This document shows positions 1 through 64,000 of a DNA stretch of 64,000 nucleotides, piece after piece (positions within the stretch are counted from its first letter, which is position 1; the number at the start of each line of letters is the position of its first letter). The notes under the pieces were generated by a model that worked only from the letters and a program-made list of their open reading frames with translations, was not told the origin of the DNA and made no database searches. Position numbers and translations under genes: made by a program. The stretch comes from Candidatus Hodarchaeota archaeon (lineage in GTDB: Archaea > Asgardarchaeota > Heimdallarchaeia > Hodarchaeales > Hodarchaeaceae). The stretch covers positions 1 to 64,000 of the forward strand of contig JAHQWW010000010.1 in the NCBI GenBank assembly GCA_029856365.1, given 5' to 3'.

Positions 1-3
1 CCA

Positions 4-2313
4 ATGTTACTCTTTAATGAAGGCTACACTCATCCCCTTGACAATGATACGGATGATGACTCCTTCTATCAGTACTACGATGGTACTATTGCTGGTACAT
101 CCTCATCTAGAATATACACTCGTGATATGAGAGACGGAATCGAAATCAAGGGAATTGCTGCTACCCTTTTTGAAGATGGTGAACCAGTTTCTAAGCTTTT
201 TCATACAAATCCCTGTAATCCTGACAGTGATGGAGATACTGGACAGGGAAGAGAAGCTAAACCTGGTTGTTTCTTGAACTCAGATGGTTATGAATTGAGT
301 TTAGAGCCCTATGCAAGCGACCCTCTAGATTCAGATACCGATAACGACGGATTAATTGATGGACTAGAAGGTACTTTACTTCCAGAGAGAAATTATTCAA
401 CGAATTTCTACAACCCAGATACAGACGGAGATTCTCTTCCTGATGGACTTGAACTGGCATTAGGATCAGACCCAAGTAATATTGACACAGATAACGACCT
501 TGTACCAGATGGAGACGAATTCTTCAAATACTGTACTAATCCATTTATGCCTGATACAGATTTTGACGGTGTGAAAGATTATTGGGAGTTGACCATCAGT
601 CATACGAGTCCTCACAGTGGAGATACTGATGGAGATGGATTAAGGGACTTTAATGAAATATTTGTCTATGGTACTGATCCTGTAGATGAAGATTCCGATA
701 ATGATGACATCACAGATCGAGATGAATTAATTGAATTTGGTACAGACCCAATGAACCCTGATAGTGACGAGGATGGCCTTCGAGATGGTCCAGAGATCTT
801 TAAATACGAAACAGATCCCAATAACATTGACTCTGATTTCGATTCAATCCTAAGTCCAGATGAAAATGGGGATCCAACATTTTTATGGACTGATTATGAT
901 GAAATTCAATATGGAACAAATCCTAAATCAATTGATAGTGATAACGATTCTTTGTTTGACTCATGGGAGTTATACTTAGCCCATGGAGATATTCCTAATT
1001 TTGTAAATATACCATTAAATCCCCTTGACAATGATACGGACGATGATGGATTAACAGATGGTAAAGAACTAGTGGTTAGTGAAATAGAAATCCTTGTTTT
1101 CCCATTTATTGGCTATCAAACCGTTTTTCCTTATATTACTTCTCCCGTTGACCCAGATAGCGATGATGATGGTCTTGGAGATAAATTCGAAATTGATAAC
1201 AATCTGAGGCCAGATCTAATAGATTCTGATAATGATACAATTTCTGATTGGGACGAAATCTATAAGCATGAGACTGATTCAAGGAAAAATGATACTGATG
1301 GTGATGGCCTTTCAGATAACGATGAAGTTACACAACTCAATACTTCTGCTGGTATTGGTTCGGGAACCAGTTCATATAATCCTCGATACCTAACTAATGC
1401 ACTCGACCCAGATAGTGATGATGATGGTTGGCCCGATGGTTTGGAGGTTCTTGCTACAGATGGTGATCCACGATATAATCCATATAATCCTGACACAAAT
1501 AATAATGGTATCTTGGATGGATATGAAAGAGATTTCGACCATGATCTAATTTCTGATGGGGACGAATATTACACCTACAATTCTTATGGAACAGAACATG
1601 GGGGTTTCCTTGATTACAGGAACCCTGATTCGGACTTTGATGGTCTTATGGATGGTGATGAGATTCTTGTTTATGGAACACTGCCTTATAGTGCTGATAC
1701 TGATTTTGATGGTTATAGTGATCCTTTAGAGCTGTGGATTGGAACGGATCCCTTAGTCTTCACATCAGAAGAAGAATTCTTGGCCGCTGTTCTTCGTTTA
1801 ACTTCACCATTACAAATGAAATCACCCGTACATAATGGAACGTATGCAGCAGGCTCAATATCCTTCGAAATGTTAAACCTGACAACATTAAATCGCGATC
1901 AAGTGTATTTCCGTTATAGGATGATATCAGGAAGTGAAACAACTACTCCTACAACCAGTCCCGTAACTAGCCAAGTTCCTAATGACACTACTGCTATTGT
2001 TGTTGGTAACTGGAGTGAGAATTACAAGCTAAAATATCAGGGTTATTCTCGTTGGACTCATGGAGGAATAATTTTTGAAGAAGGTGAATATGAATTACAG
2101 GTCTTTGGATTAGCAGTTAATTATAGCTATCCAACCTCACCTGATAGATTCATTGACTCCGTTTTACTTGAAAATGCCATCAAATTCCATGTTGTCAAGA
2201 CGGAAATAGACTGGGGCCCTATTATTGTTGGTGGTTTTGCTGCAGCGGTTTTAATCGCGGGTGCAGCCTTTGTTGCATTTTGGATCATTAGAAGGAGACG
2301 TGCCCTTGTTTAG
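4..2313 (+). CDS. Large Ca2+-binding (DxDxDG / thrombospondin type-3-like repeat) cell-surface protein with C-terminal membrane anchor; probably 5'-truncated by the window edge
   Basis: About 20 P-x-x-x-D-[ST]-D-x-D-G-L-x-D-G-x-E repeats, a Thr-rich linker, and a C-terminal hydrophobic helix followed by RRRR. No signal peptide visible, and repeats start immediately. Confidence 0.85.
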   Translation: MLLFNEGYTHPLDNDTDDDSFYQYYDGTIAGTSSSRIYTRDMRDGIEIKGIAATLFEDGEPVSKLFHTNPCNPDSDGDTGQGREAKPGCFLNSDGYELSLEPYASDPLDSDTDNDGLIDGLEGTLLPERNYSTNFYNPDTDGDSLPDGLELALGSDPSNIDTDNDLVPDGDEFFKYCTNPFMPDTDFDGVKDYWELTISHTSPHSGDTDGDGLRDFNEIFVYGTDPVDEDSDNDDITDRDELIEFGTDPMNPDSDEDGLRDGPEIFKYETDPNNIDSDFDSILSPDENGDPTFLWTDYDEIQYGTNPKSIDSDNDSLFDSWELYLAHGDIPNFVNIPLNPLDNDTDDDGLTDGKELVVSEIEILVFPFIGYQTVFPYITSPVDPDSDDDGLGDKFEIDNNLRPDLIDSDNDTISDWDEIYKHETDSRKNDTDGDGLSDNDEVTQLNTSAGIGSGTSSYNPRYLTNALDPDSDDDGWPDGLEVLATDGDPRYNPYNPDTNNNGILDGYERDFDHDLISDGDEYYTYNSYGTEHGGFLDYRNPDSDFDGLMDGDEILVYGTLPYSADTDFDGYSDPLELWIGTDPLVFTSEEEFLAAVLRLTSPLQMKSPVHNGTYAAGSISFEMLNLTTLNRDQVYFRYRMISGSETTTPTTSPVTSQVPNDTTAIVVGNWSENYKLKYQGYSRWTHGGIIFEEGEYELQVFGLAVNYSYPTSPDRFIDSVLLENAIKFHVVKTEIDWGPIIVGGFAAAVLIAGAAFVAFWIIRRRRALV

Positions 2314-2325
2314 GAGTGATCTACA

Positions 2326-4896
2326 ATGAAAACCAGACAGATAATCCTTTTAACTTTCTTGGTTGCTTCAGTAACATTTACATGCATTAATACTTCTCAA
2401 ATGATTTCCCTACAATCTATTCCAAAAACTGATCAGGTTAATGATCCAAATCTATTAAATAGCCAAAAAATAGATATGCAAATCCAACAAGATAGCGATG
2501 GGGTGAGACTCACTCTGGACGGAAATGGCCAGTCCTTAATCTTTAATTCTAATGATTTTTTGAAAGATATTTCCATTCAACAAACGATAAAATCTATTTC
2601 AATCATTAATGCTCCTAATAGTACTATTGGCAAAGTTCTTAACACCCCTATTTTGTGCCAAGACAGCCCTTACTCGATAATTGCAAATAATACAATTGCA
2701 AATGTCACAAGATCTTCCTATACATATGGAATAATGCTTGATAACAGTCCACATTCGGAAATCTATAATAATACGATTTTCAATGTGACTTCAACTTCTG
2801 ATTCTGCATCAGGGATCCATCTGGTTAATTCTCAAAATACAACTATCAGAAACAATACAATAGATAAAATTGCTTCTAATGCTATAGGTTATTTTGAATC
2901 CAAAGATTCTTGCGGTATATTAATCGATTCTAGCAATGAGGTAGAAATTTTTGATACAATTATTGAAAATTTAGACGATGGATATGGATACGGATGTGGA
3001 ATCTTAGTAACTTCGTCATTAAATATTGAAATAAATGATTCTTTCATCAATGTTATCCGCTCAAGCTCCTCTCAAGGTATTTATGCAGCAGATAGTGGAA
3101 CTTCAGTTACGAAAAATAACACTATTACTAACATAACCTCATTTTCGCAAGCTTCAACAGGCATTTCATTACAAAATAGTCCTGATTCTTTATTGATTCA
3201 TAATAATATTACTGCAATAAGTGGAACAGATCAAGTAAGTGGAGTGGCTTTAGATAATAGTAATAATTCAATTGTTGGAAATAACAGTATTCAAACACTT
3301 TCTACCTCTTCACATCTTCGTTTTCTAGTTGGTATAGGTCTAAAATCAAGTGAGGCTATAAGAATTGAATGGAACATTTTAGCAAACCTTGATTCATCAG
3401 ATTCCGAAGCAATAGGTATTTTTACTGAGAAAAGTAAGAATTTAGAAGTTAATAATAATACAATTATTAATGTTACATCCTCTTTTGGATTCTACTTTAT
3501 CAAAATCGATGGTGCCTCTATCAGTTGGAATAATTTGACAAATGTACAGAATTTGATTTATATTGATGAGACAAGTAAAAATGTTCTTTATTCACATAAC
3601 ATTGTTGATGGTCAGAATGTTACTCTTCAAACTTTCACAAGACCCACTGATCTGGTTTTTTTAGAAGGGGATACATCATATATTATTTCTTGGATAGCAT
3701 CAGACCCCAATGCAGATAATTACACCATATATAAAGATGATGTACTAATAGACAATGGAACATGGACAGATGGTTCACCAATTAACCATCTCCTTAATTA
3801 CCAGCTCCCAGTAGGTGTGAATCATACTTATCATATAGTTCTGACTGAAAATACAGGTTATAATATTACTGACTATGTTTGTGTTAGAGTTATTGAAATA
3901 GATCTTCCCCAGCTGGTCAATGCTCCAAGCGATCTATATATTGGGCTTGAGACTACTAATCAAATATTATCATGGAATCTGACTGATAGTCATCCAGGTA
4001 ATTATACTATCTATCAAAATGGGTCAATTTTTTGGTTTGATTCATGGACCTCGTCAATACCTATTAATTATAATATGAGTAATGATATAAATTTTCTTGG
4101 AGTGTATAATTATACCATTATAGCTGATGATACTTCGGGAAACATTATTAATGACACCGTCTTTGTATTTGTGTTAAATGTTACTGACATTTCTATTAAA
4201 TCTAAACACTATATCATGTGTGAATATGGAGAGACGGGAAATGTTTTAAATTGGACTGTAATCAGTCTTAAAGGTGGAACTTATACCATCTATCTAATAA
4301 ATGGAACAAAGAAAACTCAATTGACTACAGGGGCATTTAATCCCAGAGAACCTATAGTTTATCCTGCTGATGGACTTCCCATTGGATTACATAATTTTAC
4401 AATTGTAGTGAAAAGTGAGGGTCGCCCGCCTATCGAAGATTATTTTCTTGTTAGAGTTAGTGCTAACCCTGATATTGAAAGTGGTCAAGATATGGCAAAT
4501 ATAACTCATCAACGTTATTCCGAACCAGTTTATAAGTTTATACCACCAGAAAATCCTTGGCCGCCGATTATTACGGGAGGATTTCTAGTATTAGCTTCTT
4601 GTATTGTGGGATATTGGTATATCACTCGTCGTTTAATGGTTCCTTCGGCTGTGAAAAACGAGAAAAAGGCTATTAAGAAAGCTCGTAAAGCAAAAGACAT
4701 ATATGAAGAGGGGAAACGACTTGGAGCTATCGGTCGTGTCTATTTTAAAGCAGGAAGTTATAGAAAGGCAATTAAAAGTCATAAACAGGCACTTGCCATA
4801 TTCGAAAAGATTGGGGATAAAAAGGCCCAGATAAGAGAGCTAGAAAGCCTAGGAAATGCATATTTAGCCCAAGGAGTTGAAGAAAGACATGACTGA
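2326..4896 (+). CDS. Type I membrane protein: signal peptide, parallel beta-helix (NosD/pectin-lyase-like), Ig-like repeats, TM helix, cytoplasmic TPR tail
   Basis: Hydrophobic N-terminus; repeated GI-x-L-x-x-S...N-N-T-I motifs; W-x-x-x-D...Y-T-I-Y-x-x-G Ig-like repeats; TM PIITGGFLVLASCIVGYWY; TPR LGAIGRVYFKAGSYRKAIKSHKQAL. GGAG RBS upstream. Confidence 0.85.
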   Translation: MKTRQIILLTFLVASVTFTCINTSQMISLQSIPKTDQVNDPNLLNSQKIDMQIQQDSDGVRLTLDGNGQSLIFNSNDFLKDISIQQTIKSISIINAPNSTIGKVLNTPILCQDSPYSIIANNTIANVTRSSYTYGIMLDNSPHSEIYNNTIFNVTSTSDSASGIHLVNSQNTTIRNNTIDKIASNAIGYFESKDSCGILIDSSNEVEIFDTIIENLDDGYGYGCGILVTSSLNIEINDSFINVIRSSSSQGIYAADSGTSVTKNNTITNITSFSQASTGISLQNSPDSLLIHNNITAISGTDQVSGVALDNSNNSIVGNNSIQTLSTSSHLRFLVGIGLKSSEAIRIEWNILANLDSSDSEAIGIFTEKSKNLEVNNNTIINVTSSFGFYFIKIDGASISWNNLTNVQNLIYIDETSKNVLYSHNIVDGQNVTLQTFTRPTDLVFLEGDTSYIISWIASDPNADNYTIYKDDVLIDNGTWTDGSPINHLLNYQLPVGVNHTYHIVLTENTGYNITDYVCVRVIEIDLPQLVNAPSDLYIGLETTNQILSWNLTDSHPGNYTIYQNGSIFWFDSWTSSIPINYNMSNDINFLGVYNYTIIADDTSGNIINDTVFVFVLNVTDISIKSKHYIMCEYGETGNVLNWTVISLKGGTYTIYLINGTKKTQLTTGAFNPREPIVYPADGLPIGLHNFTIVVKSEGRPPIEDYFLVRVSANPDIESGQDMANITHQRYSEPVYKFIPPENPWPPIITGGFLVLASCIVGYWYITRRLMVPSAVKNEKKAIKKARKAKDIYEEGKRLGAIGRVYFKAGSYRKAIKSHKQALAIFEKIGDKKAQIRELESLGNAYLAQGVEERHD

Positions 4897-7651
4897 GCCC
4901 AATACTTTGACAAACATAAAAACAAAGAAATCTGAACCTGAAATGGACTTATTATTTGAAATTCAGGAAAACTATTTAGAACGCTCCACAAAGTATTTTG
5001 AGGAAGCAATAAACATTGCACGTCAAATCAATGATAAACCTACTGAAGCTAGAATACTTGGAAAATTAGCAGATGTTTTTGATAAATTAGATGACTCAAC
5101 TGCCTCTATTGAGAATTACAAGAATTCATGTGAAATTTATCAGACTTTAGACGATAAAAGTAATGAATTAAAGATCTTAATGAAGTTAGGAAAAATTCAA
5201 AGGCTTGCAGGGAAGCTTAATGATTCTAGAGATTCATATCAACGAGCAGCGACTTTGGCTAATGAAAGTGGAGAATTATCTGCCGAAGAAAAATGTTATG
5301 GAAACCTAGGTATTGATCACCTAGATAATAATGACATTGAGAAAGCAGAGAATTGGTTTGAAAAAGCTTTGAACCTGAGTAGAAAATTAAATGATAAGAA
5401 AAATGAAGCAAAATGGATAAATTATCTTGGTCAATGTTATCATAATTTAGGGGATTTCAAGAAAGCAATTTCATCCTTCGAAAAAGCAATACTTCTAGCA
5501 AAGGAGGCTTCCGATAAAAAATTAGAAGGATTGGGTTACGCCCACTATGGGAAAACCAATTTTGCTGAGAATGAATTATCTAAGGCTATTGAAAATCTTG
5601 AAAAAGCTGTAGAGATTACACATTCAATTAGATCTAAAGAAGAGGAAGCAAGATATTCAGGATTGCTAGCTGACGTTTATTTCGCTAGTGGTGACATAGA
5701 AAAGGCAAAAAACAATTATGAAAAATCAGCTAGAGTGTTAAAATCATCTGATGATAAGAAAGCATTTGAAGTACAACTGGGTAAAGTTGGTACAGCCTAC
5801 TATGAAATGGAGCAATATCAAAAGGCTAGCAAGCATTTAAAAAAGGCAGCGGGTATTGCTGAAGAGATTGACAAAGATAATGCTATGGAATGGTATGGGA
5901 AGTTAGCAGAAGCTGAAACCAAGATCGATCAAAATGAACAGGCAATCGAGCATTTCAAAGAAGCTATAATGTTAGCACGCTCTGGAAAACATAACGAAAA
6001 ACAAGCAATGTACCACCTAGGTCTGGGGAAGATATATGAAGAAATGGGCAATACAACAGACGCGAGTTCAGAATTCAATAGAGCTCTCAAATTAGCAGAA
6101 GAAACAGAGGATAAAAAAGACAATATTGAGGTACTAATAGCTCTTGGAAGAACACAATATGATTTATCAAAGTATGATAAAGCTCTATCTTATTATAATG
6201 AAGCTCAAAAGCTAGCGGAAAAGATAAGTGACATTGAAAGTCAGATTCACTCATTAGAACAACAAGCACAAGCGCAAATAGCATTAGGAAAGCCAAAACA
6301 AGCCCTAACAGCCTACAAAGCATCATTAGAAATAGCAAAAACTATTAAAGACAAAAGTGCAAAGATTGATGCAGTACAACAACACTTAGGTAACATAGGT
6401 AACGTACATTATGATAATGGGGAATATAGATTAGCTAAAAAACACTATAAAGAGGCTTTAGACAAAGCGCAAGAGATTGACCTAAGATTATATGAGGGGA
6501 AGTGGACAGGATCACTAGGGAATATCGCTATTGCTGAAGATAATATCCCAAATGCAATTGATTATTATGAAGATGCTTTGAAAATAGTTAAACACTTAGG
6601 TATTAGAAAAGAAGAAGCACGATGGTTAGTGAAGCTCGGGTACGCTTATGAAAAACAGGGAAGTATAAATAGAGCGATTGATCTTAATGAGAAAGCCTTG
6701 AAAAAGCTTTCAGATTTGGATAAAGAGATTGAGGAGGAAATTCGCATAAACCTTGGTTCAGAGTACTTACAGACAGGTGATTATTCCAAATCTATCAAAA
6801 ATAGTGAACGTGGGATTCAGATCGCTGATGACCTTTCTCTAACCGTTCAGAAAGGAACCCTATATTCCAATCTGGGTCAAGCCTATTTAGCCCAAAACAA
6901 AAACCAAAAAGCCATTACTTCCTTTGAAGAAGCATTAAAAATTGCTCAAAAGTATGATGAAAAGCAATCTCAACTAAAACATTTAATAAATCTAGGAAGA
7001 AGCCACTTAAAGAGTGATGAAAAGAAAGCTATAAGCTTCTTTCGAAAAGCTGTAGGCATTGCTTCTAAGGTCGAGAATAAGGAAGCCGAAGAAAATTTGT
7101 ATATAGATATTGCTGATGCCTACCAATATGTTGGTCGTTTTGATCTAGTTAGAAAAAATATTGAAAAAGCCTTTAACATGGCTCCGACAAAAGAACGTAA
7201 AGCAAGATGGCGTATTAAACTCGGTGACATGCTTTCCAAGGGGGGAAAATACAAAGATTCTCTTACAGAATATGAGAAATCCCTCGAGTATGTTAAAAGC
7301 ATGGATGAGGAGACCAAAGGAGAATTATATGCAAAAATGGGTCTTATGATACAAAAGACTTCAAGTGCAAAGGATCAAGTGGAAGAAGCAGTGAAATATC
7401 TTGAGAAAGCTATATCTATCGCCGAGGAATATGACAATAAGCAAAATCTGTGTAATTGGCGAACAGCAATTGGCAGCCTTTATATGGATCTGGAAAGATG
7501 GGGGAAAGCACGCAACATTATCGAATCAGCTTTGAGACTAGCTAAGGAGATTGGTGATAAGAATAATGAAAAAATAAATTACTCCAATCTGTCAAAACTA
7601 ACAAGATTAGCAGAGATTCAAAAGGAAAAAGATGATCTTACTGGAGGATGA
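4877..7651 (+). CDS. All-TPR solenoid protein (~40-aa repeats, roughly 20+ copies); true start may be ATG at 4889
   Basis: Repeated LG-x-x-Y...G-x-x-x-x-A-x-x-x-[FY]-x-x-A-L motif throughout. AGGAG at 4872-4876. Confidence 0.9.
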   Translation: MKKDMTEPNTLTNIKTKKSEPEMDLLFEIQENYLERSTKYFEEAINIARQINDKPTEARILGKLADVFDKLDDSTASIENYKNSCEIYQTLDDKSNELKILMKLGKIQRLAGKLNDSRDSYQRAATLANESGELSAEEKCYGNLGIDHLDNNDIEKAENWFEKALNLSRKLNDKKNEAKWINYLGQCYHNLGDFKKAISSFEKAILLAKEASDKKLEGLGYAHYGKTNFAENELSKAIENLEKAVEITHSIRSKEEEARYSGLLADVYFASGDIEKAKNNYEKSARVLKSSDDKKAFEVQLGKVGTAYYEMEQYQKASKHLKKAAGIAEEIDKDNAMEWYGKLAEAETKIDQNEQAIEHFKEAIMLARSGKHNEKQAMYHLGLGKIYEEMGNTTDASSEFNRALKLAEETEDKKDNIEVLIALGRTQYDLSKYDKALSYYNEAQKLAEKISDIESQIHSLEQQAQAQIALGKPKQALTAYKASLEIAKTIKDKSAKIDAVQQHLGNIGNVHYDNGEYRLAKKHYKEALDKAQEIDLRLYEGKWTGSLGNIAIAEDNIPNAIDYYEDALKIVKHLGIRKEEARWLVKLGYAYEKQGSINRAIDLNEKALKKLSDLDKEIEEEIRINLGSEYLQTGDYSKSIKNSERGIQIADDLSLTVQKGTLYSNLGQAYLAQNKNQKAITSFEEALKIAQKYDEKQSQLKHLINLGRSHLKSDEKKAISFFRKAVGIASKVENKEAEENLYIDIADAYQYVGRFDLVRKNIEKAFNMAPTKERKARWRIKLGDMLSKGGKYKDSLTEYEKSLEYVKSMDEETKGELYAKMGLMIQKTSSAKDQVEEAVKYLEKAISIAEEYDNKQNLCNWRTAIGSLYMDLERWGKARNIIESALRLAKEIGDKNNEKINYSNLSKLTRLAEIQKEKDDLTGG

Positions 7652-7727
7652 AATTATCTTTCCGGATATCTTCCTAATATTGTTCACGAAATGGTTATTT
7701 GAAACAAAGAAAGAGCAAGAAGTATAA

Positions 7728-8510
7728 TTAATATTCTATTACATATCTAGGATAAGTAGATTTTGCTCTTTCTGCAATGTCAATGTCTATTTCTAAAGTT
7801 TTGAAAGGATTCTGGTCATCAGTTTTTTCAAGGACGTTACCTTCAGGATCAATTATCCATCCCACTCCGCCAAAGATTGTTCTATCATCTAGAGCCATCC
7901 CTTGGTGGTTCGAAGAAAGACAGAAAGCACCACTAATTACCGCCGCAGCTCTTCCCCCAACAATCCATTTATCCACTGTTTCAGAGGGTGTAGCTCTGGG
8001 ACACACAAGAAAATGAATACCTTGTTTTGCATATTCTCTAGCATGCTCCATAAACCAGAGTTCAGTGCAAATTAAAAATCCAATGATTATTCCTCCAAAC
8101 GAAAAAACTTGAAAGGATTTTTTACCGCGATCATACCATTTTGCTTCCCAGAATCCTTCTTCATTAGGTAAATATACCTTTTCATGGAGATCCTGAATTC
8201 CAAAATCAGCAGACCAGATATACCCTTTATTATAACGTTTATTAGATTCTGAATGAATTGTAGGTCTCGTTCCGATTACAAGATCCACCCCTAATTCAGG
8301 TAATTTTTGATTCCAAAGCTTATGTGATTCTACAGCATTTTGCCATAACTGTACGTCAACTGCTTGTAATGAACAAATCCAAGGGTAAAAAGGCATTTCA
8401 GGAAGTAATACAAAATCACTTTTATGTTGATTAGTATATTTCACCAATTGCTGCCAATGATTATCAAACTTATCTTCTTCAGTAGATAATTGACAAACAG
8501 TAACTTTCAT
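7728..8510 (-). CDS. Carbon-nitrogen hydrolase (nitrilase superfamily)
   Basis: Catalytic triad motifs LLPE, HEKVYLP and ICTELWF; WIIDPEG. Confidence 0.9.
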   Translation of the reverse strand: MKVTVCQLSTEEDKFDNHWQQLVKYTNQHKSDFVLLPEMPFYPWICSLQAVDVQLWQNAVESHKLWNQKLPELGVDLVIGTRPTIHSESNKRYNKGYIWSADFGIQDLHEKVYLPNEEGFWEAKWYDRGKKSFQVFSFGGIIIGFLICTELWFMEHAREYAKQGIHFLVCPRATPSETVDKWIVGGRAAAVISGAFCLSSNHQGMALDDRTIFGGVGWIIDPEGNVLEKTDDQNPFKTLEIDIDIAERAKSTYPRYVIEY

Positions 8511-8565
8511 ACTAAATCTCTCATTTAGTAATTATCCATCGAACTCTTTTGTAAATTTCTCCCCC

Positions 8566-8661
8566 TTAAAAAATCAAAACTCGCGTAAATCCGAGTCTCT
8601 CATTGAATTCTGTAATTAAATAATCAATTTTAGGTGCCAACAGCCGTATAAAACCCCAATA
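8566..8661 (-). pseudogene. Remnant of the 3' end of a PLP-enzyme gene (diverged copy of the end of 11684-13159)
   Basis: Translates YWGFIRLLAPKIDYLITEFNERLG versus YWSSIKLLTPKIDSLIKEFNEKVG at the C-terminus of the 11684-13159 product (16/24 identical by hand). Confidence 0.8.
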
Positions 8662-9007
8662 GCTAAACCACACAGATAGAATGGCCACATGTGGTGAGAT
8701 TAAGACAAATAAGTCATAAACTTGAAGGTAATGATCTCTCAAGTATTTATACTTCGATCTAAATCTTTCTCTTTATTTTCTGGTCTGTTTGATTTTACTT
8801 CATGATTCGTACTGAGCACCTTTTTCAAGATCTTAACGAGGTTTTACAGACCATTTCATTGGATAAAGGTAATTTTATTGGTTAACTAGACCATAATTTC
8901 AAGAGTTACAGGTCAGGTATATACCCTAGTGAGATGTGCGCGAAATTCTAATTTTTTCTTTTTTGACTTTTCAGGGGTAAGAGAAAAAAAGCAAGTTTGA
9001 GAATAAT

Positions 9008-9079
9008 TTTAACATAACTGCCAGTTACGATAATAGTAAGTTATGTTAAGAAATCGACACATAACTTAGTAAGTTATGC
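9008..9079. repeat. Cluster of inverted and direct repeats resembling tyrosine-recombinase core sites (dif/attC-like)
   Basis: TTTAACATAA (9008-9017) is inverted to TTATGTTAAG (9041-9050). Palindrome CATAACTTA-G-TAAGTTATG (9060-9078). Direct repeat TAGTAAGTTATG at 9034 and 9067. Confidence 0.55.
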
Positions 9080-9115
9080 GAATTTTTTTTCATGTTTTGA
9101 AAACTCATGAAATAA

Positions 9116-10138
9116 TCAAAAATCGATTAGATCCGAGATTTCGTCAAATGGGGAAAATGACTTCGTATCAAAAATAGCGCTTGTTTCGCCTTTTTTCAAT
9201 CCTTTGCCAAGATTTTGATCCATTGATCGTGCTTTTTTATCAACTGTTTTTAATGAAAGATGAGATTTTTTGTCAGGTGTTTTACTTAGTATTCTTTTTG
9301 ATTTAATAGCCGATAAATCTTTTACTGTAATTTTCTTCCCTGTTTCACTTATTTTTTCCATTGATTCCTCTGACGCAAGATTGGTAACTTTCGATTTAAC
9401 ATATTTAGCACCCGAAACAACCGCTTTACTTATTTTAACCATCGTTGTTTTGGCATTCCCAATCATATGTCGCAATGAATCATTAAATGAAATATCTTTA
9501 TTTAATATTTCCCGTTCATACGTATTATAGGCAATTAAAGACAAAAAGAATAACACGATAGTCATCAAGATCATGAAGAATAAATTATGTGTGATAATTC
9601 GGATAATAGTGTCTACAATAGGAATACGAACGCCCGGCGGCCGTGCTGGTGAGGGTGGAGCACCTACTTCCCCCCATTGAATATCAAAATAGGTACCCAC
9701 TCCGTCCGCATATTTTGTGATACTGCGTGCGTTATCACTTACTTCATAGTAAAATTGATAATATACTCCGTCAACTTGCCTGGGAAACGTGTATCCAAAT
9801 GTAAAATTATCTTGTTTCGCGTTTTGGGATTGAAAAATCATCGCTTGGGAAAGATTTTCACTGGCAAACGAATCGGAGGAATAATAAAATACAACGGTTA
9901 ATTCAGTCGACGTATTATCAATATCACGAATTTCGGCGTAAAATTCTTTGTCGACATTAATATCTAATATTTCCCCACCCGCATACCAACTAAGAAAATT
10001 TGGGGCATCATTATCGGTATCTTCTTGAAAGTCTCCCGTACTGGTATTGTCCGTGGCAGCAACAAAAGTAAAAGACGGAAATACCACTAAGACAAGAATA
10101 AATCCAATACATAACACATGGTATTTCGTCTTTCGCAA
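9116..10138 (-). CDS. Hypothetical membrane protein (signal peptide, beta-rich ectodomain, Pro-rich linker, TM helix, Lys-rich tail)
   Basis: 340-aa ORF with GGAGGA RBS; two hydrophobic segments. Confidence 0.75.
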   Translation of the reverse strand: MRKTKYHVLCIGFILVLVVFPSFTFVAATDNTSTGDFQEDTDNDAPNFLSWYAGGEILDINVDKEFYAEIRDIDNTSTELTVVFYYSSDSFASENLSQAMIFQSQNAKQDNFTFGYTFPRQVDGVYYQFYYEVSDNARSITKYADGVGTYFDIQWGEVGAPPSPARPPGVRIPIVDTIIRIITHNLFFMILMTIVLFFLSLIAYNTYEREILNKDISFNDSLRHMIGNAKTTMVKISKAVVSGAKYVKSKVTNLASEESMEKISETGKKITVKDLSAIKSKRILSKTPDKKSHLSLKTVDKKARSMDQNLGKGLKKGETSAIFDTKSFSPFDEISDLIDF

Positions 10139-10354
10139 GTGGATTCCTCCACTAGAATTACGTGTCTGTTTGAATATAGACTGTAATATCTGTTGACCAC
10201 TTTTTACCGCTAGCGAAGTATGTTCCTGTATTCAATAGAATATAGACGCTTAGGTTTGATTCTAAATCTTTTGCTGAGTGAACAAAGGATGAAAGATCAT
10301 ATTCGATTAACTTCTCTGAAATCTTTACCTCATGGTTTAAGTGGTAAACTTATG

Positions 10355-11050
10355 TCATTTAATTAAAAATGGAAGTATGGAATACCCCGTCCAAAATAAG
10401 GGTACTAGATTTAGCAGAAAGTGCGGAATAAACGTATACACCATATTATTGGATTCTCGCCAAGCTATAATATGTATATACCCTGATAGAGACGTTAATA
10501 GAACGAAAATCACCCCAAAAATGTTATCGGACATCACAGGTTCCAAAAATTCCACCCAAAAAAAGGTGTGTATTGTTCCGACAAATGCAGTAAATAAGAT
10601 AAATCCGACAATTCTTTGGATCCAAACCCAGCTTCTTGTCGAATACTGCTCTTTAGATGGAGTATATAAATCCCAGGAATCGTACAAATAAATCCAAAGT
10701 AACTGTTCGGAAGCGGCATTTATCGGAGCCCAGACTAAACCAGTGAGGATAGCTCCTGTAGAATTGGGTATCAAATCCTTGTTCCGAGCCAGAAATGCAA
10801 ACACTAAGGCAAGACCAATCACTATTACGTTAATCACGAATGCTCGTGGGATTAAAATTTTAGTTTTCATGGAATAGCCAGAATTTCCACGTCTCCAAAT
10901 AGAAATTCCCCATGCTGCTCCATAATAAATAATCAACGGAATCAACGCTCCTGTTGCAAAATAAAGTATTCTGGCGAGAATTGGAAAGATTAGCACGATG
11001 AGAACAGCTAAGAGTAAGTCAAATCTATTTGGGTTCCAGCTGGATTCCAT
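10355..11050 (-). CDS. CPBP/Abi-like intramembrane protease-family membrane protein (degenerate)
   Basis: Multi-TM; ASEQLLW, FVGTIH and PHFLLN resemble the EE, FxxxH and HxxxN motifs. Confidence 0.55.
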   Translation of the reverse strand: MESSWNPNRFDLLLAVLIVLIFPILARILYFATGALIPLIIYYGAAWGISIWRRGNSGYSMKTKILIPRAFVINVIVIGLALVFAFLARNKDLIPNSTGAILTGLVWAPINAASEQLLWIYLYDSWDLYTPSKEQYSTRSWVWIQRIVGFILFTAFVGTIHTFFWVEFLEPVMSDNIFGVIFVLLTSLSGYIHIIAWRESNNMVYTFIPHFLLNLVPLFWTGYSILPFLIK

Positions 11051-11144
11051 AAGTCAACAAGCATTAAGATCTTAATAAAGATTATTTCTTCCGCTAGTGG
11101 AAATTCACGGTAGAAACCTTGGATTAAGAAGAGGATTAATGTAA

Positions 11145-11219
11145 ATAGCAGTACAGGAAATGGCCTTTGCAGTATGGTTGATTGCAAAGGGATTTAATTC
11201 ATCCGTATTTCATGATTAA
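11145..11219 (+). pseudogene. 3'-end remnant resembling the C-terminus of DUF4386-type membrane proteins
   Basis: IAVQEMAFAVWLIAKGFNSS* preceded directly by an in-frame stop; matches the recalled QEM-x-L-AVWLIVKGF C-terminal motif. Confidence 0.5.
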
Positions 11220-11683
11220 ATTCTAGCGTCGATTTTAAACTGAAATACCACTATTAAATTGGAAAAAAGAAAATAGAGGTTTAATGGTCTCTTAAGTGTG
11301 TCTATCTCCTAATCAACGTGATCGACATACCTGGTAGTAGCTCTTGAAGGTAGAGATATAGACAAAGACAAATGGCTATCGATGGAAAAAACGCATGTGT
11401 TTCCTACTAAAGGTATTATTCAGCTAGGTTCGGTTCAGCTGATCCTCGCTTTAATAATGATCATAATATCCTTAGTTATTTTCACTATGTAGGCTAGAAA
11501 TATGTTTAAGCGTATCCGAAAGAAATAAGAGATTTTTTTTGGATGAATATATCTAGTGAATTATATACCAAAGTGAGATATGCTGGAAAAGCAACTCTAA
11601 ACTATAAAGTTGTTATCCCAGAGAAAAATGAGTTCAAGTTGGCTTATTGAATATCAGCTAATGAAAAAATAATCTAATCAATG

Positions 11684-13159
11684 TTATGTAAGCAGACCCA
11701 CCTTTTCATTAAATTCTTTGATTAAGCTATCAATTTTTGGTGTTAACAGTTTGATAGAACTCCAATAGTTATCATAATCATGCCATTGTCTGTCCAATTC
11801 CTCAATGGATTTACCCTGCTGCTCAATCCAAGTAAAGTATTTGAGATGATGGATCCTTTTTCGTTCAATGTAACGAAGTTCAACCATACCATCAGTTTTT
11901 ACTCCATGCAAGGACCGATGAAAATCTGCTGATGCATCTCGTTCATTATACTCTCCATATTCAGCTCTAAGTTCCTTAACTCTCGAACCGTATAATTCCA
12001 TTGAATCAGTAAAAACTGTTAATATTACATCTTTTCGTGTCAATTCATAATATTTTGCAAATTTAATAGCCATGAGAACATTTGCTATACTTGAAATTCC
12101 TAATAGATGAAGTTGATCTACTATATATTCAGGTACTCCTTGATCTTTGAGGTATATGTGTCCTATAGGCTCATTAAAAAGGCGAACTAGGTTCATACAA
12201 TCACGATCGTCTATTGCAATGATCATATCAGTATTTCTTACATTGTGAATCCATGGCACGTGTTTATCACCTATCCCTTCGATGCGATGATAGCCATATC
12301 CATTTAATAACATCGTTGGGCATTGAAGGCTTTCTCCTGCAACAATTTTCGAAGTAGGATATTGTTCCTTCATAAAATCACCACATCCAATGGTTCCTGC
12401 AGAACCAGTTGTTAAGCAAACGCCTCTATAATTATCACCTCTAAGTTCTTTATCGAGTACTTCCTTCATTGCATTTCCTGTTACTTCATAGTGCCACAAA
12501 TGATTGCCAAACTCATCAAACTGGTTGAATATAACTATGGCATCGTCTCCCCGTTCTCTTCTCAGTTCCCAGCATTTATCAAAGATTTCTTTAACATTTG
12601 ATTCCCCTCCAGGTGTCGCAATAATTTCTCCACTTACTGTTTTCAACCAATCGAATCTCTCACGACTCATTTCTTCTGGAAGAATCGCTATTGAATCGCA
12701 CGCTAAAAGTGTAGAATCGAATGCTCCCCCTCTACAATAATTTCCTGTGCTTGGCCAGACTGCTTTTTGGATTGTAGGGTCAAATTGTCCCGTGACAAGA
12801 CGTGGAACCAAACAGGCATAGGTAGCGCCTACTTTATGAGCGCCTGTGGGAAACCATTTTCCTACGAGCGCGATAATCCGTGCTTCAACTCCTGTTAAAG
12901 CAGGGGGAAGTTCAATATAATTGGCAATATCTGTGAAACCGCCACCAACTTCTTTAGGCTCATTCTTCCAAGTTATTCTGAAAAGATTACGAGGATGAAC
13001 CTCCCATAAACTTAGATTAGATAATTCTTTTTTGATGGATGATGAAACTAGTTTATTGGGGTGCTTTTCTTCTTCAAAGGTCGGAATTATTATATTTCGT
13101 TCTCGTGCTCGCTGAACAGCTCTACTAAGTACTCCTTCATTAATAGTCAAGTCAATCAT
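11684..13159 (-). CDS. PLP-dependent enzyme, fold type II (cysteine synthase/threonine synthase beta-family-like)
   Basis: FPTGAHKVGA Schiff-base Lys; PSTGNY; GSAGT phosphate loop; HRIEGIG. Confidence 0.85.
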   Translation of the reverse strand: MIDLTINEGVLSRAVQRARERNIIIPTFEEEKHPNKLVSSSIKKELSNLSLWEVHPRNLFRITWKNEPKEVGGGFTDIANYIELPPALTGVEARIIALVGKWFPTGAHKVGATYACLVPRLVTGQFDPTIQKAVWPSTGNYCRGGAFDSTLLACDSIAILPEEMSRERFDWLKTVSGEIIATPGGESNVKEIFDKCWELRRERGDDAIVIFNQFDEFGNHLWHYEVTGNAMKEVLDKELRGDNYRGVCLTTGSAGTIGCGDFMKEQYPTSKIVAGESLQCPTMLLNGYGYHRIEGIGDKHVPWIHNVRNTDMIIAIDDRDCMNLVRLFNEPIGHIYLKDQGVPEYIVDQLHLLGISSIANVLMAIKFAKYYELTRKDVILTVFTDSMELYGSRVKELRAEYGEYNERDASADFHRSLHGVKTDGMVELRYIERKRIHHLKYFTWIEQQGKSIEELDRQWHDYDNYWSSIKLLTPKIDSLIKEFNEKVGLLT

Positions 13160-13267
13160 ATAATCCTACTCCTTAATATTCTAATTTCAAAATTCAACTT
13201 TATTTTCTTTTATTCATGGTTCTAGTTTTCATTGAGGTCGCTATCGATTTGAAATATATAGGGAAAT

Positions 13268-14062
13268 TCACGCTCTTATTAGTATGCTTTTGCAGGAATT
13301 ACAAATCCTTGCAAAAATGTTTGCTGAATAAGTCATCTTGCAATTTGGGCAAACCAGGCCCCAGGGTTGTTCTAAAGGGGCTTCCCGGTAATTATTCAAT
13401 CCTTTTGTCGTTATCTCCTCATTACTTAAGAATGGGGGGAGCTCAGAGATATCTACTTCTTTACTATCTACAGTCTTTAATTGTTTGAATTCAGCACTAG
13501 TGAGTTGATCCCAAGTTATAATCCATACTTGAACTTGCTTGATTGTTGGAGCAACAAGGATTGTTCTTTTCATTATTAATTTTAGATCCAAGGTACGAAT
13601 CTTATCTTTCTGAGCTTCAGCTGCGGGAAGAGAATATTTGGTAATTTTATTCTTTAGGATTTTTGATTTGTAACTTTCCATGAGATTAAAGAAATTTTCT
13701 TTAACGATTGGATCTATTCTGAGCGAGCAATTTTTGGTCAGAATATTTGCGACAAGATCATACTCATTGATTAAGAATTTTTCAATATTAACTTTAGTAA
13801 ACTCCTCTCGCGGATAATCTCGGCAACTATCGATTCTAAAGCCCTCTCCAATAGCAGATGATAAGACAAAAAACATCCATTTTTTCCAATCTGACTTAAG
13901 TTGGGTTACTTGTAATAAAAATTGGGTTGCTGCAACTAATAAAAACTGTGATTTATTCATATTTTTATTAGTACCATGTGAATTATCTTGAGTAGCTCGT
14001 GAAAAGCATATTTCGATTATATTGCGCGGAAAAACTACAAAAATACTTAAGATGTCACTCAT
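13268..14062 (-). CDS. Hypothetical protein with C-terminal zinc ribbon (probable start ATG 13960)
   Basis: CPNC...CNSC at the C-terminus. Confidence 0.6.
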   Translation of the reverse strand: MSDILSIFVVFPRNIIEICFSRATQDNSHGTNKNMNKSQFLLVAATQFLLQVTQLKSDWKKWMFFVLSSAIGEGFRIDSCRDYPREEFTKVNIEKFLINEYDLVANILTKNCSLRIDPIVKENFFNLMESYKSKILKNKITKYSLPAAEAQKDKIRTLDLKLIMKRTILVAPTIKQVQVWIITWDQLTSAEFKQLKTVDSKEVDISELPPFLSNEEITTKGLNNYREAPLEQPWGLVCPNCKMTYSANIFARICNSCKSILIRA

Positions 14063-14110
14063 AACAACATTCCAGCGACAAATAAGGACTTAGAACATCT
14101 TTTTTTATGA

Positions 14111-15451
14111 TCAGATCTCTTTTTTAGTTATATTATTAAAAATCTCAGTTATTTTATTTACTATCTTGTTAAGATCAATCCTTTGTTCTGTCCCATCTTT
14201 CATTATTCGAAGAGTAACACAATTATCAAAAAAATCTCTTTCCCCTAAGATAATTACAAAAGGAATTTGAAGACGATTAGCATAATCTAGGTTTTTCGAC
14301 AGGCTTCTATTCAGTAAATCAAATTCAGCACGAATATTACTCTCTCGTAACTCTGTTGTTAGTTTTATAATTGGGTCAAGTGTTTGGTTTCCAACAGGAA
14401 TTAGGAAAACATCAGTCACCGAGGATTTAGTAGGCCAATGGACAGTTATCGCGTCATAAATTGTATCTAATCCAAATGAAATGCCCGTAGCTGGATATAA
14501 TTCTTCTGATTCAAGGAATTCCCCAATTATTTTGTCATACCGTCCACCACCACACAATGAGGAGTCTATAATCCCTGGTTCTTTTAAGAAAGCTTCAAAA
14601 ACGGTTCCAGTATATATTTCTAGTCCCCTTGCAAGACTGTATAGCAATTTAACTTTATCTGCAATATTAAACAATTGTAAATAATGATAAAGCTCCTTTA
14701 ATTCAGCAATCCCTTCTTTCCCAATTCTATTTTTTATCTGTGGTTCTAGTTGGTTCAAAATCTCTAAATATGATCCTTTATAGCTGAAGTAACTGTAAAT
14801 CTCATCTATTATATTTAAAGGTACATCTTTAGTTTTTAATTCCTCTCGTACCCCATCCATACCTATTTTCTTCAATTTATCAATAGTAAGAATTGTTGTT
14901 TTAATGAGATGTTCGGGAACCCCAGCAGTGACTAAAATACCAGTTAATAACTTTCGATTGTTGACTTCTAGATAAACATCCAGTCCCAGTCTCGAAAAAA
15001 GGTGATGAGCTAAAGCTAAACACTCAGCATCAGCTAATGTTGATTCTACTCCAATGATATCAGCATCACATTGAATGAACTCTCGATACCGACCTTTCTT
15101 TATGGGGCCATCACGAAAACACGCACCAATTTCATATCGTTTGAATGGTTTTCCTAATTTTGGATTCATCCCTACAAGCCTTGATAAGGGTACAGAAAGA
15201 TCGTATCTTAATCCAAGTTCTCTATTGCCCTGATCAGTTAGATGATATGTTTCTTTTAAAATTTCAGCTCCACCTGCATATTTAGATGAGAGAATATCCC
15301 ACTTCTCAAGGATTGGAGTAGTTAAAGGGCGAAATCCATACAATTGGAAAACTTCCTTAATGATTTCTAATATCTTCTCACGTAGTACCTGTTCCTCTGG
15401 AAGACGATCATTTGTCCCTTTTAGAAGAGAAAGCTCAACCATTCTAATCAC
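14111..15451 (-). CDS. hisS: Histidine--tRNA ligase
   Basis: LRYDLSVP, GRYREFIQCDADI, LARGLEIYTG and GGGRYD motifs plus anticodon-binding domain. Confidence 0.97.
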   Translation of the reverse strand: MIRMVELSLLKGTNDRLPEEQVLREKILEIIKEVFQLYGFRPLTTPILEKWDILSSKYAGGAEILKETYHLTDQGNRELGLRYDLSVPLSRLVGMNPKLGKPFKRYEIGACFRDGPIKKGRYREFIQCDADIIGVESTLADAECLALAHHLFSRLGLDVYLEVNNRKLLTGILVTAGVPEHLIKTTILTIDKLKKIGMDGVREELKTKDVPLNIIDEIYSYFSYKGSYLEILNQLEPQIKNRIGKEGIAELKELYHYLQLFNIADKVKLLYSLARGLEIYTGTVFEAFLKEPGIIDSSLCGGGRYDKIIGEFLESEELYPATGISFGLDTIYDAITVHWPTKSSVTDVFLIPVGNQTLDPIIKLTTELRESNIRAEFDLLNRSLSKNLDYANRLQIPFVIILGERDFFDNCVTLRIMKDGTEQRIDLNKIVNKITEIFNNITKKEI

Positions 15452-16896
15452 TAAATCCTGGTTTGATATAACTTAAAATAAGCATCTGCCGAATTTTGCC
15501 AAGAGAAATTTTGACGCATACCTCTCCGCATCAATTGGCTCCATTCATCTTTAGACTGAAAAATCTTGAGTGCTTTTTTAATAGCTATTAAAAAATGGGA
15601 TTCATCATAAGTGTCGAATAGAAAACCAGTTCCTCTCTTCAAATCAGAAGAATAATCGATAATACTATCTGCTAATCCTCCTGTTTTATATGCTACAGGT
15701 ACCGTGCCATATCTCAAGCTATATTTGTCATTTAACCCACAGGGTTCGTAACGAGAAGGCATAAGAAATATATCTGCCCCCGCTTCGATCTGATGAGCCA
15801 AATAATCGTTATATGTTAATGCAATGCCTGCTTTTAATGGATACTTCTTACTCAATTCATTGAACTGATACTCAAGTTTTGGATCACCCATACCAAGAAG
15901 CACAAACTGAATCATGTTTTGCTCTAATAATTTCGGAACCACCTTGAGAATTAGTTCCATGCCTTTCTGCCATGCTAACCTTGAGACTACGCTAAGAATT
16001 GGAATTGTTGGATTTTCATTAAGTAGAAAATGTTGTTGGAGAGCGACTTTACATCTCGCTTTTCCACTTAAGTCTTTAAAAGAGAAGTTAGAAGGAAGAT
16101 AGCGATCTGTTTCGGGATTCCAAATGGTATAATCGACACCATTAAGAATCCCAAAGATTTTCGACTTGTTTTTTCTCAATAATCTCTCTAGTCCAACTCC
16201 AGATTTTTGCGTTTGGATCTCTTTAGCATAAGTAGGACTCACAGTAGTTATAATATCAGAAAAAAGAATTCCCGCTTTCATTAGACTAAATTTCCCCCAA
16301 TATTCTAAAGAATCATAATATGAGGAATCAATTCCCAAGATATGAAATTGTGACCGATTAAATTTCCCTTGATATGCTAAATTATGAATTGTATAAACTC
16401 TAGTAGGTAAATTCTTATGGAAAAAATTTGACAATTCGGTATAAAGAGCAATCAAAGCAGTTTGCCAATCATGCATATGAAAGACATGGTAAATTTCAGT
16501 TGATGATAGATATTTAATTACCTCTAGTGAACCACGACAAAAAAAGGTAAACCGTGCAAGATTATCTCGATAATCTTGCCCATCTTTTACGTATAAATGT
16601 GAACGTCGCCGAAAATAATGAAAATTATCAATAAAATAAACCTTAAGATTTTCCAGATCAGATTTTAACTCTAAAGCTGCACCTTTATAATTCCGTGAAC
16701 CTATCTTTATATTAAATTTAAAATTAAATTTCCTTAAAGGTAGGTTTTGGCGTTCTATTTCACGATAATACGGTATAAAAACATCCACCTGGTCACATTT
16801 TTCCGTTAAAGCTCGAGGGAGAGACCCAATAACATCAGCTAACCCCCCAGTCTTGATATAAGGCACCATTTCGCTTGCAAACATTGCTACTCTCAT
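15451..16896 (-). CDS. glgA: Glycogen synthase (GT5)
   Basis: KTGGLADV, HDWQT, TIHNLAYQG and PSRYEPCGL motifs. Confidence 0.95.
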   Translation of the reverse strand: MRVAMFASEMVPYIKTGGLADVIGSLPRALTEKCDQVDVFIPYYREIERQNLPLRKFNFKFNIKIGSRNYKGAALELKSDLENLKVYFIDNFHYFRRRSHLYVKDGQDYRDNLARFTFFCRGSLEVIKYLSSTEIYHVFHMHDWQTALIALYTELSNFFHKNLPTRVYTIHNLAYQGKFNRSQFHILGIDSSYYDSLEYWGKFSLMKAGILFSDIITTVSPTYAKEIQTQKSGVGLERLLRKNKSKIFGILNGVDYTIWNPETDRYLPSNFSFKDLSGKARCKVALQQHFLLNENPTIPILSVVSRLAWQKGMELILKVVPKLLEQNMIQFVLLGMGDPKLEYQFNELSKKYPLKAGIALTYNDYLAHQIEAGADIFLMPSRYEPCGLNDKYSLRYGTVPVAYKTGGLADSIIDYSSDLKRGTGFLFDTYDESHFLIAIKKALKIFQSKDEWSQLMRRGMRQNFSWQNSADAYFKLYQTRI

Positions 16897-16955
16897 TCTC
16901 GAAGCCTCATATTCTTAAGTAAATTCTTTTAGGTTTCAATTAAGACCAACTTACT

Positions 16956-17570
16956 ATGTTCTTATCACCAGAAACATTCGTTGTTCTATCTGTTATGATT
17001 TTTGGTTTAATTCATTCGCTATTCGCACGAGATTTCGTTAAAAAGAAACTGTATATTATCAATAATTATCGTGGATTTTATATTATTAATGCGTTGTTTA
17101 CTTTAATCTTATTAACCTTAATTGAGATGACCTTTGCTAAAGAAGGATCAAAAATTGATGTGATCATAAAGAATCCACTCCTTGGATCATTTTTTGTCTT
17201 AATTGGTGGGTTCTTCTTTATGGGAGGACTTATTCAATTTTATCTTTCAGTAGGTCTAGAAAGATCGAAACTCATTAAAACAGGATTTTATGCGTTTTCT
17301 CGTCATCCAATTTATCTCGGTGGAATAGTTTCATTAGTAAGTCTTGGTTTATTTTTTATTGAAAACACTGTTCATATATCATTTATATTTTCACTGGCAT
17401 TCTATCTTTTCGTGGGATCTTTGATTGAGGATTATTATCTTCTTCGTGATTTCTCAGATTATGCTGAATACAAAAATATTTGCGGAAAATACCTTCCTTG
17501 GCGAAAAAAGCATTTAAAATTTCTCTTTCAAAATATAAAACCAAAGAAAAAAAAGGTTAAAGTTTATTAG
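16956..17570 (+). CDS. Membrane methyltransferase, ICMT/PEMT/methanethiol S-methyltransferase-like
   Basis: Multi-TM; GFYAFSRHPIYLG; IEDYYL...YAEYK. Confidence 0.75.
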   Translation: MFLSPETFVVLSVMIFGLIHSLFARDFVKKKLYIINNYRGFYIINALFTLILLTLIEMTFAKEGSKIDVIIKNPLLGSFFVLIGGFFFMGGLIQFYLSVGLERSKLIKTGFYAFSRHPIYLGGIVSLVSLGLFFIENTVHISFIFSLAFYLFVGSLIEDYYLLRDFSDYAEYKNICGKYLPWRKKHLKFLFQNIKPKKKKVKVY

Positions 17571-17674
17571 CATAAAGTGGTAATTATCAGCGACTTCTAA
17601 AGAATAACTCATAAAGCATCTCTATTAACCAAGTAATTCGATGCCTTCCCACTGAAAAAGGAGTTGACCTCAAC

Positions 17675-20600
17675 ATGGACATCGAAAACAAACTTAAACA
17701 AATTCAAAAACTAGAAAGGAAAAAAAAGTGGGAAGATGCTAGTAAAGCATCTGTTGAGTTAGCTGAATACCACATTGAAAAGAAGAATTTCACTGAAGGT
17801 TTAAAATATCTTGAACAAGCAATTTCATCTCAACAAAAGGAAAAAAAAGCAGAAAAAGTCATTATTCTTTACAGAAAAATAATTGGTGCTGCTAGAAAGG
17901 GCAAAAATAAAACAAGAAAAGAATTATTCCGATATGCTGCTGCAGCAATCCCTTTGATCGAAGAATATATTCGAGTTTTAAGAGAGAGTGATCGCTACAT
18001 TTCTAAGCATGGTGCTATGACTCTATATTTTCTTGGAGAGTGTCGTGAAATTGTCTCTGGTGTCAGCCAACGAAATGAGGAATTTACCCGTGCAGGTCAT
18101 ATTTTTGTTGAAGTAGGTGAAAAACTTTCTATCTCGAAAAAAACCGAGGGAGATGCAGATGAATCGTTTGAGAAAGCACGTACAATATTCGATCTAATAA
18201 ATAACAAAGAAGAGACATTTAAAGCGCTTCTTGTTGAGGCAGAAATAAATGTTAGGAAATATCGTTTAGAGAGAGGATTTTTATTATTTGACGAAGCAAG
18301 GGGTAAGTTTGATGACGAGGATCACCAAGGAAAAGTAGTAGATTTGGAGAAGGTAGTATATGCTGAAATGGGACTAGAACTTCTGCAAAACCATTTTTCA
18401 GATAAGGAAAAGAACAAGATCGCTGACATGCTCATTTCAAAATCAAGAGAAGCTCATTTATTGGCAAAATCTCTCGATGAAGTGTCTGAAATCCTCTTTG
18501 AAATTGGAATAATAAACCTTATGAATAAACAACTCGAGAAAGGATTCAGATTCTTCGATGAAGCAATTACTAATTCTCAATTAGTTAATGATGAAGCCAT
18601 TCCAAAGAAAATTTTGGAGTACCTATTTCAAGAAGGTAAAAATCAAGCCCAGGATCTTCTTAAACCTTCTTTATCGATTGATTCATCCTTTGATCTTGGT
18701 AAACTTCCATTTATGACTTACTTTGATAAAATGGAGGAGATCTGTAAAGAATTAAATACAGGCCAAGAAATAGAAGAAGTAGCATTGTATATATGGCAAT
18801 TAGGATTGGATTTACAAGAAGAAAAAGTTATTCGTGATGATTTCCCCTTTATAGAGAAAGCAGTTAATTATCTTATTAATAATAACCGTATTAATAGTAT
18901 CCATACGATTGGTGATGTACTGGAAAAAAGACTCGAACAGTTTGCAGAAAAAAGAGATATTAGAAAATTTCAGAGTTTAAAAACCTTTTTAGTGAATATG
19001 TATACACGAATCGATGATTATCAATCAGCAGGATTTTTAAACGTCAAGATTGCGCAAATCTATGCTTCATGGGGGAATTATGAAAAACAAGTTTCTTGTT
19101 TAAGTGAAACAGCATCCCTCATTCAAAATGCTGATCAAGAAACAGTGAAAGCTTTTAGTGAGGCTCTCAATGAACAGTTTACCCGCTTGGAATCCTATGT
19201 GCCTGATTCAATTTATAATGAAATCTTATATCTTCTCGGTAACTCATACTTACTACTCAAAGATAATGATAAGTATGATTCGTTATTTTCAACTATTGCG
19301 TTAAAATCTCTAGAAACAAATGATTTTTCTAAAGCAATGGAATTTCATCAACAAGATTATGAATTTCTTATTAGAACAAAGAATTTTTCTCGGGCACTAG
19401 CGAGAGTAGAAGAGTTTTTAAAACCCCTTTTTTCAAAAGGAAAACATCAACTTGCTAAAAATCTCAGATCTAAACAAATTAAATTGTTAATTGAGTCAAA
19501 ATCTTCTCAAGAACAAGTACTACAAATTATAAAAAGCCTAGAGGATCAGATCACGGAAACTCTTGCCCAAAAAGCCGATATTACACTGGTGAATGACCTA
19601 TTTAATCATATCATTGACCTATATAATTATTTAGGATTGAAAGAAGCTCAAGGGGATGCATTATTTGAGATGGCAAGTCGTTTATTTGAATTGGAATATG
19701 TTGACGCTGGATTTGAATATCTCAATAAGGCCTATGAGCAATTTAAGATAGAAAATGCTATTGAAAAACAGGGTCTATTATTTGACCTCGCTTTCGAGAA
19801 AAAGAATTTTTACCAAGATCTTGCTGATCAAGCAACTGCAGATCGATTTCTGAATTTTTTAATTAGGAATCTCATAGAACTGAACCAGATTAAAGAAGCA
19901 GCAGAGTTAATAATGAGTCGTGCCATTCAGCTTATTCCAATAGATGAAGCTAAGGCTTCTGATCAGTTTGAAGAAGTAAAAAAGTTAATATCACAAACAC
20001 AATCATCCGAGGATATTTTACAGTATTATCAACATTATGGATCTGCTCTTTTAAAAGCAGGGAAAATTAACAAAGGAATGGAAACTCTAGCAAAAGCAGA
20101 AGGTTCTACTTCCACAAATTCTCTATCAATTGCAGATACATGCTTAACAGTAGCAAAAGATAGATTTACAGAAAAAGACTATGATGTTTATTTTATCCTT
20201 GTAGATCGTGCACTATCTATCTATACTGATTTGGAAATGTTTCAGGAATCCTCATCTATTGCTCTTGCTGAAGCTCGGAAATTATGGAGTGTCAATAATT
20301 TACCTTACACAATGATCTATTTAGAACGAGCGTGGGCGCCTCTGGCGATGACTTATGATGAAAAATTAGCCCAATCAATTCAACCAGTCCTGCAAGTATC
20401 AGAAGAGTTTGTTACCGCTCTTTTTGAACAAAAGAAGTATGATGAAGCAAAAAACTTTCTAGAATTTCAAGAACGAATCTATAAACAATTAAACCTCACA
20501 GAAAAAATTTTAGAGGTAGAGAGGAGGAAAATTGATGCTTTAATTGGACGTGGTAATCTCGATGGCGCCCTTTCTCAAGTTCTTGATATGGCAACTATTG

Positions 20601-21484
20601 GAATCGAAGAATCGAAGTTTAAAGAAACAGTAGCTCTTCTAAAAGATCTAATGCCTAGATTTATCACAGCATCCCCATTAAAAGCAAAAGACCTCCTTAA
20701 AATTTTCATCAATATCCTCCTGACGATGGAACCAACAGAAACAGCTCTGAAGATCCTCTATGAATCCATTGATTCCTATATAATGTTGATAATAGAATAT
20801 AAAAAGCAAAAAGAACTATTTCAAGAGCAAATTGCCCTTTTTTTCAGCGCTTTGACCGAGGTAGCAGAAGCAGAACAAGTTCTAGGCCACTTTATGATTC
20901 ACTTTAGTCAAGAAATGACCAAACATAAAGATTATCAAATGCTTTTTACTACTTTGAAAAACAATATTGCCAACTTACAAATGACTAATTCTACTAATAA
21001 AATGAAGATAATAAATGAAATAAGCTCAATATTGGAATACCATGATTTAACTCCGCACACTATTATGGAAGGATTTGAATTTCTAAATGATTTAGCCCAA
21101 AATATCGATGATCAGAATAGAGAGAGTGTTTCACGCGTTTTTTACATGATTGGTATGAAGCATAAATCACAAAAGGAGCTTTTTGATCATGCTGTTCAAT
21201 CAGCTCTTGAACAGTCAAAATTAATCGGAAATATTCCTCTTACATTAGATCTAATCTATGTGATGATTGAAGAAGACTTGAGAACAGAAAATTACTTAAA
21301 TGCATTCAGAAGACTAGATGAGGTTATAGAAAAGATAGAACAAGCTCCAATTGCGATAACAAAGAAATTTTCTAAATTACTAGATGAATATCAAGTAAAA
21401 TTAGCAAAAAAGAAAAATGATGAATTGATGGATCTTCTAGCAGCTAAACATCAAATAATCCGTGATAAATTCTTGAATCAGTAG
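17675..21484 (+). CDS. Large alpha-solenoid (TPR/SNAP-like) protein
   Basis: 1269 aa, helical, with degenerate TPR-like pairs (GLKYLEQA, GFRFFDEA, GFEYLNKA); no TM helix. GGAG RBS. Confidence 0.75.
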   Translation: MDIENKLKQIQKLERKKKWEDASKASVELAEYHIEKKNFTEGLKYLEQAISSQQKEKKAEKVIILYRKIIGAARKGKNKTRKELFRYAAAAIPLIEEYIRVLRESDRYISKHGAMTLYFLGECREIVSGVSQRNEEFTRAGHIFVEVGEKLSISKKTEGDADESFEKARTIFDLINNKEETFKALLVEAEINVRKYRLERGFLLFDEARGKFDDEDHQGKVVDLEKVVYAEMGLELLQNHFSDKEKNKIADMLISKSREAHLLAKSLDEVSEILFEIGIINLMNKQLEKGFRFFDEAITNSQLVNDEAIPKKILEYLFQEGKNQAQDLLKPSLSIDSSFDLGKLPFMTYFDKMEEICKELNTGQEIEEVALYIWQLGLDLQEEKVIRDDFPFIEKAVNYLINNNRINSIHTIGDVLEKRLEQFAEKRDIRKFQSLKTFLVNMYTRIDDYQSAGFLNVKIAQIYASWGNYEKQVSCLSETASLIQNADQETVKAFSEALNEQFTRLESYVPDSIYNEILYLLGNSYLLLKDNDKYDSLFSTIALKSLETNDFSKAMEFHQQDYEFLIRTKNFSRALARVEEFLKPLFSKGKHQLAKNLRSKQIKLLIESKSSQEQVLQIIKSLEDQITETLAQKADITLVNDLFNHIIDLYNYLGLKEAQGDALFEMASRLFELEYVDAGFEYLNKAYEQFKIENAIEKQGLLFDLAFEKKNFYQDLADQATADRFLNFLIRNLIELNQIKEAAELIMSRAIQLIPIDEAKASDQFEEVKKLISQTQSSEDILQYYQHYGSALLKAGKINKGMETLAKAEGSTSTNSLSIADTCLTVAKDRFTEKDYDVYFILVDRALSIYTDLEMFQESSSIALAEARKLWSVNNLPYTMIYLERAWAPLAMTYDEKLAQSIQPVLQVSEEFVTALFEQKKYDEAKNFLEFQERIYKQLNLTEKILEVERRKIDALIGRGNLDGALSQVLDMATIGIEESKFKETVALLKDLMPRFITASPLKAKDLLKIFINILLTMEPTETALKILYESIDSYIMLIIEYKKQKELFQEQIALFFSALTEVAEAEQVLGHFMIHFSQEMTKHKDYQMLFTTLKNNIANLQMTNSTNKMKIINEISSILEYHDLTPHTIMEGFEFLNDLAQNIDDQNRESVSRVFYMIGMKHKSQKELFDHAVQSALEQSKLIGNIPLTLDLIYVMIEEDLRTENYLNAFRRLDEVIEKIEQAPIAITKKFSKLLDEYQVKLAKKKNDELMDLLAAKHQIIRDKFLNQ

Positions 21485-21636
21485 ATTCTTAAGATGAGGT
21501 TAATAGATCCAAAGACTATTCTTGATAATGAGCTTGTATTGAAATGAAATTATTAGACGAGGTCAAGAAAAAAAATAGCAACTAATAAAAAATAGCAAAT
21601 GTAAAGTTCAATTAGATATTTTGAAGGTTAATTCTT

Positions 21637-22071
21637 ATGAGTAGTGACTATACGGCTTGGTTCTGTCAAGAAATGAAAAAGCTGCTTGATTTGATAGCAA
21701 ATCGTGTACATCAGACTAATCCTGTAGAAATCAATAAGCAAGTTGCGGAAATCCAGCGCGGAATAGAATATGGTACTAATAATCCTGGTTCAATTGATAA
21801 TTTACTCCTCAAACTAGGTAGAAACTTTATTGATTCTTTTCAAGTTTACTTACGTCAAATGAAGGCCAAATCTCCCACAGGCATTCCACCTGGTGGTCAA
21901 GCAACATTACTTGCGGGAGTGGATGATAGTCCACTAAGGGAGGATGAGGCTACAAGCCAGCAATTCAGTGTTGATGAGTTAAAAGGGGCATTGAAAACAC
22001 GAAAGAAGGAAAAAATTGTAAAGAAAATGAAGGGTTCCTTAGATCTATTGAAGGAATATGAAGATAGTTAA
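21637..22071 (+). CDS. Hypothetical protein (helical N-domain, Pro/Gly linker, basic C-terminal helix)
   Basis: 144-aa ORF with GAAGGT RBS. Confidence 0.7.
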   Translation: MSSDYTAWFCQEMKKLLDLIANRVHQTNPVEINKQVAEIQRGIEYGTNNPGSIDNLLLKLGRNFIDSFQVYLRQMKAKSPTGIPPGGQATLLAGVDDSPLREDEATSQQFSVDELKGALKTRKKEKIVKKMKGSLDLLKEYEDS

Positions 22072-22135
22072 TAAAATCTCCAAATGATTAGTTATGACTC
22101 TTCTTTTTCTGAAAAATTTCGAATATTCTTTATTC

Positions 22136-22660
22136 TTAAGACTCAAGCTCAGATACTAAAACATCAATCTGGTCTGTAAGTTCTTTCAATGTTCCATTGT
22201 TCTTGACAATATAATTTACGGGAAGTTGAGAGATTTGAATTTCGGTTAGATGATCAGACCATCTTTTCCAATCTTGATCAGAGATCTTTTCACTCATGCG
22301 GATTTCAAGTCTCTTTTTACGTGTTTCAGAAGATGTTTCAATTCTAATAAATTTGAATCCGAGTGATTTAAGATAGTCCACTTCATTCCTCCTTCGTATA
22401 TCATCGACTACTATTGAATCAGAGGATTCTTGAATCTTTTTAGCTAAGTATTTTATCCAGACATCATCATCAAATTCACGAAAAAATCTCCCTATTCCTT
22501 GGAGTAAATCTCTGGTAATTTCTAATTCTAACTCCTGTGCAATTTCTCTCATCTTACCAGAAAGTCGCATACGGATAAATTTATATTTATTAATAATGTG
22601 TGTTGCTGCGGTAGATTTTCCACTTCCCATGTGACCGGTTATTCCAATTAGAAGCTGCAT
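22136..22660 (-). CDS. P-loop nucleoside-monophosphate/dephospho-CoA kinase-like protein
   Basis: GITGHMGSGKST; VVDDIRRRNE; VKNNGTLKEL. Confidence 0.8.
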   Translation of the reverse strand: MQLLIGITGHMGSGKSTAATHIINKYKFIRMRLSGKMREIAQELELEITRDLLQGIGRFFREFDDDVWIKYLAKKIQESSDSIVVDDIRRRNEVDYLKSLGFKFIRIETSSETRKKRLEIRMSEKISDQDWKRWSDHLTEIQISQLPVNYIVKNNGTLKELTDQIDVLVSELES

Positions 22661-22694
22661 AACTATACTACCTGAAGAAAATTATTGTTATTAA

Positions 22695-24548
22695 CTATAG
22701 ATTTAGATTATTCGGAGGATCAAACTCATTAGAATCTGTCTGTTCTTTTTTCTCATCGGGACTTTTATCATATTGAGCCAAAGACAAATCAATCGATTCT
22801 GGAGTTCTTTCTTTGGGCTGAAACGTGACTACAGCGGGCCTTCGTGAAATGAAAATCTTTCGGATCACCCAACCAAGTCCGAATATAAATCCAGCGTAGA
22901 ACGCAACTGATTCAACATATTCAAAATACATTACAGCACGAAAAAGAATTTCAACGAAGCCTTGGCTTAAAAGAGGGGCATCCGCGTATATTTCTGGGGT
23001 TGCTTCATGTAATTCATAGATATCACCAAGAATATTTGTTATTATCAATACAAAAGCTGTCGATATGAGAAGGAAAAAGACAGAAAGACGTTCTTTTACT
23101 CGTGGGGTCACAATAGTAATAGAAAGGAATTTGAAAGCGGCAGCTATAATAAAATAGAGAGGTAAGAGAAGAAATGGAATGTACCTAAAAGTGGGCCATA
23201 TGACCTGGAACCATTCTGACAATGGGAGTAATAACTCATCATAGATCAGATAAATTATTGAAGGAATCTCAATATCTAGCTCTAACATTTGTAAAATACC
23301 ACGTAAACTGTTCCAAAATAATCCCAGCCACGCTGAAAACATAATCAGATATTTCATAATCACAGCAACCTTAGGAGGGGAACGAGTGATAATCCGTCCA
23401 CTTCGGGCTACTTCTACTCCTTTAAAAACCGCTGTGAATATAGCAACAATTGCAAATCCCTCTGCAAACCCAACAATCACAGTAGCGATAAGAGTAATGA
23501 AAACAAAATCGAGTTGAATTATATTTATGACATCAAGTGCACGGGTCATGAATACAGCCCACAAATCGGTCTTTCCCTCGAAGAAGATATCCCAAATTAA
23601 CCATGCTACAACTGGAAGTAAATATAAAATGCCTATTAAGGGGATAATCAGTAGGAAGTTTACACTTGTTATAAATGCAGTTATTTTAAGTCCTTTCCAC
23701 AAAATTAGGAAAATAAATTTGGCTATTTGATAAATCCACCATATAAGCAGTCCAATGAGAATAATTCCAATAATAGGCGCAATGGGAGTAGTCAACAGAT
23801 CGGAAAGGAATAATCCGAATATTGGTATCCCAAGCCATGCTAATATTTTGTATAGCCGCTTATTTTCCTCTTCTTCATCTACTTTCTCCTCTTTTTTAAA
23901 GCGCGAAGCTACCCTATTTCTAGCAAGAGTTGTTAAAATGGATAGAAAAATCAACACAGAGAATGCAATTATGATTATGAAGAAAAAATCAAAATAGATA
24001 TTTCGGGCAGTCTGATAAAATTCCTTCCCCGTTCCTATTTTCTCAGTTAGATCAGGAATCTCTACTCTAAAAGAAACAAGTACCCATTCCATAACAAGAA
24101 CAGGAAGAAGTTCAAGATAAGTTGGTTTTATGTTCAAGGTAGGATTTTCTTGATACAGGAACACATCTAGGAGTAGATAGATAGCAGAACAAAATGATAG
24201 CGCCAATGCCGCAAAAAGGAAGAAACGGGTATTATATACCATTTGATTTGTTTCTTCGTCACGTAAACCAAATTCTGACGCCATATCGAATAAAACTATC
24301 TTGGAAAAACCGATAAGAACAAAAATAAAACAGATACTTGAAAGTAAGATTGCAATTACGTATGCTGGATCTTCAATTGTTGCAGTTGATAGATCAATTT
24401 CTTGAGAAACAAACATCACACCAATAATTAATAGTGCTATAATAAGCAAACCTATAATTTTATAAATCTGGCTTTTAAGGTATTCTTTCCATGGAATACG
24501 AGTCAATTCAGTTATAAAAGAAGACATCAAGCTTAACTCCTTTAACAA
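22695..24548 (-). CDS. Multi-pass membrane protein of unknown function
   Basis: About 12 hydrophobic segments; no motif recognised. Confidence 0.75.
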   Translation of the reverse strand: MLKELSLMSSFITELTRIPWKEYLKSQIYKIIGLLIIALLIIGVMFVSQEIDLSTATIEDPAYVIAILLSSICFIFVLIGFSKIVLFDMASEFGLRDEETNQMVYNTRFFLFAALALSFCSAIYLLLDVFLYQENPTLNIKPTYLELLPVLVMEWVLVSFRVEIPDLTEKIGTGKEFYQTARNIYFDFFFIIIIAFSVLIFLSILTTLARNRVASRFKKEEKVDEEEENKRLYKILAWLGIPIFGLFLSDLLTTPIAPIIGIILIGLLIWWIYQIAKFIFLILWKGLKITAFITSVNFLLIIPLIGILYLLPVVAWLIWDIFFEGKTDLWAVFMTRALDVINIIQLDFVFITLIATVIVGFAEGFAIVAIFTAVFKGVEVARSGRIITRSPPKVAVIMKYLIMFSAWLGLFWNSLRGILQMLELDIEIPSIIYLIYDELLLPLSEWFQVIWPTFRYIPFLLLPLYFIIAAAFKFLSITIVTPRVKERLSVFFLLISTAFVLIITNILGDIYELHEATPEIYADAPLLSQGFVEILFRAVMYFEYVESVAFYAGFIFGLGWVIRKIFISRRPAVVTFQPKERTPESIDLSLAQYDKSPDEKKEQTDSNEFDPPNNLNL

Positions 24549-24781
24549 AATGTTTTACGTTCTTGTAGCTGGGAAGGAAGTATAAATCACCAATAAAATT
24601 AATCAATAGTCTTTTACATTGGTTAAATGCCTATTGTTATAAAGCTTAACTTCCTAAAACAGTTTGCAGGAAATCAAAACATTATAGTTATATACTAAAG
24701 ACTCTTTGCATAAAGTAAATGAGTAGATTTTAAAATTATAACTTCATTTACTTCTCAGTAAATTTTGATAAGTGAAAACTA

Positions 24782-25336
24782 ATGAATTACGCCGATGATA
24801 AGGCAAAGTATCACCTTAAAATCATTGTTTGTGGGGCTGGAGCTGTAGGAAAAACTTCAATAGTACGACGTTACGTGGAAGATAAATTTGAATTCAACTA
24901 CTTACTTACAGTGGGTTTGGATCCTACGAATCGTCGAATTGAGGTGGATGGAACCCTTGTTAATCTAGTAATCTTTGATGTAGCAGGCCAAAAACGTTTC
25001 CAGACACTTCGAGATATCTTTTTCAGGAAAGCCAATGGTGCTCTTTTAGTATTCGATCTCACACGATCAGAAACTCTTGATGAGTTGTACGAATGGAAAG
25101 AGCAAATTGATGATCGGCTTGGGAAAGATCGTATCCCTATAATTTTGGTTGGTAACAAATCTGACCTTGAGGACATAGTACGAATTGATTATGGTTATCT
25201 CGAAGACCAAGTTATTCCAGATTTTACACCCATCAAATATCTTGAAACTTCAGCCTATCATGATGAAAATATACGGGAAACATTTTTCTATTTAACCAAA
25301 GAAATTCTAGAACGGGAAGGTATTATTTCATCATAG
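24782..25336 (+). CDS. Rab-like small GTPase
   Basis: G1 GAGAVGKT, G2 LTVG, G3 DVAGQKRF, G4 NKSD, G5 ETSA; no C-terminal Cys. Confidence 0.93.
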   Translation: MNYADDKAKYHLKIIVCGAGAVGKTSIVRRYVEDKFEFNYLLTVGLDPTNRRIEVDGTLVNLVIFDVAGQKRFQTLRDIFFRKANGALLVFDLTRSETLDELYEWKEQIDDRLGKDRIPIILVGNKSDLEDIVRIDYGYLEDQVIPDFTPIKYLETSAYHDENIRETFFYLTKEILEREGIISS

Positions 25337-25719
25337 AAATTGTATCCTGGTAAAAGAAGGGAAATGCTTTCTCCCTGTCCCTTTTTCTTATGTAATCCTT
25401 GTAAAGGTCCGCAGAGAATTTATTTCCGAGAGAAATCGTTGTAATACTCTCGTAGATTTAACCCTTTTGATGATTTTTTTGAAAATCCTCATATATTTTA
25501 CTCTTCTACACATGCATAGTCTTTATTAGGTAAGGATTTCAAAATTTTATAAAAAATGGATTTATTTACACCTAAAAAAACGATGAATGATTTTAAAAGT
25601 CTATCTAGAGATTCTATTCACCAAAAAAAGTCGGAGACGGAGAAATTATTGGATGAAAAATAAATCCGACAAAAACCAACTTTTTATCCTAATATTTTTA
25701 GAAAAACATGTACACAAAA

Positions 25720-25938
25720 TCATATTAATTGAGCAAAAAAATCTTGAAAAATAGGTTTATCAATCCTAAGTGCATTTCCTTCGCAATTTAATTCACATGC
25801 TCTACATTTCAGACAAAGAATGGGTTCTGCTAGTTCCGCCTTGTTATTATCAGTATCAAATACAAAACACCCCCTTGGACACACTTGTACACAGAACTGA
25901 CAACCAATACAACGTTTTGCATTAAAATGTATCACCAA
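25720..25938 (-). CDS. 2[4Fe-4S] ferredoxin (HgcB-like position, non-canonical)
   Basis: CIGCQFCVQVCP and CLKCRACELNC. Confidence 0.85.
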   Translation of the reverse strand: MVIHFNAKRCIGCQFCVQVCPRGCFVFDTDNNKAELAEPILCLKCRACELNCEGNALRIDKPIFQDFFAQLI

Positions 25939-25943
25939 ATCTG

Positions 25944-26924
25944 TTATCCTCCAATAATGAATGGTGCGATAATCAATCCAAAAATAATTACCACAGCTGC
26001 TCCAGCAAGGAGTATATAATCCTTTATGATAAAATCAGTTCCCCAAAGCGGTGTAAAGCCATCAAAATCTGTCCCGATAATTGAACCATATAGTAATAGG
26101 GTGCCAAACCCTATGATAAAATCCAAAGTCGAACTTGTAAAGAATAACATTGTACATAATGGAACCAGAAGGATAGAAAGGATCAAACCTTTGAATAATC
26201 CCGAATTGAAGGGAACCACTGGATAAAGAATACCTATTAGACAACCAAAAAACCATATATAGAATAAAAGGAATAGTACATTTGCTTGAAGCCACTTAGC
26301 CCATGGTTGTAGTACAAAACCAAGGGGTTGAGCTAAAATTGAAATTCCTAATACTAGAGGTAGTAAGATTAAGGAAATGAAGACGTTATGCGAGATACTA
26401 TTCTCTAAACGTTTTTTAAGATTAAATTCCACCTGGGACATCTTTGTTGATTTTGATTGATTATTCTGCAAGTACTCGCTTAAATCTTCAATATACACTG
26501 GACCGAATTTCGCTTCCCATTCAGCCTTTTTTAAAACGATATGATCCACTCCAACAGCAGAAAGTTGCGGAAGTATCAACTGACGATGATTTATCGCTTC
26601 TGTTAGATCAGTATCTGCTATTTGAGCAAGAATCTTCTCTGCAGTAAAATTACCTCCAGCAGCGGAACACCAAACATTCACACCCTCGGTATCAACTACC
26701 AACAACCAAGCGCTAATGCTCTGTTTCTCTAAAGAAGACACGATCCTTTTATATGTAACGAAATAATTTGAAGTTACCAAAACGGAAGATTCTTCAGAAG
26801 GCCTGGGATTACCAATGGGATAAAGTCCGGGTTTAACGTTCAAATTGAAACCTGGAAAGGCGAGTCCTGCAATAGCGATTGAAAATACTTCTTTGAATAT
26901 ATCCAGCATAGTCATTGCAATCAC
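25944..26924 (-). CDS. HgcA-like membrane corrinoid protein (CdhD/CFeSP-like N-domain plus TM helices), non-canonical cap helix
   Basis: PGLYPIGNP, VLVTSNY, LLVVDTEGVNVWCSAAGG, LILPQLSAVG and FGPVY motifs; C-terminal TM bundle. Confidence 0.85.
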   Translation of the reverse strand: MIAMTMLDIFKEVFSIAIAGLAFPGFNLNVKPGLYPIGNPRPSEESSVLVTSNYFVTYKRIVSSLEKQSISAWLLVVDTEGVNVWCSAAGGNFTAEKILAQIADTDLTEAINHRQLILPQLSAVGVDHIVLKKAEWEAKFGPVYIEDLSEYLQNNQSKSTKMSQVEFNLKKRLENSISHNVFISLILLPLVLGISILAQPLGFVLQPWAKWLQANVLFLLFYIWFFGCLIGILYPVVPFNSGLFKGLILSILLVPLCTMLFFTSSTLDFIIGFGTLLLYGSIIGTDFDGFTPLWGTDFIIKDYILLAGAAVVIIFGLIIAPFIIGG

Positions 26925-26962
26925 ACATCTAGGTTTGATGTTGTTCTATTTTTAGTTTACTC

Positions 26963-27613
26963 TCACTTAACCTTCTTTTTGATAACAAATAAAGTAAGAT
27001 GTCCACTTAGGTAAGGCTTTTGATCGAGGATTGAACCATAAGTTGACAGAAGAGTTGCTATATCATGAGTAGGATGTTTTGGAGTTTTAGCGATTATTGC
27101 AGCTATTATGTAAGCGGGGAATCTCAGTAAATTAATAACTAGATGTTTGATTTTGCTTGCAGGTAATGATTCTGTTATAAGTATAAGAACACCATTTGTT
27201 TTTAAGCAAAAATGAAATTCATCAAGGGCTCTTTTAACCTCCTGATAGCTTAATTCCGAAAAAACCAGAGAACAGACAATAACATCGAATAATTCGAGTT
27301 TTAGTGGTAAAGCAGTAATTGAAGATCTAATCAGAGGGGGGCGAGATCTTCTTCCGAAAAATCTTTTTCGTGCTTGTTGAAGCATACTTTCAGATATATC
27401 AATACCAATAGGTTTTACCCAAGAAGCATCTACTATTTCTACAAAACGACCGGTTCCACAACCTGCGTCAAGAAGAAACTGATTCTCATGCAAGTATTTC
27501 TTTTTAATATATGTGTAGATCCTACCAAGACGACCTAAAGTTAGAAAGTTGATTAACCACTCATATTTACTTGGTGCCTTCTTTTCAGCTAATGTCATCA
27601 AAATTGTTGCCAT
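26963..27613 (-). CDS. Class I SAM methyltransferase, resembling corrinoid protein-associated methyltransferases (CpaM-like)
   Basis: LDAGCGTG, GIDISESML, CSLVFSEL; N-terminal APSKY...LTLGRL; located directly upstream of the HgcA-like gene. Confidence 0.8.
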   Translation of the reverse strand: MATILMTLAEKKAPSKYEWLINFLTLGRLGRIYTYIKKKYLHENQFLLDAGCGTGRFVEIVDASWVKPIGIDISESMLQQARKRFFGRRSRPPLIRSSITALPLKLELFDVIVCSLVFSELSYQEVKRALDEFHFCLKTNGVLILITESLPASKIKHLVINLLRFPAYIIAAIIAKTPKHPTHDIATLLSTYGSILDQKPYLSGHLTLFVIKKKVK

Positions 27614-27806
27614 TATATTGGTCAGAGAATGAAAAAATTCGTTATTAAATCAAGTTTTTGTCAATAATAAAGTATCTAATATTTTTAAATCTTTAGAAGA
27701 TTATCTATAATCGTTGCCCCATGACTTAATCCATCATATTAAGCACATGGGAAGGTGGATTCTTCATTTACTTTCTATCTAATAGTAAGAAGTAGTGTAA
27801 CTTATT

Positions 27807-29039
27807 TTAATCTTTCTGATTCTTCATAAAAAGAAGGATGAAAAATCCACATAATGAAAAGAGACACGAGATACAAAAGATCAATAAATATTTATTCGGA
27901 TCAACTCCTCGTAACAAACCATCGATAGAAGGACCAAAAGCTCCGATAAGATTCGCAGACAACATTACCCAACCAAATGCTTTCCCTCGCTCTACTGAAT
28001 TTTTAGCTACAAGGCTATTTGTTGAGGGCCAAAATAATGCATTTATCACACCCATAGAGATGTAAAGTATGAAAATTATCTCAACTACGTTAATTATGAA
28101 TATTCCTATCAAAGTAAAAACTTGAAGTAGCGCGCTGAATTGAAGAACTACTTTTTCACCATACTTATCCGCAAAAAATCCACCTAAGAACTGTCCAGTA
28201 GATCCAATTAATGTTGAAAGACCAATAAATAACGCTGCTGTCGCAATCTCAATACCTTTGACTTCAGAGAGAAATGGTGAAAGAATAAAATTAATCATTC
28301 CTCTTGTTAAAGACATTGCAATTATAAAACCGAATGTCAAAAGAAGAACTAGAGTGAAATTATTTTTGAGTAATTTTTCATTTATAAAATCCTTTTTTTC
28401 AAACGCTGACGGAAAATTTGATTCATGATAGGATTCATGTCTTCCAACGAGAAACCAAAATCCTATTGCTAAGAAAATCAAAGGAAATGACCAAAATAAG
28501 TAGATTTGACGCCAACTGATTACATTAATAAATAAATATACTGATAATGGTCCTATTGACGAACCCAAACTGCCTCCAATCCCATGTAAGGCAAGAATTC
28601 GCACGTATTTCGATGAATAAGTTCGAGAATTTAGATTTTCAAAAGCTGTGGAAACCCAAGACAAACCTGGAGGATGATACAAAGCAAGCCCCAAACCCAT
28701 CAAAATTACACCAAAAAGAATAACAATGAAAGAATCACCGAATAATCCAATTGATAGTGAACCCACAGCACCAAGGATTAAACTAATGACCATCATCGTT
28801 CCACGACGATATTTATCAGCCAATCGGCCAAAAATTGGAGATGGAAGTCCAGCAGCCAATGTTCCTACAGTTCCTAAAGCCCCAAGCCCAATCCAGCTTA
28901 ATATGCCTAGATTAGGGAAGATGTCTTTTCCAACAAGAAGAAGAATGACTGGGAAGATAAAGAATGGAATCTCAACAAAACAATGTATAAGAAAAGCGGA
29001 TATGAGGCTGGTCTTTGGTGCAATTGTCTTTGTCAGCAA
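27807..29039 (-). CDS. MFS transporter
   Basis: 12 TM helices; GRLADKYRR and GFFADKYG motif A; LYHPPG. Confidence 0.9.
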   Translation of the reverse strand: MLTKTIAPKTSLISAFLIHCFVEIPFFIFPVILLLVGKDIFPNLGILSWIGLGALGTVGTLAAGLPSPIFGRLADKYRRGTMMVISLILGAVGSLSIGLFGDSFIVILFGVILMGLGLALYHPPGLSWVSTAFENLNSRTYSSKYVRILALHGIGGSLGSSIGPLSVYLFINVISWRQIYLFWSFPLIFLAIGFWFLVGRHESYHESNFPSAFEKKDFINEKLLKNNFTLVLLLTFGFIIAMSLTRGMINFILSPFLSEVKGIEIATAALFIGLSTLIGSTGQFLGGFFADKYGEKVVLQFSALLQVFTLIGIFIINVVEIIFILYISMGVINALFWPSTNSLVAKNSVERGKAFGWVMLSANLIGAFGPSIDGLLRGVDPNKYLLIFCISCLFSLCGFFILLFMKNQKD

Positions 29040-29105
29040 ATCATGTGACGTCCCTTAAATTAATTGGAAAAGAAGACTGGAAGATGCAAGAATAAATGCC
29101 TTTTA

Positions 29106-30086
29106 TTAACTTTCAACTCTTAACAAAGTTCTGGTTGCTACTTCCAAACCCCGTTCACTTTTCTCATAATTGACCATTGCTACTCCTATTGCACAAAAAA
29201 TTCCTCCAACGAGTGTAAAGATAGAGAATTCAGCTAAGAAAATCAATGCAAAGAATAGAGAGACTAGAGGGATAAGAAATTGGATGTTCCCTGCTCGTGT
29301 TGCTCCGTATTTTTGGACTAATTGCAAATAAAGCGTAAATGCAACCGCTGCAGCCCCAACACCAATCAACACTATCCCCCAGATACTTTCTAGGTTATAA
29401 TTTTCTATTGTTGGAGGTGATTCGGTTATCATGGAAAATACAAGGAGAACAATTGCAGCTATAAGAAGATTAAGAGCAGTCACTTCTTGTGATTGACTTT
29501 CTTGAAAATGTTGTTTTAACGATAGAGAGTACCCTGCCCAAGCCACTCCAGAAAGAAATCCTAAAACATATCCAATAGTAAAATCTATAGTTATGACCGT
29601 ACTTGTTTCAAGTGAGGCCAAAAAGACTATTATAATACCAAAAGTAGAGAGAACAAATCCTAAGGTCTTCTTGATGGTATATTTCTCATCCGTGAATAAT
29701 AATGGAGCACATAGATAAATCAAAACAGGATTGAAATTAAGAAGAACTGAAGAGCTAGCTCCAAGGATATATAAAATAGAAAAGTTTTGGCCAATGATCA
29801 TTAGAACCAGCCAGGCAGAGCAGAATAAGATTGGCTTAAAATTCTCTTTTAAGAGCTGTTTCAAGTTTACAAGTTTTTTTCGAAGTCCTATAATGATAAA
29901 TAAAGAGAAAAATCCGAAAATATAACGGAGAAACCCAAAATACAGTCCTGGAAAAACACCTTTAGTACCAACCCACATTTTTGAGACTAATGGAGGAGTG
30001 GCCCATAGTATTACAATAATAAATGCTTTTAAGAAGAAATCTAAGTCAAATTTCTTTATTGAGGAATGCATTAGCTTAGAACTCAT
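29106..30086 (-). CDS. EamA/DMT family transporter
   Basis: 10 TM helices in two EamA-like repeats. Confidence 0.88.
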   Translation of the reverse strand: MSSKLMHSSIKKFDLDFFLKAFIIVILWATPPLVSKMWVGTKGVFPGLYFGFLRYIFGFFSLFIIIGLRKKLVNLKQLLKENFKPILFCSAWLVLMIIGQNFSILYILGASSSVLLNFNPVLIYLCAPLLFTDEKYTIKKTLGFVLSTFGIIIVFLASLETSTVITIDFTIGYVLGFLSGVAWAGYSLSLKQHFQESQSQEVTALNLLIAAIVLLVFSMITESPPTIENYNLESIWGIVLIGVGAAAVAFTLYLQLVQKYGATRAGNIQFLIPLVSLFFALIFLAEFSIFTLVGGIFCAIGVAMVNYEKSERGLEVATRTLLRVES

Positions 30087-30535
30087 CAGCGAAAGAAAGA
30101 ATAGAGAATCAGATCTTTATTCAAAAATTCCTTTCGCAAGTAGCCTTCAGGAAGAAATTCAAAATGAGCAATGATTTTACGCATAGGTACATTCCAAGGT
30201 CGCGTATATATTTTCACCTTTGACCAGTCATTTTTTCGTGACAAATCCAGACAAGCTTCAATTAATCTTGTACCTATGCCATTTCCTCGGTAACTAGGAT
30301 CCACAGCTAACATATGAATCTGTGATGGGTGTTCTTTTGTTTCTGCTTGAATCAATGCAAAAGCAATGAGCTTGTTATCTTCCTCTTCTACAAGAAGTAT
30401 GACTTCTTCTTTTTCAATCCTTGAAGTTAGCAGTGAAGGGGTAGGTAATTGCATTCCAGATTCTATTTCATCTTTAAAGCAGATAGTCATTAATTCTATG
30501 ACCTTGGAGATGTCTTCTTGTTTAGAAGTTCGCAT
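30086..30535 (-). CDS. GNAT N-acetyltransferase
   Basis: LAVDPSYRGNGIG acetyl-CoA motif. Confidence 0.9.
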   Translation of the reverse strand: MRTSKQEDISKVIELMTICFKDEIESGMQLPTPSLLTSRIEKEEVILLVEEEDNKLIAFALIQAETKEHPSQIHMLAVDPSYRGNGIGTRLIEACLDLSRKNDWSKVKIYTRPWNVPMRKIIAHFEFLPEGYLRKEFLNKDLILYSFFR

Positions 30536-30758
30536 AGCTATTCCTATCTCTCTTTCTAATAAAGATGTTAAAAATCTTGAGACTCTCTAGATCCTTAAAT
30601 TCTAAAAAGATCTAAAAAGATTTTCCAAAAAAACTAATAACCTCCTTCAATGATTTCACTCATTGTAAGAGTTTAAATAATGAAAGTATTTTACATTAAA
30701 AACTAGGGAAGATCTAAAAGTATAGTTGTAATATGATTTTGCTTTTGGAAGAGAAGAT

Positions 30759-32351
30759 ATGTATTGTCCAAAATGTGGGACTATAAATCCTGAAGATGCC
30801 CAGTTTTGTTTGGAATGTGGAACAGCATTTCCTAAACCCACAAAGATGGACTTTTTCCAACCTAGTAATTCTAAGTATTGCCCAAAATGCAAGGTATCAA
30901 ATCCGATAGAGGGGAAATTTTGTTTTGAATGTGGAGCTCCTCTAGAGAAAAAAGGTCAACCTCAACCTAGTCAATGTCCAACCTGTGGAATAACAATAGA
31001 TCCCTATCGATTGTTTTGCCCTAATTGTAGTCAGTCTTTGATCGTAAAACCTCTAGAGACAAAGATGGAACAAGAACAAGTTCCATCTATAGAAACCCGT
31101 ACTGAATGTCCTGCTTGTGGACAACTCACAACAGGAGATTATTGCAGAAATTGCGGATATAACTTAACAATTCAACTGCGAAAAAGACCCATTGATTGGT
31201 GGTACTGTGATCGTGATTCAGCAATAATGACGGAAATTGACCCAAATTTACAAATACTTGTGTCTCGTACTTCTCTTGATGCCTCTCTAGCGCAAGCAGT
31301 GGGTAAAAATATTCTTCAGCACCAAGACCGTGAAAAAGCCCGTGTGATAGCCCTGCAGTTATTTGAAAGTGGTGTGACAACTAAATTTGAAGTGTTATCT
31401 CAAGTTCGTTGTCCTGTTTGTGGCCAACAATCACTAGCACCGACCACACAACGTCCCCGTCACGCAGGTATTAGCTACCCCCGAGAGATCACTTTAAATG
31501 TGAGCACCATATTACAAAATGGACTATTCTACTTCCGAACTTACCCACAACTCTTGTTAATTATTTTATGTGCAATTATAACGGATGGAGTATTGATTCT
31601 CATAGGACTAGGTAGCAGTTCTACTTTTGATATGAGCTCTTTATTTATGAATTTGATCTTACCTATTACAGCAACGCCTGTTGTTGGGACTCTTCCTCCT
31701 CTCGTCACTCTAGTTGTGGTCTTATTAATCTCTTTTATTACTAATACTTTCTTCCAGTGTTGGTATTATACCAGTCTTAAAGAGATCAAGCATAGTAAAA
31801 GAAATCATTTTGCTATAAGTAAAAGTTTTCAGAGTAGTTTCAGATTTCTCCCCCGAGCAGTGGCAGCTCAATTCATTATTTTAGGACTCTTAGTTGCTAT
31901 AGTTATCGGAGTCATTTTTGCTATAATTATATTTTCTGGAGTAATTTTTTCAGATTCTGGTAACTATGAAATATACTTCACAATTCTACTAATGTTACTC
32001 TTCCTCATAATTGTTGTATTTGCTCTCATCGCACTCATTACTATTCTCTTTAGCTATGTTAACATGTCAATTGTTTTTGATGATGAAAGTGGAGTTATTC
32101 TTAGCCTTATACGTTCATGGAAATTTGGTCGAAGATACTTTTGGACCACAGTGGGAGTTATTTTTATTCTCAGTATAGGTTCAATTGCTTTAGGATACTT
32201 GCAAACGATTATTTCTTTTCCCATCTATTTTCTCTTCAGTTCTACTCTTATTATTTCTTTGGTTTCCACCATTTCTACTCGTTTAATAGAAGCTTATAGA
32301 TCCGTAAGCTTAGGGGAAGCTTATGATGCATTCAAACACACTATCGACTAA
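30759..32351 (+). CDS. Multi-zinc-ribbon (DZR) protein with C-terminal multi-pass membrane domain
   Basis: Four CxxC..CxxC ribbons plus further Cys pairs; about 6 TM helices with SLIRSWKFGRRYFW (glycerophosphodiesterase-anchor-like). Confidence 0.85.
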   Translation: MYCPKCGTINPEDAQFCLECGTAFPKPTKMDFFQPSNSKYCPKCKVSNPIEGKFCFECGAPLEKKGQPQPSQCPTCGITIDPYRLFCPNCSQSLIVKPLETKMEQEQVPSIETRTECPACGQLTTGDYCRNCGYNLTIQLRKRPIDWWYCDRDSAIMTEIDPNLQILVSRTSLDASLAQAVGKNILQHQDREKARVIALQLFESGVTTKFEVLSQVRCPVCGQQSLAPTTQRPRHAGISYPREITLNVSTILQNGLFYFRTYPQLLLIILCAIITDGVLILIGLGSSSTFDMSSLFMNLILPITATPVVGTLPPLVTLVVVLLISFITNTFFQCWYYTSLKEIKHSKRNHFAISKSFQSSFRFLPRAVAAQFIILGLLVAIVIGVIFAIIIFSGVIFSDSGNYEIYFTILLMLLFLIIVVFALIALITILFSYVNMSIVFDDESGVILSLIRSWKFGRRYFWTTVGVIFILSIGSIALGYLQTIISFPIYFLFSSTLIISLVSTISTRLIEAYRSVSLGEAYDAFKHTID

Positions 32352-32369
32352 TATGATTCAATTGGAGAG

Positions 32370-34139
32370 ATGATCATTTTTCCTGACAACTCAACAACAC
32401 ACGATCAAACAATTCATAATTCAAATCGATATTCCCTCCTCCTTCGAATCATCAGCCTAACGGCTTTTTCAAGCCTAATATCTCTTCTGATTCTTTCGTG
32501 GGTCTCTCAGTGGAATCCTTTTGTTTGGACATTTACTCAATACTTAGGTCCTTTACTATTCTTAGGTATTTGGATCCCTTTTGCTGGATCATTTATCACT
32601 CTGAATTCGGAACTCCTATCACTTAAGAGGACATTTCCCCCTATTCTTTTCGGAAGTGTATTGGTAGTTTTAGGAGCATTATTACTGAATCAACGATTAC
32701 TTTTTGTGATTCTCGATGCCATTTCTGGCCTTTTCGTTTTAGAAACAACTACTACAAGTCAATTTGTCATGTATGAGCTTATTGTTGGAATAATTCTACC
32801 AGGAAATGAAGAAATAATGAAAATTATCCCTATTATAGTTGTAGCTCATTCTCCTGTTGTATTTTTTAATCCTGAGAAAAGTGATCCCAGTTCAGAATTC
32901 CAAACACGCTGTTCTATTGTAACCCTGAGACAGTTTGGTTTTTATGGAATGGTAAGTGGAACTGTTTTCACATTCTTAGAACTGTTTCTGTATCAATGGC
33001 AATTAGCTGGCATTCCTGAAGCAACAGAAGAGATTTTTATCCAGATATTACTTCGTACCCTCACCCCTCTCCACGTTTTAACAACATTTCTAATAGCTCT
33101 TGGAGTAGGTATCTTAAAAATACGGTTAGCAGAACAACAAAGTGCTAGAACTGCTATTCTCGCAAGTAGTGGCTATTTCATTTTGGGATGGGGCTTTCAC
33201 TCCTTTTGGAACACTATTAATGTATTTTACGAGGTTTACCGTCCCGACGCAGTTCTTGAACTTTATCTCGTGTTAGCAATGTTTGGATTGTTCTCTGTTC
33301 TCTTAATGTTTTTTGGAGTACTCAATGTTTCTAGAAAACAACCAGAAATCTGTGTCATCTGTGGTCTGGAGGAACAAGGATTCCACTTGCCACATGAAAA
33401 TGATTCAATAAAAAAAACCATTAAACCACAAAAAATTGTCTTCCCGTTTAGTATGATTACACATATAAGTGTAAATAGATTGAAAAAACGCATTTCTTGC
33501 CCATTTTGCTTTAACCCACTCATATTGGGTACATGTTCAACCTGCGGAGCCAGTACTTTTGTCACATGTCCTCATTGTAACGGATTTATTTCAGAAACTA
33601 CCTCATTGTGTCCACATTGCAATAAGAAAATAAAACCAGTAATAGAAATGCAAACTAAGGCTATTTCGTGGCCGGAAACTTTAATCTTGGGAGTTACTTC
33701 ATTAGCAAGCCTAGGCTTTCTCCTTGCGCCTATTAGTATTCTTCTCTTTGGCCAATTAGGCGTAGGGTCAATAGTCAATCCAATTCTGCTATTTTACTTC
33801 CTAATGAGCCTTACTACCCTGATAAATGTTATTATCGCGATATTCTTTAATAGAACTGCTGGAATGTTGGTATTATTCTGTTATTTCCTTTCTTTGGCAT
33901 TATTAATATTCATAATCATAAGTGGGTTTGTGATAATAGGTTTCATTAAAGGTCTCCTTACTCAAGATATTCTAGGATTGGGTTTTATATGCATAGGAGG
34001 AGCCTTCTTATTATTCATCGTGTATCGTTTTATGTACGTTTTTGTATTTAATTACTCACCAGTGTTTCCAGAATATGGAATAAATCTTATCACAAGACCA
34101 CGTAAATCATCAATGGAGGTTAGTAATAACGCGAGCTAG
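32370..34139 (+). CDS. PrsW-family intramembrane metalloprotease fused to zinc ribbons and extra TM helices
   Basis: EEIMK, FTFLE, PLH and HSFWN motifs; CVIC..H; CPFC/CSTC/CPHC/CPHC. Confidence 0.8.
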   Translation: MIIFPDNSTTHDQTIHNSNRYSLLLRIISLTAFSSLISLLILSWVSQWNPFVWTFTQYLGPLLFLGIWIPFAGSFITLNSELLSLKRTFPPILFGSVLVVLGALLLNQRLLFVILDAISGLFVLETTTTSQFVMYELIVGIILPGNEEIMKIIPIIVVAHSPVVFFNPEKSDPSSEFQTRCSIVTLRQFGFYGMVSGTVFTFLELFLYQWQLAGIPEATEEIFIQILLRTLTPLHVLTTFLIALGVGILKIRLAEQQSARTAILASSGYFILGWGFHSFWNTINVFYEVYRPDAVLELYLVLAMFGLFSVLLMFFGVLNVSRKQPEICVICGLEEQGFHLPHENDSIKKTIKPQKIVFPFSMITHISVNRLKKRISCPFCFNPLILGTCSTCGASTFVTCPHCNGFISETTSLCPHCNKKIKPVIEMQTKAISWPETLILGVTSLASLGFLLAPISILLFGQLGVGSIVNPILLFYFLMSLTTLINVIIAIFFNRTAGMLVLFCYFLSLALLIFIIISGFVIIGFIKGLLTQDILGLGFICIGGAFLLFIVYRFMYVFVFNYSPVFPEYGINLITRPRKSSMEVSNNAS

Positions 34140-34143
34140 TACT

Positions 34144-34956
34144 TTGCTTCCATTCAGACGATTAACTAAACCTAGATCAGTAGATCCTGCAGGAAACATG
34201 AAAGCAGGAATCTTCTTATTGTTCACAGGATTTTGTAGTCATATTCTCTTCTTTGAGGTTCTTGTTCTATTATTGCAATTGGATACAACCTATATGCTAA
34301 GTCTTATGCTTTTTGGAGTAACAGGGCTGCCCGAAATAGATATATTAACCCCTTTAATCATAATTTCGCTTTCTCCTTTTTTTCTAATATCTACGAATCC
34401 TCTCTTATTTTTAGTCAGCGAACTTCCCTGGATATTTTCGGGGTTTCTTACTGGACTTTTATTTGGTCCACAACATGACCGAGCGATTGTATACGCTCCA
34501 CCTATCTTCATGGGAAGTATTGCCATGTTATTCCTCATTCTTCTTTTTTCCCTTGTAGGTTTAGGAGAATTTACTCCCTTTGTTGGGATCTTATTTCTTA
34601 GTACCGTTATATTACTTCTATTTGTGATGCTAGGCCAAGTAATTCTCATACTTTCGGTGGCAATAGTCATTCCAGCTATAATAGGCTATACTCTTGGTAA
34701 AAAGAAAACTTTATTCGCGAGTACTCCCAGGATTTTCCTTGCTCAACCCGATCGTCAAGATCCTAATCATACTCGTTGTCGTTTTTTATCTCCCCAAAAT
34801 TATTGCAATGTAACAGGTAAAGTGGATATGTATTTCCCAAATATTTGTGATAATAAGTGGAATCAAGCCACATGTTCATTTTATTTAAGACAAATATCAT
34901 TTGAAAGAAAAACACAAAAATATCAAAAAGGGGATTATATCAATGAAATTCAATAA
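34144..34956 (+). CDS. Membrane protein with C-terminal Cys4 domain
   Basis: About 5 TM helices; CRF..YC..C..C. Confidence 0.7.
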   Translation: MLPFRRLTKPRSVDPAGNMKAGIFLLFTGFCSHILFFEVLVLLLQLDTTYMLSLMLFGVTGLPEIDILTPLIIISLSPFFLISTNPLLFLVSELPWIFSGFLTGLLFGPQHDRAIVYAPPIFMGSIAMLFLILLFSLVGLGEFTPFVGILFLSTVILLLFVMLGQVILILSVAIVIPAIIGYTLGKKKTLFASTPRIFLAQPDRQDPNHTRCRFLSPQNYCNVTGKVDMYFPNICDNKWNQATCSFYLRQISFERKTQKYQKGDYINEIQ

Positions 34957-35689
34957 GAAAGGATTTTTGGTACTCTTATTTATCCTTCTTGGAAGTATTT
35001 TCTTAATTACTAGCTATGGGAGTAATAACACTCCATATAAAAAACAAAAGGAATATAATGATGTCCCTTTAACAGATGATCCCACAACCCAGCCAATTCT
35101 CTTCCCTTTTGATTTTCAGTTTCCTTCGATTGACATTCCAATCATTGGTGGGGTATTTGGACTTGAAGATACTGGTTTATGGATTATATTCTTTGTATTT
35201 TTACTGATGATTCTTTTACTTATTACATCGTTGATTGTTTCTCATCTGCGTAAAACAAAAAGAGAGGAGAAAGAAAAAGACAAGGATTTTATTGAATCAA
35301 AGTATAAAGAACTAGAAATTAGACGTCAAACTCTTGGGAAACGAATTGAAGAGATTATTATTTTCCTTGAAACATGTTTGGACAACCGTTTTAGTCAGGG
35401 AATCACAGAAGGATTTGAACGACTTGATTCGGCCTTAAAAGAGTATTCAAAGATATCACGGCCAGGGTGGTTAACACCCAGAGAGTTCACTCTTCTAAAA
35501 ATCCCTTACTTTAATCATGACGCAATGATAGCTGCTGTTGAGCAGTTCTATCGTATTACGTATGGGGAAAAAATTGCAAAGCGAAGCGAACTAGAAGAAT
35601 TTATTGATTACTTCAAACAAATGATCGTTGATAAAACGGTACTCAAATGGAAAGCTGATTTACCTCCCACCCTGGAGAGCGACAAATGA
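34901..35689 (+). CDS. DUF4129-like membrane protein (probable start ATG 34943)
   Basis: Two TM helices; RPGWLTPREF...FYRITYG matches the DUF4129 TPxE/FxxxxYG pattern. Confidence 0.7.
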   Translation: MKEKHKNIKKGIISMKFNKKGFLVLLFILLGSIFLITSYGSNNTPYKKQKEYNDVPLTDDPTTQPILFPFDFQFPSIDIPIIGGVFGLEDTGLWIIFFVFLLMILLLITSLIVSHLRKTKREEKEKDKDFIESKYKELEIRRQTLGKRIEEIIIFLETCLDNRFSQGITEGFERLDSALKEYSKISRPGWLTPREFTLLKIPYFNHDAMIAAVEQFYRITYGEKIAKRSELEEFIDYFKQMIVDKTVLKWKADLPPTLESDK

Positions 35690-36918
35690 AAAAGATGCGA
35701 TCTGAATACTTATTTGGCATTTTATTCATTATTCTTGCTATACTAGTGATACCTCCACTTCAACCTGCGGCATTTACCATAGAAAACCCTAATTGGGACG
35801 GTCTTTCTAAATTTAAGACATTAATCAAGGAAAATAGGAGCGTTACTGTGAGTGAAACGACAACTCCTCTTAGACTTCTGGGAGATATTAACGCGGATGT
35901 GATTATCATCGTTGGAGGTAATTTGCCTTATTTTACAGAAGAAAGTAATTTTCTACGGCAATTCGTCGAGAATGGGGGAGATATAGTCCTTTTTGAAGAC
36001 CATGGATATGCCCGGATTTTAACTTCCGCGTTTGGAATCTCATTAGGGGGAACAGTAATTGACCAGAATCCAGATTCTCACGATCTAAATCCCTTCTTAC
36101 CTACGATCAACCAATCTGGCATAGGTATTCCTCAATCTGATTCTTCATTCCACAGGATAGTGTTTAACAAGGCTGTTAGAGTCCAACAAATACAAATCAT
36201 AGAAGAAACAACATATTACTCTCTCTTTAACACGGGAAGGAATAGTACGTGGGAGGATAAGAATAATGATGGCAAATTCTATCGAAAGGGCGAGGCAGTG
36301 AACGATTCGTGTTATCTTGGAGGGATACTAACTTTTGACAAAAATGGAGGGAACTTTATCGTTATTGGAGACTCTGCATTTCCAACAAATGATATGATAA
36401 AACGAAAAGATAATGGCATTTGGCTTTCAGACCTAATTTCGTATTTACTAGCTAACGGGGAAAGAAAAGTTCTCTTTGATGAAAGTCGAAAACTATGGAT
36501 TCCTCCGACAGGGAAAGCTGTTATCGGAACCGTTGGTGTACTACTGATGGGAGCATTTCATTCGCCTTTTATTGCTATCATTACAATGATTGTACTTGGA
36601 ACACTTATTGGAATGAAAAAGAACGAACATATCAATAGAATGGGTACCAGATTTCTAAAATCTCTACAAACACAGAAAGACACGAAGCCAATTGCCGCAT
36701 TTTTGCAGTCGGAGGAGGAAGACGAATTAGCACGTTTAACAAAACGAAGTACGTTATCAAACCTTTCTCGTGCCCTGTTAGCTGATGAGATTCGGCAAAC
36801 TGCTTCTAATATGTCTCCCTCAACAAAGATTGAATTTGAGAACTATTTGAGACAACGGTATATTGATGTGGACACGTCCACTAGGTTGATTAAAAGATTA
36901 GAAAAATATCGAAAGTAA
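35686..36918 (+). CDS. DUF4350-like (GATase-like fold) membrane-anchored protein
   Basis: NPNWDGLSKF, LRQFVENGG, IVIGDSAFPTNDMI, VLFDES. Confidence 0.75.
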   Translation: MKKMRSEYLFGILFIILAILVIPPLQPAAFTIENPNWDGLSKFKTLIKENRSVTVSETTTPLRLLGDINADVIIIVGGNLPYFTEESNFLRQFVENGGDIVLFEDHGYARILTSAFGISLGGTVIDQNPDSHDLNPFLPTINQSGIGIPQSDSSFHRIVFNKAVRVQQIQIIEETTYYSLFNTGRNSTWEDKNNDGKFYRKGEAVNDSCYLGGILTFDKNGGNFIVIGDSAFPTNDMIKRKDNGIWLSDLISYLLANGERKVLFDESRKLWIPPTGKAVIGTVGVLLMGAFHSPFIAIITMIVLGTLIGMKKNEHINRMGTRFLKSLQTQKDTKPIAAFLQSEEEDELARLTKRSTLSNLSRALLADEIRQTASNMSPSTKIEFENYLRQRYIDVDTSTRLIKRLEKYRK

Positions 36919-36939
36919 AGAAGAAGAAAAAAGGAGAAA

Positions 36940-37887
36940 ATGTTTTTGGATCCAAATGAGATCAAAGAAATTGTAGAAAACATCATCAATGAAATGCATC
37001 AGAGGGTAGTTGGTCTCGATTATGCAGCGAAAAACATTTTAGCGTGTTTTTTTGCAAATGGTCATGTGTTAATCGAGGGGGTTCCGGGAATAGCCAAATC
37101 TATGATGGCATATTCGCTTGCTGAGATCTTGGGACTAGAATTTAAACGCATTCAATTTACACCTGACCTCATGCCAGGGGATATTACAGGAGTATCTGTT
37201 TTCAATATGAAAACCCAAGAGTTCTCTTTTATTAAGGGACCTGTGTTTTCAAACATAATATTGTGTGATGAAATTAGCCGTGCACCTCCAAAAACTCAAT
37301 CTGCTATGCTGGAGGCGATGCAAGAACGTCAAGTTAGTCATGAAGGGATCACTTACAAGCTACCTGAACCTTTTCTTGTCATCGCGACTCAAAATCCCAT
37401 TGAACAGGCTGGTGTGTATCCACTACCTGAAGCACAATTGGATCGGTTCCTCATTCGCCAAATAATTGCTTACCCGAATAAGGCTGCCGAATTAGAAATG
37501 TTACAACTAAAACAAAAAGAAGATATGCTTCCTGTAAGAACACTTACCAGTTCAGAAGAGATTCTTAAAATCCAGCAGTTTGTGAGGCAAGAAGTATTAG
37601 TGTCAGGTAAAATTATGGAATATGTCGTTGATCTCATCCGTAAGACAAGAGAGCATTATGGATTAACATTGGGTGGATCTCCCCGAGCTTCAATATCCTT
37701 AATGACTGTAGCTCAAGCTCGTGCTGCTCTTTCTGGCCGTGACTATGTTGAACCAGATGACGTCAAACAATTATTCTTCCCAGTTGTAAATCATCGCTTG
37801 ATTTTGTCACCTGAAACGGAGATGGACAAAGTCCCAGTTATTCAGATCGTTGACAATATTATAAAATCAACTGAAGTTATTCTTTGA
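36940..37887 (+). CDS. moxR: MoxR-family AAA+ ATPase
   Basis: EGVPGIAKS, RIQFTPDLMPGDITG, DEISRAPPKTQSA, ATQNPIEQAG, LPEAQLDRF, SPRA. Confidence 0.95.
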   Translation: MFLDPNEIKEIVENIINEMHQRVVGLDYAAKNILACFFANGHVLIEGVPGIAKSMMAYSLAEILGLEFKRIQFTPDLMPGDITGVSVFNMKTQEFSFIKGPVFSNIILCDEISRAPPKTQSAMLEAMQERQVSHEGITYKLPEPFLVIATQNPIEQAGVYPLPEAQLDRFLIRQIIAYPNKAAELEMLQLKQKEDMLPVRTLTSSEEILKIQQFVRQEVLVSGKIMEYVVDLIRKTREHYGLTLGGSPRASISLMTVAQARAALSGRDYVEPDDVKQLFFPVVNHRLILSPETEMDKVPVIQIVDNIIKSTEVIL

Positions 37888-37904
37888 TCAAATGAGGTTA
37901 CAAT

Positions 37905-39269
37905 TTGGACTATTTTTCACATAAAAAAGAAATCACACCCCAAGGACAAATTCTTCTTGTTTTGTCTTTTATTGGTGGCCTTATTGGCATGAATTTAGGT
38001 TTGACTTTTCTATGGTTACCCTCGTTTGCGTTAATTCTCTACTTTCTCCCTTTCCTTCGTTATCATTTTTCAACATGTGATTTTTTCGCATTCCGAGTTT
38101 TTTCATCTTCTACTGTCACCTTAGGGGGATTTTTACACTGTCGTTTACGGATAAAAAATCTCCAAGATAGTCCTCTTATTCTATCATTTGAAAATCGCTA
38201 TTCAAATGAAATTATTCTCGTAAAGGGGTGGACCCACCAAACTGTAAATTTAGCTTCTGGTGAGATACGTAACTTTTCATTTATCTTTACCTTCTCAAAG
38301 CGAGGGTTTCATGAATTTTTCCCTCTTCTTATTTTCCGTGGGGATCCGCTGGGTTTATATCGAGATTCTTATGAGGTGGAAGAAACTATCCAAATACGCG
38401 TCATTCCAGCTCGTCCATATATTCGTTTGGACAAACAACAGAAAAGAAGAGTTAGAGATATTCTCACAGGTCACCATGCTTATCGAAGGCGAGGACAAGG
38501 TGATGAATTCTTTTCTTTACGAGAATACATCCGTGGTGATGAACCTCGGAAGATCTACTGGAAAGGCAGCGCTAGACAAGGGAAATTAATTTCAAAAGAA
38601 TTTACCGATGAACTAGTTTTCAGAGTATTAGTTGCAATTGACATTAGTTGGACTATGCGATCCAGAAAACTTGAATTTGCTTTGACCACATTACTTGAAT
38701 TGGCAGAAATGTCAGCAATTACTCATGATGCTTTTGGATTTATCTTGTTTGATGAAAAACCACGGAGGTTCTTGAAGCCCCTTAAAAGTCCACGGTTGTA
38801 CGAAAAAACGGCAAGACTTACATTTGACCAGGTAGTTTCTAACAATCGGACTCGTTTTGAAGCTATTCTTCCATTCATCTTCTCCTTGAAAGGTACTCGA
38901 GGATTATTAATCATAATAAGTGATACTGAAGGAATTTTAAATGAGAAGATTAAAGCCATCACTAGGTTGGCTAAATTCGGTCATAGAATCATTTTTGTAG
39001 ATTTACGTGGAGATCAGTTTGGAATTGTTCATGCTGATCTCTCTATCAAACATCTGAATACCATACAGAAACTTAAATATATGAACATTGCTCGAGAGAG
39101 GGTTGCAAGAAAATATTCAACACGTGAAAAGAAACTTCATTCTACACTGGATCAACTAGGTGGGACATATCTCAAAGTTGATTCACCTTATCAAAATCTG
39201 CTTATTATGTTGAAACAAGAGTTTAGTCAAGAAGAAATCTATTTTCCTCAATGGGTGGTGAATTTATAA
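37905..39269 (+). CDS. DUF58 (vWA-like) protein
   Basis: RRG..GDPLG; GDEFFSLREYIRGDEPRKIYWK; DISWTM MIDAS-like motif; ISD. Confidence 0.88.
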   Translation: MDYFSHKKEITPQGQILLVLSFIGGLIGMNLGLTFLWLPSFALILYFLPFLRYHFSTCDFFAFRVFSSSTVTLGGFLHCRLRIKNLQDSPLILSFENRYSNEIILVKGWTHQTVNLASGEIRNFSFIFTFSKRGFHEFFPLLIFRGDPLGLYRDSYEVEETIQIRVIPARPYIRLDKQQKRRVRDILTGHHAYRRRGQGDEFFSLREYIRGDEPRKIYWKGSARQGKLISKEFTDELVFRVLVAIDISWTMRSRKLEFALTTLLELAEMSAITHDAFGFILFDEKPRRFLKPLKSPRLYEKTARLTFDQVVSNNRTRFEAILPFIFSLKGTRGLLIIISDTEGILNEKIKAITRLAKFGHRIIFVDLRGDQFGIVHADLSIKHLNTIQKLKYMNIARERVARKYSTREKKLHSTLDQLGGTYLKVDSPYQNLLIMLKQEFSQEEIYFPQWVVNL

Positions 39270-40030
39270 TGAATTCAGATATAAATTCTACTTTAAGTCC
39301 AGAATTAACAGGTATTTGGATTTCAAGAGGGCATTCAAACTATATGAAAACCTTATTACGCATTCTTTGGGCTTCTACTGGCTTTATTCTACTAATAATT
39401 CTTATAGAGACAATTAATCAAATAGGATTAGTACCTGTCGCTGCATTCTTAATTTCTGGTTCTATTATTCTCAGTCTTGAATTTTATACATCTAGATTTC
39501 CTCATATCACAATTCCCCTCAGCCAAGGAGTTGTATTTATTTTAGCAGTGTATATCCACTTTTATAGTCTTTTATCTCAACAAGTAGGTTTTTTTGACCG
39601 ACCAAATATTCCCCTTCTTCCCGATTTACTCAGTCTAGTTTTAGGTGTAATTATTTTAATTCGGATAGTAATAGGGGTGGAATTAATCAGGTTAAATAGA
39701 CAATACCAGAATGCACGAGTTCCTCTATCTGGATATCCAAGGGGGGCCTTAATTACGTTTGAGACAAACCTGCAGCTGACTACAAGCCAAGTAAAAAAAG
39801 AATTTTTAAATGAGTCACCTAAATTCGCTATTAAGCAATTATTCAACCATTTTCTTTTCAGCATCAGTCTTTTATTAATGTTATTGACGCCATTATGGTT
39901 GAATTTATTGCTAGATGTTGTTATATATCCATATATCCTTCTTATACCAGGAATTCTTGTCTTATTACTAATATTGATTTATTTCCCTCCTGAAGTAAGG
40001 GAATCAGACTCAAAGGAAGAAAAAAGTTAG
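39251..40030 (+). CDS. Multi-pass membrane protein (probable start ATG 39269)
   Basis: About 6 hydrophobic segments; translationally coupled to the DUF58 gene. Confidence 0.7.
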   Translation: MGGEFIMNSDINSTLSPELTGIWISRGHSNYMKTLLRILWASTGFILLIILIETINQIGLVPVAAFLISGSIILSLEFYTSRFPHITIPLSQGVVFILAVYIHFYSLLSQQVGFFDRPNIPLLPDLLSLVLGVIILIRIVIGVELIRLNRQYQNARVPLSGYPRGALITFETNLQLTTSQVKKEFLNESPKFAIKQLFNHFLFSISLLLMLLTPLWLNLLLDVVIYPYILLIPGILVLLLILIYFPPEVRESDSKEEKS

Positions 40031-40143
40031 ATTGGATTAAAGAGCAGAGATCGCGCACTGACTAGATTACTAAATTAAGTTTTGTCTCAAAGAATCATGA
40101 TTTTTCCTTGGATATTCAACTCACATCTCATGAAAACTGTAAT

Positions 40144-40536
40144 TTATTCCCGTTGCATATTTTGAAGTTCCGACAGGAGAACCTTATTTGTTTCCTCCAA
40201 GTTAGAAAGTTTCTTAAAGACCTCTTTCCATATTGGAGAGATTTCCAAAGTTAATGATTGTTCGGCTTTATACGTACCCTTCTTGAAATCCAGCCAACCA
40301 AGAAAAGCAGCCAATGGAAAATAGATACTTCCAAAGACCATAAAAAAAATTGAATATGATTTTAAAATCTCTGGGATAAAGAAGAGGTTTTTAAAGAGTA
40401 AGTTATAAAAAATCAGAGTAAAATTCAACAGGGAAAAAACTAGCGCAAACCAAGAGTTATGGCCTCGTAAAAAGTATTGTTTCAAGCGGGCACCAGTATC
40501 GATTCCCTTACGGGCTTGATGTTTCATTTTTATCAT
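40144..40536 (-). CDS. Small membrane protein with C-terminal coiled coil
   Basis: Two TM helices; GAGGT RBS. Confidence 0.7.
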   Translation of the reverse strand: MIKMKHQARKGIDTGARLKQYFLRGHNSWFALVFSLLNFTLIFYNLLFKNLFFIPEILKSYSIFFMVFGSIYFPLAAFLGWLDFKKGTYKAEQSLTLEISPIWKEVFKKLSNLEETNKVLLSELQNMQRE

Positions 40537-40768
40537 GATATTATACCTCTATTTGTTCTGTGGAAAATTATTAGATTTATGTTAAAAACGAATCTGAATG
40601 AATTGAACGTTTTAGTTTTTAATCAGCTAAGAGAAAATTAATTATTTAATGAAAAAAGTTATACTCATCTTTACATAATCAGATCTTCAATAATACCACA
40701 GCGTTGATCATATGCCGAAGATGGAAGGGTTTTTATATTAGAAAGTTCATAACCTACTTGGAGAAAAA

Positions 40769-40879
40769 GTGGAAAACACAATCAATAAACTGAAAGCGAT
40801 ACTAGACTTCACTTTTACCTATGGATCTGGTCTTCTTTTCGTATTAGGTATTATTTTTCTCCTCATATTTCTTTCTTAG
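40769..40879 (+). CDS. Putative 36-aa tail-anchored membrane microprotein
   Basis: GGAG 5 nt before GTG; MENTINKLKAILDFTFTYGSGLLFVLGIIFLLIFLS*. Confidence 0.45.
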   Translation: MENTINKLKAILDFTFTYGSGLLFVLGIIFLLIFLS

Positions 40880-40956
40880 AATATTAACATAACAATCGTA
40901 ACTACCTCACAACCACAATTTTTTTAATAGAATATTCATTGTAAGGAGAATATTCC

Positions 40957-43059
40957 TTAGTTAATAGTTTTCAATATTATTTCAACCCCAAATTTAAATT
41001 TCTTCCCAAAAATTTCGATTTTGGGAAAAATAGAAGTACCCTGATATATTTCTTCAAATCCTATTTCACTTCTTAGGATTGAAAATAATGGAAATAATAC
41101 ACAATCAATAGTTTTAGAAAAATTAATTCTAATAGAAACGCATTCGTGTTCATTTTGATCCTTAATTTCAATTCTTTGGCATTTAATCTGATTAATTAAT
41201 TTAACCAAATCAAAAGGTTCAGTATCTAGGACACCTGTCGTCTTATAGGGGTAAGAAACTCCAATTATGTTAATTTCAGGTGAGAAAAAAAGGCTTTTTG
41301 GTTCAATAGCGTCTGAGAAAGTGATATCATACTCAATAAGAATCTTGGTAGATTGTAAACGATAAGTTTTTGAAATTACTGTTCGGACAGGCTTTTTTCT
41401 TAGTATAATGTTGCCCTTACGCATAAGAGTCAAACTTTGATCAGTGTTTTGAGTGATCTCATATAAATTGTTAGCAAAGTCTCCTAGATCCTGATAAATA
41501 TCTTTTAGTAAAAAATCCCCTGGAACACTAGTAGAAAGAAAGTGATCCTGAAATGACCACTTTTCGAACCGATCTTGTACATTTTGCACTTTATTAGTAT
41601 GGTAGGGTTCATTCTGTCGAGTGAGAACATTGAGGAAATTATATCCCCGTTCTTTCAAGTTTAAGGAAAAGATGGAGCCACCAAATAAAGAAGAGATATA
41701 ACAAGAAACATGTTTGTTTTCCAAAATCCCATCTGGTTGTCCATCGAGTAAAACATCTTGGATGTTTGTTGTAAATTCTTTAAGCCCTTCTCGATTACGA
41801 AGTTTATCTAAAAGAAACTCAGCTTGGATTATATGCTTGTGAATTGAATGTCGAAGAAATCGATAATACACTCCTCCGAATAATCCATGCCAATAAGCAT
41901 CATTTGACTGGGAGGTTAATACTTTTTCCCAAATTTTCTGGAAATGATCTGATGATAAATTGGGTAATGCTTTCTCTGTTGTTTCTACTTTGTTGCGACA
42001 GATTAGCATTCTTTTATGCATGATATTTGCTTGAGAATATTTGATCAGGAAATTTTGCCAAATAGATCCAGTAGTAAAGGTTTTAATTTCCTCTGCTAAT
42101 CCAGGGTCAATCTCCTTTCGATCAATTTTTTGATGTAAGCCTTCTAACCGTTTCCTAAGAGGAGAAGGTAATGACCAAATTGCCATTTTATCATAACTAC
42201 TTGTTGGGAGATAAAGAAGGCCCTTTGGATGATGCTTTTTTAAAAATTCGCTTATTAGAATTGGTTTTATCCATGAATTTACCAATATCGCTTCGAAAAA
42301 CTCATTCATCCAAGGAGTGCCATCATAACCATCAATATAGCAAATATCATGAGTTATACGATCACCAGCATACCAAAGGCCCATTTTCTCCATATCAGAC
42401 ATCATCACTATAATACTTTCATGGTGTTCGTCACACCCTTTCATTAAATATTGAATTATTTTTTCAGGCTTTTTCCAAGGCACTAAGTAGCGAATTTTTT
42501 GATTAATAGGGATTATTGGTATAGCTTTTCCTTGATCTTCAGTCATATACGCATAATAAGTCTGTTCTTCGGAAAATCCTATAATACGGAAGAGATAATC
42601 ATCAATGAATGTGAATTCAATCCCCATCTTCACCAGGATTGGTGGTAAACTAGGTATCCATACTCTTTCTGCCAACCATATACCTTTTGGTTTAATAGAG
42701 TAATTCTCACCCCACCAATCAATCATTAATTGAATTTGGAGTTCTTTATCTCTATCAGGGATTGTAGCTAAAATTGGCTCATAAAATCCTCCACCAATAA
42801 TCTCGATTTGTTTACGACTATAAAGAGTAACAATTTGCTCCAAATATTCTGGGTGGGTTTCCTGAATCCAATTAAGAAGTGGGCCGGAGATATGAAAACT
42901 TGATTTTATTGTTGGATATTTGCTAATCGTTTGAATTAGAGGTAAGTAAGCTTTTTGATATGCTTCTTCAATGACCCAAGGGAAGTTCCCTACAGGCTGA
43001 TGAGCATGCCAAATCATGGGGAAAAAAACAGTACCGTCTTTCCGTACAGACAAAATCAA
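40957..43059 (-). CDS. GH57 alpha-amylase/4-alpha-glucanotransferase
   Basis: HAHQPVGN, GGFYEPIL, WLAERVW, SDMEKMG and QSNDAYWHGLFGG motifs. Confidence 0.92.
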   Translation of the reverse strand: MILSVRKDGTVFFPMIWHAHQPVGNFPWVIEEAYQKAYLPLIQTISKYPTIKSSFHISGPLLNWIQETHPEYLEQIVTLYSRKQIEIIGGGFYEPILATIPDRDKELQIQLMIDWWGENYSIKPKGIWLAERVWIPSLPPILVKMGIEFTFIDDYLFRIIGFSEEQTYYAYMTEDQGKAIPIIPINQKIRYLVPWKKPEKIIQYLMKGCDEHHESIIVMMSDMEKMGLWYAGDRITHDICYIDGYDGTPWMNEFFEAILVNSWIKPILISEFLKKHHPKGLLYLPTSSYDKMAIWSLPSPLRKRLEGLHQKIDRKEIDPGLAEEIKTFTTGSIWQNFLIKYSQANIMHKRMLICRNKVETTEKALPNLSSDHFQKIWEKVLTSQSNDAYWHGLFGGVYYRFLRHSIHKHIIQAEFLLDKLRNREGLKEFTTNIQDVLLDGQPDGILENKHVSCYISSLFGGSIFSLNLKERGYNFLNVLTRQNEPYHTNKVQNVQDRFEKWSFQDHFLSTSVPGDFLLKDIYQDLGDFANNLYEITQNTDQSLTLMRKGNIILRKKPVRTVISKTYRLQSTKILIEYDITFSDAIEPKSLFFSPEINIIGVSYPYKTTGVLDTEPFDLVKLINQIKCQRIEIKDQNEHECVSIRINFSKTIDCVLFPLFSILRSEIGFEEIYQGTSIFPKIEIFGKKFKFGVEIILKTIN

Positions 43060-43089
43060 ACCTTCTGGGGGATATAACCCTCTAGGGGG

Positions 43090-43875
43090 TTATAAAATCA
43101 AATTACGTAATTGTTCAACCATTCCCTCTACTAGTACAATTGTATTAGCTGCAGAGCATTCTGGATTGGCATCAACAAGCAATAATAAACCTTCTCCTAG
43201 AATATAGACAAAAATATTTGAGGCACCAGAAACAGCCAGAAAGAATCTTGGTTTTTCAAGGTGCGCTGCGAATGCCCCACGAATAGCACGTACAGCAGCG
43301 GGTAGTATTTCTGCATCCATTTGATTTACAATGATGGCTCCAGTGAAAGAAGACACACACGCACCCTGTACTGCATCTTCACTGAGGACCCAAGCTTCGA
43401 GATGTTCTTCAACCTCCCGCTTCATGGATTCTGACATATAACGGCTTTCACCAGCCATAACAGTTTGAATTGCTTCGTTAAATTCCTCCTTTTCTACACT
43501 TGATATATGGACCGTTTTTTTACCAAGTTTATCGGCAAAATTACCAAGAAAAAGTGTCATTAATGTTCTCAATTTAAATTCAATATCAAGTAAAGAAGCG
43601 GAAGAGGATGTGATGAGAGAAAACACACCCTCTGGTCTACTAATACCTGCAATACGCATTGAGGCAAAATCGACGTAAAATAGTTGCCCGTCCTCAATCG
43701 AGTCTTCTAATCCTTGTGAGATGTCATAAGCTGAATTCAAAAGTACTTGAACTTTTTTAGGAGAAAAAGCTTTTACATTAGCAGAACCACGAAAATCTTT
43801 GCTGATAAGCGGCTTTCCAGAGGAATGAAATACAAAGAATGCTAAAAATGTCTCCAGCTCATCAAACGAGACCAA
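43090..43875 (-). CDS. Longin-like + roadblock/LC7-like two-domain protein
   Basis: N-terminal FFVFHSSGKPLISKDF (longin beta1-G-x-P-L); C-terminal VQGACVSSFTGAII (roadblock) ending in an amphipathic helix. Confidence 0.65.
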   Translation of the reverse strand: MVSFDELETFLAFFVFHSSGKPLISKDFRGSANVKAFSPKKVQVLLNSAYDISQGLEDSIEDGQLFYVDFASMRIAGISRPEGVFSLITSSSASLLDIEFKLRTLMTLFLGNFADKLGKKTVHISSVEKEEFNEAIQTVMAGESRYMSESMKREVEEHLEAWVLSEDAVQGACVSSFTGAIIVNQMDAEILPAAVRAIRGAFAAHLEKPRFFLAVSGASNIFVYILGEGLLLLVDANPECSAANTIVLVEGMVEQLRNLIL

Positions 43876-43879
43876 TTTT

Positions 43880-44404
43880 CTACTCTCCTAGTATTAACTG
43901 GCCCATCTGGACGAAAGCTTCTTGAACACGAGCACCTGTTTTCGCTGAAGTTGAAAAGAATTCTTGAGCATTAAACCGATCGAGAATTTCTTCTTTGCTA
44001 GCAGGTAATTTTCCTTCTGCAATATCTTCTTTATTACCAAGAACCATCACTTTAGCATTTGGACTTTGTTCATTGATGTCTGCTCGCCATCGATCTAATT
44101 TTTCAAATGTGGGGTCTGGTCGCGTTAAATCAAATACTAAAAATACTCCATGTGCCTTTTTTAAATATAAATGGCGGAAATTAGTAAATCCAGATTGGCC
44201 TGCAACGTCCCAAATCTGAAAAGTAAGCTCTCGGTCTTTTATGTTCACTTTTTTAGAAAGAAAATCAACCCCAAGAGTTATCTGATACCCCTCTTTGAAG
44301 AAATCGTCAACATATCGTTTGATTAAGGAAGTTTTTCCTACTTCCGGTTCTCCGACCAATAATAATTTGAAGGCAAACTTGCCGCCTTTAGCTTTCTTAG
44401 ACAA
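43880..44404 (-). CDS. Rab-like small GTPase
   Basis: GEPEVGKT, TLGVDF, IWDVAGQ, NKED, SAKTG. Confidence 0.95.
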   Translation of the reverse strand: MSKKAKGGKFAFKLLLVGEPEVGKTSLIKRYVDDFFKEGYQITLGVDFLSKKVNIKDRELTFQIWDVAGQSGFTNFRHLYLKKAHGVFLVFDLTRPDPTFEKLDRWRADINEQSPNAKVMVLGNKEDIAEGKLPASKEEILDRFNAQEFFSTSAKTGARVQEAFVQMGQLILGE

Positions 44405-44624
44405 AGTTCAACAGCTCCAATGGTGGATTTACTTACTCGAGAAAATGGTTAATAATATCTTATAAGTATTCCTTATATTGATAATTGATTTCTTTTCTTC
44501 CAAACTTCTATCCTGATATCTTTAAAAAGAAGTCCTAAGACTTAATGTTCCTAACAATAAAATTGTCACGAGTTTGGATTATTTTCACTATAATCTTATG
44601 TGGAATAAGAATAGATGAATAAGA

Positions 44625-47225
44625 ATGGATGAATGGGAAATTAGTTTCGACTTACGTGCTGGCGACCGATCAGAACATTTCCAGTTCCTAGTTAATCCTG
44701 TTAAAGAAATGACCAAGGATTTTCCTAGTTTCCCTAAAGATAAATTTTTACGAGCATTAAATACTCACAGCGAAGAAAATAGGTATGTCCTTCATTCTGG
44801 ATTAATTTCAGATCTAAGATTCAAGCATACCTCTGAATATCACGAGAATCAGGAAATACATGTCTTAATGCTCGTGATGGAGAAGATAGGGCCTATTTCA
44901 TTAATTTTTCGTCAAAATTTCGAGTACTTAGTCCTTGAAGGGATTGACTCACATTACGACTACATTGGAGGGGATGCTTTACTCAATATCTTGATTCAAA
45001 TTATAAAACCAGACTCTCCAACAGTTAAGGGTCTTGGAAGAATTACTACAATCTATCATGCCTCTAATATTACTGAACTTACAAGAAAGGAGGCTTTTGT
45101 TTCTTTTCTTGATAGTGTGGAAGGTCAAATAATAATGTTCAGCTTAAGTATTATTTTACCAACCGTTATTATCATTGTTTTACCCTTGGAAGTTCTAGAT
45201 AGCATGATAGGTTATGTGATGACATTAGCAACTTTAGCGATCTTATGGTGTATTTATCCCCTTGCAAAAAGGTCAACAAAATATGCACCGCTGTCTTTGA
45301 TTTCTATTATAATTAGTTACCTGAATATTGAAATATTCATCCACATTCACTTTCTAGTTGGTGGAATAAACCCTTGGGGCATTTTCAACAACATTTCTCG
45401 ACAGAATTTGATAGGGAAGCTTCAAAGCCAAGAATTAATCACAGAGCTTGGTACACAGGTTTTTTTGGGAATAGAATTACTACAGATGGTTATTCCATTT
45501 ATTGATGTCATAATCATTGGATTAATACCGTTCACCGTAGGAGTGGGACTCTCTGGTTTTTTTATGATATTTGAGCGCAAATGGAAAAGTGCTACAGTAT
45601 TTAGGTTATTTTTTGCGGCATTATTTCTCATATCAATCATTACTATTCCTTTGGGGTATCATGCACTTGGAAAAGGATCTGAGGGTACTCTTCACGCAAG
45701 TATTGGCCTGATAGAAACTGTAGAGATGTTTTCTCCAGAATTTATAGAAAATCTTGACAATACTTATGAGCAATTAGAAGAATTAATTGCGTCAGCACAA
45801 GAGCATTTAACGAAAGCAGGCAATTCCTTCATACAATTCGGAGAGAATCCTCTAATAGCATATATTTTGCCTTATTTGATGCCTGAAGTAGCTGGAATAC
45901 CTCTTGAAGATCTCCCAGAAATATTAACACTAACAGCAGTACTAGCGGATACTATACCCTACTTTTCTAATATTTTATGGGGATATTATAATTTACAGAC
46001 TGGATTTAATCAGACGTTCGACATTTTACTACAATCAATTGAGAATTCCCCTCAAGAAGGTCTTGGGGCTGGTATTTTTCAAGAATATGATGTTGCCATG
46101 CGAGAAGCACTTGATTTAATGCAACAAGGTGTGGGGAATCTTACTGATGTCGAAGATCCCATACTGAATTTGATCAGTGAGGTACAAGAAAAACTTGACC
46201 TTTCTGTTTTTGCTCAAATGTTCAATTTTCTATCAGAATTAAAGGTGGGATTACCAATTATCATTACTGTTGTTTCTGGTGCCGTACCATGGATTAATAG
46301 TACTTATAAACTCACTCTAGCACTTGATGAGCTTTATGAATTTGATTTTACCTCAGAGACTCTTTTAGATGCAGAAAAAGATTACAATGAATCAAAGAGT
46401 ATGCGAACTGTTGATGTTGAAAGTTTACCAGAAGGAGCGGTTATCCCATTTCATGATCTTACTAATTTTATTCTTAATTTGCACCAAGTAACAAAAAACT
46501 TCTTATTTTCAGTCAAAAACGCCTCATCTATGTTTCAAGCTTTAAACAACACACTACATCAAGTTCAAGAAATAAATTTTTCAGATTCTGCAAATATTCA
46601 TGATCCTCATTGGGTTGAAATTGACAACGGACTTAATGATACAACCGATTATTTAAGTGCAACACAAATAAGCTTAAACAACATGAGTGCAATTATTGAA
46701 TCTCAGAAACTCCTCACGTTTGAGGAGTTAGCTGAACTTAACCAATTACTTGAAACTTTAAATGAATTTACCCAATCTGCCTCCGAGCGAGTCGATATCG
46801 TTGATCAATATGTATCAGCTTTGAATGGGACTCTTCGGGCTGTTAAATTCTTCTCCATGGGTTCCTATAGCTTGAATCAAACTTTAAGTGAAGCAGTGCA
46901 ACCAGAAGATATTGACTCTGGAAATGCGATAGAAAACTTCACCTTCTCTCAAATAGAAGCAAATAAAACTTATGAATACTTAAATTCAGTTAGAGCAGGG
47001 CAACTTTTAAATGAAAGCGCAGTCAACAACTGGCAACAGCTAGTTAAAGGAAATATCACTGACAATCGGACAAATTCTATCTATATGAACTCTCAACGCT
47101 GTTTGGATTTGATTTCAGCTATTGAAGATGGCCAAATTACCTTACAAGAAGCTCAAGATGATTTTCAAGAGATTCTTACTAGAATGGAGCAATTAGATGA
47201 TAGATGGGATATTTTTACAGAATAA
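44625..47225 (+). CDS. Membrane protein with large helical, sequon-rich C-terminal ectodomain
   Basis: Soluble N-domain, about 5 TM helices, then about 500 aa of helical sequence with many N-x-S/T sequons. Confidence 0.75.
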   Translation: MDEWEISFDLRAGDRSEHFQFLVNPVKEMTKDFPSFPKDKFLRALNTHSEENRYVLHSGLISDLRFKHTSEYHENQEIHVLMLVMEKIGPISLIFRQNFEYLVLEGIDSHYDYIGGDALLNILIQIIKPDSPTVKGLGRITTIYHASNITELTRKEAFVSFLDSVEGQIIMFSLSIILPTVIIIVLPLEVLDSMIGYVMTLATLAILWCIYPLAKRSTKYAPLSLISIIISYLNIEIFIHIHFLVGGINPWGIFNNISRQNLIGKLQSQELITELGTQVFLGIELLQMVIPFIDVIIIGLIPFTVGVGLSGFFMIFERKWKSATVFRLFFAALFLISIITIPLGYHALGKGSEGTLHASIGLIETVEMFSPEFIENLDNTYEQLEELIASAQEHLTKAGNSFIQFGENPLIAYILPYLMPEVAGIPLEDLPEILTLTAVLADTIPYFSNILWGYYNLQTGFNQTFDILLQSIENSPQEGLGAGIFQEYDVAMREALDLMQQGVGNLTDVEDPILNLISEVQEKLDLSVFAQMFNFLSELKVGLPIIITVVSGAVPWINSTYKLTLALDELYEFDFTSETLLDAEKDYNESKSMRTVDVESLPEGAVIPFHDLTNFILNLHQVTKNFLFSVKNASSMFQALNNTLHQVQEINFSDSANIHDPHWVEIDNGLNDTTDYLSATQISLNNMSAIIESQKLLTFEELAELNQLLETLNEFTQSASERVDIVDQYVSALNGTLRAVKFFSMGSYSLNQTLSEAVQPEDIDSGNAIENFTFSQIEANKTYEYLNSVRAGQLLNESAVNNWQQLVKGNITDNRTNSIYMNSQRCLDLISAIEDGQITLQEAQDDFQEILTRMEQLDDRWDIFTE

Positions 47226-47231
47226 CCTATA

Positions 47232-48707
47232 TTACTGAAAAGAAAACGTAGATTGTTCTTCAAGATATGGTTTTGGATCCATATCCCAGACGGATAAATC
47301 AAACTCACCCCGAGTGGCTGCCAAATCTCGAAATACCGTTCCTGCTTGAGGTTCTTTCCAGAATTCTTCACCATATTCATCAATCATTTGATTGATCCAT
47401 TCTTTTGCTCGAATACTTCCGAGTAAATATGAAGGTGTATAAAGATCATAATCAGGCATAATATGGTGAAGGAGCCAATAGTCTCCTGGAATTTCCCAGA
47501 AAAATCGTTTTGTTAATTCCTGAAACCGACTTGAAGCCTGTTCGGAGGTATACTCCCGTTTCCAGAATTCTAGTTTCATAACTGCGTTTGCAGAGTAAAA
47601 AACCAGAAAAAAGAGGTTTATAAAATGTCTTCTATCAATAACCTCTTGCGTAACTTCCTCTGACAATCTAAGCTCCTGCTGTAAGAACAGGGGATATTGT
47701 AATAACATTTCCATGAAAATAGAAAATGTTTCAGCAACACTCATTGGAATAAAGTACTTTTTCCAGTAAGGATCATCAGGATTTCCCGAGGTACCGTGAA
47801 TAGCATGTCCAAATTCATGGAAGATACTGGTAAAATCACTGAAAGGAGAAACATGTTTATAAACCACTCTAACATCGATAGGAATTCTTACCTCAAAACA
47901 GAACGCAGATGGAGATTTTTTCTCCCGATCTTCACTATCAACCTTTATTTGAGCAAGATCATCTTCAAATCCCCAGTTTGAAAGAAAACTCCCCACAACC
48001 TTCAAAGGATTCTTCTTTTCGAAATATTTGTTCAATGATGAGTATATTCGTGCTCTGGCAATATAGAAATCGTCATTGTACTCAAAAGCTTCTTTATTGA
48101 GAATTTCAGGAGCGTAATGGTCTGCAGCTGCTAAAAATGGTTTTCTCGCACCGTCTCCTAGTGTAAATACAATGTCACTCAGTTTTTCGTAAGGGAGGAA
48201 CTCTCTTTCTAAATATGCCTCGAGAGGTGAAGATCCATATAGAGAATAGACTTGACGGGAGATATTGAAACGTTTAATAATAGAGGGAACAAGATCTGGT
48301 ATTTTGCTAATAAATTCATCAAATAATTTTTTACGATCAGATGGATTGGAAGAAAGAGCATTGAACTGTCTCCAGGATCCCCAATTAACTGGTTTTTTAT
48401 GAAGATGGAAGTCTTTGGTTGAAATTAATGCCATTCGTTTATCGTAAATCTCTAATGATAGAGGTAATTTGCGAGCTTGGGCTATAGTATAAATAGAATT
48501 TAGATAGAACGCTCTTGGTTCTTCATATGAGTCAAGGAACTCTGAGCTTAACCCTACTAATGTTTCAGAGACCGATTCCATAAGTTTCTTATCATACGGT
48601 AGACCTGCGGTTTGATTATACTGTTGTTCAAATAGCTGAACGATATATTTCTCAAATTCAGTTCCAAGATCCTCAATACTACGAACAGGGGTACTCAATG
48701 TTTTCAC
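47232..48707 (-). CDS. Gluzincin metallopeptidase (M3-like)
   Basis: HEFGH plus downstream SVAETFS glutamate ligand. Confidence 0.75.
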   Translation of the reverse strand: MKTLSTPVRSIEDLGTEFEKYIVQLFEQQYNQTAGLPYDKKLMESVSETLVGLSSEFLDSYEEPRAFYLNSIYTIAQARKLPLSLEIYDKRMALISTKDFHLHKKPVNWGSWRQFNALSSNPSDRKKLFDEFISKIPDLVPSIIKRFNISRQVYSLYGSSPLEAYLEREFLPYEKLSDIVFTLGDGARKPFLAAADHYAPEILNKEAFEYNDDFYIARARIYSSLNKYFEKKNPLKVVGSFLSNWGFEDDLAQIKVDSEDREKKSPSAFCFEVRIPIDVRVVYKHVSPFSDFTSIFHEFGHAIHGTSGNPDDPYWKKYFIPMSVAETFSIFMEMLLQYPLFLQQELRLSEEVTQEVIDRRHFINLFFLVFYSANAVMKLEFWKREYTSEQASSRFQELTKRFFWEIPGDYWLLHHIMPDYDLYTPSYLLGSIRAKEWINQMIDEYGEEFWKEPQAGTVFRDLAATRGEFDLSVWDMDPKPYLEEQSTFSFQ

Positions 48708-48835
48708 CTGGAATCAATAAGTTTCTCCCAAGAGTAATAACTGAACATATAACTAAACTCATTAATCTTAGCTATAGGTTTTAAGTTTTTAAGAAAGATT
48801 TTTGAGCTCTAAATAAAAGTAAGGCAGAAAAAGAG

Positions 48836-49711
48836 ATGATTAATATGCAAACTTCTATTATGCAACTTGCAGATAGAGACCCAATCGAACTTCTAGGAAT
48901 TGTATTTGTAGCAATAGGTATTATCTTATTCCTTTCTTTTGGATTTCGATTATTATTATCTTACCAACGAACAGAAAAAAAGCAAACACTATATCTTGCT
49001 TTAGAATTCATCTTCGGAGGACTAGGAATGTTCTTTTTGCTCATAGAGCAGGTGATTCTAATGTTGTCTGTTGAAGTTATAGCAACTACTCCAGATATAA
49101 TTACTGATCCATCTATCCCTCCGATGAGGAGTATTTTTCAGTATTCAAGCATTGATGTATTTAGTGCAGGATGGGCTGGAGCAGCACTAGCTTGGATTTC
49201 TTCTGGAATTGCAATCATCGCAGCAGTTTTTTTTGTGGTCTCATTTTTTCCTGATAAGGGTAGGAAATATTTGATTCCTCCTATCATTCTTATATTAGTC
49301 TATTTAGCACTGATTCTTGTCTCGCCTTTTCACTGGAATTTCTCTGGTTCGGATTGGAGCCCTGAGCACGACCCCACGATAAACATTATCCTTTGGATTC
49401 TTTTCTTTATTCCTCTTTGGAGTGTTGCATTCCTCTTCCTATATCTAACCATTAGTTTATTCCGTAGAGGTTCTCCCAGTTGGCGACGATTGTGTTGGAT
49501 CTTTATCAGTCAAACACTCCTATCGATTGCATTCACTATTGAGATTGTTAATCCTTCAATGATCACAGAATATCTAATTCCAGCTCTTATAGGTAGTGAA
49601 GGAATTATTGCAACTGTTTCACGATTTTTCCTAATGATCTACCCTGTGTTAATGTGGATAGGTGTATTGACACCAGATTGGGCTAAAGGTATGTTAGGGG
49701 TAACTTCCTAA
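48836..49711 (+). CDS. Seven-transmembrane protein of unknown function
   Basis: Seven hydrophobic helices counted by eye; no output domain. Confidence 0.75.
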   Translation: MINMQTSIMQLADRDPIELLGIVFVAIGIILFLSFGFRLLLSYQRTEKKQTLYLALEFIFGGLGMFFLLIEQVILMLSVEVIATTPDIITDPSIPPMRSIFQYSSIDVFSAGWAGAALAWISSGIAIIAAVFFVVSFFPDKGRKYLIPPIILILVYLALILVSPFHWNFSGSDWSPEHDPTINIILWILFFIPLWSVAFLFLYLTISLFRRGSPSWRRLCWIFISQTLLSIAFTIEIVNPSMITEYLIPALIGSEGIIATVSRFFLMIYPVLMWIGVLTPDWAKGMLGVTS

Positions 49712-49752
49712 TCCTCTCTTTTCATTCAAAGTTTGGATGGGGTAGTTTATCC

Positions 49753-50841
49753 TCAGAGGTCTTCCATCCAGTCTAAAAATCTTGCAGATACTCGTTGTAA
49801 AAGTAACTCACGTATCAAAGGATTCCGTTGAGCTCCAATCTCTGCAGCTACTTCAACTAACGATGATTCATATGCCTTTTGAATTTCATTTATTTTGCTT
49901 TCTTTTTCGGTTTCTGAATATGAAAATGCCTCCACCAACATACCAGCAACCTTTAAGAGTTTTTCAGTCGATTCTTTTACTATAGGAGTTGTATTATCTA
50001 GGTTTTTTCTTAATTCTTTTATCAATTTCTTTGAATACGCGCAAGGTTCACCATTTTTGATCTGTTTTTTGTCCATATTGATTAAAACTTCATTGGGATA
50101 ATTTTTGACCAGATCTTTACTTATACCGATGATATCAGCATATGCGGGATCAATCATCTCTCTAATGAAGCTCACTTTCCTCAAGTTCATATGTGGAACG
50201 AGCATATCTAAACTGTGAACCATTAAGTCAATCAAGATATCAGATCCACCAGTGACAAAGACAGGCTTACTTCTAAATAGTGCTCCCAGAACGCGATCTT
50301 CATTTTTCCGTACTTGAGAAAGAAAGAACTCTATACTCCCACCTTCTTTCTTTTCGGAATAAATTACTCTCTTATTAATGATTTGTATTTCTGCAGTAGC
50401 CTCTCTCTCTGTTACACGCCAATCTGTAAGGGCATTACCTAATTCTTTGGGAAATTTCAAAGCTCCAGTATAGACATAGTTCTGTTTGATTTTGTTTGCT
50501 AACTCTTCAGCTTTAAACTTTAGGAATGGAACCTTGTTGTAGAGGAATACTTGTTGGTCGAGAGGCACAATATAAGATAGAGAAGCAATACATGTGGGTT
50601 CTGTAACATTTGCCTGTCGAATTTGGAACAAAAGAATGAAACCCAGTTTGTTTAATCTAGAAAAGGGAAGAATGGCCTCAGCAGATTCTAAATCTTTAGT
50701 ACTCATCATTATTAAGGTCATTTGTGATCTACGGGCAACATGAGAAGCTTCTTCCTGATTGATTTCTCCTGAAAAAAATATTGGGACAGAAAGGCCTTTT
50801 TGTTTATCAAAAACGCTAAATAAGATACCTCTATCCATCAA
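49753..50841 (-). CDS. DENN/folliculin-like protein (longin-like uDENN + cDENN + helical C-terminus)
   Basis: GILFSVFDKQKG N-terminus; ALFRSKPVFVTGGSDILIDLMVHSLDMLVP core motif. Confidence 0.6.
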   Translation of the reverse strand: MMDRGILFSVFDKQKGLSVPIFFSGEINQEEASHVARRSQMTLIMMSTKDLESAEAILPFSRLNKLGFILLFQIRQANVTEPTCIASLSYIVPLDQQVFLYNKVPFLKFKAEELANKIKQNYVYTGALKFPKELGNALTDWRVTEREATAEIQIINKRVIYSEKKEGGSIEFFLSQVRKNEDRVLGALFRSKPVFVTGGSDILIDLMVHSLDMLVPHMNLRKVSFIREMIDPAYADIIGISKDLVKNYPNEVLINMDKKQIKNGEPCAYSKKLIKELRKNLDNTTPIVKESTEKLLKVAGMLVEAFSYSETEKESKINEIQKAYESSLVEVAAEIGAQRNPLIRELLLQRVSARFLDWMEDL

Positions 50842-50986
50842 GGTTTATTCTCCTCTCAGAATTGAATTTTATTCGTTTTTTGAATCATTTCTTTAAAATC
50901 CTAGCTTTTATTTTAAACCAGAACTTAGTTAATTAGAAATTAGCTAAATTCGAAAGAATTGCTCAAAAGATGATTTTTGGTTTTTT

Positions 50987-51445
50987 TCATACTAAACTCC
51001 AAAAATCAATGATCTGTTGTGCGTGTTCAACAGTTTTAACTTTATCTAAACCTCCCGTTCCACCAAATATACCTTCTATTCTTCCATTTTCATCAATCAA
51101 AAAAGTAATTCTAGAAACACGGTTTCCACGTTTATAAGCACCAAATTTTTTAGCTAATTCAAGGTTTTCATCCATGAGGAGGGGAAATGGAAGATTATAT
51201 TTATCTATAAATCTCTGATGTGATTTAGCACTACCACCTGAAGACCCAAATACTTTTATCCCTTTATTTTGAAATATTTGATAACTATCCCGAATGGAAC
51301 ACGCCTCTTTGGTACAACCAGGGGTGTTGTCTCTGGGATAAAAGTATAGTACGTATTTCCGCCCTTTTAAAGTTTCAGAACTAATTGTGGTGTTGGACTC
51401 AGTTTTTGTTCTGAAGCTAGGAGCAATATCACCAATTTTTAGCAA
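50987..51445 (-). CDS. bcp: Peroxiredoxin BCP/PrxQ
   Basis: YFYPRDNTPGCTKEAC. Confidence 0.93.
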   Translation of the reverse strand: MLKIGDIAPSFRTKTESNTTISSETLKGRKYVLYFYPRDNTPGCTKEACSIRDSYQIFQNKGIKVFGSSGGSAKSHQRFIDKYNLPFPLLMDENLELAKKFGAYKRGNRVSRITFLIDENGRIEGIFGGTGGLDKVKTVEHAQQIIDFWSLV

Positions 51446-51599
51446 TATTTATTCACCTAGGTATTTTCGTTAAGACCAAATTAAAATAATATTGAGATTT
51501 TGTCTTTATTTACAGTTTAAGCAGAATAATTACTTAAAATTACCGCTGTGATATTCAAAAATTCCAAAAAATCATTGAATTAATCGTAATTACAAAGAT

Positions 51600-53195
51600 G
51601 TGATACTTATAATGAAAAAGAGAAAATACAGTACACCTCTTGCAGAAGCAATACGCATAGCCTATACGAGAGGTGAGGGTGATGAAGATTTAGAACCACT
51701 TGTACTTGTTGACAATGATAATAGCCCAATTGGGCGTTTTATGCCTAATGATGCTTTAATTTTTGCTAATATTAGAGGTGAACGGGAGGTTGAATTAACT
51801 CAAGCCCTTACATCCAAACAACTAAATCATTTTCCAATAGTTCCTCTTAATCTCTGTGTTACGACAATGATCCAATACCATCCTGATCTCCCTGTAAATA
51901 TTGCATTCCCACCTACAGCAAATCTTAGCAATACATTAACGGAACTCCTTACTAAACAAGGTAAGCGAGTATTGAAATGTGTTGAAAGTGAAAAAGCTAT
52001 TCATTTAACCTATTTCTTTAATGGAAAACAACATACTCAATTCAAAAATGAGGATCGAATAATTATTCCCTCTTATGAAACAGAAAACTTAGCAGATTAT
52101 CCAGAGATGAAAGCTGCCGAAGTGGCTGATGCTACTATCGCTGAGATGAAAAAGGGAATTTATGACCTAATTGTGACTAATATTTCACCCTGCGATGTCA
52201 TGGGACATATCGAAGAAAAAAATATTGTTGGGCAAGCAATTCATGCTGTAGATAAACAATTAGGCCGAATAGTTACTGCTGCGATTAATGTTGGCTACAC
52301 TGTTCTTGTGACTGCAGATCACGGTGTTGCGGAATCTTGGCTTTATCCTGATGGCACTATTGACACAGGACACACTTCGAACCCAGTTCCTTTTCTAATT
52401 GTTTCTGAAATGAAAGAAGAAATACTATTGAAGACTGGAGGTTCCCTAGTAGATATAGCACCAACAATTATTGATATTTTGGGATTAGAAAAACCCCAAG
52501 AAATGGAGGGAAGAACTCTCTTGAAAACTGGAATAGGATTTAGTAGTCACCGAATTCTTCTCTTAATCTTAGATGGTTGGGGGTATAATCCTGATACATA
52601 TGGCAATTTATTCTTAGAATTCGGAACTCCAAATATGGATAAGTTAAAAATTGATTTTCCTTTTACAACCCTTATCGCTTCAGGAACACGTTTAGGTATG
52701 CCAGAAGGCACAGTTGGTAATAGCGAAATAGGACATCTCCACATGGGTATTGGTAGACGTATTGTAAGTGATCGAGTTAGAATATTTGAAGCCATTGAGA
52801 CGGGAGATTTTTTCCATAATGATGCTTTTTTGAAGGCCATAAATTATGTCAAGAATAATAAAACTTCATTACATTTATTAGGAATTATTAGCTTCTACAG
52901 TTCCCATGGTTCAATTAAATATCTTGAGGCACTCATGGGGCTTGCTAAGAGAAAGAATATTCATAAAGTCTTTTTACACGGTATGCTTGGACGGCGGGGT
53001 GAAAAACCTGAATCTGGAGCTCATTATGTAAATCAACTCGAACTTAAAGCGCAAGAAATGGAAATTGCAAAAGTTGTTTCCATCATCGGCCGTCATTGGG
53101 CACTTGATAGAGAAGAAAATTGGGAGAGAATTGAAAAAACTTATGAATTACTAGTAAATGGTAAAGGAAGACAAATAATAGATACAAATTTTTGA
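51600..53195 (+). CDS. Circularly permuted 2,3-bisphosphoglycerate-independent phosphoglycerate mutase-like enzyme
   Basis: All GpmI motifs present, but LILDGWG and GNSEIGH lie downstream of DVMGH, ADHG, HTSNPVP and DIAPT. Confidence 0.9.
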   Translation: MILIMKKRKYSTPLAEAIRIAYTRGEGDEDLEPLVLVDNDNSPIGRFMPNDALIFANIRGEREVELTQALTSKQLNHFPIVPLNLCVTTMIQYHPDLPVNIAFPPTANLSNTLTELLTKQGKRVLKCVESEKAIHLTYFFNGKQHTQFKNEDRIIIPSYETENLADYPEMKAAEVADATIAEMKKGIYDLIVTNISPCDVMGHIEEKNIVGQAIHAVDKQLGRIVTAAINVGYTVLVTADHGVAESWLYPDGTIDTGHTSNPVPFLIVSEMKEEILLKTGGSLVDIAPTIIDILGLEKPQEMEGRTLLKTGIGFSSHRILLLILDGWGYNPDTYGNLFLEFGTPNMDKLKIDFPFTTLIASGTRLGMPEGTVGNSEIGHLHMGIGRRIVSDRVRIFEAIETGDFFHNDAFLKAINYVKNNKTSLHLLGIISFYSSHGSIKYLEALMGLAKRKNIHKVFLHGMLGRRGEKPESGAHYVNQLELKAQEMEIAKVVSIIGRHWALDREENWERIEKTYELLVNGKGRQIIDTNF

Positions 53196-53206
53196 TATGT
53201 ATTTCA

Positions 53207-53668
53207 TCATGAATTCTGATTCGATATTACCTTTATATAATTCGCAATCTGAAATAAAAGTTGTGAAATGCTATTGTAGGAGTGAAGTGTGAGATTTGGA
53301 GAAGTATTACCTAAAATCATTGCTGATATAACTCTTTTTACTTCATAGACTCCCAATACGGGTTTATTGAGGTGTAAGGCGTATGCAATTTCATAACCTA
53401 CCCCTAAGCTGGGAATTGATACCTCAGCGATCACTATATCACACATTTGAAGCCAGTTAATATCTTGGGTGTAAATTTCAGCATTGGTCATTGAGTTTTC
53501 AATTTCGATAACGTCGGGTGAAGCTACATGATGAGTGAGAACTTCGTGGCCATTATTCTGGAGATAATCATAAATAATTTGATAATTACTTTGTAGTTCA
53601 CGACCCCCTCTTATAGATCCTGATAGATAAATTTTCAAGACAATCCATCCTGATAAAAAAATTTTCAA
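53207..53668 (-). CDS. Nucleoside 2-deoxyribosyltransferase / DNPH1-like N-hydrolase
   Basis: KIYLSGSIRGGR; AEVSIPSLGVGYE. Confidence 0.88.
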   Translation of the reverse strand: MKIFLSGWIVLKIYLSGSIRGGRELQSNYQIIYDYLQNNGHEVLTHHVASPDVIEIENSMTNAEIYTQDINWLQMCDIVIAEVSIPSLGVGYEIAYALHLNKPVLGVYEVKRVISAMILGNTSPNLTLHSYNSISQLLFQIANYIKVISNQNS

Positions 53669-54447
53669 GTTAATTTATCCTGTTTCTTCTTCGCACGGAG
53701 CAAAAGATGACAATATTCTTGAACTTTTTTATCAGCAGTATCTTGAGCCAATAAACCGAGAATTTCTATCAATTGTGCTTTATTAGCTATTGCCATTTGG
53801 TTCTTCTTACAAAAATCTCTTATCTGTTGGTCTAGGATAGGATTAGAATGCAATAAAGCTGCAAGAATTTGGAAAACCGTATTATCTTTCCGTCCCTTTC
53901 TCAGTGCTTTAAGAGCCTTCTTGGAAGATTTATGAAGGTTACCAGAACGATAGAGCGAAATGATTACAGGATACCAATCGTTAGCTCGTGCTTTTAACCA
54001 ATCCTGAATTTCCTGAATATCTTTGATTCTTTCTTCCCAATATTTTTTAAATTGCTCATCTGGAAATCCTAGCTCAGGCCACTCTTGAATTTTGGCTAAT
54101 AATTCTACATATTCATGGTAACGCGAAATTTGAGCCTCTCTTTCTCTAATACCAAATTCTAACGTTCCCAATATAAATCCAGCAGAATATTCTTTTAAAC
54201 TATTTTCAAGGCTTTTGGTAAAGATGATTTCTTGGGCTTTGTTTAGAAGTTTACGATTCTCCTCTAAAACTTGTTTAGATTCCATTGGAATTTCTTTTGG
54301 ATGTTGATCAAGATAATCTAGTGCCCAAAAAAGGAACATAGCTTCAGTTTGAAGCTTCTTGGATTGTATATACTTTGTTAATTCTTGTGGATTTTTATTG
54401 AGAAGTAGTGCTTTTACTTTTTCAAAATCAATTTTAGGGTCTGTCAA
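53665..54447 (-). CDS. Hypothetical alpha-helical protein
   Basis: 260-aa ORF with a 4-bp overlap into the downstream gene. Confidence 0.7.
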   Translation of the reverse strand: MTDPKIDFEKVKALLLNKNPQELTKYIQSKKLQTEAMFLFWALDYLDQHPKEIPMESKQVLEENRKLLNKAQEIIFTKSLENSLKEYSAGFILGTLEFGIREREAQISRYHEYVELLAKIQEWPELGFPDEQFKKYWEERIKDIQEIQDWLKARANDWYPVIISLYRSGNLHKSSKKALKALRKGRKDNTVFQILAALLHSNPILDQQIRDFCKKNQMAIANKAQLIEILGLLAQDTADKKVQEYCHLLLRAKKKQDKLT

Positions 54448-54520
54448 GTTTCTTCAAACCAGATTAATGAGAGAGAATTGAAGCAAAATAAATGAAAAAA
54501 GAGAAAAAAAGGTTTATGTC

Positions 54521-56734
54521 TTAACCAAGCAACATTCGATAGACATCTTTGGGGTCATGTTCACCAGGAGCTTGGATTTTGAAGCGAATCTCAACTTTCT
54601 GTCCAGGTTGGACCTCTTTATAAATCCACTTCATAGCCTTACCATCTTTCACAGAAGAATGTTCTTCAAATCCGACAGGTGGATCTTCCTCAGTATCAGA
54701 TACTAATTTAAAACCCTTGGGCAAGAAATCACTCACTTCTACATTTTGGATAACAGCAGTACCCTCATTAACGCCTTGAATTACAATTTCATACTCATTT
54801 AAGGCTTCACTAGAAGTTGAACGCACCATTTTACCAATTTTTAATTTTCGGCGTTCATGCACAACAGTTATTGGACCTGCTTCTGCTTCAGCTGTAACAG
54901 GCTTAACTGGAGGGAAAATGTTAGCTAGTACTGTGACATTACCCATAAATTCATCATCTGGAGTAGCAGTAGCGAAAAAAGGATAGTTGATTTTTAGTTC
55001 TTCATCTTGTTTCAATGTTCCAAGAGATGAGTATTCAAGATGTTCTATAGTTATAATCAGATTATCGTCTACTACTTCTGAATTATAATCATCGTCTGAA
55101 ATCTGTTTATCGTCTTTTATAATCGAAATATTATCTTTAGTTGGAGGCTCAAAGCCTTCTGGGATCTGATCTTGGAGCTGCAAATATTCTATTTCTGTAC
55201 TTCCAGTGGATCGGATGATATTTTCGGTCAAAACCTCCGTACGCCTATAAGAAGGTATTGTCATAGGTGAGAAGGTCTTTAAGACTTCAATGTCTATGAA
55301 TCGGAGTGCATAACCAGGAAGTGTGCATTCAGCTATTATCTCTGCGTCATAAAGATATTTCACTGATAAATCCAGTTCACGTCCAAATTGTGGAATGGTG
55401 CCATCTTCTTCGACGGTGATTGTCCACGGATCAAGACTAAATGTCTCACCAGGGTCAATAGATCGTTCTTCTTCAGGGAAATCACTCCCTAACCATTCTA
55501 GTCGAACATTCCCTTCTTCAAGAGAACCTTCGTAAATCCTAACTTCCTTTAAATCCATCTCAAACTCGGAAGTGTTTTCTAATTCAAATTTACAATCGAA
55601 GTCTCCAGGATTCTCTTCCTGCTCATCACGCGAGATAAACTGGAATACTGATGATGAACCTGTAATTGTCTCTAGATTGACACCAGAAAGACTTGTATCA
55701 AGACAATTATATTTAACAACTGTATCTCCAACTTTATACGGTTCTTTTGTGTCTTCTGGTAAGGTTACTCGCATTTCACAGCTAGCATTTATGGTAGAAT
55801 TAGCTGGGATTTCTTTAATTTTCCATTGAATGAAATCTCCTTCTTTATTAAATTCCCCATTCTCAGTTTGAAAATTATTAACAACTGTAGAAGGATCAGA
55901 AATGTGTTTTTTAAGAACTACTTCTTTTAAAGACCAATCAAATTCATTTGTTAGTTCAATTGTAAAGCGCATTCCTGCTTCGGTACCTCGGGAAAAGGTA
56001 GGAGGTGATTCTGGTTTCTCCAGATCCCAAAATGCTTCTTTGATCTTCACTCGTGGTGCTTCTGTTTGAAAGTTAAATATGACTGCTTTAACCCCTTGGG
56101 GATCCAATTCTTTAATTCCAAAACTGTTCCCAAACACTACAATCTCTTGATCTTCACTCCTGTCAAATGAAACTTCATCAACACCTTCTAGAAATGCATC
56201 AATTCCCCAAATTCGATCTCGACTTCCTCTATTAGTAACTTTGATTTTTCCTGCTCCTTGGAGTGAATCCAGAGGAGAATTATTCTCGTCTACTAAATTA
56301 TTATCCTGATCTATTCTATATTTTAAGGTCTCTTCTAATTTAACATGTAATCCAGCTTGTTTAGCTTCATGTTCTTCCAATGCACGAAAATCCTCACGAG
56401 CCCTTGCTGCATCTTCCTCGGAGAATGGGGTTTCAGGGAGAGGAGTTCCTGATTCTCGAATGGTATTGGCAGCATCCTTTGCCTTATTTCTAGTACCACG
56501 ATCCTTGTCATTTTCTCCAACCCTCTCAAGAACTTGAACAGCCTCTGGATCATTTAGCTTTACAAGAGAATCAATGGCTTCTTTTCGTACATCTTTATCG
56601 TCATCTTGTTCAATAACCTTAAGCAGCGCGCGAAGAGAAGCTTTTGTGTGAGTATTTCCCAAAGCTTTTGCCGATTCTTTTCGCTTGTATTTATCACTAC
56701 TTTCCAAGTTTTTTATTTCAGACATATTAATCAC
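54521..56734 (-). CDS. Cytoplasmic HEAT-repeat + mu-homology-like/Ig-like beta-sandwich protein
   Basis: Three N-terminal PBS/HEAT repeats followed by several beta-sandwich domains; no signal peptide or TM helix. Confidence 0.75.
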   Translation of the reverse strand: MINMSEIKNLESSDKYKRKESAKALGNTHTKASLRALLKVIEQDDDKDVRKEAIDSLVKLNDPEAVQVLERVGENDKDRGTRNKAKDAANTIRESGTPLPETPFSEEDAARAREDFRALEEHEAKQAGLHVKLEETLKYRIDQDNNLVDENNSPLDSLQGAGKIKVTNRGSRDRIWGIDAFLEGVDEVSFDRSEDQEIVVFGNSFGIKELDPQGVKAVIFNFQTEAPRVKIKEAFWDLEKPESPPTFSRGTEAGMRFTIELTNEFDWSLKEVVLKKHISDPSTVVNNFQTENGEFNKEGDFIQWKIKEIPANSTINASCEMRVTLPEDTKEPYKVGDTVVKYNCLDTSLSGVNLETITGSSSVFQFISRDEQEENPGDFDCKFELENTSEFEMDLKEVRIYEGSLEEGNVRLEWLGSDFPEEERSIDPGETFSLDPWTITVEEDGTIPQFGRELDLSVKYLYDAEIIAECTLPGYALRFIDIEVLKTFSPMTIPSYRRTEVLTENIIRSTGSTEIEYLQLQDQIPEGFEPPTKDNISIIKDDKQISDDDYNSEVVDDNLIITIEHLEYSSLGTLKQDEELKINYPFFATATPDDEFMGNVTVLANIFPPVKPVTAEAEAGPITVVHERRKLKIGKMVRSTSSEALNEYEIVIQGVNEGTAVIQNVEVSDFLPKGFKLVSDTEEDPPVGFEEHSSVKDGKAMKWIYKEVQPGQKVEIRFKIQAPGEHDPKDVYRMLLG

Positions 56735-57002
56735 CTCAAGCTTTATGTGAACGTAATTAATTCCTTTTCAATCACAAATTTAATAAGTTTAACTAATGAT
56801 TATAAGTTTTGGAACCCTTAAGAACCATCATCAACAGCTAGCAATCATTAAACCTTAAATCCTTGATATTATGAAGCTAGGAATTTCGATATTAAAACCA
56901 TTTTATAATAAAAAATAGTAGGATTTATTTTCAAAGATAAAACGACAAAAAAAATTAATTGTAAAAAATAGGAAATATTAGATTTGTTTTATAATAACAA
57001 AA

Positions 57003-58292
57003 TTATTTTAGTAGTTCTTGTGCTTGAGCTTGCCAAGCAGTCAATCTTTTTTCAGAAAACCGTGTTTTTCTTGCTAATTCTCCCAATTCATATTCTAATA
57101 AATTTTTTAGAGTTAATACTCCAGCAGCATTTAATCGTTGTGCTGTTTTGATTCCTACTCCTGAAATCGATGTAAGCTGAGCATCCTCAGTTGGAATTTG
57201 GGTTGAAGAAATCGTTACTTCAGATTTTTGGCCAATAAATATTACTGCTTTTTTTTTCCATTTATTATAAGTATTTTCACTGATTGAATTTTTAAACAAT
57301 GCAAAAGATGAATTTAATAGGTCTTGTACCGTAATAATTCCTCGCTGACTTAATTTCTGAGCTGTTTTAGTTCCAATCCCCTTGATATTAGTTACTGGCT
57401 GAACTAGAGGATCTAATACTTCTGGTTCTATGACCTCGGGGAAAACTACTGATTTTCCTATAGACGCAAGAACTTTAGTTAAGCGAGCCATCGACATTCT
57501 CAAAGTTTTTCTTAAACCCTCTAAATCATCGAAGTTTACAAGATCTAATCTTGAAGAGATTCCAAGTTTTGCAAGTTTCTCAACAGACTTTGGTCCAATC
57601 CCACGAATTGACAGAAGATCATCAGGAATGATAGTAACATCCTCATCAGGAGGGAAAGGAGGTTCAACTTCCTTACTTATAAGAAACTCAGCATCTTGGA
57701 GCATATGATGCAATTTAGTATCACTAATACGCATTACTTCAGCAAGAGAAACACGATCAGGATAATTTAAAAATTCTGAAATAGAATAAACTTGGATTTT
57801 TACCAATCGGGCCGCATATGTCTTACCAAGGCCCTTTATCGCTGCTACAGGTGTTTTGCTAATCAAGATTCGCTCTTCGGGAATAGGAGTAACATAACTA
57901 GCTGGAGTAATTCCATACTCTTCAATAGCTTCTAAAGGCATTGCAGCAGGAAGGAGCATTGGCGGTTCAATTCTTTCCTTGTGTTCGACATAAAAATGTT
58001 GACCAAATGAACCAGTATCCATCTCCACCTGGATCCGCCAAACACCGAGGTGCTTATCTCTAATTGTGTGTGGTATTGGCCAGTTAAGAACAATTCCCTC
58101 ATCTGATCCTTTTCCATAACGATTCAATCGAGAATTATTCCGATGATCTAAGATTTGTAAACGATAATGGTTTGGAATCTGATCACCGAATTTTACTTGG
58201 ATATTTATCTTTTCTCCAGGGACAAAGGCAAAAACATTATGCATTGGTTCCTTTGTTTTCCGAATGAAGATCGTTGACATACTTATAGCCAT
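57003..58292 (-). CDS. Multi helix-hairpin-helix protein with N-terminal Ig-like domain
   Basis: IKGLGK, IRGIGP, IKGIGT and ISGVGI HhH motifs. Confidence 0.8.
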   Translation of the reverse strand: MAISMSTIFIRKTKEPMHNVFAFVPGEKINIQVKFGDQIPNHYRLQILDHRNNSRLNRYGKGSDEGIVLNWPIPHTIRDKHLGVWRIQVEMDTGSFGQHFYVEHKERIEPPMLLPAAMPLEAIEEYGITPASYVTPIPEERILISKTPVAAIKGLGKTYAARLVKIQVYSISEFLNYPDRVSLAEVMRISDTKLHHMLQDAEFLISKEVEPPFPPDEDVTIIPDDLLSIRGIGPKSVEKLAKLGISSRLDLVNFDDLEGLRKTLRMSMARLTKVLASIGKSVVFPEVIEPEVLDPLVQPVTNIKGIGTKTAQKLSQRGIITVQDLLNSSFALFKNSISENTYNKWKKKAVIFIGQKSEVTISSTQIPTEDAQLTSISGVGIKTAQRLNAAGVLTLKNLLEYELGELARKTRFSEKRLTAWQAQAQELLK

Positions 58293-58313
58293 TCTTATTA
58301 TCTTTCTAGTGGA

Positions 58314-59600
58314 TTATGATTTTACACGAATCCAGATTAATAATAGTATTAGTAGTAATACTCCTATAAATGTAACGAATGTAGCGGTCAAGAATGCTGT
58401 TCGATATGCCAAAACCTCTGTTACACCTAATATTAAGAGATAATCTGTAATTGGTCCAGCAATAATAGTTCCAGCTAATCCCCAACTGAGAAAGAAAGAG
58501 GCATTAAATAACCCAAATAATTTCGCACGTTCTTTAGGTGTTATTAGCCCAGAGGCGAATGCATATGATGATGCCATGATGATTACTTGGGCGGATCCTC
58601 TAAGGAAGCTAGCTATGAAAATGAGGCTTAAATTAGTCGAAATTGCAAGAAGAACGAGTGAGATTATTGACATTAATGCTCCTAACAAGATTGTGTTTCC
58701 GTTTCCTATTTTCTGACACATTCGGCCAACGATGAGGCCAAGTAGAATTATAGCAAGAGATTGAGTATTTAATATATAAGATAATAGTTCGCTAGACACT
58801 CCAAAACCAGGTGAAGGAAGGAACAAATATTGAGGTAAGATTGTAGCGATACTGTTCCTACCAAAATTAATGAAAGTTATAGCGACAAGAAAAATGATGA
58901 AGATGTGAGTTGAAGGAGTAGTTATATCGCCAATAGACGATTGTTGCTCAGGTTCGATCTCGGATTCATAATGAACACCTCCTTCAGGAACTAGTACCAT
59001 AGGAATAGTTGAAAGAAACATTACAATAGCAGCTACAAAGAAAAGACTCCCTTCATAAAAGCCCCAACCTTCATATTGAAGATGCAACCCATTGTATAAT
59101 AAACCACCAATCCAAATGCCAACAATCCTACCCAAACCTCCCATACTCGAAAGACGACCCTGAATAACGCTTCTCTCCTCATAAGGAATTAAATCAGATA
59201 TAAGAGCACTCCAACCATTATTCGACATTGACCAAAAGATCTCAACTATCGACAAACCAATAATTATCATCCATCCTGCAAGAACCAGCTGATCTACAAT
59301 TCGATGAGTAAAAAATACAATTATTGTACCAATACCTGCAAGAATCTCTCCCAGAATCACAAATGTTCGACGTAACTGGTATTTATCTGACAGTACACCC
59401 CATACCAAAGTTTGAAAACTAACATTTAGAACCATTGGAAGAGTTGCAAACAGTGTTGTACCTGTTACGCTCATTCCAAGGAAATACCGTAGATATATCG
59501 ATAAATAACTATAAAAAAGACCTCGACGAAACATTGCAAGTATCTGAAAGGAAGATAACCCCAAAAAAATTCGAGTGGAGCTGGTAATGTTTGTATCCAT
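58314..59600 (-). CDS. MFS transporter
   Basis: 12 TM helices; WGVLSDKYQLRR. Confidence 0.88.
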   Translation of the reverse strand: MDTNITSSTRIFLGLSSFQILAMFRRGLFYSYLSIYLRYFLGMSVTGTTLFATLPMVLNVSFQTLVWGVLSDKYQLRRTFVILGEILAGIGTIIVFFTHRIVDQLVLAGWMIIIGLSIVEIFWSMSNNGWSALISDLIPYEERSVIQGRLSSMGGLGRIVGIWIGGLLYNGLHLQYEGWGFYEGSLFFVAAIVMFLSTIPMVLVPEGGVHYESEIEPEQQSSIGDITTPSTHIFIIFLVAITFINFGRNSIATILPQYLFLPSPGFGVSSELLSYILNTQSLAIILLGLIVGRMCQKIGNGNTILLGALMSIISLVLLAISTNLSLIFIASFLRGSAQVIIMASSYAFASGLITPKERAKLFGLFNASFFLSWGLAGTIIAGPITDYLLILGVTEVLAYRTAFLTATFVTFIGVLLLILLLIWIRVKS

Positions 59601-59602
59601 AT

Positions 59603-60229
59603 CTATAATCCTCTTATGGTTTCAGAATCAAGCTGAACCAGAATTTGACGAATTTGATACCACACTTTGGAGGGAGAACCGTCTCCATTAATTTGAAACC
59701 AGCTTTTCCTCTTTGTAACTGATTGCATCTTACCTCTCATTTTCTTTAATCGCGATAAACCTTCAAACATTTCCTGTTTCTCACCGCGTTTAGAGATTCT
59801 TTTTCTGGCAACTTCAGGGGTGACATCTAAAAAGAAAAAATACCGACTAGTCGGCAAAAAACTTTGAAAAAAGTTATATCCGAAAATTACTATTGGAGAA
59901 GGGAGATAACAGACTCCTAGGAGATATCGAGAGAAAATAATAACTTCATTGCCATTATGACGATAGTACTTTACCAAGGATCTGATAACATCAACAGCAT
60001 AGAAAACAGCAGCTTTTAAATGGCCTTTTTTCCCTCCTTCCTCTAAAGCAGACTTCGCATAGCGACCAAAAGGGTTATCAATAGAAGGATGACTTCTAAT
60101 ACGAACTTTCATTCCTTTATTAAGATAATAGCGGGCGATTAGCTTTACCTGGGTATCTTTACCACAACCATCACCACCATCTATCACAATAAATAAAGGA
60201 TTGTTCTCTGATCTTCTGTTACTTCCCAT
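59603..60229 (-). CDS. tmk: Thymidylate kinase
   Basis: IDGGDGCGKDTQ; SRY; LDVTPEVARKRI. Confidence 0.85.
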   Translation of the reverse strand: MGSNRRSENNPLFIVIDGGDGCGKDTQVKLIARYYLNKGMKVRIRSHPSIDNPFGRYAKSALEEGGKKGHLKAAVFYAVDVIRSLVKYYRHNGNEVIIFSRYLLGVCYLPSPIVIFGYNFFQSFLPTSRYFFFLDVTPEVARKRISKRGEKQEMFEGLSRLKKMRGKMQSVTKRKSWFQINGDGSPSKVWYQIRQILVQLDSETIRGL

Positions 60230-60581
60230 TTGTCGTCAACGTGAAGTGTATAATCACTGATTTTTGAATATTTCTTCATAATGATTATCTTTTCTTTCGA
60301 GAAAATCTCATAACTGAATTTGGAAGGAGTAAGCTACTTGATAGGTAAAACCAGAAATTTAGATGAGAATAAGCACTTACAATTTTTTGAGGGGATTAAG
60401 AATCAGTGAATACTTTTTCACCCTATTTGAAGAGAAAAAAAGTTATTCCTTTCTTCCTTAAATCAATCCCAAAAATATTTGAAAGAATTCTTCAGTGTTC
60501 AAGTTAATAGGAATTTTTAATGAATTATATCTGTTTTGAAAAATTCTAAAGAAAAGAAATACACTTAATGAGGCAAATTAT

Positions 60582-60947
60582 TTGGTACGAAAAGGAAAAC
60601 AGAAACGAGAGCCAACTACCGAGATTGTACGGCGTACGCGTTACCCTAAAGGTGCCGAAGTTATTGGTGTTGTAATTCGTAATTTAGGTGCAAGACGGAT
60701 GGAAGTATTATGCACTGATAGAGTGAAACGCACTGCAAGGATTCCAGGTCGGTTCAGACGAGGGTATAGAATCACTGTAAACGATGTTGTGCTAGTTGAA
60801 CCATGGGCAGACCTAAAGGGGGATAAAGCAGATATTACTTATCGTTATCGAAAGAACGAACTGCGCCCCTTAGCAAGAAGATACTCTAAAGAACTTAAAT
60901 CCCTTGATATAGAAATACCTAAAACAGAAGCCAAACCACGATCATAA
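60582..60947 (+). CDS. eif1a: Translation initiation factor aIF-1A
   Basis: LGARRMEVLCTD..RTARIPGR; DVVLVEPW; KADITYRY. Confidence 0.93.
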   Translation: MVRKGKQKREPTTEIVRRTRYPKGAEVIGVVIRNLGARRMEVLCTDRVKRTARIPGRFRRGYRITVNDVVLVEPWADLKGDKADITYRYRKNELRPLARRYSKELKSLDIEIPKTEAKPRS

Positions 60948-61129
60948 CATTTAACCCAAATAACAGCTCTTTGATTTGTCAAACTAAATTGGAATTGGAG
61001 GGAAGAGTAATAATTTATAAGTTCTAAGTATTCTTTGCATCGAATCTTATGAAAAACAGTATCATTATTTGAGCTAAGGAAAATAAATATAGTTATAAAA
61101 CAGTTTTTTAAAAACAAGGAAACCAATCA

Positions 61130-61894
61130 ATGAAATACATTAAAATTCTGGCTCATAGAGGGTATCTTATCAATGGAGAACCTGGTAACTCCATCCCAGC
61201 CTTTCAAACAGCCGTACTTCACGGTGCAGATGGGCTTGAATTTGATGTACACCTGACATCTGATAACAGATTTATTTGCTACCACAATGACACTCTCAAA
61301 AAACTAGGCCGTTCTAATGCTATAAAGAATCTTTCCCACAAAGAACTTACTTCAATAGAACTCTCAGAAGGAATAACAATTCCATCTCTTGAAGAGGTAC
61401 TTGATTTATTTGGAAATAAAATCACATTGAATATTGAGCTAAAATCACAAAAAGAGGGGGCTAAAGAACTTGTAGAATTGATCCATCAATTCAACCTTAC
61501 AGACGATTTAACAAAACTGATAGTATCTTCTTTCTTCTATACTCCTTTAAAGAAAATTAAAGTTATTGACCCTGAAATCCCAACAGGATTACTTTGTCAT
61601 TGCTCTAAAGACCAAATTCAAGTGGTAAAAGAATTAAATTGTAATGCTATTCACCCATATTACAATATCATCCCAAAAGACTGGGTAAAATTTCATTCTC
61701 TCTGGCTTACGACATTCCTTCATAATTTTTATTTTCAGAGGACTATTAAAAAAGCACAGAAACTTGGTTTATTTGTCAATCCTTGGACAGTCAACGATAA
61801 GAAATATCTAAGTGCAGCAATTCAAAAACAAGTAGATAATATCATCACAGATAACGTAGAACAAGCTCTCAGACTACGGAACCAATTATCTTAA
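61130..61894 (+). CDS. Glycerophosphodiester phosphodiesterase
   Basis: AHRG, EFDVHLTSD, NIELK, WTVND, IITD. Confidence 0.92.
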   Translation: MKYIKILAHRGYLINGEPGNSIPAFQTAVLHGADGLEFDVHLTSDNRFICYHNDTLKKLGRSNAIKNLSHKELTSIELSEGITIPSLEEVLDLFGNKITLNIELKSQKEGAKELVELIHQFNLTDDLTKLIVSSFFYTPLKKIKVIDPEIPTGLLCHCSKDQIQVVKELNCNAIHPYYNIIPKDWVKFHSLWLTTFLHNFYFQRTIKKAQKLGLFVNPWTVNDKKYLSAAIQKQVDNIITDNVEQALRLRNQLS

Positions 61895-62044
61895 TATCTC
61901 CTAATCTATTCTAGTAATAGATGTTTATCTAGTTAATTAAAACTCCTCCTTTTCCGATCTGATTCGATTATTATCTTGAATTTACTGCGTATCACACGAA
62001 TTTATAAACATCGAGAACCATATAAAGTAGCGGAGCCATTTTAA

Positions 62045-62185
62045 TTGAAATCAAAAAGCTTTTTTCAACATACAACTCATTGTCTTCATCAATTAGTACG
62101 TAGTACGCTCCCAGAAGAAGAATCAAAAGAAATTTATCGGTGTATTCGATGTGGCTGTGCATTCAAGGTTGAAAAAATCTCATAA
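62045..62185 (+). CDS. Putative 46-aa zinc-ribbon microprotein
   Basis: GGAG RBS and TTG start; MKSKSFFQHTTHCLHQLVRSTLPEEESKEIYRCIRCGCAFKVEKIS* (CxH...CxxCG). Confidence 0.6.
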   Translation: MKSKSFFQHTTHCLHQLVRSTLPEEESKEIYRCIRCGCAFKVEKIS

Positions 62186-62289
62186 ATGATCTCAAACAGA
62201 ATAACAGGGAAATTAAACGAAGCACCAGTACAATAGTGATTATTTATTTAAAAAATTTCATTGGGGAGCCAAATAAGAAATATCATTCT

Positions 62290-63105
62290 CTATGTAAGGT
62301 CAACCAAGGATCCTATTTTTTCGATGGAATCCTCCAAATTCTCCATTCTATCAATGGTAAGAATTAAGGCATTTTGAGGACAAACAGCAACACACCTCCC
62401 ACATCCTCTACACATTTCACTAATTACAGCTTGTTCATTGACAATGCTAATTGCATGGACGAAACAGATTTCTATACAAGTGCCACACGCAATACATGCG
62501 TCTCCCACAGTGACAGTTACACCAGGCATTTTGGTTACTTTTGAGGAAATTTTCTTAGACACATGTGGCAGGATTCGCCAGAGACAACAACAATCACAAC
62601 AATTGCACACAGTAAGAAGTTTATTACCTGGGCCAATTTTAAGCCAAAAAGTATCAAGTTTGTTTCTCCCTACTAAATGTACTAATCCTGCTTCTCTGCA
62701 CATCTTTGCATGGTTTAATGCTTCTTCCTTGGTTACTTTTCTTCCAAGTTTTGGATCTATCTTCATTGCAGCTTCACCAAGAAATAAACATCCTAAATCT
62801 ATCGGATAATTCTTGCACGAAGAAGCAGAACGACATATACACCAATCCATAATCCAATGATAATTTGCTTCTTTGATGAAATGCTCAAGGACACTTGATG
62901 GAACAACCATTTCAGCATATTCTATTTCTCTATCGATCTTGATTGTACTTACTTCATCCTTAGGCAGGTAAATGATATCATCATTTTGGAATAACATGTA
63001 ATCCATAGTTCTTCCGAGAAGTGGTATCTTTGTGAACCTAGCAAAAAAAGTTCTGAGTGGAAATCCTTTCTTTAACAACCAGATGAACAATCTTGAACGG
63101 GGCAT
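62290..63105 (-). CDS. Cys-rich 4Fe-4S binding protein
   Basis: CICR..C..YP..GC; CNCCDCCC; two ferredoxin motifs at the C-terminus. Confidence 0.85.
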   Translation of the reverse strand: MPRSRLFIWLLKKGFPLRTFFARFTKIPLLGRTMDYMLFQNDDIIYLPKDEVSTIKIDREIEYAEMVVPSSVLEHFIKEANYHWIMDWCICRSASSCKNYPIDLGCLFLGEAAMKIDPKLGRKVTKEEALNHAKMCREAGLVHLVGRNKLDTFWLKIGPGNKLLTVCNCCDCCCLWRILPHVSKKISSKVTKMPGVTVTVGDACIACGTCIEICFVHAISIVNEQAVISEMCRGCGRCVAVCPQNALILTIDRMENLEDSIEKIGSLVDLT

Positions 63106-63153
63106 GTGTTTAGTCCTTCCTAGATCGGTTTATGACACATCTTATTTATGATA

Positions 63154-63660
63154 TTAAGTTTCTCTACCAAAACTCCATTTTACGATTTTTTCACCATCAT
63201 ACAGGAATTTTGCCTCAACGATTTCTTGTGTTTCGAGTATTTTGGGGGTGAAAATCTTATCTCCCTCCCACATCTTCCCATAAGGAATTTCATTGATGGG
63301 TACCCATAAGAGTTTACCCTCAGGGTTCTCAAATTCGAGTTTTTCTGTTACTTGAACATAATATAAGAATACTAACCAGTTAAATGCTGGTAGATCCTCA
63401 TTGATTTTATCGCGATGGATTTCATCAAAATAAATGTACCCTCTAAATTCAACCTCTAGAGGTGAAAGGGTGTATCCTGTTTCTTCTTTTAACTCACGCA
63501 AAATACAGTTAAGAGGAGTCTCACCTAATTCAAGACGTCCCCCAATACCAATATATTTTCCTTCATGGAAATCATCCTCCTTTTTATTCCGAAAAAGTAA
63601 GAGAACTTCTTTGTTGTTACAAACAATATATGCTAATGTAGCTAATTTGTGGCTGACCAA
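63154..63660 (-). CDS. Nudix hydrolase (MutT/8-oxo-dGTPase-like)
   Basis: GGRLELGETPLNCILRELKEETG Nudix box; MWEGD. Confidence 0.9.
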   Translation of the reverse strand: MVSHKLATLAYIVCNNKEVLLLFRNKKEDDFHEGKYIGIGGRLELGETPLNCILRELKEETGYTLSPLEVEFRGYIYFDEIHRDKINEDLPAFNWLVFLYYVQVTEKLEFENPEGKLLWVPINEIPYGKMWEGDKIFTPKILETQEIVEAKFLYDGEKIVKWSFGRET

Positions 63661-63909
63661 TTTTCCAACTCTCCAAGTAATTCTATTTATTGGGATTTTC
63701 GGTCATTTGAGGAACATATCATCGTCAAAATGTAGGGTTTCTAATTCTTACTGTGAGATTTTCTGGTTATATCAACTTTTATTCCAATGTAATGGCGAAA
63801 AATATTTGTAAATTTTTAATTTATTCCCTCTATAATAAAAATCCTTCTTATAGGGAAAAATTCGAACCCTGGAGGTCAAACAACGAAATCTAGTGTTTCT
63901 CATGATGAT

Positions 63910-64000
63910 TTGAGAATCAGAATTCGAACTGGAACGATCGAAGATGCAGGCAGATTCAACGAGATAGAAGAAGCCTGTTTTCCAAGTAAGTTACGCTATG
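63910..64000 (+). CDS. N-terminal part of a RimI-like GNAT acetyltransferase (runs off the window)
   Basis: LRIRIRTGTIEDAGRFNEIEEACFP matches the IR....D....IE..CF GNAT N-terminus. Confidence 0.5.
   Translation, partial: MRIRIRTGTIEDAGRFNEIEEACFPSKLRY

Follow-up and report, generated by a model that had tools for sequence, protein, structure and literature searches.

Two adjacent, overlapping genes in the 64,000-nt stretch of hodarchaeal DNA analysed here (the window) are each left with half of a TPR: the cytoplasmic tail of the membrane protein encoded by gene 2 stops after the A-helix of its last repeat, and the product of gene 3 begins with a B-helix, every other repeat in the two proteins having both helices on the same chain (Table 1). 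These are two real genes: each of the 12 distinct loci with orthologues, whose proteins are about 50% identical, has the break at the same residue, and no fused example was seen. The explanation that we think likely as a whole, docking included, is that genes 1–3 are a conserved three-gene surface-protein operon of a subset of one genus of Hodarchaeales (Heimdallarchaeia, Asgard), that genes 2 and 3 are translationally coupled, and that the tail docks the gene 3 protein, the scaffold being held in this way at the inner face of the receptor. Neither the operon nor a TPR divided between a receptor and a scaffold was found described in literature searches.

Table 1. Genes and junction features discussed in the text (positions in the window)
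Feature	Position	Strand	Description	Basis
Gene 1	1..2313	+	TSP3-repeat (thrombospondin type 3-like, calcium-binding) surface protein	Pfam TSP3_bac
Gene 2	2326..4896	+	Type I single-pass membrane protein, 856 aa	Pfam, AF2 model, Foldseek
Gene 2 transmembrane helix	4567..4635	+	Residues ~748-770	Hydropathy (748-766); AF2 helix (748-770)
Gene 2 cytoplasmic tail	4627..4893	+	Residues 768-856 (89 residues)	Alignment, TPR_12, AF2 helices
Lone TPR A-helix of gene 2	4819..4872	+	Residues 832-849, ...AQIRELESLGNAYLAQ...; predicted plug	
Shine-Dalgarno AGGAG of gene 3	4872..4876	+	Within the Q-G-V codons of gene 2	Junction sequences
Stop/start overlap ATGACTGA	4889..4896	+	8 nt; gene 3 start over gene 2 stop	
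Gene 3	4889..7651	+	Soluble 920-aa protein; about 22 TPR_12-type repeats only, 40-residue period	Pfam, hydropathy
Gene 3 N-terminal peptide	4889..4921	+	M-T/S-E/D-P-x-T-V/L/I-T-E/D/N-I-K, conserved	Alignment; T8 and I10 invariant
Gene 3 first helix	4937..5026	+	Residues 17-46, lone TPR B-helix from residue 29 on (YLERSTKYFEEAINIARQ); predicted socket	

Gene 1 is truncated at its 5′ end by the start of the contig, at the first base of which the window opens; complete orthologues are of about 2220–2232 aa. Its product has a C-terminal membrane anchor (hydrophobic segment 735–764 of the 769 aa present) and almost no cytoplasmic tail. A W-P-P-I-I-T-G-G-F motif preceding the transmembrane helix of gene 2 resembles this anchor. 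The gene 2 protein consists of a signal peptide (residues 3–24), a right-handed beta-helix (about 88–425), three Ig-like beta-sandwich domains (about 436–712), a disordered stalk, the transmembrane helix and the tail. The preliminary description of this DNA had already seen in it a beta-helix/Ig surface protein, and both Pfam (Beta_helix, PF13229, 62 bits against a cut-off of 25.9; NosD, 46.6 bits against 23.6) and an AF2 model agree, residues 88–425 forming the regular three-strand coils of a right-handed parallel beta-helix at pLDDT mostly above 90. Foldseek searches with this model gave a generic likeness only, to beta-helix glycosidases and depolymerases and to the Ig/fn3 arrays of adhesins and receptors. 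The ectodomain is predicted from its 32 N-x-S/T sequons to be glycosylated; there are none in the tail.

In the tail, a basic juxtamembrane helix leads into one complete TPR (A-helix 792–809, B-helix 812–829) and then into the lone A-helix, the frame closing with ...RELESLGNAYLAQGVEERHD before its stop codon. This arrangement, as first read from the sequence, is confirmed by the AF2 helices and by the match to the TPR_12 profile, which covers positions 8–59 of 77 and thus stops after the second A-helix (31.3 bits when the tail is scanned alone, 23.7 bits within the whole protein; cut-off 30.1). Mean column identity in the alignment of orthologous tails is 81%, and the lone A-helix is the best conserved segment, at 82% mean identity across orthologues compared with 51% for the ectodomain. 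It retains hydrophobic residues at TPR positions 4, 7, 11 and 12; in designed consensus TPRs, capping helices exposed to solvent usually have these residues replaced.

Gene 3 belongs to the TPR family on the strength of 14 stretches matching TPR_12 (PF13424; 317 bits against a cut-off of 30.1, E 1.4e-96), and no hydrophobic segment was found in it. Its conservation is highest over residues 281–320. Close to its N-terminus the protein reads ...NYLERSTKYFEEAINIARQINDK. The first 16 residues are predicted to be disordered (pLDDT <50), and the conserved N-terminal peptide lies outside the interface predicted below. When residues 1–260 were modelled alone by AF2 (pLDDT 91), a helix at 17–46 was followed by regular 17-residue helices, and there was no substitute or pseudo-A helix folding back in that model. 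The lone B-helix with which the protein had been said to open is equally evident from Pfam, TPR_12 matching from position 20 and TPR_8 over positions 12–33 of 34, the B half alone. The registers of the two half-repeats are complementary, since the tail ends at TPR_12 position 59 and gene 3 begins at 20, which is 60 minus one 40-residue period. About one in four combinations of an end and a start would be expected to agree in this way by chance, and the weight of the case is carried by conservation, co-occurrence and the complex model, and not by register alone.

From 4868 onward the reading frame of gene 3, +1 relative to gene 2, is open. The preliminary description was right that both frames are open over 4868–4893, that gene 3 has an AGGAG ribosome-binding site and that there is no obvious slippery heptamer at the junction, but it placed the start of gene 3 at TTG 4877. 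The real start is ATG 4889, because TTG 4877 abuts the Shine-Dalgarno sequence with no spacer and every orthologue begins at the homologous methionine (M-T/S-E/D-P...). Two types of overlap are found across the 12 loci: an 8-nt ATGACTGA-type overlap with gene 3 in the +1 frame (4/12) and a 4-nt ATGA overlap with gene 3 in the −1 frame (8/12). A stop/start overlap is present in 12/12 loci and, in those whose DNA was read, the ribosome-binding site falls within the preceding gene; this is the arrangement associated with translational coupling, and genes 2 and 3 are probably coupled in this way.

Genomes of the class (83 in all) yielded an intact tail only in six of the 22 species of one genus, and orthologues of gene 3 (E below 1e-120) in exactly the same six species, always adjacent to gene 2. 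Orthologues of gene 2 are of 804–856 aa as called (844–859 aa as open frames in five reference genomes), and those of gene 3 of 890–921 aa, with one of 647. A word-index search with the gene 3 N-terminus returned one orthologue only, the other partners having been located on the contigs of gene 2 orthologues. The tail orthologues, 81% identical and from one genus, with few variable positions that track phylogeny, are too alike at the interface for an analysis of covariation.

How far could the two halves be pieces of a single coding sequence? Any one genome, by itself, could harbour an indel, and the preliminary description had offered, as one of its two alternatives, a recent fission, frameshift or read error in a single receptor of about 1770 aa, with orthologues that are all fused among the observations that would tell against two proteins docking. 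It is this alternative that fell: the 12 loci, which come from independent assemblies covering various species and samples, all share the position of the split, down to the residue, with two types of overlap and two frames; there is purifying selection on both sides of the junction; and no longer, fused protein bearing the tail region was found by a word-index search, a weak one. The idea that one long gene was broken by an indel introduced in sequencing or assembly, or recently by an inactivating frameshift, thus deserves next to no credence. A programmed ribosomal frameshift or other recoding event at the overlap, giving some fused receptor–scaffold of about 1770 aa beside the two separate products, would make sense of the frames being open together over 4868–4893, and the halves would then make up a continuous solenoid but for a loop of 30 residues; it is nevertheless very improbable. 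A single conserved recoding mechanism is incompatible with the differing frame relations among orthologues, which rule out a conserved programmed frameshift; the ATG is conserved, with a GGAG core 8–12 nt before it, at every orthologous locus whose DNA was read (6–8 loci), whereas a programmed frameshift would show a conserved shift site and frame and a downstream frame with no start of its own; and neither a slippery heptamer nor, on inspection by eye, a prfB-like or antizyme-like +1 site was seen at the gene 2 stop. The pair may descend from a single long receptor that underwent fission in the distant past, although the same weak search turned up no fused relative. A profile search with the tail alignment against 1.84 billion representatives was uninformative about fused or distant relatives, its best 150 matches all being long multi-TPR proteins that scored by summing their repeats.

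The other alternative, a split-repeat docking interface, is supported as a prediction by co-occurrence, by conservation of the lone A-helix, by the complementary Pfam registers and by a model of the complex in which the A- and B-helices pack together. Modelling the tail with the N-terminus of gene 3, a course suggested in the preliminary description, predicted canonical A/B pairing, with a score of 0.76 (0.74–0.76 over three runs) compared with 0.01 for the best control, at least 90% of contacts shared between runs and a partner pLDDT of at least 84. The score is the model's own confidence; of the solved complexes tried, 58 of 80 score this high, as do 2 of the 110 mismatched pairs, counts that apply only roughly here because custom alignments were used for the pair. 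The predicted interface comprises residues 65–86 of the tail piece (gene 2 residues 832–853) and residues 25–66 of gene 3. In the model, the tail helix lies antiparallel on the first helix of gene 3 in canonical TPR geometry, with tail G76 and Y79 against gene 3 S33 (TPR positions G8 and A20) and with the contacts L75–Y36 and L72–A40 (positions 4 and 27), and the next A-helix of gene 3 (residues 52–66) touches the tail too. The tail A-helix and the gene 3 B-helix are thus predicted to form an intermolecular TPR.

The same helices could be read differently: the tail might be an autonomous three-helix mini-TPR with an ordinary cap, and gene 3 might start with an N-terminal capping helix, with no helix complementation. 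The proteins, although encoded in the same operon, would then either not interact or do so in some other way, e.g. through a peptide lying in the TPR groove, and the predicted interface would reflect a habit of the model of stacking TPRs. An extra C-terminal A-type helix is indeed a normal cap in many TPR domains, and we count this against docking, as we do the length of the junction (about 30 residues, 6 past the G-V of the tail and some 24–28 before the B-helix, compared with a turn of 2–4 residues in a normal TPR). AF2 folds the tail of gene 2 alone as a three-helix unit (pLDDT about 74–84), register agreement by chance is not rare, and the controls for the complex were unrelated non-TPR proteins, so the model may generically continue any TPR solenoid. 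Against this, the last tail helix keeps its full hydrophobic A-helix signature in the most conserved part of the protein, and the contacts in the model are exactly those of G8/A20 packing. Tail and gene 3 strictly co-occur and are adjacent, and the signature is lost (LGNAY to LEEAF) in the only paralogue with no gene 3 downstream (G007), a single case, in which the last helix continues into a 33-aa Lys/Glu-rich extension. On balance, we regard the absence of complementation as rather unlikely.

On the docking interpretation, the exposed A-helix of the tail most likely packs, as modelled, on the B-helix that opens gene 3 and on the A-helix after it; the intermolecular TPR so completed would carry the solenoid on from the membrane into the cell interior and keep the scaffold against the receptor's inner face. 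With the stop/start overlap and the Shine-Dalgarno sequence ahead of it, synthesis of the two proteins should be roughly matched, and release of the gene 2 C-terminus and the gene 3 N-terminus at the same place and time would favour assembly. We infer that coupled synthesis leads to co-assembly, and that the scaffold brings partners from the cytoplasm to a surface adhesin or receptor with no enzymatic domain.

A partial precedent is the interaction of CDC26 with APC6 (Cdc16) in the anaphase-promoting complex, described, in the passage of PMC4344199 that cites the crystal structure, as an 'intermolecular TPR mimic': one helix from each polypeptide pairs in TPR-like fashion at the end of a TPR superhelix, stabilising the assembly, as happens here in the model. 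There, the APC6 helix is a non-TPR one and CDC26 a small peptide-like subunit, so the pair is a mimic. In the gene 2/3 pair, by contrast, both halves have canonical TPR signatures in exact register, and they reside on a membrane receptor tail and a 920-aa scaffold encoded by adjacent, overlapping genes of an archaeon. No other precedent for an intermolecular TPR was found in literature searches. In Sec13–Nup145C, one protein donates a missing propeller blade to the other, so that here too (for genes 2 and 3, by prediction) an incomplete repeat fold is finished by an element of the partner through an obligate, specific interface, but that fold is a beta-propeller of eukaryotic coat and pore proteins, with neither gene adjacency nor a membrane receptor. 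Ordinary coupled gene pairs with ATGA or longer overlaps share the stop/start overlap, the Shine-Dalgarno sequence in the preceding gene and the matched presence and absence; unlike theirs, the gene 2/3 boundary sits within a structural repeat, between its two helices.

The closest solved structures to gene 3 by sequence (PDB) are the TPR domains of Pins and GPSM2 (LGN; E 1e-23 to 1e-19), which have the same 40-residue TPR_12-type repeats. Pins/LGN is a cortical scaffold brought to the membrane by partner proteins. LGN has 8 TPRs, with partner peptides in their inner groove, and then GoLoco motifs, whereas gene 3 consists of about 22 TPRs without any other domain; its Pfam matches are all to TPR-type or other helical-repeat families, with no GoLoco among them. 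The Pins/LGN family is defined by a TPR domain followed by GoLoco (G-alpha-binding) motifs, so the likeness is limited to the type of TPR; such repeats are widespread in prokaryotes, and the likeness is therefore no proof of specific ancestry. A bolder version, which strikes us as quite unlikely, is that a naturally maintained split solenoid works as plug and socket, a glycosylated adhesin/receptor complex (the TSP3-repeat giant and the beta-helix/Ig protein) using it to recruit a cortical TPR scaffold resembling Pins/LGN; cell surface and cytoplasmic organisation would then be linked across the membrane without a kinase, and the non-covalent joint might allow events outside the cell to trigger release or exchange of the scaffold.

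Repeat proteins are usually pictured as single chains, and annotators normally take a broken repeat gene for a pseudogene or a mistake of assembly. Here the break divides one TPR precisely into its two helices, has persisted across species whose proteins are about 50% identical, and has the receptor's most conserved residues beside it, and gene pairs of this kind should be neither merged nor discarded in annotation. The predicted interface is small and well defined (about 20 residues per side), and is directly testable. Hodarchaeales are the archaea closest to eukaryotes, and the Asgard host gives the pair some interest for the connection of surface to interior in Asgard archaea. If docking is true, it would be a natural case of fragment complementation in a solenoid, serving to anchor a cytoplasmic scaffold of very large size on a surface protein.

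An ORF listing and its translation place three co-directional genes at the start of the window (see the table): gene 1, for a TSP3-repeat surface protein; gene 2, for a beta-helix/Ig membrane protein; and gene 3, for an all-TPR scaffold. Gene 1 is 5'-truncated because the window starts at the first base of the contig; in orthologues the full-length product has c. 2220-2232 aa. The gene 2 product has a hydrophobic N-terminus (residues 3-24) and, from hydropathy, a single TM segment (748-766), with 32 N-x-S/T sequons ahead of this segment and none beyond it. Its Pfam match is to a right-handed beta-helix, and an AlphaFold2 model built from 12 orthologues gives a beta-helix (88-425), three Ig-like sandwiches (c. 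436-712), a disordered stalk and the TM helix, and then, in the cytoplasmic tail (768-856), a juxtamembrane helix (774-787) and helices at 792-809, 812-829 and 832-849. In its modelled fold the ectodomain combines likeness to carbohydrate-active or carbohydrate-binding beta-helix proteins with likeness to the Ig/fn3 arrays of adhesins and receptors; the cytoplasmic side of the system is devoid of an enzymatic or signalling domain. The public call for gene 2 (P0004, 831 aa) begins 25 codons downstream of ours and so omits the predicted signal peptide, the longer form being backed by orthologues. A W-x-P-I-I-x-G-G-F motif with Arg residues after it recurs in the membrane anchors of both gene 1 (DWGPIIVGGFAAAV...RRRRALV-stop) and gene 2 (NPWPPIITGGFLVLAS...TRRLMVPS) and might serve in TM-TM pairing or as a processing signal; in gene 1 it lies at the extreme C-terminus, resembling the tripartite tail of a sorting signal.

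Locations and properties of the features discussed (window coordinates unless a locus is named; mean identity is to the window protein, over 12 orthologues)
Feature	Location	Strand	Description
Gene 1	1-2313	+	TSP3-repeat protein, C-terminal membrane anchor (Pfam, hydropathy)
Gene 1 anchor	2209-2313
Gene 2	2326-4896	+	856 aa
Part of gene 2 omitted from P0004	2326-2400
Gene 2 anchor	4550-4635
Gene 2 beta-helix			mean identity 51%
Gene 2 Ig-like domains			mean identity 51%
Gene 2 stalk			mean identity 34%
Gene 2 TM helix			mean identity 58%
Gene 2 juxtamembrane helix			mean identity 76%
Gene 2 TPR1			mean identity 69%
Gene 2 lone A-helix			mean identity 82%
Gene 3	4889-7651	+	920 aa, ~22 repeats, all TPR_12-type (Pfam, E 1.4e-96)
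Gene 3 N-terminal peptide	4889-4921
Gene 3 residues 281-320	5729-5848
Gene following gene 3	7728-8510	-	260 aa
G012 gene 3 orthologue	L025:1821-3761	-	647 aa
G007 gene 2 paralogue	L029 (G007:C49), ORF 4393-7212	-
DUF7948/SBBP/Big protein	L030:9692-10568, L031:9341-10541, L032:5591-6800, contigs of P0006, P0008, P0014

The preliminary description proposed that the products of genes 2 and 3 share a single TPR divided between them, and read the junction correctly: gene 2 ends ...LGNAYLAQGVEERHD-TGA, and an open +1 frame, from 4868, carries AGGAG at 4872-4876. Its start for gene 3 (4877, a TTG) has to be given up, as it abuts the Shine-Dalgarno sequence directly; ATG 4889, 12 nt downstream, has its counterpart in the start codon of every orthologue and is therefore taken as the beginning of gene 3, making the stop/start overlap ATGACTGA. 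Both chains do carry half-repeats. The tail by itself aligns with Pfam TPR_12 over positions 8-59 of 77 (A1-B1-A2) and goes no further, so that its last helix is a lone A-helix, while gene 3, over its first 80 residues, enters TPR_12 at position 20 and covers positions 12-33 of 34 in TPR_8, the B half only; with a 40-residue period, position 59 in the tail and position 20 in gene 3 are in consecutive register.

Could the split be a recent frameshift or a sequencing error, as had also been suggested? Full-length gene 2 orthologues were found in five of 40 related genomes (49-53% identity), with open frames of 844-859 aa and the same terminal residue (one on a short contig). Five reference-genome loci were fetched and seven metagenomic orthologues looked up. 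There are 12 distinct loci, the window among them; in all 12 the genes run 1, 2, 3 and the split falls at the same residue, none being fused. The overlap is of two types, which together with the constancy of the split disposes of an accident: 8 nt with gene 3 in the +1 frame at four loci (the window, G012 and the contigs of P0005 and P0013), and a 4-nt ATGA with gene 3 in the -1 frame at eight (G009, G011, G014, G017 and the contigs of P0006, P0008, P0011 and P0014). A GGAG core lies 8-12 nt ahead of the ATG in every locus whose DNA was read. A conserved programmed frameshift is ruled out because the frame relation varies and every orthologue has start signals of its own, and from the sequences the arrangement appears to be ordinary stop/start coupling. 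Searching among longer proteins for a fused version gave nothing, which is weak evidence. Immediately beyond gene 3, six metagenomic loci where this region is visible have a protein of c. 1255-1287 aa with DUF7948, SBBP and Big domains, in either orientation; the window differs in having a 260-aa minus-strand gene at that position and no such protein.

The orthologues come from organisms named as Candidatus Hodarchaeales or Heimdallarchaeota, i.e. Asgard archaea (Promethearchaeota). Among 83 genomes of the class, an intact tail occurs in only six of the 22 species of the window's genus, and gene 3 orthologues (E < 1e-120) are found in exactly those six species, adjacent in every case. Conservation of gene 2 varies strongly from region to region (see the table) and is highest in the lone A-helix. 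Residues L839, E840, L842, G843, Y846, A848, G850 and V851 do not vary in the alignment of 12 gene 2 orthologues, nor do K35, F37, E38 and A40 of the first helix in the alignment of gene 3. A related genome, G007 (99% complete), has a diverged gene 1-gene 2 pair without gene 3. Its tail retains TPR1, but the last helix reads ...RELASLEEAFTAKEAAK..., with the Gly at TPR position 8 gone and the TPR signature lost, and continues into a 33-residue Lys/Glu-rich extension; this single case fits a dependence of the A-helix signature on the partner.

Gene 3 has no hydrophobic segment in a hydropathy scan. In an AlphaFold2 model of its isolated residues 1-260 (pLDDT 91), residues 1-16 are disordered, and a first helix (17-46), which includes the lone B-helix, is followed by regular 17-residue helices; no fold-back helix substitutes there for the absent A-helix. 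The first 11 residues (M-S/T-E/D-P-x-T-V-T-E-I-K) are conserved as protein while their codons differ synonymously from one orthologue to another; this peptide, predicted to be disordered and outside the predicted interface, might serve for groove binding, modification or degradation. A candidate client-binding site is the 40-residue block with the highest conservation (residues 281-320; 84% mean identity, against c. 60% elsewhere). The G012 orthologue lacks c. 265 C-terminal residues; it is genuinely shorter, not frameshifted, as the next gene starts 40 nt on.

When the tail (14 alignment rows) and the N-terminus of gene 3 (nine rows) were modelled together, the lone A-helix was predicted to pack on the first B-type helix, as the docking proposal anticipated. 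Three runs gave the complex scores of 0.74-0.76, the best of the three controls having 0.01; 58 of 80 solved complexes and two of 110 mismatched pairs attain such a score, counts that are only rough because custom alignments were used. The runs had at least 90% of contacts in common, with partner pLDDT of at least 84. The predicted interface is formed by tail residues 832-853, the lone A-helix, and by the first B-type helix and following A-helix of gene 3 (residues 25-66). The closest modelled pairs (L72-A40, L75-Y36, G76-F37, G76-S33 and Y79-S33, where tail-piece 65-86 corresponds to 832-853) run antiparallel and match the classical TPR contacts of helix A positions 4, 7, 8 and 11 with helix B positions 20, 24 and 27. 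The score is the model's own confidence and the controls were non-TPR proteins, so the interface may instead, though less probably, reflect a generic preference of the model for continuing a solenoid.

By sequence, the scaffold closest to gene 3 among solved structures is the TPR protein Pins/LGN, from which it differs in lacking GoLoco motifs and in having c. 22 repeats. In CDC26-APC6, two proteins are known to form a TPR-like helix pair between them, but one of these helices is not of TPR type and its partner is a small, peptide-like subunit (PMC4344199). Our literature search turned up neither the gene 1-2-3 operon nor a membrane receptor and a scaffold that divide a canonical TPR between them. 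We read the tail, as modelled, as a docking stub that would hold a large TPR platform beneath a surface adhesin or receptor complex, so that gene 2 may anchor gene 3 where it could serve cytoplasmic partners.

Follow-up and report, generated by a model that had tools for sequence, protein, structure and literature searches.

Three adjacent genes of the window, by which we mean the whole stretch of 64,000 nucleotides that was analysed, probably constitute a split form of the CpaM / HgcAB-like module, that is, a membrane-anchored, cobamide-dependent methyl relay. The genes encode a methyltransferase, a corrinoid protein and a ferredoxin (Table 1), and we base this reading on homology, architecture and fold, on an obligatory linkage and fusion of the genes, on purifying selection and on the place of the corrinoid protein in the phylogeny. 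The methyl acceptor is most likely not Hg(II). The partnership of a methyltransferase with an HgcA-like protein is not new: NCBIfam already lists the first partner as CpaM (NF043040) and the second as the HgcAB-like fusion protein (NF043039), and these two models give the best full-length matches. The initial annotation had described the locus as non-canonical, linked and unfused, and this description holds, but it missed the existing catalogue entries. What is new here is a fully split and compact Asgard variant of the architecture of a catalogued module, and the gain is incremental.

Table 1. Features of the three-gene locus, in window coordinates.
Feature	Position	Strand	Remarks
CpaM-like class I SAM methyltransferase	26963..27613	-	216 aa
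HgcA-like corrinoid membrane protein	25944..26915	-	323 aa; predicted corrinoid-binding domain, cap helix with Cys83, five transmembrane helices
HgcB-like 2x[4Fe-4S] ferredoxin without Cys-rich tail	25720..25938	-	72 aa, TTG start
Cap-helix motif NVWCSAAGG of the HgcA-like protein	26652..26678	-	direct sequence reading
Conserved motif TTGACAAAAACTTGAT, candidate promoter/operator	27649..27664	-	about 35-50 nt 5' of the methyltransferase start

The genes are co-oriented and tightly spaced, as had been claimed: 47 nt separate the methyltransferase from the HgcA-like gene, whose TAA stop is followed, after a 5-nt spacer and a change of frame, by the ferredoxin, with a GGAGG 8-12 nt 5' of its start. 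For the HgcA-like gene, the ATG at 26915 yields the same protein as database entry P0001; an upstream GTG at 26924 is the alternative start, and would yield 326 amino acids. The complete trio is also present in nine other genomes of the same genus, with a broken copy in one more, and its dN/dS ratios, where dS is not saturated, lie between 0.05 and 0.38. These observations show that the three open reading frames are real genes, and not the product of chance. Upstream of the trio, the motif TTGACAAAAACTTGAT is kept with 0 to 4 changes in six of eight orthologous regions while the flanking intergenic DNA has diverged, a pattern of conservation from which we infer a possible promoter or operator.

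The cassette is accessory: about half of the genomes of a single Hodarchaeales genus have it, always at the same chromosomal site. Its absence from the other half could be taken as the sign of a decaying, non-functional remnant, as could two genomes in which insertions part the methyltransferase from the HgcA-like gene, and the broken copy of genome G065, which has lost the part beyond the corrinoid domain and is now fused to a sortase gene. Such decay is nevertheless extremely unlikely for the window, since the trio is intact there and in eight other genomes, with the low dN/dS ratios given above, the family-invariant residues are all kept, the structural model of the corrinoid protein is of high confidence, and the upstream motif is retained. 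Presence and absence at one site within one genus provide natural plus/minus comparisons.

The methyltransferase matches the NCBIfam CpaM model with 135.9 bits, for a curated cut-off of 180 bits, and the alignment covers residues 3-215 of 216. It is also matched by Pfam Methyltransf_11/25, and it retains both the GCGTG SAM motif and the N-terminal motif of the family, P..Y(D/E)..I..LTLG. The 12 other matches of NF043040 in the genome are other methyltransferases that reach at most 60.6 bits, and those listed cover the SAM-binding core only. A search of the literature on CpaM, or "corrinoid protein-associated methyltransferase", returned nothing relevant.

The second protein scores 205 bits against NF043039 (HgcAB_like, cut-off 285) and 169.7 bits against NF040863 (HgcA_corrinoid, cut-off 275), and is also matched by Pfam CdhD. 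In its AlphaFold2 model (pLDDT 92, pTM 0.82), an alpha/beta corrinoid-binding domain with a cap helix at residues 81-86 is joined to five transmembrane helices. The best Foldseek match of this model is 9a0b_A, followed by CFeSP corrinoid domains; 9a0b is itself a published HgcAB model, computed in 2020, and the PDB contains no experimental HgcA structure. The predicted fold agrees with the earlier claim of a full HgcA architecture with a cobalt-ligand cysteine. Residues N80, V81, W82 and the cap-helix cysteine are invariant across 60 diverse family members, and all family-invariant residues are present in the window protein. Its motif NVWCSAAGG, whose position had been given exactly, belongs to a clade with the consensus NVWCS[AS][AV]G[GRK][HN]. 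Five of the 33 close homologues have a lysine as the eighth or ninth residue (AAGK or AGRH-type): this part of the cap helix is thus variable within the clade.

The ferredoxin carries two cluster motifs, CIGCQFCVQVCP and CLKCRACELNC, and a tail, EGNALRIDKPIFQDFFAQLI, without cysteine, so that the reading of CLKCRAC and of a missing cysteine tail was correct. Its best NCBIfam matches are the C-terminal part of HgcAB_like, with 52 bits, and HgcB (NF040864), with 50.5 bits for a cut-off of 99. Although the window ferredoxin has both cluster motifs of canonical HgcB, it lacks the cysteine of GVGC as well as the cysteine pair at the C-terminus, which sets it apart from canonical HgcB. The absent cysteines align with C73, C94 and C95 of HgcB, which are reported to be crucial for methylation.

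Phylogenetic placement and HMM scoring, both proposed with the initial annotation, put the corrinoid protein outside canonical HgcA and below the curated cut-offs, in accordance with its description as a non-canonical relative. In the IQ-TREE phylogeny, whose 77 rows include no experimentally tested sequence, it belongs to an Asgard-only clade composed of its own Hodarchaeales genus and a second Asgard family (support 99/98). Neither canonical HgcA (100/100) nor the clade of bacterial fusions (93/88) includes it; the deep branching of the four main lineages has low support (36/8 and 54/21). The search of genome contigs yielded at least 80 loci, mostly from MAGs, and Pyrococcus furiosus and other tested organisms are absent among the matches listed. 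Separate A and B genes are also found in nine other genomes of the genus, and the clade appears generally unfused on the basis of a homologue search in the range of 179-571 amino acids and of ten genomic loci. The ferredoxin is fused in bacterial relatives, and, within the clade, database fragment P0034 is apparently fused. NCBI records name these proteins "hypothetical". A literature search on hgcA in Asgard archaea returned no dedicated paper; for Thor- and Lokiarchaeota, fused HgcAB is mentioned in Lin 2023.

Is the trio a genuine but divergent mercury methylase, made of HgcA, HgcB and an accessory methyltransferase? It matches the architecture of HgcA, keeps NVWC with its cysteine, and reaches 170 bits with the HgcA_corrinoid model; a few members of its clade have Lys or Arg near the position of the canonical Lys (NVWCSAAGK, NVWCSSAGR). 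The high-stringency motif list of Hg-MATE, N(V/I)WC(A/S)(A/G/S)GK, requires Lys at position 8 (PMC10087281), where NVWCSAAGG has Gly. Together with the sub-cut-off score (169.7 vs 275) and the placement in the tree, this led us to reject membership in canonical HgcA. The ferredoxin lacks the equivalents of the three HgcB cysteines, and all tested isolates with HgcAB-like paralogues showed no Hg methylation (PMC4646819, PMC10087281), although these negatives come from whole cells and do not prove the enzyme inactive (PMC4646819). We thus consider a mercury methylase very improbable: from the motifs and from the tested organisms with fused forms, the trio is probably something else.

Gene linkage is one argument for a methyl relay. 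A CpaM-like methyltransferase is found at 55 of 59 non-canonical HgcA-like loci, taken from Asgard archaea and many bacterial phyla: it is fused in 15 and directly upstream in 40. Among 51 loci with the canonical HgcA motif, it is found at one. The protein database also contains natural methyltransferase-HgcA fusions of about 540 amino acids. The difference between the two sets of loci supports a relay from SAM through cobalt to an acceptor. In the window, the corrinoid protein is unfused, as annotated, and functionally tied to an upstream methyltransferase and a downstream ferredoxin. In the mechanism that we propose, the ferredoxin would deliver low-potential electrons that bring the cobamide of the HgcA-like protein to the Co(I) state; the methyltransferase would bind SAM and pass its methyl group to Co(I), giving methyl-Co(III) with the thiolate of Cys83 as lower ligand; the methyl group would then go on to an acceptor bound where the five-helix membrane domain faces the cytoplasm.

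The same parts could have another use. In methionine synthase, the SAM-dependent reductive methylation of inactive Co(II), with SAM/flavodoxin, is an established repair route, and it is a precedent for a reading in which CpaM and the ferredoxin serve reductive re-activation only, the corrinoid protein normally shuttling methyl groups from another donor. Purified canonical HgcAB, for its part, uses SAM as its methyl donor, by way of methyl-cob(III)alamin that has a Cys thiolate as ligand (PMC11588087): there the corrinoid protein itself reacts with SAM, without a separate methyltransferase, and CpaM may consequently have a job other than cobalt loading. However, in none of the lineages examined does a methyl-H4folate or methanol/methylamine-type MT1 gene accompany the module, and no second CdhD/CdhE-type domain was found in the genome, which is 84% complete. 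Moreover, CpaM and the corrinoid protein form 1:1 fusions in many lineages, which suggests a stoichiometric catalytic partner and not an occasional repair factor. Re-activation as the only role is, in our judgment, unlikely.

It is even less probable that halomethanes or other alkyl halides are what the Co(I) centre reacts with, by dehalogenation or methyl capture, and that it does not donate SAM-derived methyl groups. A 2026 preprint describes the dechlorination of CCl4 by heterologously expressed canonical HgcAB (10.64898/2026.04.26.720869), but this report is unreviewed and concerns the canonical enzyme only. No halide-specific gene lies in the neighbourhood, and activity on halides would leave unexplained the near-universal linkage or fusion with a SAM methyltransferase.

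Other parts of the genome bear on the proposed methyl relay. The genome contains eight matches to B12-binding domains, a sign that it uses cobamides. No CobS turned up in the 84%-complete sequence, so that a supply of cobamide is only presumed, and we count this against the cobamide-dependent reading. The initial annotation had also suggested that the upstream GNAT, EamA and MFS genes could handle the substrate or the product. We rejected these candidates: some genomes of the genus have them but no trio, the trio is also found where there is no MFS gene, and the surroundings in the sister clade contain none of the three.

The methyltransferase goes with essentially all non-canonical lineages and not with canonical HgcA, and SAM was found in 2024 to be the donor of HgcAB; dependence on SAM may thus be ancestral in the HgcA family. 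A bolder conjecture, which we put forward tentatively and think rather unlikely, is that the unfused Asgard clade, with its Hodarchaeales genus and second family, still shows the three-component state from which the HgcA superfamily started, with separate methyltransferase, corrinoid membrane protein and ferredoxin, and that canonical HgcAB later lost the methyltransferase and gained its Hg-binding cysteines. If this were true, the native acceptor of the clade would indicate which task, other than one on mercury, the family first had. The locus has a possible relevance to the origin of mercury methylation, which looks like a side reaction of the HgcA family. Each of the separate parts could be expressed and assayed alone, and this is convenient for testing the loading of cobalt from SAM by CpaM.

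Among the closest known systems is the bacterial pair of CpaM and the HgcAB-like fusion, the "fused HgcAB" of Podar 2015, Capo 2022 and Lin 2023, a group of paralogues familiar from the literature on mercury (PMC4646819, PMC10087281, PMC10083202). As in the window, the corrinoid protein has the methyltransferase gene immediately upstream, and the fusion joins the same corrinoid domain, membrane domain and 2x[4Fe-4S] unit. The cap-helix cysteine is kept in both, and GG in the place of GK is the ordinary mark of these paralogues: bacterial fusions P0055, P0059 and L088 have the same NVWCSAAGG(H/Y). The bacterial fusion, however, is one polypeptide, while the A and B parts of the window are separate genes in different frames, and many bacterial fusions carry CSCPTC or a Cys-rich tail that the window ferredoxin lacks. 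A true bacterial pair scores 447 with HgcAB_like and 283 with CpaM, against 205 and 136 for the window; these last scores being under the curated cut-offs, equivalence with the bacterial family holds only by inference.

A second group, found in Chloroflexota and Asgard archaea, has the same three functional parts in another arrangement: the methyltransferase and the HgcA-like protein form one chain of about 540-580 amino acids, and the ferredoxin is separate. The N-terminal domain of these fusions aligns full length with the window methyltransferase. They are 33-40% identical to the window protein, and several genomes of its genus have such a fusion in addition to the trio. The Asgard members group nearer to canonical HgcA, with weak support, and their HgcB-like ferredoxins, unlike that of the window, have GCGC(I/L)WN and Cys-rich tails.

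In the Wood-Ljungdahl pathway, the large subunit of CFeSP (AcsC/CdhE) has a homologous corrinoid-binding domain, with 32% identity and an rmsd of 1.5-1.9 A over 131 columns. Only this C-terminal domain aligns: an N-terminal [4Fe-4S] domain, a TIM barrel and a CdhD/AcsD partner are missing, and the window protein has a membrane domain that the CFeSP subunit lacks. In the phmmer alignment, the cysteine of NVWC corresponds to the Thr of SVLT in CFeSP 2H9A, that is, Cys replaces Thr below the cobalt. After the cap helix, the window reads FTAEK, as in CFeSP, where canonical HgcA has GKGTFGT.

Canonical HgcA and HgcB (NF040863 / NF040864) share with the window the order of split A and B genes, their tight spacing, an 8Fe ferredoxin, and a corrinoid domain with an NVWC cap helix and five transmembrane helices. 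The differences are that the window cap helix has no Lys, that the loop between the fourth and fifth transmembrane helices reads DFDGFTPxWG and not NFTGxSTYTS, that the ferredoxin lacks the Hg-linked cysteines, and that the window has a dedicated methyltransferase; SAM is the likely source of methyl groups in both (PMC11588087).

The three genes of the cassette lie on the minus strand (Table), in a window of about 35% G+C from an Asgard archaeon of the order Hodarchaeales. A gap of 47 nucleotides separates the methyltransferase gene from the HgcA-like gene, and one of 5 nucleotides separates the latter from the ferredoxin gene, which is preceded by a GGAGG inside the 3' end of the HgcA-like gene. 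The initial annotation had this arrangement right in all details: three co-oriented genes, the exact position of the cap-helix motif, CLKCRAC in the ferredoxin, and no Cys-rich tail. The full ferredoxin motifs are CIGCQFCVQVCP and CLKCRACELNC, and the tail is free of cysteine. The GTG at 26924, listed by the ORF finder as start of the HgcA-like gene, is probably not used. Purifying selection acts on each of the three genes (dN/dS 0.05-0.38). A single pairwise estimate against the closest relative, locus L039 of genome G074, gives dS values over 25944-27613 of 0.28 for the methyltransferase and 0.43 for the HgcA-like gene, and higher ones for the ferredoxin (1.21), a Ras-like GTPase (0.85) and EamA (1.24): the low values might stem from codon constraint, or from part of the cassette having been exchanged recently.

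Table. Features of the cassette and its surroundings
Feature	Position	Strand	Remarks
16-nucleotide motif TTGACAAAAACTTGAT	27649-27664	minus	about 35-50 nt upstream of methyltransferase start
Methyltransferase	27613-26963	minus	216 aa
HgcA-like protein	26915-25944	minus	323 aa; ATG start; agrees with database protein P0001
Cap-helix motif NVWCSAAGG	26652-26678	minus	in HgcA-like protein
Ferredoxin	25938-25720	minus	72 aa
Ras/Rab-like small GTPase	24782-25336	plus	Pfam Ras, 142 bits; convergent to cassette

Public records annotate these proteins just as "hypothetical". Pfam recognizes a class I methyltransferase, a CdhD-type corrinoid domain and a 2x[4Fe-4S] ferredoxin. NCBIfam gives a more specific assignment, with scores that all fall below the curated cut-offs. 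For the methyltransferase, CpaM (corrinoid protein-associated methyltransferase, NF043040) aligns full-length with 135.9 bits (cut-off 180). The HgcA-like protein scores higher with the model of the HgcAB-like fusion protein (NF043039; 205 bits, cut-off 285) than with that of canonical HgcA (170 bits, cut-off 275). The ferredoxin hits the C-terminal portion of NF043039 (52 bits) and HgcB (50.5 bits, cut-off 99). The pairing of methyltransferase and HgcA-like protein, first thought to be novel, is thus already curated. The other 12 matches of the CpaM model in the window's genome are other methyltransferases, at 60.6 bits or less, and involve only the SAM-binding core among the matches listed; no second CdhD-like domain was found in this 84%-complete genome.

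The cap helix cleanly distinguishes the groups of HgcA relatives. Its signature is NVWC[AS][AS]GKGT in canonical HgcA, NVWCAAGGG[FYH] in methyltransferase-fused forms, NVWCS[AS][AV]G[GRK][HN] in the window's clade, and INVWCGSRGG[HS] in a second unfused Asgard clade, of family code f31 (f31 below); bacterial HgcAB-like fusions have NVWCA[AG][GK][GA]G.., and some share NVWCSAAGG(H/Y) with the window. The window's motif lacks the Lys at position 8 that the field's high-stringency motif list requires of a true HgcA (PMC10087281). A phylogeny (IQ-TREE, 77 rows, 305 columns, LG+C20+F+G4, CdhE as outgroup) recovers canonical HgcA at 100/100, the window's clade at 100/99, the window's and f31 clades as sisters at 99/98, and the bacterial methyltransferase-fused and A-B-fused forms together at 93/88; the branching order among these lineages is weakly supported (36/8 and 54/21). 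The window's protein thus falls outside both canonical HgcA and the bacterial fusion clade, in a lineage that is specific to Asgard archaea and encodes each of the three parts by a gene of its own.

In databases, the proteins closest to it bear the labels Hodarchaeales, Hodarchaeota, Heimdallarchaeota or Promethearchaeota. The close homologues, about 33 clusters of 318-343 amino acids at 56-100% identity, are all Asgard, and beyond them identity falls to 37% or less. Among 399 Asgard genomes searched, orthologues are confined to the window's GTDB genus, where 9 of 21 other genomes have an intact copy and one a broken copy. In the broken gene (genome G065, L019:775-1959) the HgcA-like part stops after the corrinoid domain, near residue 150, and the reading frame goes on as a heimdallarchaeosortase domain (NF045528, 212 bits). 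Ferredoxin and MFS genes are missing from this locus; either the copy has decayed or a deletion has fused two genes. Lin et al. 2023 treated the paralogue clade and gene fusion as one and the same, and grouped Asgard sequences with the fused forms (PMC10083202), a picture that the unfused Asgard lineages qualify. Within the window's clade, protein P0034, from an 845-bp ENA contig and 68% identical to the window's protein, has membrane domain and ferredoxin in one frame (...PFLIGVQKYMVIHFN...). Either A and B are naturally fused here, in a clade that is split elsewhere, or the sequence contains an error; on this protein, fusion state seems labile.

The window's methyltransferase was compared by phmmer with every ORF of 109 loci. 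A full-length homologue accompanies 55 of the 59 HgcA-like genes with a non-canonical cap helix, fused in 15 and directly upstream in 40; a methyltransferase domain occurs with 1 of 51 canonical-motif genes, and that gene lies outside the canonical clade. Four of the non-canonical genes are exceptions: in G068 an insertion puts about 2.6 kb between the HgcA-like gene and the methyltransferase, and the others are an overlap in ORF calling, a fused copy too divergent for phmmer yet matching CpaM at 114 bits, and one NVWCAAAKG protein. Methyltransferase positions conserved family-wide are N-terminal P..Y(D/E)..I..LTLG, GCGTG, D..ML..A, FD and SEL. These comparisons speak strongly for a physical partnership between the methyltransferase and the corrinoid protein. 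Most genomes of the genus (G057-G076), with or without the split trio, also encode a 550-570-amino-acid methyltransferase-HgcA-like fusion, 33-40% identical to the window's protein (for example G074:C56:177936-178814 and G067:C1:4419080-4419964); a search of the window's own genome, 84% complete, found none.

The neighbourhood is syntenic across the genus (dNMP kinase, 617-aa membrane protein, Ras-like GTPase, trio, MFS, EamA, GNAT, zinc-ribbon protein), so co-orientation by itself says little. The GTPase, about 380 nucleotides past the ferredoxin gene end, keeps its position with or without the cassette. The initial annotation had suggested that GNAT, EamA and MFS handle substrate or product; their presence is decoupled from that of the trio. 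Four genomes (G057, G069, G070, G062) keep EamA and the GTPase/617-aa flank, G057 also GNAT, without MFS and trio; G073 has GNAT-EamA-MFS without the trio; in G072 and G068 the trio is present but MFS is not; and none of the three genes lies near the trio in f31. The suggested role of GNAT, EamA and MFS is therefore not supported, and the initial interpretation holds in part: what stands is a non-canonical HgcA relative, unfused here and functionally tied to a methyltransferase and a ferredoxin. The trio behaves as an accessory cassette that occupies one fixed site. Of 8 orthologous upstream regions, 6 keep the motif TTGACAAAAACTTGAT amid diverged intergenic DNA; it is a candidate promoter or operator, and suggests that the trio has its own promoter. 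About 25 nucleotides downstream of it there is a second element, similar to (T/C)TTGA(T/C). In f31 (loci L179-L186) three genes come after the trio, at most of these loci in its own direction; they encode an HdrA-like/MvhD fusion (1150-1280 aa), an HdrC-like Fe-S protein (172 aa) and an HdrB-like CCG protein (294 aa), with a radical SAM gene and a second HdrB/C-like pair close by. These genes could supply low-potential electrons, or their arrangement may be mere synteny.

An AlphaFold2 model of the HgcA-like protein, built from a 60-sequence alignment (pLDDT 92, pTM 0.82), has an alpha/beta corrinoid domain with the cap helix at residues 81-86, and five transmembrane helices (166-195, 199-230, 239-258, 263-287, 293-322). 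The PDB holds no experimental HgcA structure; the top Foldseek match is 9a0b_A, a published computed HgcAB model. Corrinoid domains of CFeSP, the Wood-Ljungdahl corrinoid protein, follow at 1.5-1.9 A rmsd over 131 columns; in CFeSP 2H9A, the Thr of SVLT aligns by sequence to the Cys of NVWC. The TM4-TM5 loop reads DFDGFTPxWG in the window's clade versus NFTGxSTYTS in canonical HgcA, which is consistent with different acceptors.

The best-supported reading is a three-step relay: the ferredoxin would reduce the cobamide to Co(I), CpaM would move the SAM methyl onto it to give a Cys-ligated methyl-Co(III), and the methyl group would pass to an acceptor at the membrane domain. Such chemistry has a precedent: work from 2024 showed that canonical HgcAB uses SAM via a thiolate-ligated methylcobalamin intermediate (PMC11588087). 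Since canonical HgcAB needs no separate methyltransferase, the exact step of CpaM is one that we infer. The window's genome encodes at least 8 proteins with B12-binding domains, thus cobamides are in use in this organism; CobS was not found in the 84% of the genome available.

Canonical HgcB has SGVGC past its second cluster and a C-terminus rich in cysteine, partner ferredoxins of Asgard methyltransferase-fused paralogues have GCGC(I/L)WN and Cys-rich tails, and many bacterial fusions have CSCPTC and terminal cysteines. In the window's clade and in f31 the ferredoxins lack all of these, and their tails are of a conserved IEKPIF..FF.QLI type. Residues C73, C94 and C95 of HgcB are reportedly crucial to methylation (PMC11588087), and the lack of such cysteines argues against mercury as substrate. 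The CpaM/HgcAB-like module itself being known, what is new is the full split and the Asgard-specific lineage, scoring under curated thresholds, and we judge the interest modest: the cassette is a fully split, Asgard-specific architectural and phylogenetic variant of a known module, not a new kind of system.
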